In this document: piece after piece, positions 1-23,887 of the stretch | How the letters are laid out: every line of letters starts with the position of its first letter | Numbering within the stretch: position 1 is the stretch's first letter | IMG/VR virus record: IMGVR_UViG_3300029904_000008 | DNA from: an uncultured virus (IMG/VR IMGVR_UViG_3300029904_000008) | Lineage: Duplodnaviria > Heunggongvirae > Uroviricota > Caudoviricetes | DNA length: 23,887 nucleotides | Strand: one strand, 5' to 3' | Position numbers and translations under genes: made by a program | The notes under the pieces: generated by a model | What the model saw: only the letters and a program-made list of their open reading frames with translations | The model's database searches: none | Told to the model about the DNA's origin: nothing

Positions 1-1360
1 TTACATAACCACTAGGAGCAGCTTTTAATAGAGCATCCCAACCAGAATTGAGATCATTGATAGAAGCGATGTTCGTGGCAAATACCGAAGGCTTACCCGT
101 AATATTCCCCCAAGATACAGAACCAGATCCTGGATCGATAATACAATTAAGGGTACCATCCGAGGTTATTTCAAGACCATCGCCAACCTTAATACCTCCG
201 AGAGTACTAGTGGTAGCTTTAGGTATGGTTACTTGAGATAATATCTCTTGTATGGATATAGTTCCACCATTAGCATGCAACAAGTCATTAGGAGTTTTAC
301 CCACCATATATACACCATTATACCGATATTGAGTTTCCTTTACACCCTCAACGGTACCCTTTCTAAAGGCTGTTATAGATCCGCTTTTAGGATCTATTAT
401 CATTTGAGAAAAATTAGTCTCAGCCCATATTCTTGCTCCACTACTGGATGATTGACCAGGGAATCTTCTTCCTATACCTATATAAAATTTATCATCCTCG
501 TTAGTAGTAGCTTGACCTGAAATATAGATATAAGGAGTAGCAGCCGACCCAGTGCCCTTAGGAGTTATCTGTATATAATCAGAAGAGTATGGACTATTTG
601 CCATTTTACCCCCGGCTAAAGGTAAATAATCATCTAATTCACTTTTCTTGGCATACGTAGCTTCAGCATTGGTATGTTCTAGTGCAAGGTTGTCATTGGT
701 AGCCTTAATTTCCTCATCCAATTGGAGAACTGCCTCGGTAAGGTTAGTTTCCTTAGAGATGTAATTAGCTCCAGTATAGGTATTGGTACCTATAGCACCT
801 TGCAATACAGAAGTATCAGGAATATTTAACTTAGATTTAAGTTCATCAATAGAGATAGTACCACCTGCTGCATGAAGGAGATCAGAAGTAGTTTTTCCAC
901 CTATAGTTACTCCACTCCTGTTAAAGGTTGCCCTTCCTGGCATACTATATGTGTTGTAGAAGCTAAGACCCTCTTTGCCAAGAAATGTAAACTCTGTATA
1001 GCCAGGGCCATCAGTAATATAGTATCCAATTCTTATACCAGTCTCTCGAATCCAAGTGCTATTTACACTTGCTCGCCCAGCAGCTCTTATTTCTACCCGA
1101 GGAGCATTGGAGGTTGTTACATCCAATTGGATATAAGGAGAATCAAATACATCATCTGGTGTAGTAGTTAACACTCCTCCCGTTAAAGGGAGATAACCCC
1201 TTAAATCATCTTTAGTAGCATAATTGCTAAGGTCTACCTCGCTGCCTCCGTAAGCAGAACCATTATAAAATATCTTATGGGTATCGGTTGCCAAATAAAT
1301 ACCATCTAGGTGTTCTTGAACACTGGCTTCTGTACCCACATAAAATTTCATGAAAGCCAT
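1..1360 (-). CDS. Tail/head fibre-like protein, 3' end truncated by window edge (>=453 aa; MAFMKFYVGTEASVQEHLDGIYLATDTHKIFYNGSAYG...)
   Basis: Translated by hand: open from ATG at 1360 to the window edge with no stop, so absent from the ORF track. Fibre-type motifs YLPLxGG (x2), IPKATTSTLGGIKVGDGL and VSWGNITGKP. N-terminus similar to 1419..3116. Confidence 0.85.
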   Translation of the reverse strand, partial: MAFMKFYVGTEASVQEHLDGIYLATDTHKIFYNGSAYGGSEVDLSNYATKDDLRGYLPLTGGVLTTTPDDVFDSPYIQLDVTTSNAPRVEIRAAGRASVNSTWIRETGIRIGYYITDGPGYTEFTFLGKEGLSFYNTYSMPGRATFNRSGVTIGGKTTSDLLHAAGGTISIDELKSKLNIPDTSVLQGAIGTNTYTGANYISKETNLTEAVLQLDEEIKATNDNLALEHTNAEATYAKKSELDDYLPLAGGKMANSPYSSDYIQITPKGTGSAATPYIYISGQATTNEDDKFYIGIGRRFPGQSSSSGARIWAETNFSQMIIDPKSGSITAFRKGTVEGVKETQYRYNGVYMVGKTPNDLLHANGGTISIQEILSQVTIPKATTSTLGGIKVGDGLEITSDGTLNCIIDPGSGSVSWGNITGKPSVFATNIASINDLNSGWDALLKAAPSGYV

Positions 1361-1373
1361 AAGCAAAAACTTT

Positions 1374-1407
1374 AAAAAGGGATAAGAGAACTTAACCCCT
1401 TATCCCT
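1374..1407 (-). terminator. Intrinsic terminator-like hairpin between two fibre genes
   Basis: Minus strand AGGGATAAGGGG-TTAAGT-TCTCTTATCCCT followed by TTTT, just after the stop of 1419..3116. Confidence 0.65.
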
Positions 1408-1418
1408 GTATTATTAAT

Positions 1419-3116
1419 TTATACGTTCTGAATTGTAAGAGCAGCCTCGAGTGCAGCAATACGAGCAATCAAAGCCTCTACCTTAGTTTCTACCTCAGAC
1501 TTAGTAGCATAAGTAGTAGTAATTACATTGCCACTTGCATCCTGAGTTGCCTTGGTAGCAGTTGCAGCATTACCACTAAGAGCACCCTTGAAGGTAGTAG
1601 TAGAGAGAACCTTAGTAGAAGGATTATAGGTAAGTCCCCCTGCCTTGTTAACCCCAGCAGTCTCGGCATTAGTATTATTCGAATTACCAAGCAATACATT
1701 AAATGAACCATCAGTAGAAATAGCGGCAGCTTGAGTAACCTTAGTATCCGTCCAAGGTACAGTTACAAATGCCTTATTTGAACTGAGTTCTACAGGATAA
1801 TTTTTACCGTTCTCAGTATAACCTATCATTATACCACCAAGAGCCGAAGAAGTAGCAACCGGGAGAACATACTTATTAGCACCTTCTGCAATACCATTCA
1901 ACTTCTTCTTATCTGCAGCAGACATTACACCGGCAAGAGTAGTAGTAGCAGCAGGAAGAGTAATAGGAGTATCTGTAGGCTCTCCAGAAGCGGTATTTAT
2001 TACCTGGTTCTTAATTACTACTGTAGTACCTGAAGGAGTTACTGTACCATCCAAGAAACTAAACTTACCCGTCTTAGAAATCTGAGTATAAAGAGTGTCC
2101 AAACGACTCTTATCGGTAGATGACATAAGACCAGCAACCGAAGTAGTAGCAGCCGTAAATGTAATATTAGCTGCAGCCGGGGACTTATAATTCAAACCAG
2201 ACTTAGTAGCTACATTTACATTAATGACTATAGATGTACCATTTACTGAACCTTTAGTAATATTGGATACTAGAGTTCCCGGGAGAGAGCTAATGGCATC
2301 CCTATTAGCTTTACCCTTACCACCATCATAAGCAGTACCAGTTACTTCACCAATTGAGATTGTAGAAGATACCTCTGCAAGCTGGGAACCATCCCAACGA
2401 TAAAGAATATTAACTCGTCCAGAATCACCTGAAGGAGGATTTTTACGGAAGTTATACAGAGTATCCTGCTTGGGTTCTACTACTTCCCATTCAGAACCAT
2501 TATACTCCCGGAACTTCTTATCATTTGAAGTATAAATGAACATACCTTCCTCAGGAGATCCAGGAAGAGTAGAAGTAGTATAAGTACCATCTACACCTTG
2601 TACGGGGGATTGCTGGCCATCCAAATAAGCTGCATCAATCTTACCATCCGCATTCAAAGGTACAACACCATTAGCAGCACCCTTTTCCGTAGCAGGGATC
2701 TGTTTAACATTATCTACATTACCAAGACCTACATCACCTTTTGCAAGAACAGGATTAGTAGAGATCTTCTTACCATTTACAGTATAATTATCAATGGTAT
2801 TCTTAGTAGAAGTTACCAAAGCATTTACTGCAGTAGATACTGGCTTATCAGCATCCGAAGTATTATCTACATTACCAAGACCTACCATTGCCTTAGTCAA
2901 CTGGATAGTATCGGAACCACCATTGACATAGGCAATAGTCATCAAACCAGTAGCATTAATATCTACCGATTTAACAGCCTTAGTAGTAGTAGGCCATCCA
3001 TAGGAAATTCCCTGAAACATAAGTTCGTGGGTATCACTTGCAAAGTAGACGGAATTAGGATAAGTTTCCTGTGAATACTTTGCTTTAGCTCCTTTTACGA
3101 AATTAATAAATGCCAT
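1419..3116 (-). CDS. Tail fibre-like structural protein (565 aa)
   Basis: Thr/Gly/Ala-rich with phage fibre repeats VGLGNVDN (x2), AATTxxAGxMSxxDKxxL (x2), LPVATSSALGGI and GALSGNAATATK; short C-terminal coiled coil. Confidence 0.8.
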   Translation of the reverse strand: MAFINFVKGAKAKYSQETYPNSVYFASDTHELMFQGISYGWPTTTKAVKSVDINATGLMTIAYVNGGSDTIQLTKAMVGLGNVDNTSDADKPVSTAVNALVTSTKNTIDNYTVNGKKISTNPVLAKGDVGLGNVDNVKQIPATEKGAANGVVPLNADGKIDAAYLDGQQSPVQGVDGTYTTSTLPGSPEEGMFIYTSNDKKFREYNGSEWEVVEPKQDTLYNFRKNPPSGDSGRVNILYRWDGSQLAEVSSTISIGEVTGTAYDGGKGKANRDAISSLPGTLVSNITKGSVNGTSIVINVNVATKSGLNYKSPAAANITFTAATTSVAGLMSSTDKSRLDTLYTQISKTGKFSFLDGTVTPSGTTVVIKNQVINTASGEPTDTPITLPAATTTLAGVMSAADKKKLNGIAEGANKYVLPVATSSALGGIMIGYTENGKNYPVELSSNKAFVTVPWTDTKVTQAAAISTDGSFNVLLGNSNNTNAETAGVNKAGGLTYNPSTKVLSTTTFKGALSGNAATATKATQDASGNVITTTYATKSEVETKVEALIARIAALEAALTIQNV

Positions 3117-3135
3117 AGTTTTTAAATCTTTAAGT

Positions 3136-5355
3136 TTATACTAGTTGTAAAGTTAATGAAGAAGTTACATCTGTTTTGAATTGATTATAATCCGATTTGA
3201 GATCCTCATGATCGGATTTGAGAGTGTTATAATCCTCAATATGTTGAGAATACTCGGTGTCTTTCCAACCCTCAAATTTACTATCAAGGCTATCTATCTG
3301 ATTCTGGAGATTAGTATCAGCAGCTTCCCTATCGGCAATTTCTTGATCCAGCTTTTCATTAGTTGCTCGATCAGAGGCAAGAAGTTTAGCTACTTCATCA
3401 TCAATCCTCTTATTAATATCATCCCTAATAGCCTGATCCGCGGCTTCCCTGTCTTGGATCTCCTTTTCAAGATTATCCTCTACTTGGTTTACCTGATCGG
3501 TGAGTTCTTGATACTGTTCAACTACAGTATCCATATTAGTTTTAAACTCATCTACTCTTTCCTGAAGAGCCTGAATAAGTTCGAGGTTATGCTGGATATT
3601 AGCTACATTCTGATTAATCCTTGCATCCTGAGCATCGATCCTATTAGATAAGGCAGTATCTGCTGCAACTAATTCGGATTTGGCAGTATTCAGAGCATTG
3701 GTAAGAGTTTCATTTATCTTATCAATATTACTTTGCAATGTAGTAATTGCCTGTGCTCTAGCCGTAGCCTCTTCCTGGATATCAGATTGAAGTTCGGTGT
3801 CCTTTGCAGAACGAGCTGATGTTTCAGCATCTATCTTTGCCTGGAGTTCATCCTTAACCTTTTTATCTTCAGAAGCCCTTAATTCGATCTCATCATTCAA
3901 CTGTTCGGTAATGGCTGAGATCTTTTGGGTAATAGTAGCAGCAAAATTAGGGTCATCACCTAATGCCTTAGCAATCTCTTCCAGAGTATCTAATACCTCA
4001 GGAGCAGAACCAATAATCTTTTCTATTGCCTGATTTACTTGAGCTTCTGTTTGATAACCCAAATCATTTTCCAATTCTGATACCTTAGTTATTACCTTAG
4101 CACCTTCTTGGATAGAATTCAGTTTAGCAAGAAGTTCATCTGTAAAATCATTCTCAGAAAGACCCTTACCATCTACCTTATCTACTTTATCATCAAGTTT
4201 AACCTGAATCTTTTCTACTTCAGACTGGATATCCTCAGTTACCTTAGTAACCTCACTAGCTATCTTATCATTCAAATCATCAATACGATGACCAAGAGCA
4301 GTATCATCACTAGCCCTTTGCTGCTGTTCTGATGCAATAGAATGAGTAAGATTAGTATCGGCTAATTCTCTTGCAGATGTCTCAGCAGTTATCTGTGCTT
4401 GTAAAGAATCCAAAGAATCATTGAATTCATCCTTAGCATCTTGAATCTGTTCTGCAAAAGAATCCTTTAGAGTTTCATCAGCTGACTGTCTATCGGAAGC
4501 TTCCTTTGCAACAGCATCCTTAATCTCCTGCTTTACCTTACCGATCTCTTGATCTGTGTAAGCTTGGTTATCTCCGATACCCCCCTTAACTTCCTCAATA
4601 TCAGCATTATGCTTAGCAGTAAGATCATCAATGTTTTTCTGAAGTTTAGTTTCTTCAGCAACTGCCCTATCCTTCTCAGTAGTAATAGAAGCTTGAAGAT
4701 CTGATTTGACTGTAGCTATCTGTTGAACCAGTTCTGTTTTTTGTTCTGCAACCGTAGTAGTAAGGTCATTTACTTTATCATCTACAGCTTTAATAGATCC
4801 CGTTAATTCGGTCCTAAGTGAAGCTAATTGGGTATAAAGTTCCTGTACCTTATTTACTGTATCCAAATTAAGATTGGATATTTTGGTATCTAACTCATTC
4901 TCCTTAGTCTTTGCCCTAGTAATTTCCTCATTCAAGGCAGTCTGCAAGGCAGTTACTTGGTTGATGATATTAGTAGCAAAATTAGGATCATTGTTGAGAG
5001 CATCGGCAAGTTCTTTAAGGGTATCAAGAGCTTCCCCGGAACCATCAATAAGATCATTAATAGCCTGATCTACTTCTTCCTTAGTCTGAAAATGAAGATC
5101 ATTTTCCAGTTGTGATACCTTGGTAACTGCATTAGTTACCAAATTCTCCAACTTGGCTTTTAACTCATCGGTAAAATCATTCTGAGAAAGACCATAGCCT
5201 TCCTTTTGATCAACCTTATTGGAGATAGAAAGGATCAATTTCCAGAACTCTTTCAAGGTACCTACGAATCCCTCAGTAACAGCATCATCGTAGTAACCTT
5301 GTAAAAGTCTCTGATCGACCTCTTCTCCGGTTTTATAATATTTACTTACGTACAT
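3136..5355 (-). CDS. Long coiled-coil fibre/whisker-like virion protein (739 aa) with internal duplication
   Basis: Heptad-rich acidic sequence with two copies of GxGLSxNDFTDELxAKL...LDTLxExAxALxxDPNFA, motifs typical of phage fibre proteins. Confidence 0.75.
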   Translation of the reverse strand: MYVSKYYKTGEEVDQRLLQGYYDDAVTEGFVGTLKEFWKLILSISNKVDQKEGYGLSQNDFTDELKAKLENLVTNAVTKVSQLENDLHFQTKEEVDQAINDLIDGSGEALDTLKELADALNNDPNFATNIINQVTALQTALNEEITRAKTKENELDTKISNLNLDTVNKVQELYTQLASLRTELTGSIKAVDDKVNDLTTTVAEQKTELVQQIATVKSDLQASITTEKDRAVAEETKLQKNIDDLTAKHNADIEEVKGGIGDNQAYTDQEIGKVKQEIKDAVAKEASDRQSADETLKDSFAEQIQDAKDEFNDSLDSLQAQITAETSARELADTNLTHSIASEQQQRASDDTALGHRIDDLNDKIASEVTKVTEDIQSEVEKIQVKLDDKVDKVDGKGLSENDFTDELLAKLNSIQEGAKVITKVSELENDLGYQTEAQVNQAIEKIIGSAPEVLDTLEEIAKALGDDPNFAATITQKISAITEQLNDEIELRASEDKKVKDELQAKIDAETSARSAKDTELQSDIQEEATARAQAITTLQSNIDKINETLTNALNTAKSELVAADTALSNRIDAQDARINQNVANIQHNLELIQALQERVDEFKTNMDTVVEQYQELTDQVNQVEDNLEKEIQDREAADQAIRDDINKRIDDEVAKLLASDRATNEKLDQEIADREAADTNLQNQIDSLDSKFEGWKDTEYSQHIEDYNTLKSDHEDLKSDYNQFKTDVTSSLTLQLV

Positions 5356-5366
5356 AGGTATAGAAT

Positions 5367-5789
5367 TTAAGTTCCAAAACAGAAAATTTCACTATTTCCA
5401 CTCCTGAAATACTCCATATCTTGAGTAGCAAAAGCATTGGGTATATCATCAGGATTCTCCGGGTCTATATCACCAGCATCCTCTACATTACCCATTACTA
5501 CGGCATAAGTAGGCAACTTATCTATTCGGATCTTTAAGATTTGACCTATTCCCGTGATCCCAGGAACTAAGTTGTCATATAGTACACCGAAATAATCGTG
5601 GTATTTAGAAGTAAACTTCTGGCCAGATAAACTGTGATGTATAGCCATATAATGACTATCATCATCATCCATTTCAAGATGTAAACCCAAAACTCCGGAG
5701 TTCAACTTAATCAAGTTGCTATCATACCAAATCTCCCCATCAAGGATTATTTCGGTAAATCTCAACTGTAGAGTTGTGTAATTCGCCAT
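5367..5789 (-). CDS. Hypothetical structural-module protein (140 aa)
   Basis: ATG ORF tightly packed in the structural operon with an AT-rich leader; no recognised motif. Confidence 0.75.
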   Translation of the reverse strand: MANYTTLQLRFTEIILDGEIWYDSNLIKLNSGVLGLHLEMDDDDSHYMAIHHSLSGQKFTSKYHDYFGVLYDNLVPGITGIGQILKIRIDKLPTYAVVMGNVEDAGDIDPENPDDIPNAFATQDMEYFRSGNSEIFCFGT

Positions 5790-5799
5790 AGTTTTAAGT

Positions 5800-6285
5800 T
5801 TAAATAAAGTTTAAGCTTAGTACATCTTTATCCCTTTTAAGGATTACCAGGAATACCAAAGCTTGGTCCTTTGCTTGAGCTACTTGAGTATCACCGGAGG
5901 GTTTATAAATAATCCCGTTAATGATGAACCTATCCTCGGACCAATTGAAATCCCAGTATCCATCAGAATTAAGATGACCTATAGATTTAAGGAATGAATC
6001 GGTTATCATAATAGATAAGTTCTCTTCATCCAATTCTCCAGTTACTGTTTCCTTATTTATAGGCCAGTTACGGAAGGAATTATAATAACAAAGAGCTTCT
6101 ATCTGAATATTCTGGTATACAGGGTTATAATCCTCTCCATGTGTCATAGGTTGCATTATCCGTTTAGCCCAAGTTATAGTTTGGCGTCCGGCATCTACAT
6201 CCATAAACTGTCGGATAATAGATTTATACCTTTCCCAAGATTTATTCCTTACAAATCTAAAAGGGTATTTCGTAGTCATAATCAC
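5800..6285 (-). CDS. Putative head-closure / head-tail joining protein
   Basis: Follows the adaptor-like gene with an ATGA overlap; beta-rich pattern ending DRFIINGIIYKP...FLVILKR, as in head-tail joining proteins. Confidence 0.55.
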   Translation of the reverse strand: MIMTTKYPFRFVRNKSWERYKSIIRQFMDVDAGRQTITWAKRIMQPMTHGEDYNPVYQNIQIEALCYYNSFRNWPINKETVTGELDEENLSIMITDSFLKSIGHLNSDGYWDFNWSEDRFIINGIIYKPSGDTQVAQAKDQALVFLVILKRDKDVLSLNFI

Positions 6286-7166
6286 CTCCTCCTTAATACT
6301 GCTCTAGGATTAGGTACATCAAATGGTCCAGGTCTCTTTAAATGCCTTACTCTTGGAGGTATAATGGGTTGATAGTTCTCACAGAATGGTAAGAATATAT
6401 CCAATCTACTTGCCAATGTACACAAGTTATGCCTCAACTCATCGATAATCCCCCCAGGTTTAAGAGAATTGGTAAATGCCGTGAAAAGAGAACTTCCAGA
6501 TTCTGAAAGAGAATCATAATACTCTACTTCGGTAGGACCCGTCTTAATGGATTTAATCCTATCACCACGAGCTGATTCTGATTCTATTTCGTCCTCTTCT
6601 TCTCCACCTGAGGTACCTGGATTCTTAGCGGATATTACTCCTGAAACATACTCATTGGCTGTTATGAGCAAATTCATTATCCGAACATTTAAGAAATCCC
6701 AAGCAGCCAATTCCATTATCAATTGATTCTCTAGTCCTTCATAATACAATTCATTGTTATATTCTTCAACAGGTACGCAATGATTTACTAGAGGCTGAAT
6801 ATACAGCTGCCATTTATTGATATATACTTCCTTATCCTCGTTAGTCATGCCTTCCTTGAATAACTCGGTAGGGATATATTTATCAATGAGATTATAAATA
6901 CTATCGGATAGATGTGTTTTTACCTTATCAGTAACAATAATCTGTTTAGCTACAGTTTCATTTAATTTCTCAGATGAATTAGTAACTGTTAATGTTACTG
7001 TATAAAATCCAGGTTTTTCATAAGTATAGGTGGGCAACTTCTTATTATAGAAGTACCCATTATCATCACCAAGGTCCCACTCATATATGGATTTGGGTGG
7101 GACTTTGGTAGTGACTCTAAAAGAAACCTCTAGACCTTGTGTTGTATATGCAAAGTCCAGATTCAT
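6282..7166 (-). CDS. PKD (Ig-like) domain fused to a putative head-tail adaptor/neck protein
   Basis: N-terminal PKD signature YEWDLGD...PTYTYEKPGFYTVTLTVTN; C-terminal helical region with IKSIKTGPTEVEY resembling adaptor beta-hairpins; position downstream of the capsid gene. Confidence 0.7.
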   Translation of the reverse strand: MNLDFAYTTQGLEVSFRVTTKVPPKSIYEWDLGDDNGYFYNKKLPTYTYEKPGFYTVTLTVTNSSEKLNETVAKQIIVTDKVKTHLSDSIYNLIDKYIPTELFKEGMTNEDKEVYINKWQLYIQPLVNHCVPVEEYNNELYYEGLENQLIMELAAWDFLNVRIMNLLITANEYVSGVISAKNPGTSGGEEEDEIESESARGDRIKSIKTGPTEVEYYDSLSESGSSLFTAFTNSLKPGGIIDELRHNLCTLASRLDIFLPFCENYQPIIPPRVRHLKRPGPFDVPNPRAVLRRR

Positions 7167-7179
7167 AATGGGTTATTTT

Positions 7180-7560
7180 TTATTCCTCGGTATCAGATAA
7201 AAGAACCTCAAGAATAGATTGAACAGTATCTTTTTCATCGTACTCTACTCCTTTGGATTTAGCAACCAGCTTAGCTTCCTCAAGTGAATAAGCCTTTGCT
7301 ATCTTGGATATTTCCATACCATTAGATTGCTGCTTCTTCATCTTCTTGTATAGCCTATCTATTGCCTTTTCATCGTACTTGTTAACCTTAGCTCCTTCCT
7401 GAACCATTACCAAATGACCCGAGTTGATGGCCATTTGTATTCTTTTGGTACGATACTGAGCTCCGGTAAGTTCTTTTACTTCTCCTCGGATAATGTTAAT
7501 ACCGGTTGACTGGTCATAAAAGCTGTAAGCATTAGGACCTGTAGTTACTTGATATTTCAT
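7180..7560 (-). CDS. Hypothetical protein downstream of major capsid, possible C-terminal HeH/Rho-N-like helical domain
   Basis: ATG ORF; C-terminal SLEEAKLVAKSKGVEYDEKDTVQSILEVL resembles helix-extension-helix modules often found after capsid genes. Confidence 0.6.
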   Translation of the reverse strand: MKYQVTTGPNAYSFYDQSTGINIIRGEVKELTGAQYRTKRIQMAINSGHLVMVQEGAKVNKYDEKAIDRLYKKMKKQQSNGMEISKIAKAYSLEEAKLVAKSKGVEYDEKDTVQSILEVLLSDTEE

Positions 7561-7590
7561 ATGGCTGTTAAATTTTTAGGTTATATAATA

Positions 7591-7635
7591 GGGGCTGGGA
7601 TCATTCTTAGGTCATGGCACGTCCATCCCAGCCCC
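7591..7635 (-). terminator. GC-rich stem-loop immediately 3' of the major capsid gene (terminator or mRNA stabiliser)
   Basis: Perfect 11-bp inverted repeat GGGGCTGGGAT/ATCCCAGCCCC with a 23-nt loop; only a weak U-tract follows on the minus strand. Confidence 0.55.
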
Positions 7636-7644
7636 AGAGAGTAA

Positions 7645-8763
7645 TTACTCAAGATTTACCAAAAGATACGGATCCACATTCATGAACTCCGGGAACGGAT
7701 TAGCAGTGAATGTCTTGCTAGAATCCATCATAACCACTGCATCCTGATACATCTTGCTGAATCCCGTTGTAAGAGTAGCATAAACTGCCTCAGTCTGGTT
7801 AGATACTATCCTCTCAGATTCAAGCATAAGCTGACGAGCAGTAAGTTTGATCATTGCAGCAGACTTATCCAACATAAGGATCTGATTCTCGGGAGTTCCC
7901 GGATGGATGTAGAAGTTTGCAGAATTAGGAACAGGAGATTGTACATTCAGAGTTGCCTCCGTAGTACCAGCATGACGTTCCTTGAATTCAGGGAGATTCA
8001 GCATCTCAATTGCCTGGTCTTCACCACCAATGATCGTAGTAAAGTTACGGCCCATACGAGCAGCACGTACCCATAGATGGAGAAGATCCTTATAAGTGAT
8101 ACCATCTGCGGTTGCATATACACCAATTACCGGGGCAGATTCAGAACCATCAGGCTGGTTACCATTGATAGCAACATCCATTGCCAAAGTATCCATTGCA
8201 TAACCCAGCTGGATTCCGAAGTCACGGAGGTAAATGCCAAGAACATCGAGAGATACATAATTCTTAACCTCATCGGTAAGTTTGAATCCCTTTCCGATCT
8301 TGAACAGCCTAACTGACTTCTGTCCGAAGCTGATAGTTCCCAACGGAATGGTCTCAGCCTCATTTACCTTAGCAGGAGCAGCATCACTCATGTTAATGTG
8401 AGGCATGATTGCTGAGAGACCATTTATCGACTGGTCAGATGCAATTATGTTAGGATAGAAGGGTGCCTGACGCATACCAAGGGTAATGGCTGAACGAATA
8501 ATCTCGGGAACAATCCACCTTACCGTCTGATCCGGCATAGTGAACAAGTTCTGCATGGTATCAATTTTAGGATTGATACCCATCTTCTCGAAGAACTCAT
8601 CCTGAGAAATTCCCCATTTACCCTTTACTACCTCTTCCAGTGTAACATCTACTGGCTTGTGCTGTGTATCTCCAGCACGGAGAGCATCCATGTGCTTTAC
8701 GATACCAGGAAGTTCATTACGAAAATCCTGAGCTTTCATTTTTGTTATATCAATCTGTGACAT
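7645..8763 (-). CDS. Major capsid protein (HK97-like fold, 372 aa)
   Basis: Size and synteny (portal-protease-decoration-capsid); motifs IVPEIIR, PAKVNEAETIP, KIGKGFKLTDE and AINGNQPDG typical of HK97-fold capsids. Confidence 0.88.
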   Translation of the reverse strand: MSQIDITKMKAQDFRNELPGIVKHMDALRAGDTQHKPVDVTLEEVVKGKWGISQDEFFEKMGINPKIDTMQNLFTMPDQTVRWIVPEIIRSAITLGMRQAPFYPNIIASDQSINGLSAIMPHINMSDAAPAKVNEAETIPLGTISFGQKSVRLFKIGKGFKLTDEVKNYVSLDVLGIYLRDFGIQLGYAMDTLAMDVAINGNQPDGSESAPVIGVYATADGITYKDLLHLWVRAARMGRNFTTIIGGEDQAIEMLNLPEFKERHAGTTEATLNVQSPVPNSANFYIHPGTPENQILMLDKSAAMIKLTARQLMLESERIVSNQTEAVYATLTTGFSKMYQDAVVMMDSSKTFTANPFPEFMNVDPYLLVNLE

Positions 8764-8775
8764 AGTTGTTTTAAT

Positions 8776-9228
8776 TTATCGGATTATTACCTGAATAAGT
8801 TCGTTTGCCTCATCAGCTTTTGTGATAGAGATAAATCGAGTTTCCTCTGCAGAAGTAGCAGCAACACTGAAACGATCATTTAGAAGTGTTCCATCAGGCT
8901 GTACATATCCGCAATCGAGAGCTTCCTTAGATACCCAGTTACAGATAGCATAACCTTCCATCATAACGGTAACCTCTACAGGGAAGTTCCTCTGAGCACC
9001 ATATGCCGGATTTACGTTATCAGTAACAGCTATACCCAAGTATACCTGGCCTTCATCACCTGTAAATGGTTCTATCTGACCCTCTGCAGTGATTGCCACC
9101 GGCATACCCTTTACTATCTTCTTATCCTCAGCTACTGTAAAAGCCTGATGAAGTTTGTGTGATTCACTTTTATAAATCACTACCCTTGGAGTTTTTTCTC
9201 CAAAGAGTGTCAACGGAGTTTCTTTCAT
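8776..9228 (-). CDS. Putative head decoration / capsid cement protein
   Basis: 150 aa between scaffold and capsid; IVKGMPVAITAEG...YLGIAV...VTVMMEG pattern characteristic of capsid cement proteins. Confidence 0.65.
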   Translation of the reverse strand: MKETPLTLFGEKTPRVVIYKSESHKLHQAFTVAEDKKIVKGMPVAITAEGQIEPFTGDEGQVYLGIAVTDNVNPAYGAQRNFPVEVTVMMEGYAICNWVSKEALDCGYVQPDGTLLNDRFSVAATSAEETRFISITKADEANELIQVIIR

Positions 9229-9248
9229 AATGTTATTCTTTTTAATTA

Positions 9249-10706
9249 TTACTTAATTTTATTGCGATACATCTCTTCGAAGCTAAACTGGTCGTCCTTA
9301 ACCTCGTCATCCTCGTGATCATCCTTCTTAGAAGAAGCACGGCTTACATCCTTGGATCCACATTTTGCACAAGTGAGGGGGAATTTCTCCTCCAACTGAG
9401 CATTGTAATCCTTCTCCAGAGATTTAAGGGTATTAAGACCCGTAGTATCAGAGTTAATCATATTAACGATTGTCTCATCCACTTTATCTCCCTTGAGTTT
9501 CTTGTAAGCAGATACGGTAGATTCACGAAGCTGGGCAATATAATTAGTACCCACAGTTGCCATTTCCTTCAGGTTAGCAACCTCAGTCTCCAGGTTAGTT
9601 ACTTTCTCAGAAAGAGTATCCCTTTCTGTAGTAAGGGTCTCTACATCACCTTTGGCTTTCTTAAGATCAGAAATCAAAGTAGCTACTGACTGCTCAACGA
9701 GCTCAGTAGTCATTTCCTGACCTTCTGCCAATTGGAGCATGTTCTCTCCGAACAGTTTCTCCAAAAATGCTCTCAGTTCTTCATTCATATCCTTATTATC
9801 TTTTGGGTTAATACTTGAATCGATTTTCTTTTCATTAAAAGTTTCCTGTGTCTCGCATTTATAATCGGAGAAGGTATAATATTTGTGATCCTGCTCCTCA
9901 TACTCCTTAAAAGTTTTAACCACTTGGTTAGCATAAGCAGGATTTATTATACCTCCATCTTCTCCAATCTTTTGGGCAAATGGATCTGCTCCATGAGATA
10001 CAAGGGATGTTTCCATATACCGAACAATTTCTGTACATACTCGGCATATCATATTACCCTTTTTATCATATTTACCCATCTGATCCCAGAATTCATTATC
10101 TGACATTTCAGGATGGGATTTATCCCATTTAAACTGTACAGTTACCGAATTAGAATGGATAGAAGGAGGATCCATAAGAATACCTCTAGCAATACGAGGA
10201 TTTGCCTTAGCATCTATCTTAAGTACTCCGTTGATACCTGCTGGGATATGGAATTTACCATCGGTATATGCCTCTTGCCAAATTACTTCCTTAACTGATC
10301 CTATGGCATTACCAATGTTAGTCTCATGATCACAGTTTACAGTTTGACCAAGGAGCATTTTCATAGAAGCCTTGAGAACTCCGTTCCTTGAAAAATCTGT
10401 TGGGTAAAAATTCCGAGATACTATAGTTTCTGAAAGCAATCGGAACATAGGCTCTATAAATTCCTCATCCTTTGGTTTGAGATCCTCGAGATCAAGATCC
10501 GGATAATAGGTATTATAATCTATATCCGAACCAAAAAATCCAAATTTCTCCATGGATTCCCTATTGGGTTTAACTAACCCATAATAATCCTCAGAGAACT
10601 TTGCAGGACCTATTCTCTTTGGAATAAATCCTGCCATCACGGAATGACCCTGACCAATGGTTAGGGTTTCCAGATGTTCCTTGTTTTTGTTAATAAGTCT
10701 TGACAT
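9249..10706 (-). CDS. Prohead maturation protease fused to coiled-coil scaffold
   Basis: VNCDHE (putative catalytic His), HSNSVTV (putative catalytic Ser) and ETSLVSHGADPFA (HK97-protease-like ExSxVxxxAxP); C-terminal coiled coil; lies between portal and capsid. Confidence 0.8.
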   Translation of the reverse strand: MSRLINKNKEHLETLTIGQGHSVMAGFIPKRIGPAKFSEDYYGLVKPNRESMEKFGFFGSDIDYNTYYPDLDLEDLKPKDEEFIEPMFRLLSETIVSRNFYPTDFSRNGVLKASMKMLLGQTVNCDHETNIGNAIGSVKEVIWQEAYTDGKFHIPAGINGVLKIDAKANPRIARGILMDPPSIHSNSVTVQFKWDKSHPEMSDNEFWDQMGKYDKKGNMICRVCTEIVRYMETSLVSHGADPFAQKIGEDGGIINPAYANQVVKTFKEYEEQDHKYYTFSDYKCETQETFNEKKIDSSINPKDNKDMNEELRAFLEKLFGENMLQLAEGQEMTTELVEQSVATLISDLKKAKGDVETLTTERDTLSEKVTNLETEVANLKEMATVGTNYIAQLRESTVSAYKKLKGDKVDETIVNMINSDTTGLNTLKSLEKDYNAQLEEKFPLTCAKCGSKDVSRASSKKDDHEDDEVKDDQFSFEEMYRNKIK

Positions 10707-10708
10707 AA

Positions 10709-12190
10709 TTATCTTGGTTTAGAGTTTTGATCCTGTCGTTTTGGACTGGGATTATTTTTATCCCGGGTTCTCCTTGAAGATTGATTTTTATCAGCTTGCC
10801 TTTGCTTTTTCTTTATTCCTTCCTGAGGATCTCCATTATTTACTCCATTCTGATCCTCAAGTGAAAGTCTTGGTTCATCCTGATCAGGAGCATCATAACC
10901 CATTTCCCAAGCATATTGGGCCTGAGATATAATACCGGCCTTGTAAAGAAGATCAAGGTTTTGAATTTTGTATTGCCTTGCCTGTTGTACCTTAACTTCA
11001 TCTGATATAGTAGAGGTTCCCCAAGTAATGGTTAATCCCTTATTATTATACCCAGCAAGAAGCAATTCTAGAGAATATATCTTAGTTAAAGCATAACTTA
11101 CAATAACTTGAAAATTCTTTAACTGCGAGATAAGCTTAGATAACACTACGCCTGATCCTGATTCGGTATTTGAGGAATTAACTCCAATTATAGAACCATT
11201 TACTCCCAATCCATTGGCAACTGATTGTTGATTCATGTCCCATGGAGCATTTATATTTCCCAGCTCCTTAGTTGTAGAATTGAGATTAAATTCGGCATCA
11301 TCAATAAATCCTGTAACAATACCATCCTTAAGAGAATCCTTCATATTACGTTTTAAATCCCTAAGCAATCGATTTAACCTTCCCTCATAGGCATGTAAAG
11401 ATTCATTACCCTTTTGCATAGGTTTTTGGATCTTCGCTTCAAGGAATCCCACCATACCTACCATATCCATGATATGCTTGAAATTGATTCTCATATCTTG
11501 CTGTCCTTTGAGAGAATCAAGAGCAGTCATAAACGGTGGTATTCCATAGGGTTCATCTGTATCATTAAACATACCTATATAAAAATAGGTATCTGGGTTC
11601 AATTTGATAAACTGTTCCTTAACAGCTTTTAATCCCTGAGTTACCTTTTGGTAAGGTTCATACACTCCATTATTAGTTTGGTGGAAGTATATATTCTCTG
11701 GCTTAAGGAATAGGATAGTAGAGAGCCCATCTAAGTCTTCATTTGGTACTGCCTCTATAGATATTGCTCCACCAACCATTAATTGCACTAGCATCTTATT
11801 AACTAATCCATCCATACCTGAAGTATACCTGGACCAATTTTTAGATACATCCCTAAGATGATCTCTCATCCTTTCAGCTTCTTCATCGGTATTATTGGGG
11901 AAAGTTATAATATGCCCAGTATTGGTTAACTTGAACATATCCTGCAAAGCAATACCCACATCGGGATTTACCTTATACAATTTCCTTATCAGAGGAATAA
12001 CTTCCCTTCTAAAAGAAGGTGTTACCATAGAGGTCATATTAGATAATACGGCAACAAAATCTCCGTTATTATCCTCCGGTTCAGAAACTCTACCAGGAGA
12101 AATAGAGGCTATAGTTTTAGCCTCATCCTCTTTTCTCTTGGTATCAATAGGAGTAGGTTTTCTCCTAAAATAATCAAAAATATTTTTCAT
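10709..12190 (-). CDS. Portal protein (493 aa)
   Basis: Directly after terL with an ATGA overlap; motifs EPYGIPP, LLYKAGIIS and a low-complexity charged C-terminus typical of portals. Confidence 0.85.
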   Translation of the reverse strand: MKNIFDYFRRKPTPIDTKRKEDEAKTIASISPGRVSEPEDNNGDFVAVLSNMTSMVTPSFRREVIPLIRKLYKVNPDVGIALQDMFKLTNTGHIITFPNNTDEEAERMRDHLRDVSKNWSRYTSGMDGLVNKMLVQLMVGGAISIEAVPNEDLDGLSTILFLKPENIYFHQTNNGVYEPYQKVTQGLKAVKEQFIKLNPDTYFYIGMFNDTDEPYGIPPFMTALDSLKGQQDMRINFKHIMDMVGMVGFLEAKIQKPMQKGNESLHAYEGRLNRLLRDLKRNMKDSLKDGIVTGFIDDAEFNLNSTTKELGNINAPWDMNQQSVANGLGVNGSIIGVNSSNTESGSGVVLSKLISQLKNFQVIVSYALTKIYSLELLLAGYNNKGLTITWGTSTISDEVKVQQARQYKIQNLDLLYKAGIISQAQYAWEMGYDAPDQDEPRLSLEDQNGVNNGDPQEGIKKKQRQADKNQSSRRTRDKNNPSPKRQDQNSKPR

Positions 12191-14736
12191 TTGGGTAATA
12201 CGATTATGTTTTGTTTACCTTTCCTAATATGATTAGTTATGGCTTTACCCATAATATCATCATCTGCATATACCTCAGATTCCATATCTATATCCCCTGT
12301 AGTATTAGCTTGGTGTTTTCCCAAAGCTACTGGTCGGTTCATACTATCATAAATGAAAGTATAAGCTTCCTGAACGAAGAACGGGTCCTTAATAATACAG
12401 TTTTCTTCTCGAACATCCGTTTCCAATCCATTTATAATTACAGATCGGTTTTTGGTAGTAGTCATCCATCCTGGAGATTTATCCATTTCAGGTCTGGATT
12501 CTCCTTTCTTCTTTACCATTTTCTGATAGAAGTAAAGATTGGGATATCCTTCTGCTTGTAACCAGGAAGTAACTGCTAATCCCACATCATTGGATTCAGG
12601 AGCAATTACGGCATCATTAAATAAGGATCCAGTATCCCCAAGAAGTTTAGCATACTGATCTACTGCCATTCTTCCCTTATATACTACTTGTTCTTCTCCA
12701 TCCCTATCCATACAGGTGAAAGAAGAGTAGTCAGTTGCTCTACCAGTTGCAACATCCGCTCCTATAAAATATTCTTTATTAAAGTCTGGATCATTGAATC
12801 TTCGATATTGACCATTTAACTTAACCTGGATTGGAGGATAATCAGATAGGCAATCTTCTATTGATTTTATATCGGCAAGATCAAATACGGTATTTCCTGA
12901 TCCAAGGAAGTCTCCATCTACCTCTTGGGCTGTTCTTCTTGGGCCAAGAGCCCTTGCCATTTCATTGTACCAATTATCATCCCGTTCAGGGTGCATCCTC
13001 CAATATAATCGGATAGGATTAAAAGGATTGTTATGATTTAGTGAGTCAACCCACGTAGAGTGGTAGAAACCGCCTATGCCGTAGGGTGTAGAATTTACTA
13101 TGGCAGCTCCACCAGTATTATGATTTACGAAATTATTGGCAGTTATATAGGATTCATCATCCTCTACGTGTATATCATAAATTGTTCTAAGAGTTTTCTT
13201 TCTTAAATGTAACTTAGATATATATACTCTACTTTCTCTCTCTTCTATAATTCTCTTAATGAATTTACGAGCTTGTTTTTTATCCGGGTATAATTCCTTT
13301 GCAATCTCAGTATATGAAAATCCCTCCTTATACATTTCCAAGATTTTACCTCTTCTCAATAGATAAGGCAATCTATCACTGGATATACCTGAAAGTACTG
13401 CATTTATATTATACTTAAAACTTCTCTTAACATTATCAGAAACTTTAGAATATCGGAGGTTGGTTACATAATTGTGATCTCTACAACAATCTATGTGATC
13501 TACTTGATATCCTTTCGGTTTAGGGCCTATGAAAGCCTCAGCTACTAAAACATGGATATTTCTTTGGAATGTTTTAGATTTTTGAGAATTAAAGTAATTA
13601 CCAGTGTTTCTCTTAACTCCTCTTATTCTTAAACCAACCCTTAAATACCCATCCTTGTTATATCTACTAGGAACTTCACAAAATCCCTTTCTGGGATAAT
13701 TGGCATATACTTTACCCAGATTAGATACGAAATAATCGGGGAATCCCTCTATAGGCTTTAATATTTCCTTATCAGGACATTTAGTCTTCCGAGGAGATTT
13801 TATCTTATCCAATTTAGTATCTACCTGAATTATATTCAGATCATCTCGGATAATCTCCTCTACAGTTCTCCAACCTTGGGTAGTAAATAATCGATGTTTA
13901 GGAGTAGCTCCTAATTTTTTACCTCGATCATCAACTACTGTCCAAGTCTCCATTTTACCCTTATTCTGACTCCATAGGATCTTCTTCCAGGATCCGGTAT
14001 GGGTAAGGGTATAAAGATCGAAATGCTCCAAATTTACCACACTGGGTTTATTTGGGCAAAGATCTTTGATCCGTAATACCTTGGTTACAGGCCTTTTATA
14101 ATTTTTTAAAAAAGTGTCAGAATACTGTTTTACTATGAGTTTGGAGCTACCTTTTAGGCAACTAAGCGTTGGGAATGCTGCTGCCCATATCTGAGAAGCC
14201 CATCTTACAATTGCTGCCTCATCTATCACCAAAAGTGAAAGAGATTCTGAACGACCAGCCTCAGTAGATGTTGGTATAGATTCTATAAATGAACCATTAT
14301 CAAACTCAATCATACTGGCTGATCCATATTCTCCAGCTCTACCATTTATAATCGGTACTTGTAAATACCAAGGAAGATTTTTGTACATATACTTAATCTT
14401 CTTCAGTACCTTCTTTGCAGTTATATCCTTAATTGAGATAATATTCACCTTTTTATTTGGGTGATACATCGTCAACCAAAGGCAGTACATAGAGATTAAC
14501 TCTGTGATCCCTGCCTGTCGAAATTTAAGGATTATATTGAACCTGTTCTTTACGAAGTTATATAGGACCGATTTTTGATAGGGATATAGATCAAATTTCA
14601 CTTTACCTCTCACTGGGTGAACTACATAACAGAATATGCTAAAGAAAAAAACATCTTTTACTGCTAACGAGAGATTTTGTAGTTCTTGTCCAGTGAGAGG
14701 CTTATTACGTGTATCTTCAATTATCCTTTTTGCCAT
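12187..14736 (-). CDS. terL: Terminase large subunit containing an intein (849-aa precursor, ~501 aa spliced)
   Basis: Q motif LYPYQ, Walker A variant LKFRQAGITE, GRSES, Walker B LVIDEAA, coupling motif NSTPYG, nuclease IGADVATG...DYS and terminal DDDIM. Confidence 0.95.
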   Translation of the reverse strand: MAKRIIEDTRNKPLTGQELQNLSLAVKDVFFFSIFCYVVHPVRGKVKFDLYPYQKSVLYNFVKNRFNIILKFRQAGITELISMYCLWLTMYHPNKKVNIISIKDITAKKVLKKIKYMYKNLPWYLQVPIINGRAGEYGSASMIEFDNGSFIESIPTSTEAGRSESLSLLVIDEAAIVRWASQIWAAAFPTLSCLKGSSKLIVKQYSDTFLKNYKRPVTKVLRIKDLCPNKPSVVNLEHFDLYTLTHTGSWKKILWSQNKGKMETWTVVDDRGKKLGATPKHRLFTTQGWRTVEEIIRDDLNIIQVDTKLDKIKSPRKTKCPDKEILKPIEGFPDYFVSNLGKVYANYPRKGFCEVPSRYNKDGYLRVGLRIRGVKRNTGNYFNSQKSKTFQRNIHVLVAEAFIGPKPKGYQVDHIDCCRDHNYVTNLRYSKVSDNVKRSFKYNINAVLSGISSDRLPYLLRRGKILEMYKEGFSYTEIAKELYPDKKQARKFIKRIIEERESRVYISKLHLRKKTLRTIYDIHVEDDESYITANNFVNHNTGGAAIVNSTPYGIGGFYHSTWVDSLNHNNPFNPIRLYWRMHPERDDNWYNEMARALGPRRTAQEVDGDFLGSGNTVFDLADIKSIEDCLSDYPPIQVKLNGQYRRFNDPDFNKEYFIGADVATGRATDYSSFTCMDRDGEEQVVYKGRMAVDQYAKLLGDTGSLFNDAVIAPESNDVGLAVTSWLQAEGYPNLYFYQKMVKKKGESRPEMDKSPGWMTTTKNRSVIINGLETDVREENCIIKDPFFVQEAYTFIYDSMNRPVALGKHQANTTGDIDMESEVYADDDIMGKAITNHIRKGKQNIIVLPK
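13117..14160 (-). mobile_element. Intein (348 aa) in TerL with NUMOD4-HNH homing endonuclease and HTH
   Basis: Starts at Cys (FPTLS|CLKGSS); block B TPKH; block F IYDIHVEDDESY; ends HN|T. Inside: KPIEGFPDYFVSNLGKV (NUMOD4), HVLVAEAFIG...VDHIDCCRDHNYVTNL (HNH) and EGFSYTEIAKEL (HTH). Confidence 0.93.
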
Positions 14737-14737
14737 A

Positions 14738-15439
14738 TCACTTAAATTTATAGGTTATAGATATTTCCAAATCCTTACCTACCTTATTTGAGAGATTAGG
14801 ATAATAGAATAGATTGAATCCCAGGTTATAATTAAATTTCCCAGTCTCGAGACTTATACCAGCATTCAGATCTGTGAATTTATTAAAGGGTCGATATGAT
14901 CCCTTTATGTAGGGAACTAATTGGAGATTAATTCTTTTCTTGTAAGTAAGTTTATTATCTACCCAGTTATAATTATACTTAGAAGGATCAATTTTAAACT
15001 TACGGATTTTATAGGTACTGTCTAGAGTATTCTTGGTAGTTAATTCTAACCAATTATTCTTTAATAAGATTTGAGAAATAGAATCATACAATAAAGGACC
15101 AGAATCTTGGAATTGTTTTGTAGTGTCTGATGAAAGGGTGTTAATCCGATCCTGACTGTTCCTTGATCCTGGTCCACCATCCCTATGAAGAGAATTCCCA
15201 TTTGCCTTGTTGGAGGATTTAGAAGTTTGATATACCCAGACCTCCGAAGGTAGGAATTCGTCCTCATAGGGAATTGCTTTTGAATATTTTGATATAGGCA
15301 TGTATATTGTATCGGGTAATATATGAGGAATCGTAATTGCCGAAGTTGAAATTTGCTTTTCCCGATAAATCCAAAAGCAAAGGTAAATAGATATTCCTAG
15401 TAAAATTAGGATCACTAAACTTTTAGTTTTTTCTTTCAT
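14738..15439 (-). CDS. Membrane-anchored protein with N-terminal TM helix and C-terminal amphipathic beta-strands (possible spanin-like lysis protein)
   Basis: Basic N-terminus plus hydrophobic helix LVILILLGISIYLCFWIY; alternating-hydrophobic strands ending LEISITYKFK. Confidence 0.65.
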   Translation of the reverse strand: MKEKTKSLVILILLGISIYLCFWIYREKQISTSAITIPHILPDTIYMPISKYSKAIPYEDEFLPSEVWVYQTSKSSNKANGNSLHRDGGPGSRNSQDRINTLSSDTTKQFQDSGPLLYDSISQILLKNNWLELTTKNTLDSTYKIRKFKIDPSKYNYNWVDNKLTYKKRINLQLVPYIKGSYRPFNKFTDLNAGISLETGKFNYNLGFNLFYYPNLSNKVGKDLEISITYKFK

Positions 15440-15657
15440 GATGAAAATATCTGGTTGAACTTCTTTTGGAGATAAGAAAAACTTTTTAGGGTTAAATCCG
15501 ATTTAACCCAATAAATCTTGATAGAATATATCCTTTTAGTTTCTACTAATTCAAATCTTAAACCAGAAGCATGAATATACAAATCTCTTATCACACTCAA
15601 TAACTTTTTAAAATCCTTAATCCCAGGATGGGTATTTCTAAAACATAATATCCTCAT
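15436..15657 (-). CDS. Small basic hypothetical protein (likely start MRILCF..., ~73 aa)
   Basis: Stop overlaps the next ATG (ATGA). The longer TTG start at 15723 lies inside a palindrome and is unlikely. Confidence 0.45.
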   Translation of the reverse strand: MRILCFRNTHPGIKDFKKLLSVIRDLYIHASGLRFELVETKRIYSIKIYWVKSDLTLKSFSYLQKKFNQIFSS

Positions 15658-15700
15658 AATATTCGAATTTAAATTACAAATCATAAATATAAAGTTTATA

Positions 15701-15732
15701 GATATACTTTTGGGGTACCCCAAAAGTATATC
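15701..15732. repeat. Perfect 32-bp palindrome GATATACTTTTGGGGTACCCCAAAAGTATATC
   Basis: The sequence equals its own reverse complement. Confidence 0.95.
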
Positions 15733-15781
15733 ATTCCGAGGGAACCGAGGAATTGGATTTTATATACTACCTTCGTACATA

Positions 15782-15827
15782 AAATATATATACATATATA
15801 CGAAGTATATTATATGTATATATATTT
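15782..15827. repeat. AT-rich hairpin with C-GAA-G loop (20-bp stem, 3-nt bulge)
   Basis: AAATATATATACATATATAC-GAA-GTATA(TTA)TATGTATATATATTT. Confidence 0.85.
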
Positions 15828-15831
15828 CACG

Positions 15832-15881
15832 GGGTTATAACATATAAGATATATAATATATCTTATATGTTTATAAAACCC
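15832..15881. repeat. Inverted repeat with perfect 16-bp arms (15839-15854 / 15856-15871) and an imperfect extension
   Basis: AACATATAAGATATAT-A-ATATATCTTATATGTT flanked by GGGTT...AACCC. Confidence 0.88.
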
Positions 15882-15895
15882 TAATTTAACAGGAT

Positions 15896-16927
15896 TTAAC
15901 ATGTATGTAATAGGCATTTTTTAAACCATAATCCTACCTCATAAACGGATCCCTTTGCCAAGGTATATCTGGCCTTATTTAACCAGTAATCGTAGTGACT
16001 GGGATCTCTGAAAACCTCATAATGGTCAAGGTCCATGAATATCTTAAATCTCTTAGGAAATCCCATAATGTTCTTAATATCCTGAATCCCGAGAGGATAA
16101 CCATCTGGACGGAATTGTCTATCAGCAGGTCTTACGGTTAATGGATATTTACCCTCCTCCAATCGGTAAACTCCAGGCAAGGTAGACATCTTCTTGGTCT
16201 TAATTGGCCACTTCTTTTCATCCTTGAAGTCATTGGTCCACAGTTTTTGGATCTCTCTAACCGTTAAATTAATCTTTTGGGGAAGTAATCGATAATCATA
16301 CATCGCTAAGGTTTTATTTAAAGACGGCATATAATTCTCGTTATTTCCTTTAAAATAGGCAGCCTCCAGTAAATTTCTAGCGAGTTTAGGTTCTTTTACT
16401 CTAAATATATTCTCGAAATATTTTTTATTCCTCTGGACTGAATTTTTTATCCCTATAATCACTAACCTTTTCCTTGAGGATTGAGAATTTCCGAATTCCA
16501 TCACTGAATGACAGTGAAATAAAAGGGTATATTCATGAAAAATACCTTCAAAATTCTCTTTGGGAATTAATGATAAGAGCCTTGGGAGGTTCTCTATAAG
16601 AAAATATTCGGGTTTATACCATAAAATGGCTTCCATTACCAAATTTAAGCTCTTATTTTCTCGGGGATTACCTAATTCTTTCACTTTTGAAAGCCTCATA
16701 ATGGAGCTTGCACCGCAATCTGGAGAAGATAAAATCACATTGGGATGAGGAAAATCTGTTTTAAACTCCCTGATAAAAGGTATATTTCCAAAATTTAATC
16801 CCCATTGTTTCTCTCCGATACTATGGAATACTCCTCTAGGTTCTATATTTGCAATCAAATGCTTCCTAAAAGGGAATAGGAGGGCCCCTTGCCCTCCACA
16901 TATTCCCATTACAGTGAATTTTTTCAT
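15896..16927 (-). CDS. Divergent DNA (cytosine-5)-methyltransferase-like protein (343 aa from MKKFTV)
   Basis: C5-MTase motifs in order: I GICGGQG, IV SSPDC, VI IENL, VIII SQSSRKRLVIIG, IX IKNIMGFP, and a degenerate X (AKGSV). Confidence 0.8.
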   Translation of the reverse strand: MKKFTVMGICGGQGALLFPFRKHLIANIEPRGVFHSIGEKQWGLNFGNIPFIREFKTDFPHPNVILSSPDCGASSIMRLSKVKELGNPRENKSLNLVMEAILWYKPEYFLIENLPRLLSLIPKENFEGIFHEYTLLFHCHSVMEFGNSQSSRKRLVIIGIKNSVQRNKKYFENIFRVKEPKLARNLLEAAYFKGNNENYMPSLNKTLAMYDYRLLPQKINLTVREIQKLWTNDFKDEKKWPIKTKKMSTLPGVYRLEEGKYPLTVRPADRQFRPDGYPLGIQDIKNIMGFPKRFKIFMDLDHYEVFRDPSHYDYWLNKARYTLAKGSVYEVGLWFKKCLLHTC

Positions 16928-16928
16928 A

Positions 16929-17252
16929 TTACCAATACTTAAACCAAGCATAAGGCTTACGTTCTAGAAGATAGTTCAGATATTCTTCATTGTCATAAGC
17001 CTCCATTTCAAAGGATATGTTCTTATATGCTTTATGCCAATCCCTTAATTTGACAAGGTAAACTATAAATTCGAAAACATAAAGGAAATAGAAGAAGATC
17101 CAGAGAAGTTCTTTCATCTGTTTAGAGTGAATACTCTCATGGTTGAGGGTTACATCATCGATTACAGCACCTTTCCTTGCAAAAAGGATCCCAAAGATAT
17201 TGATACACTTATATCCCGGGAAAGGTATAATGTTATTATAAATAATTTTCAT
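16929..17252 (-). CDS. Small membrane protein with HExxH zinc-binding motif
   Basis: LNHESIHSKQ, then a hydrophobic helix and ISFEMEAY (possible third zinc ligand). Confidence 0.7.
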   Translation of the reverse strand: MKIIYNNIIPFPGYKCINIFGILFARKGAVIDDVTLNHESIHSKQMKELLWIFFYFLYVFEFIVYLVKLRDWHKAYKNISFEMEAYDNEEYLNYLLERKPYAWFKYW

Positions 17253-17255
17253 AGC

Positions 17256-17714
17256 TTATCCGATAGTTAAGATTATTGTTGGGTATTTTAGCATTTCTGC
17301 GTAGAGTTTTTTGAAGGTTACAGTAGAATTTATAACTTGTCCAACTACTTTATTCTGGCCGACAAGTATACAACCCTCGGTATCCTTTGCGGTATTTCCT
17401 ATATGGATGAGTACTCCTTCATACCCATCTACATTTAGAAGTCTTGGGAGTTTACCTTGACAGAAATTATAGGTTGCTCTTCGGGAAAACCGAGGAGAAA
17501 CTACATTCATAGTAACTTTGTATTTCCCTTTCGGGATTGCAGTTGCCCCTTTGATCTTGAGATCCTTAATTTTCTGTAAGGGCATACCCTGGACTAATCC
17601 CCTATCGGTATCTTCCAGAGTATCACAGAAGTAAACCCCATTGAGATAGAGTTTGCCGATCGTATAGGTACTTTTCTTCGCTATACGATCAATCCTAATG
17701 TTCAGTTGTCTCAT
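17256..17714 (-). CDS. DUF5675-like protein, candidate peptidoglycan-acting enzyme (endolysin)
   Basis: Recognised pattern YTIGKLYLNGVYFCDTLE...TAIPKGKY...VLIHIGNTAKDTEGCILVG, with a His...TxGC motif like L,D-transpeptidase-type enzymes. Confidence 0.75.
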   Translation of the reverse strand: MRQLNIRIDRIAKKSTYTIGKLYLNGVYFCDTLEDTDRGLVQGMPLQKIKDLKIKGATAIPKGKYKVTMNVVSPRFSRRATYNFCQGKLPRLLNVDGYEGVLIHIGNTAKDTEGCILVGQNKVVGQVINSTVTFKKLYAEMLKYPTIILTIG

Positions 17715-17719
17715 AAAAC

Positions 17720-17803
17720 TTAAGATCTTAGTTCATAGAGTAGATACCATAGTCTTGCCTCATTATCCCCTATCCCATCCTCAGCTATTATTAAATTAGT
17801 CAT
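17720..17803 (-). CDS. Possible 27-aa leader peptide MTNLIIAEDGIGDNEARLWYLLYELRS
   Basis: Translated by hand; AT-rich leader; stop lies 5 nt before the ATG of the DUF5675-like gene. Confidence 0.3.
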   Translation of the reverse strand: MTNLIIAEDGIGDNEARLWYLLYELRS

Positions 17804-17810
17804 AATATTA

Positions 17811-17842
17811 TTTGCATATTACATATATTATTGTTAAATTTG
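17811..17842 (+). promoter_or_regulatory. Bacteroidota primary-sigma promoter (-33 TTTG, -7 TAAATTTG)
   Basis: TTTG at 17811-14, 20-nt spacer, TAAATTTG at 17835-42; 31 nt upstream of ATG 17874. Confidence 0.85.
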
Positions 17843-17873
17843 CATTAATAAAAATAACTTAATAATATAAGGT

Positions 17874-18245
17874 ATGAAAAAAGAAAAAGTAATATTAAAT
17901 GCAGGTGACAAAATGATATACTTTGCACCGCTATTTAAGCCCAGTATGCAAACCATCAAGGAAGTAACTGATCACAACATCCTCCTTGATAACCAGGTAA
18001 GGATTAAAATCAAACCCAACAAATCCGGAGAATTCGAAAGGGTTACTGGATTGGGATTTGTATTGCCCATAAATGAAGAATCTCAAAAGGTACTTGATGC
18101 TGCCAATGCCTATTATAAAATTGAGGATCTTCAATTAAGTGAACTGTATCAGAAAATCATAACCGATAGGGATCAAGATGCAGTAGATCGAATGCTCAAA
18201 ATAAAAAGGTTATACGATAAGATAATGAAATTGATAACAGAATGA
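17874..18245 (+). CDS. Hypothetical protein (123 aa)
   Basis: First ORF after the promoter; starts a chain of ATGA overlaps. Confidence 0.75.
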   Translation: MKKEKVILNAGDKMIYFAPLFKPSMQTIKEVTDHNILLDNQVRIKIKPNKSGEFERVTGLGFVLPINEESQKVLDAANAYYKIEDLQLSELYQKIITDRDQDAVDRMLKIKRLYDKIMKLITE

Positions 18246-18454
18246 AAACAGCACTGATAATAATAGGGTTTGCTTATATAGCAGCCCTATTCCCTACTAT
18301 TGCCCAAGTATACTACCAAAGGAAAGAACTTCACTGGAGGATACCTAAATTAATTCATTTCCTAAGTGTTTGGCTTCTTATGCCCTGGTTTATGCTTTGG
18401 AGAATTTTATATTTCGAACCGAAAGAATATATTAAAAGGAGGATGAGAAAATGA
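18242..18454 (+). CDS. Small two-TM membrane protein
   Basis: Two hydrophobic segments and a basic tail; ATGA overlaps on both sides. Confidence 0.7.
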   Translation: MKTALIIIGFAYIAALFPTIAQVYYQRKELHWRIPKLIHFLSVWLLMPWFMLWRILYFEPKEYIKRRMRK

Positions 18455-18684
18455 GAGTACACTTAAATAATAAAGATGAGATAAAGGGATATTCCGTCGG
18501 TATAGGAACTATTGCCTTATTCCTAATTCCTTTAATGATCCTAACTGCAATCTGTACGGCATTGTTTATGCCCCTATTTTGGGGATTCCTTATATACCTG
18601 AAAAAGGATAAACCCGTTCAACAATTGGTTATGGGATTAATGGCAGTACCTTGTATAATAATGTGGATTTCTTGGTTTATATGA
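18451..18684 (+). CDS. Small membrane protein (2 TM segments)
   Basis: Long hydrophobic stretches; ATGA overlaps. Confidence 0.7.
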   Translation: MRVHLNNKDEIKGYSVGIGTIALFLIPLMILTAICTALFMPLFWGFLIYLKKDKPVQQLVMGLMAVPCIIMWISWFI

Positions 18685-18920
18685 AAAGAGTAGAATTACA
18701 TTATTCCCCAGAGCAATTAGGGGAGATTAATAAGTTAATAAGGGATAGGCTCATTAAGGAGATAAAAGGGATGGGTATCCTAAGGGGTTTGCCTTCCGAT
18801 CAAATTGAGGATGAGATTAGGGTAGTGAATCATTACTTTGATGATATTAATACTATCCTGGGTGAGGGAGAATTTATTGCCCTTGAAAAAGGAGGAATTA
18901 TTGATGAGATGCTCACTTAA
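18681..18920 (+). CDS. Hypothetical protein (79 aa from MKRVELHY)
   Basis: The ATG at 18681 overlaps the previous TGA and is preferred over the TTG start at 18651. Confidence 0.7.
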   Translation: MKRVELHYSPEQLGEINKLIRDRLIKEIKGMGILRGLPSDQIEDEIRVVNHYFDDINTILGEGEFIALEKGGIIDEMLT

Positions 18921-18986
18921 ATTGTTCAGTTTTGTTATAATGATGTTGGTGATCCTAATTTGATTGGGAAATTAGATTAGGAAATT

Positions 18987-19050
18987 AGAGGATCCTTATC
19001 TATAGGTTTTATCCAAAACTTCCGGGGTAAGGATCCTCTTTAATGTGTGT
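18987..19050 (+). terminator. Long stem-loop terminator of the rightward operon
   Basis: AGAGGATCCTTATC...GGTAAGGATCCTCT with inner GTTTT-ATCC-AAAAC, followed by a T/G-rich tail. Confidence 0.65.
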
Positions 19051-19242
19051 TGTGTTTTGTGTAGGTATATATTTTGGGAGAGTGTCCCTTGTCTGAGGTC
19101 CCTTTATCATATTAGTCAAAGTTGTGGTAGTTGTGGGGATTGGAGAACCCCTTTAATATATAGGGAGGGGCCAGGTAGTTGCGGGGGCGAACGGTTGCAG
19201 TGGTCTGTTAAAAAATAACAAAAAAATAGGGGACAAACATAA

Positions 19243-19521
19243 TCAAAATAAATAAATGTGATACACAAACGTTTTACTTTTTTTCAATGTTTCACGTGAA
19301 ACAAATTTAACTTTTATTTTAAGAATTTCTAAAAATAGGTTAATTATGTCCGTTGTATAATCGTAGTGTCCGGCCTTATATGGCATGGTTAAATAACCTT
19401 TTTTTAGAACCTTTTTTTCGGTTAAATTGTTGAAAAAAATTACCTCAATTTTTTTCAATCGAGAAAAACGGCGGTTTTGTTCCGCCGTTTTTCCCAAAAA
19501 TTCAAGTGGTGTGCGTGTCAT
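19243..19521 (-). CDS. Doubtful ORF (92 aa) overlapping hairpins and parS
   Basis: Has an ATGA overlap with the upstream gene, but contains a terminator-like hairpin and the parS palindrome (read as VSRET). Confidence 0.3.
   Translation of the reverse strand: MTRTPLEFLGKTAEQNRRFSRLKKIEVIFFNNLTEKKVLKKGYLTMPYKAGHYDYTTDIINLFLEILKIKVKFVSRETLKKSKTFVYHIYLF
19288..19303. promoter_or_regulatory. parS: Perfect chromosomal-type parS site TGTTTCACGTGAAACA
   Basis: Exact match to the 16-bp palindromic consensus bound by chromosomal ParB/Spo0J. Confidence 0.85.
19430..19458. repeat. Perfect 12-bp inverted repeat TTGAAAAAAATT-ACCTC-AATTTTTTTCAA
   Basis: Read directly from the sequence. Confidence 0.8.
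19463..19493 (-). terminator. Bidirectional intrinsic terminator GAAAAACGGCGG-N7-CCGCCGTTTTTC
   Basis: Perfect 12-bp stem with T-runs on both strands, ~25 nt after the stop of 19518..19874. Confidence 0.75.
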
Positions 19522-19874
19522 TTTTTTGCAATTTCAAGTGCTTTTTGCAAAATTTTTTTGTTAACATCTTTCATATTTTCAGAGCAAACCGACTGCAAAG
19601 TATAATCAGTAACGGCGTACACTTGTTTATAAAGTTCATTAAATTGTTTTTTTGCTTTTGCGTCCGTGGGTGCATTGCAAAGCGTTTCCGCAAAAGCAAG
19701 TATCATTTTTCTGATTTTTCGTCTAAATACTTTTGCTTGTGCATCAGTCATTCCGTTAATTAATTCTTTTTTGAACACAGAGCGGTGTGAATTTTCAAGT
19801 GATAAATTAATACCAGATTTTGCAAGATTCGCAAAAATTGTGTCCATTACATTGTTTGTTGTTTTTGTTGCCAT
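19518..19874 (-). CDS. Basic helical hypothetical protein (118 aa, MATKTTNNVMD...), candidate immediate-early gene
   Basis: ATG at 19874 has a typical A-rich leader downstream of the promoter at 19942-19973; the longer start in the ORF track spans the promoter. Confidence 0.8.
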   Translation of the reverse strand: MATKTTNNVMDTIFANLAKSGINLSLENSHRSVFKKELINGMTDAQAKVFRRKIRKMILAFAETLCNAPTDAKAKKQFNELYKQVYAVTDYTLQSVCSENMKDVNKKILQKALEIAKK

Positions 19875-19941
19875 AATTGTAAATTTTTTAATTGTTAAAC
19901 TTGAATTTGTGATTGTGTGCTTTTTTCTCATTTGCACGTTG

Positions 19942-19973
19942 CAAAGGTACGCATTTTTTTTTATTCTCGCAAA
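19942..19973 (-). promoter_or_regulatory. Bacteroidota primary-sigma promoter (TTTG-N20-TACCTTTG)
   Basis: Minus strand TTTG cgagaataaaaaaaaatgcg TACCTTTG, with A-tracts upstream. Confidence 0.88.
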
Positions 19974-20563
19974 CATTTTCAAAAGTTTTTTCAAAAAATA
20001 TTATATTCTTGATTTATATCAAAAAAATTTTTCAAAAAAGATTTTTTAATATCAAAAATTTTGAAAATCAAAAATTATTTTTATATACGTGCGTATGCGC
20101 ATACATATATTATATATTTAACAACTACTTAATAAACTTTACAGAACTTAACAAATCACTAAAAATTTACAAAAATTTAATGAACAAAAGGAATTTTTAT
20201 ATTTATCATAATTTTTGCAGACATCAAAATTTGTGAGAATAAAAAACAAACATATAGAGTGTGGGTATGTGCCCCGCCTCCGGGGAGCCGGCATGGTGGT
20301 AAGTATCTTAGGGGTATGTCTTATATTAAGGTATGTGATTGTGATATAGGATAATATGGATTTAAGGCCATCCCCTCCCCCTATATTTATCCATTGCCTT
20401 TGGGGTAAGTAGGTACATGGGCCTTATTATATTATTAGAATTAGTATATAAGGATTTAAGGCTTAAGAGTGTATCAAAGTTAGCGTTTCAAAGTTAGCGA
20501 ATATGCTAGTAATTGGGGTAAGTATATAAGTAGTAATTTATGGTAAGTATTTAAGTATACACT

Positions 20564-20596
20564 AGAAAGCTTGCCCAGTTTCTCAACTAAGCAAGC
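20564..20596 (-). terminator. Intrinsic terminator with GAGA tetraloop
   Basis: Minus strand GCTTGCTTAGTT-GAGA-AACTGGGCAAGC followed by TTTCT; the G-U pairs work only on the minus strand. Confidence 0.7.
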
Positions 20597-20680
20597 CCAT
20601 TATGTTTAACAATTAAAATTGAATGTATATTACCCGGGATATATCACATAGGCCAGGTAATAAAAGCAAACAAATAGATA
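20564..20680 (-). ncRNA. Candidate 3'-UTR-derived small RNA (hairpin, U-rich seed, terminator)
   Basis: Hairpin at 20628-20662, an unpaired segment containing UUUUAAUUGUUAAAC, then the terminator hairpin; inferred from structure only. Confidence 0.3.
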
Positions 20681-20682
20681 GG

Positions 20683-21183
20683 TTATAATATGTAATAGTG
20701 ATATACTGTAGCAATACGTGTAATAGGATTATAATTTCCTATGTGCATGTTCGAATTTGGTATTTTAAGCTGATTTGGGAGATTATCCCAGTCGTATTCT
20801 TGGTTTGGAGCTTCTTGGAATTTTTCGAAGTCATCCTCCCAGATTTGAGAGTAAGTATAAATAGTAAGGACATCTGGGAAGAAGTCCATTTGTAATAAGG
20901 GGAAATCTCGTTGGTATATATAAAGTTGTTCTAGACCTTTTAGGACAGTTTCGAAATTTTGAGGATTTAATATATTGAAGTCCTCTGGTACGGTTTGATG
21001 GTAATAGATAACCAGTCTGTTTCTATTCTGGATTAGGTTATAGAGGTCATCTAGGGATAAGAAAGAGTATTTCTTTAAATAATCGGATAAGTTTATACCC
21101 TGTAACTGAAGAGATTCTAGAATGTTCTCGAGATGTATTTGAGTGAAATATATGGTGTGGTTGTTGAATTTGATTGTAATCAT
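20683..21183 (-). CDS. Hypothetical protein (166 aa)
   Basis: ATG ORF in the operon behind promoter 21686-21716. Confidence 0.75.
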   Translation of the reverse strand: MITIKFNNHTIYFTQIHLENILESLQLQGINLSDYLKKYSFLSLDDLYNLIQNRNRLVIYYHQTVPEDFNILNPQNFETVLKGLEQLYIYQRDFPLLQMDFFPDVLTIYTYSQIWEDDFEKFQEAPNQEYDWDNLPNQLKIPNSNMHIGNYNPITRIATVYHYYIL

Positions 21184-21213
21184 AGTGGTGAAGTTTTTAA
21201 AGGGTTATTAATA

Positions 21214-21651
21214 TTAGAAGGTTTCTGTGATGAAGATATAGAGTTGAGAGTTAAGAGGATTAGCGGATACTTGAAGATCGTTATCGGAGATTTCCCAGAT
21301 TTGTTGGGCAATATGGTTAGCCTCGACCTGAGAAAGAGTTTGGTCGTTTAGTGATATATAAATTAGGATTTGTGATTGTTCATCGGTAATATAGGATTTT
21401 AGATAAATGTGATTAATATTAAGAGAAGGCTTGGCATCGACGATTGATATTATGTAATCGATTTGTGTTGAAAGAAGTCCGGGAATGTCTGGGTTATCGA
21501 ATGCAATGTTGTTTTCGAAGGTGAGAGGGAAATTGAATTGAGGCAGTGGTGAACCAAAGTAGTTGGTTGCAAGGTGCGTGGCATATGGTTTATTGTCTAA
21601 AATACTTGCATAATTAGTTATATACTGATTAATTTGCTTTTCCATACTCAT
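21214..21651 (-). CDS. Hypothetical protein (~145 aa from MSMEKQ)
   Basis: Start moved downstream of the promoter (ATG 21651 or 21645). Confidence 0.7.
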   Translation of the reverse strand: MSMEKQINQYITNYASILDNKPYATHLATNYFGSPLPQFNFPLTFENNIAFDNPDIPGLLSTQIDYIISIVDAKPSLNINHIYLKSYITDEQSQILIYISLNDQTLSQVEANHIAQQIWEISDNDLQVSANPLNSQLYIFITETF

Positions 21652-21685
21652 AAAATTTAATTGATAAAACATAATTTTCACGGTG

Positions 21686-21716
21686 CAAAATTACGAATAA
21701 TATTTTAATTTGCAAA
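21686..21716 (-). promoter_or_regulatory. Bacteroidota primary-sigma promoter (TTTG-N19-TAATTTTG)
   Basis: Plus strand CAAAATTA at 21686-93 and CAAA at 21713-16. Confidence 0.82.
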
Positions 21717-21719
21717 GCT

Positions 21720-22800
21720 TTTTTATAAATATGTCCTTTATTGGGCTGGTGGTGAAGGATATCTCAGGATTGAATAGTAAATCTGGGGTGAGTATGAAAG
21801 TAGATATGTTTTAGAGGTACGTATTATGGGTTAGTAAGAAACTTTGCTTAGAAGAGCGTAAGTTTTTATTTACTAGTATTTATATGGCGTATAACTCGTA
21901 TGTTTGCTAGTATTTGGCAATAAATTGGTATCCCCAAGGGCCTTAATTCCTTAAAAATTTGAGGATAGGAAGGTAAAATTACACCGAGGATTTAATAAAT
22001 TATGGCTCTTTGGGGTACCTTGTTATTTATAATTTGTATAAATAGGCAAGCATTTTGAAGGCCTGAAAAGTAAAAGGATTTTACAAAATTAGGCAACTTG
22101 GTTAGCGATTTTAGTAAAAAATATTTACATATTTAGGCAATTCGGGGCAATAAAAATCGATGGGGATCCTTGAATTTGGGGTGCCATTTTATTGCTAGGA
22201 TCCCCAAAAATGGCATCTAGGATCTCTAATTTCCCCAAGATCCCCAAAATTTGAAGGAAAGCTATTCTGGCAATAGTGGACTAGGGTTCTGGCAATAGAA
22301 ATTTGGAACGTAGCCTTTCCGAGCACTTTATATATAATATATAGTAAAAAGGTAATGGGGATTTAGGGGATTTGGGGTGCCAAAATTGCAATTTTATGGA
22401 GGGTCAAGAGCTGCCTTTTTGTAAAATTGGGAAATTAGACATTAGCTAAATAGTATAGTAGAGATAGCTGGATGTACAGAGCTCCTTTCCCTAAAAATTT
22501 TTAGGATCACAAAAGCAGGATCCCCGCGCGACCCCCGCCCCTAGATCACAGTTAGTTTGTTATTATATTAGTATATATTATATTGGGTATTGGAGGATTG
22601 TGATTATGAGGTATTGATAGTATTCAGATTGTATGATAGCATTAGATTATGAATGTATTATTGTATTCAGGTATGTATATGTGTACCTTTATATGTGATA
22701 GGTATTATATAGATTGTTATTATATTTTTGTTTTTGTGTTTGGGAGGTGGGTATACACTTTAATAGGATCTCTAGGGATTGGTGATGTTAGAGATCCTAT
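21720..22800. other. ~1.1-kb non-coding region with clustered short direct and inverted repeats (candidate origin, pac site or genome-end region)
   Basis: No credible ORF. ATTTGGGGTGCCA x2, TTCTGGCAATAG x2, TAGGCAA x3, several GATCCCC/GGGGAT, and palindrome AAAATTGCAATTTT. Confidence 0.55.
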
Positions 22801-22801
22801 T
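22762..22801. terminator. Stem-loop just downstream of 22805..23149 (13-bp perfect stem)
   Basis: AATAGGATCTCTA-N14-TAGAGATCCTATT; lacks a U-tract on the minus strand. Confidence 0.5.
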
Positions 22802-22804
22802 GTA

Positions 22805-23149
22805 TTATTCTGGGTTCTGTGTTATGAGTTCGTTGTTTAGGTTGTGGTAGGAGAATTTTCGTATTTCGTCGTACCTATCTAAGTATTCCTCATAGGATTT
22901 TATTTGGAGATACTTAGTGAGGATCCAGTATCCGTATTCCCTTAGTCCTGCTTGTACTCCCTGGTCTTCGATTAGGAGACTGAAATATCTATATAGATCT
23001 TGGTTTTCCCAGTATATTAGGGATAAATCCGAATCTAACATTGAGGATATTATTTCTTGGAGAAGGGGTTGATCTCTTTTAGGTACTGATAATATCCAAG
23101 CCCATGTTGGGAAGGCTTTCTGAGCTAATTGTATTTCTTGTTTGTTCAT
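22805..23149 (-). CDS. Hypothetical protein (114 aa)
   Basis: ATG ORF in a tightly packed small-gene cluster. Confidence 0.75.
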   Translation of the reverse strand: MNKQEIQLAQKAFPTWAWILSVPKRDQPLLQEIISSMLDSDLSLIYWENQDLYRYFSLLIEDQGVQAGLREYGYWILTKYLQIKSYEEYLDRYDEIRKFSYHNLNNELITQNPE

Positions 23150-23162
23150 TGTTTATAAGTAT

Positions 23163-23330
23163 TTAGGATTTGGGTAATGTGATTATTCCTTGTTCGGCTA
23201 GCTGCTCTATTAGGTTATCGAGGATTTTATCGATTCGATCTAGTCTGTCTTCGATTACCTTCAGTCTCTTAGCATCGAATGGTAAGGGTTTTGCCGGAAT
23301 AGGTAATGGATTGTTCTTTAGTTCTTTCAT
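23163..23330 (-). CDS. Small coiled-coil hypothetical protein (55 aa, MKELKNNPLPIPAKPLPFDAKRLKVIEDRLDRIDKILDNLIEQLAEQGIITLPKS)
   Basis: Translated by hand (shorter than any ORF in the track); fills the gap exactly, with an ATGA overlap with 23327..23623. Confidence 0.75.
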   Translation of the reverse strand: MKELKNNPLPIPAKPLPFDAKRLKVIEDRLDRIDKILDNLIEQLAEQGIITLPKS

Positions 23331-23623
23331 AATTTATTGAATTGAAATGTTATTACTATTGGTATTCTTGGCATTTGTCTTGAGGGATGATCCATAGTTA
23401 CTGTTATTTCCCAGGTTTTAATGGTTTGAGATACTGAGCCATTTAGTATGATTAGTCTCTTACCTATGGTTAGGTTTATTATCTTGGATAACCTGGGATT
23501 TTCAGCTCTTTTGGTTATTTCTGATAGGAGTTTATCCTTGTCAGCCCGGGTTAATTCGTAATTATAGAGATCCTTGATTGTATTGAATAGGATCTCTATA
23601 TCTTGGATTCGAATGTTAATCAT
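23327..23623 (-). CDS. Hypothetical protein (98 aa)
   Basis: ATGA overlaps on both sides. Confidence 0.75.
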   Translation of the reverse strand: MINIRIQDIEILFNTIKDLYNYELTRADKDKLLSEITKRAENPRLSKIINLTIGKRLIILNGSVSQTIKTWEITVTMDHPSRQMPRIPIVITFQFNKL

Positions 23624-23871
23624 AGGTTTTGGTTTTCTGGAGCATTTATTATGTTTTCTGATACGTTGTCACTGAATAGGATAGTTTTTACTTCCTTGTG
23701 GGTATCGGTATCGATAATCATTAGATGGTTTTCATACCCGTCCAGTTCGGAAGTATCGATTTTACTGAAGTATTCTTTGACACTAGAAGCAATTATGGGT
23801 TCTAAATAGTCCGCATAGTCATGAGGAGAATCATAATCGATTTGGAATAGGATAAATAGGTACTTTTTCAT
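23620..23871 (-). CDS. Acidic hypothetical protein (83 aa)
   Basis: ATG ORF with an ATGA overlap. Confidence 0.75.
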   Translation of the reverse strand: MKKYLFILFQIDYDSPHDYADYLEPIIASSVKEYFSKIDTSELDGYENHLMIIDTDTHKEVKTILFSDNVSENIINAPENQNL

Positions 23872-23887
23872 CGTTCTGGTTCTGTTT

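Follow-up and report, generated by a model that had tools for sequence, protein, structure and literature searches.

The DNA analysed here is a 23,887-base stretch of an uncultured tailed phage (IMG/VR record IMGVR_UViG_3300029904_000008), referred to below as the window. It carries a perfect copy of parS, the 16-bp centromere site of bacterial chromosomes, embedded in the coding sequence of a small accessory phage gene that we call gp92. Comparison with related sequences indicates that the site is real and probably selected in the phage DNA. That this selection is for ParB binding has, in our estimate, somewhat better than an even chance; the fuller reading, in which the 16-mer is a host-type centromere site kept by selection within an accessory phage gene, falls just short of one. 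Binding of the site by the host ParB in vivo is likely, and it is doubtful that the benefit to the phage would be segregation or positioning rather than something else. The idea of a hijacked host ParABS system is thus plausible, has indirect support from the comparisons given below and, because phage phi29 provides a published precedent, would not be new in kind.

The palindrome, TGTTTCACGTGAAACA, lies at window positions 19288–19303 and matches the chromosomal parS consensus TGTTNCACGTGAAACA (Livny et al. 2007, as cited in the available part of PMC10197239) at 16 of 16 positions. This bears out the exact palindrome reported by the initial annotation, and the site is unique, being the sole match in the window at up to three mismatches. 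Shuffles of the window gave a mean of only 0.06 matches at the same tolerance, with one or more matches in 6 of 100 shuffles. Across IMG/VR, at least 137 stretches contain the exact parS, compared with 2 that contain a control palindrome of the same composition (the motif read backwards); exact parS is therefore at least 68 times commoner in viral contigs than the reversed control and is rarely there by chance, in a survey that used one control word and in which many records are fragments and some may include host DNA. These shuffles and control counts agree with the annotation's view that a chance 16-mer is very unlikely. The complete relative G002, described below, likewise holds a single site and no other at up to three mismatches. 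Half-sites in G002 show no enrichment (7, compared with 9.7 ± 3.1 in shuffles), which counts against the reading of a selected site.

The same site recurs in the same gene of three other independent assemblies (G001, G002 and OJKW01000091.1), and the segment is thus not an assembly chimera with host DNA, a danger that the annotation had named. Although some chance 16-mers are to be expected when many windows are scanned, we regard an artefact of either kind, chimera or pure chance match, as practically negligible, since gene and site occur together in four independent assemblies and also in contigs of further runs, the reversed control was found only twice, and a comparison with 401 genomes of the sampled family gave no match longer than about 20–60 nt. 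In that last comparison the 285-nt region around the site gave only such short matches (best E 1e-4), many of them centered on parS. Capture of the region from a host chromosome was rejected on the basis of these matches. A parS cassette common to phages was also considered and rejected, as BLAST against 137 parS-bearing IMG/VR loci returned short matches around the motif.

The first 15.4 kb of the window encode, on the minus strand, tail fibres, the major head protein, a protease, the portal and the large terminase. The nearest records are G001, a 15.6-kb fragment, and G002, a genome of 85,266 bp (100% complete by CheckV) with 87–93% DNA identity. A Pfam scan covering 94 of the 114 G002 ORFs revealed a baseplate and tail-tube module, a DnaB helicase, a Toprim primase, a split PolA and a RecA-like protein, as well as a gp32-like SSB, SbcCD, a 5′-3′ exonuclease, thymidylate synthase, dUTPase and a C5 methylase. 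One HTH_3 protein and many ORFs without an assigned family complete the set. The C5 cytosine methylase might be able to modify the CpG within parS. By description, this gene content fits the candidate family "Flandersviridae" (Benler et al. 2021), and the phage would be a contractile-tailed virus of about 85 kb. For this family the available text of PMC8008677 gives a median genome of 85.2 kb, a contractile tail, DnaB, DnaG and PolA, about 20 kb of ORFs without known function after the replication genes, and Bacteroides and Parabacteroides as hosts by CRISPR spacers. The family is a large one in IMG/VR, where 473 stretches encode a relative of the phage capsid protein.

The Pfam scan recognized no integrase, ParA, ParB or repressor switch among the 94 ORFs covered. 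With neither integrase nor repressor switch recognized, the genome looks lytic, and this counts against the fuller reading stated at the outset. Benler et al. suggest that these phages might persist as episomes and, in the available part of their paper, report no partition or lysogeny genes (PMC8008677). The observation in the initial annotation that no ParB was in view holds for the complete relative. Six-frame searches of G002 found no ParB_N or HTH_ParB domain at E ≤ 1 and no AAA_31 domain at E ≤ 0.1, and the control genomes matched. Its sole CbiA match, within the RecA-like gene, scores 14.6 bits and does not reach the cut-off; here, too, the controls matched, and G002 thus has no significant CbiA/ParA match. 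A self-encoded ParABS cassette of the P1/N15 type, with parA and parB on the same replicon, is therefore not present in G002.

The gene that bears the site, gp92, occupies 19243–19521 on the minus strand and encodes 92 amino acids. Read on that strand, the site at 19288–19303 forms the codons (TT)T GTT TCA CGT GAA ACA, which specify FVSRET. The frame is open in all four genomes examined (the window, G001, G002 and OJKW01000091.1, the last at locus L409), and the other two frames across the span contain 8–11 stops. The sole indel in the alignment, near the start of the gene, is 3 nt long and in-frame. Variable columns fall at codon positions 1, 2 and 3 in the numbers 14, 12 and 34, and 25 codons carry synonymous change only, compared with 18 that carry an amino-acid change. 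By these sequence signatures, gp92 behaves as a real gene. The non-coding context assumed for the site earlier is thus not what we find, and an interpretation of 19243–19517 as a non-coding lineage insert ("moron") with a terminator and a parS-overlapping promoter was rejected because the 92-codon frame is a conserved gene.

Homologues of gp92 form 106 protein clusters of 54–100% identity in a collection of 5.8 billion proteins, many on contigs of about 85 kb. In IMG/VR, homologue DNA was found only in G001 and G002, and a metagenome scan with the alignment of the neighboring gene gp79 returned OJKW01000091.1 only. None was found in GenBank phages, and none among 401 genomes of the sampled family (0 of 401), a set that had no positive control. 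The protein has no PHROG, Pfam or informative PDB match. Its predicted structure (pLDDT 76.2) has a disordered N terminus followed by a beta-beta-alpha-beta-beta unit, and FVSRET falls in a predicted beta-strand of this model. Foldseek searches of the gp79 and gp92 models against the PDB gave generic small alpha/beta folds only (E ≥ 2e-3).

Directly upstream of gp92 is a gene for a 137-aa protein (19518–19931, minus strand), whose stop codon overlaps the gp92 start in the sequence ATGA. This overlap makes co-transcription and translational coupling of the two genes probable. A homologue of the 137-aa protein, at 38–39% identity, is encoded in two sister genomes, G003 and G004, and in G003 it is directly followed by an unrelated gene of 84 aa. 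On the other side, the relatives carry gp79, a 79-aa gene that begins 3 nt after gp92 (as aligned in G002) and ends at a terminator, GGGGACAAA/TTTGTCCCC; in L409 the gp79 start is 47 nt beyond the site. The gp79 protein has no PHROG or Pfam match and is predicted to form a small alpha/beta sandwich (pLDDT 85.5). In alignments with the relatives, the window lacks gp79 and half its terminator through a deletion of about 250 bp at 19234–19238, a junction with CAAAC microhomology. Contigs of other runs have 260–318 extra letters at this junction.

Four small plus-strand genes without family matches (17874–18920) are convergent with the gp92 operon and end about 370 bp short of the site; the gene order is common to G001 and G002. 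The GC skew switches sign near the site, with no clean origin signal. Near the 5′ end of gp92, at about codons 10–20, folding reveals a strong GC-rich hairpin with A and T runs on its flanks (19463–19493; −19.8 and −24.7 kcal/mol, z −5.0 and −5.6), the stems of which are kept across the four genomes as the loop varies. In sequence the hairpin looks like a bidirectional terminator; a sigma-70/terminator scan of the window flagged no terminator. The window contains no Rfam family and no tRNA.

The site itself is exact in all four gp92-bearing genomes. We aligned the four over 285 columns that begin at the stop of the upstream gene and end where gp79 starts, a span that is approximately gp92. Pairwise identities over this region are 83–93%; 217 of the 285 columns are invariant and 24% vary. 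The longest invariant run, which includes the site, is a block of 37 columns (19284–19320) that consists of parS with flanks of 4 nt and 17 nt, and the next longest run measures only 17. The block spans 12 consecutive gp92 codons, KIKVKFVSRETL, which are unchanged even at synonymous positions, whereas 34 of 92 third positions vary gene-wide. If only the six third positions within the site are considered, a set defined a priori, all of them would stay unchanged with a probability of about 0.04. Further contigs, compared at 80% likeness and drawn from four additional runs in four studies, point the same way: among the differences listed, none falls within 19286–19320, the nearest being at 19282, 19285, 19321 and 19325, with many beyond. 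In these runs the depth piles up at the block, and the contigs have breakpoints at 19291, 19313 and 19320. Diverged, co-occurring strains with the block in common would be expected to give this pattern, which is supportive of a conserved block, though not conclusive.

Because the site lies inside a real gene, this conservation could in principle arise from the protein. According to this explanation, gp92 needs the strand KFVSRETL, the codons of its founder happened to spell parS, and the low synonymous change stems from a short divergence time or from RNA or codon constraint; ParB may then bind, but without consequence for the phage. Indeed, VSRET is kept in 99 of the 106 gp92 clusters and FVSRET in 97, with high conservation over the entire C-terminal third of gp92, so that part of the conservation must be at the protein level. 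In five clusters K, I or M takes the place of the T of VSRET, and in two more the motif is altered elsewhere; in these seven the exact site must therefore be broken. Such a coding by-product would also fit a single site that is absent from sister clades, and the DNA comparison includes only four genomes, with a third-position test that gives only the value stated above. However, given the peptide FVSRET, the codon usage of the phage spells parS with a probability of 5e-4, or about 1 in 2,000. Moreover, a by-product of coding does not account for the excess of exact parS over its reversed control in viral contigs, for an invariant run more than twice as long as the next in a region where about a quarter of the columns vary, or for the lack of listed differences within the block in the four further runs. 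We therefore regard a mere coding origin as rather unlikely and selection on the DNA site as the better supported interpretation.

The invariant block extends beyond parS, and it may reflect another overlapping signal, such as an internal promoter for gp79. In this alternative, the 37-nt block would be an internal promoter or roadblock serving gp79 and the convergent junction, with parS there for ParB-dependent repression of gp79, and the actor would be either ParB or RNA polymerase alone. The block does reach 17 nt past parS on the upstream side, and its coding strand there contains TAAATTTG, a match to TAnnTTTG that extends over the first two bases of parS. We take TAnnTTTG to be the Bacteroides −7 motif. 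The short distance from the site to the gp79 start in L409 would suit such control, and in Pseudomonas aeruginosa parS-bound ParB represses adjacent promoters, according to the available part of 10.1101/151340. Nevertheless, the arrangement makes local control very unlikely. Since gp79 follows gp92 by 3 nt, the two can be co-transcribed and no promoter is needed, and the window, from which gp79 is missing, still keeps the block. In addition, TAnnTTTG occurs at gene starts 10 times antisense and 7 times sense among 114 ORFs, and 56–57 copies are present per strand in G002; with the motif equally common on both strands, the match in the block may be due to chance. A related candidate, a phage promoter motif in which CGTGAAA after TAnnTTTG would explain the half-palindrome, was rejected because it occurs twice in the window and once in G002.

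The palindrome could also be the target of a different factor, a phage binder or another host protein, or could form an RNA hairpin, with its likeness to parS coincidental. The HTH_3 protein and the many unassigned ORFs of G002 leave room for a binder of this kind, but a 16 of 16 match to the ParB consensus makes the explanation highly improbable, and the genome has no second copy that would suggest a phage regulon. As RNA, the palindrome forms only a weak hairpin (−4.7 kcal/mol, z −0.9 and −1.5), and 20–30 of 200 shuffles fold as well.

Beyond the gp92-bearing genomes, the site is not found in the relatives sampled. MT121964.1, the capsid protein of which is 67% identical, has no site at up to three mismatches and no detectable gp92, and the same is true of the complete genome G003 and of G004. 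Among 49 records with a capsid protein about 80% identical, 30 of which are at least 90% complete, no site occurs at up to two mismatches. A search of 49 records for gp92 itself matched only G002. Neither site nor gp92 was found in 48 sister records, 31 of them at least 90% complete. The 49 searched for the site include G005, with a capsid protein 100% identical, but that fragment ends short of the region. Thus, of the positional conservation among relatives that had been put forward as a check, one part stands, the site being exact in four of four genomes of its own lineage, and the other does not, as it is absent from the 49 related records at up to two mismatches. On these sequence comparisons, gp92, in which the parS is embedded, is an accessory gene particular to one lineage rather than a family-wide feature. 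Restricted in this way to genomes with gp92, the site is not a strategy of the whole phage family, and its absence from sister records means that it is dispensable for this kind of phage.

The hosts are presumed to be Bacteroidales. This rests on the "Flandersviridae" literature, on the relatives of the phage DUF5675 protein, which are overwhelmingly in Bacteroidales genomes (among the best 80 of 129 stretches), and on the gut-metagenome origin of the DNA. The public runs that match the window DNA (X1–X4; word share 0.91–0.99) are chicken-gut metagenomes of one study, and more distant matches come from other bird and faeces studies. In the family of Bacteroides graminisolvens (G055), taken as the presumed hosts, the parS motif occurs at up to one mismatch in 61 of 81 genomes, compared with 6 of 81 for the control, and all five genomes tested encode ParB_N, so that the sampled family uses the consensus found in the phage; the initial annotation had asked for the host consensus to be confirmed. 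Eight of the 81 genomes contain the exact motif; there are usually one or two copies per genome, most with one mismatch, and the perfect phage site thus equals or exceeds most of the sampled-genome sites in quality. In two genomes with the ParB gene and parS on one contig, the two are 500–630 kb apart. ParABS homologues and parS clusters have also been reported for Bacteroides among mouse-gut strains, in the available part of PMC10197239.

These host counts bear on a further possibility, in which the phage site is a decoy. Tens to hundreds of phage copies would drain ParB-CTP clamps from the host centromere and so disturb segregation or division, to the advantage of the phage; with only one or two parS on the host chromosome, many phage sites would drain ParB. 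In favor of a decoy, the sampled genomes have few and mostly imperfect sites (exact in only 8 of 81), the phage site is a perfect consensus, and the phage, which has its own full replication module, is expected to reach a high copy number. On the other hand, no data point to a benefit from such drainage, the site is absent from most relatives, and loss of ParB is tolerated in many bacteria. A decoy is distinctly unlikely on this balance.

The combination of a host-consensus parS with no ParB gene is not peculiar to this phage. In 96 parS-bearing IMG/VR records, which lie behind 100 of the at least 137 loci, a ParB_N match was found in 3, two of them above the cut-off, and among parS-bearing records at least 90% complete it was found in 1 of 22. 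A PHROG scan of the loci of ten parS-bearing records revealed seven small contigs, of which four have inverted terminal repeats. The loci of these seven contain 1–4 exact sites, and the contigs encode a phi29-type DNA polymerase, a packaging ATPase, and head and collar proteins. These sequence data suggest that the phi29 case is not isolated and that parS-bearing viral contigs almost never encode ParB. A literature search returned the work on phi29 and on the island SGI1, both described below, but nothing that deals with a host-type parS in a phage of Bacteroidota or of any other host that does not sporulate.

Comparison with phi29 shows both the likeness and its limits. According to the available part of PMC2731898, this virulent Bacillus phage has five parS and Spo0J is implicated in segregation of its genome into the prespore; the same source cites Meijer et al. 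2005 for Spo0J-dependent entrapment of the genome in the spore. Our scan of phi29 (NC_011048) located four sites at one mismatch and one at three; of the four, three are inside genes 10, 15 and 17 and one is beside a bidirectional terminator. As in phi29, we find here a virulent phage without a ParB of its own and with a host-consensus parS inside a gene, an arrangement in which a host protein would be used in cis. However, phi29 has five imperfect sites, in contrast to the one perfect site here, which does not form a multi-site array and is confined to one accessory gene, and phi29, a podovirus of 19 kb with protein-primed replication, infects a spore-forming Firmicute, whereas the present phage is a myovirus of about 85 kb. 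The benefit in phi29 concerns the prespore, and no sporulation-linked feature was seen here, where the presumed hosts are Bacteroidales. To our knowledge, Bacteroidales do not form spores, and with non-sporulating hosts the benefit must therefore differ from that in phi29.

Other partition systems share single elements with this arrangement. The phage site is identical to the 16-bp consensus of chromosomal ParABS systems, which have one or two copies in the sampled Bacteroides-containing family. An intragenic position is possible in these systems, too, as in Bacillus subtilis, where a parS lies inside the spo0J/parB gene itself. Chromosomal sites, however, are on the ParB-encoding chromosome and usually clustered near the origin, whereas here the site is on a virus without par genes. 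The phage-plasmids P1 and N15 encode their own ParA and ParB, which act with their own, different centromeres, and for these the ParB-bound centromere serves episomal inheritance. They would resemble the present phage in having a ParB-bound centromere for an episome and differ from it in their own par genes, which G002 lacks. Lin and Grossman reportedly found in 1998 that a cloned chromosomal parS stabilized unstable plasmids in a Spo0J/ParB-dependent manner. One chromosomal parS in cis would then be enough for host-dependent partition of an extrachromosomal replicon, although theirs was an engineered construct and the arrangement here appears to be a natural one of the phage. The island SGI1 hijacks the parABS of its IncC helper plasmid (PMC10954446, in the part available) and is thus also a mobile element with only the cis site of another's partition system; in that case, however, an integrative island rather than a phage is the pirate, and the system it exploits is that of a plasmid instead of the host chromosome.

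Taken with the absence of par genes in G002, the host-type site suggests how a phage might make use of the host system. In an infected cell, host ParB dimers would nucleate at the phage parS, close as CTP clamps and slide onto the neighboring phage DNA, in the early region. Each phage genome would thereby be marked as a ParB partition complex on which the host ParA could act. Such piracy, requiring a site in cis only, would provide plasmid-like position and inheritance to a phage that lacks partition genes, in a setting where the phage is unexpressed or slowly replicating in dividing cells, that is, a carrier or pseudolysogenic state. Among the uses considered in our analysis, positioning or inheritance assisted by the host ParABS during non-lytic carriage would be the most likely.

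If this interpretation is correct, the site would supply the missing partition function for persistent "lytic" phages of gut Bacteroidales, and the spore-entrapment trick of phi29 would extend to a carrier state in cells that do not sporulate. That host-centromere piracy is a general and largely unnoticed strategy of virulent phages across many phyla, including the carrier state in gut Bacteroidales, we consider unlikely. Because ParB is a CTP-gated sliding clamp, the effects of its loading on phage DNA, namely spreading, silencing and engagement of ParA, would be directly measurable. For the question of episomal persistence posed by Benler et al. in the available part of their paper (PMC8008677), a centromere of the host type, present in cis, would offer a minimal, gene-free solution.

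The gene that carries parS in its codons, gp92, also contains a highly stable hairpin within its coding sequence (window 19463-19493), with folding energies between -20 and -25 kcal/mol and a z of about -5. The hairpin is flanked on both sides by A and T runs, and comparison of four genomes shows that the loop is variable and the stems are conserved. A 79-aa gene, gp79, follows gp92 in the complete relative G002, the fragment G001, the metagenome contig OJKW01000091.1 and contigs of other runs, and has been lost from the window. The deletion junction, at 19234-19238, is bounded by two CAAAC words, and the deletion also removed half of the terminator of the gp92 operon. A non-coding stretch is located directly past the plus-strand gene island (window 19145-19240; locus L174, 3302-3399; locus L187, 4354-4451) and is ~80% identical in G003 and G004, sister genomes that lack gp92. 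An Rfam search with this stretch gave no match, and it did not fold better than its shuffles (z -0.27).

gp92 is positioned at the border of a ~10-kb zone (window 18000-23887; G002 19000-29000) that has positive GC skew despite minus-strand gene calls, the reverse of the skew-to-strand relation in the remaining genome. The skew around the parS gene gave no clean origin signal. Two long stretches of the window, 20240-20680 and 21690-22800, are devoid of ORFs under code 11, code 4 and TAG=Q, and harbor many short G runs and odd repeats, with GGGGTAAGTA-like and GGGGATCC-like words.

Elsewhere, the 849-aa large terminase (window 12187-14736) has PHROG matches to both terminase and HNH-endonuclease, which suggests that a homing element or intein is inserted in this gene. 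PolA of G002 (49376-53002) is in two ORFs with a DUF559-containing ORF between them, and shows a weak intein-splicing match. The DUF5675 protein (window 17256-17714) recurs at 58-67% identity in a very large number of gut phage contigs that are unrelated in other respects (481 IMG/VR stretches) and in Bacteroidales genomes (129 stretches).

In the presumed-host group, the parS-like sites on the chromosomes of the Bacteroides genomes G054 and G055 (B. graminisolvens) are paired, with ~9 kb between pair members. Unlike the usual chromosomal layout, in which parS adjoins parB, these sites are 500-630 kb distant from the ParB gene.

Among 96 parS-bearing IMG/VR records, only 3 had a ParB_N match of any kind. 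Seven small contigs encode a phi29-type polymerase, a packaging ATPase, and head and collar proteins; their loci contain one to four exact parS sites, and four of the seven have inverted terminal repeats. L025 and L065 contain five exact sites apiece, tightly clustered in the interval that separates the small terminase gene from the large one. The exact chromosomal parS was found in at least 137 IMG/VR stretches (L002-L138, for example L007, L015, L023, L040, L047, L069 and L077), compared with 2 for the same letters read backwards, and is common in viral contigs.
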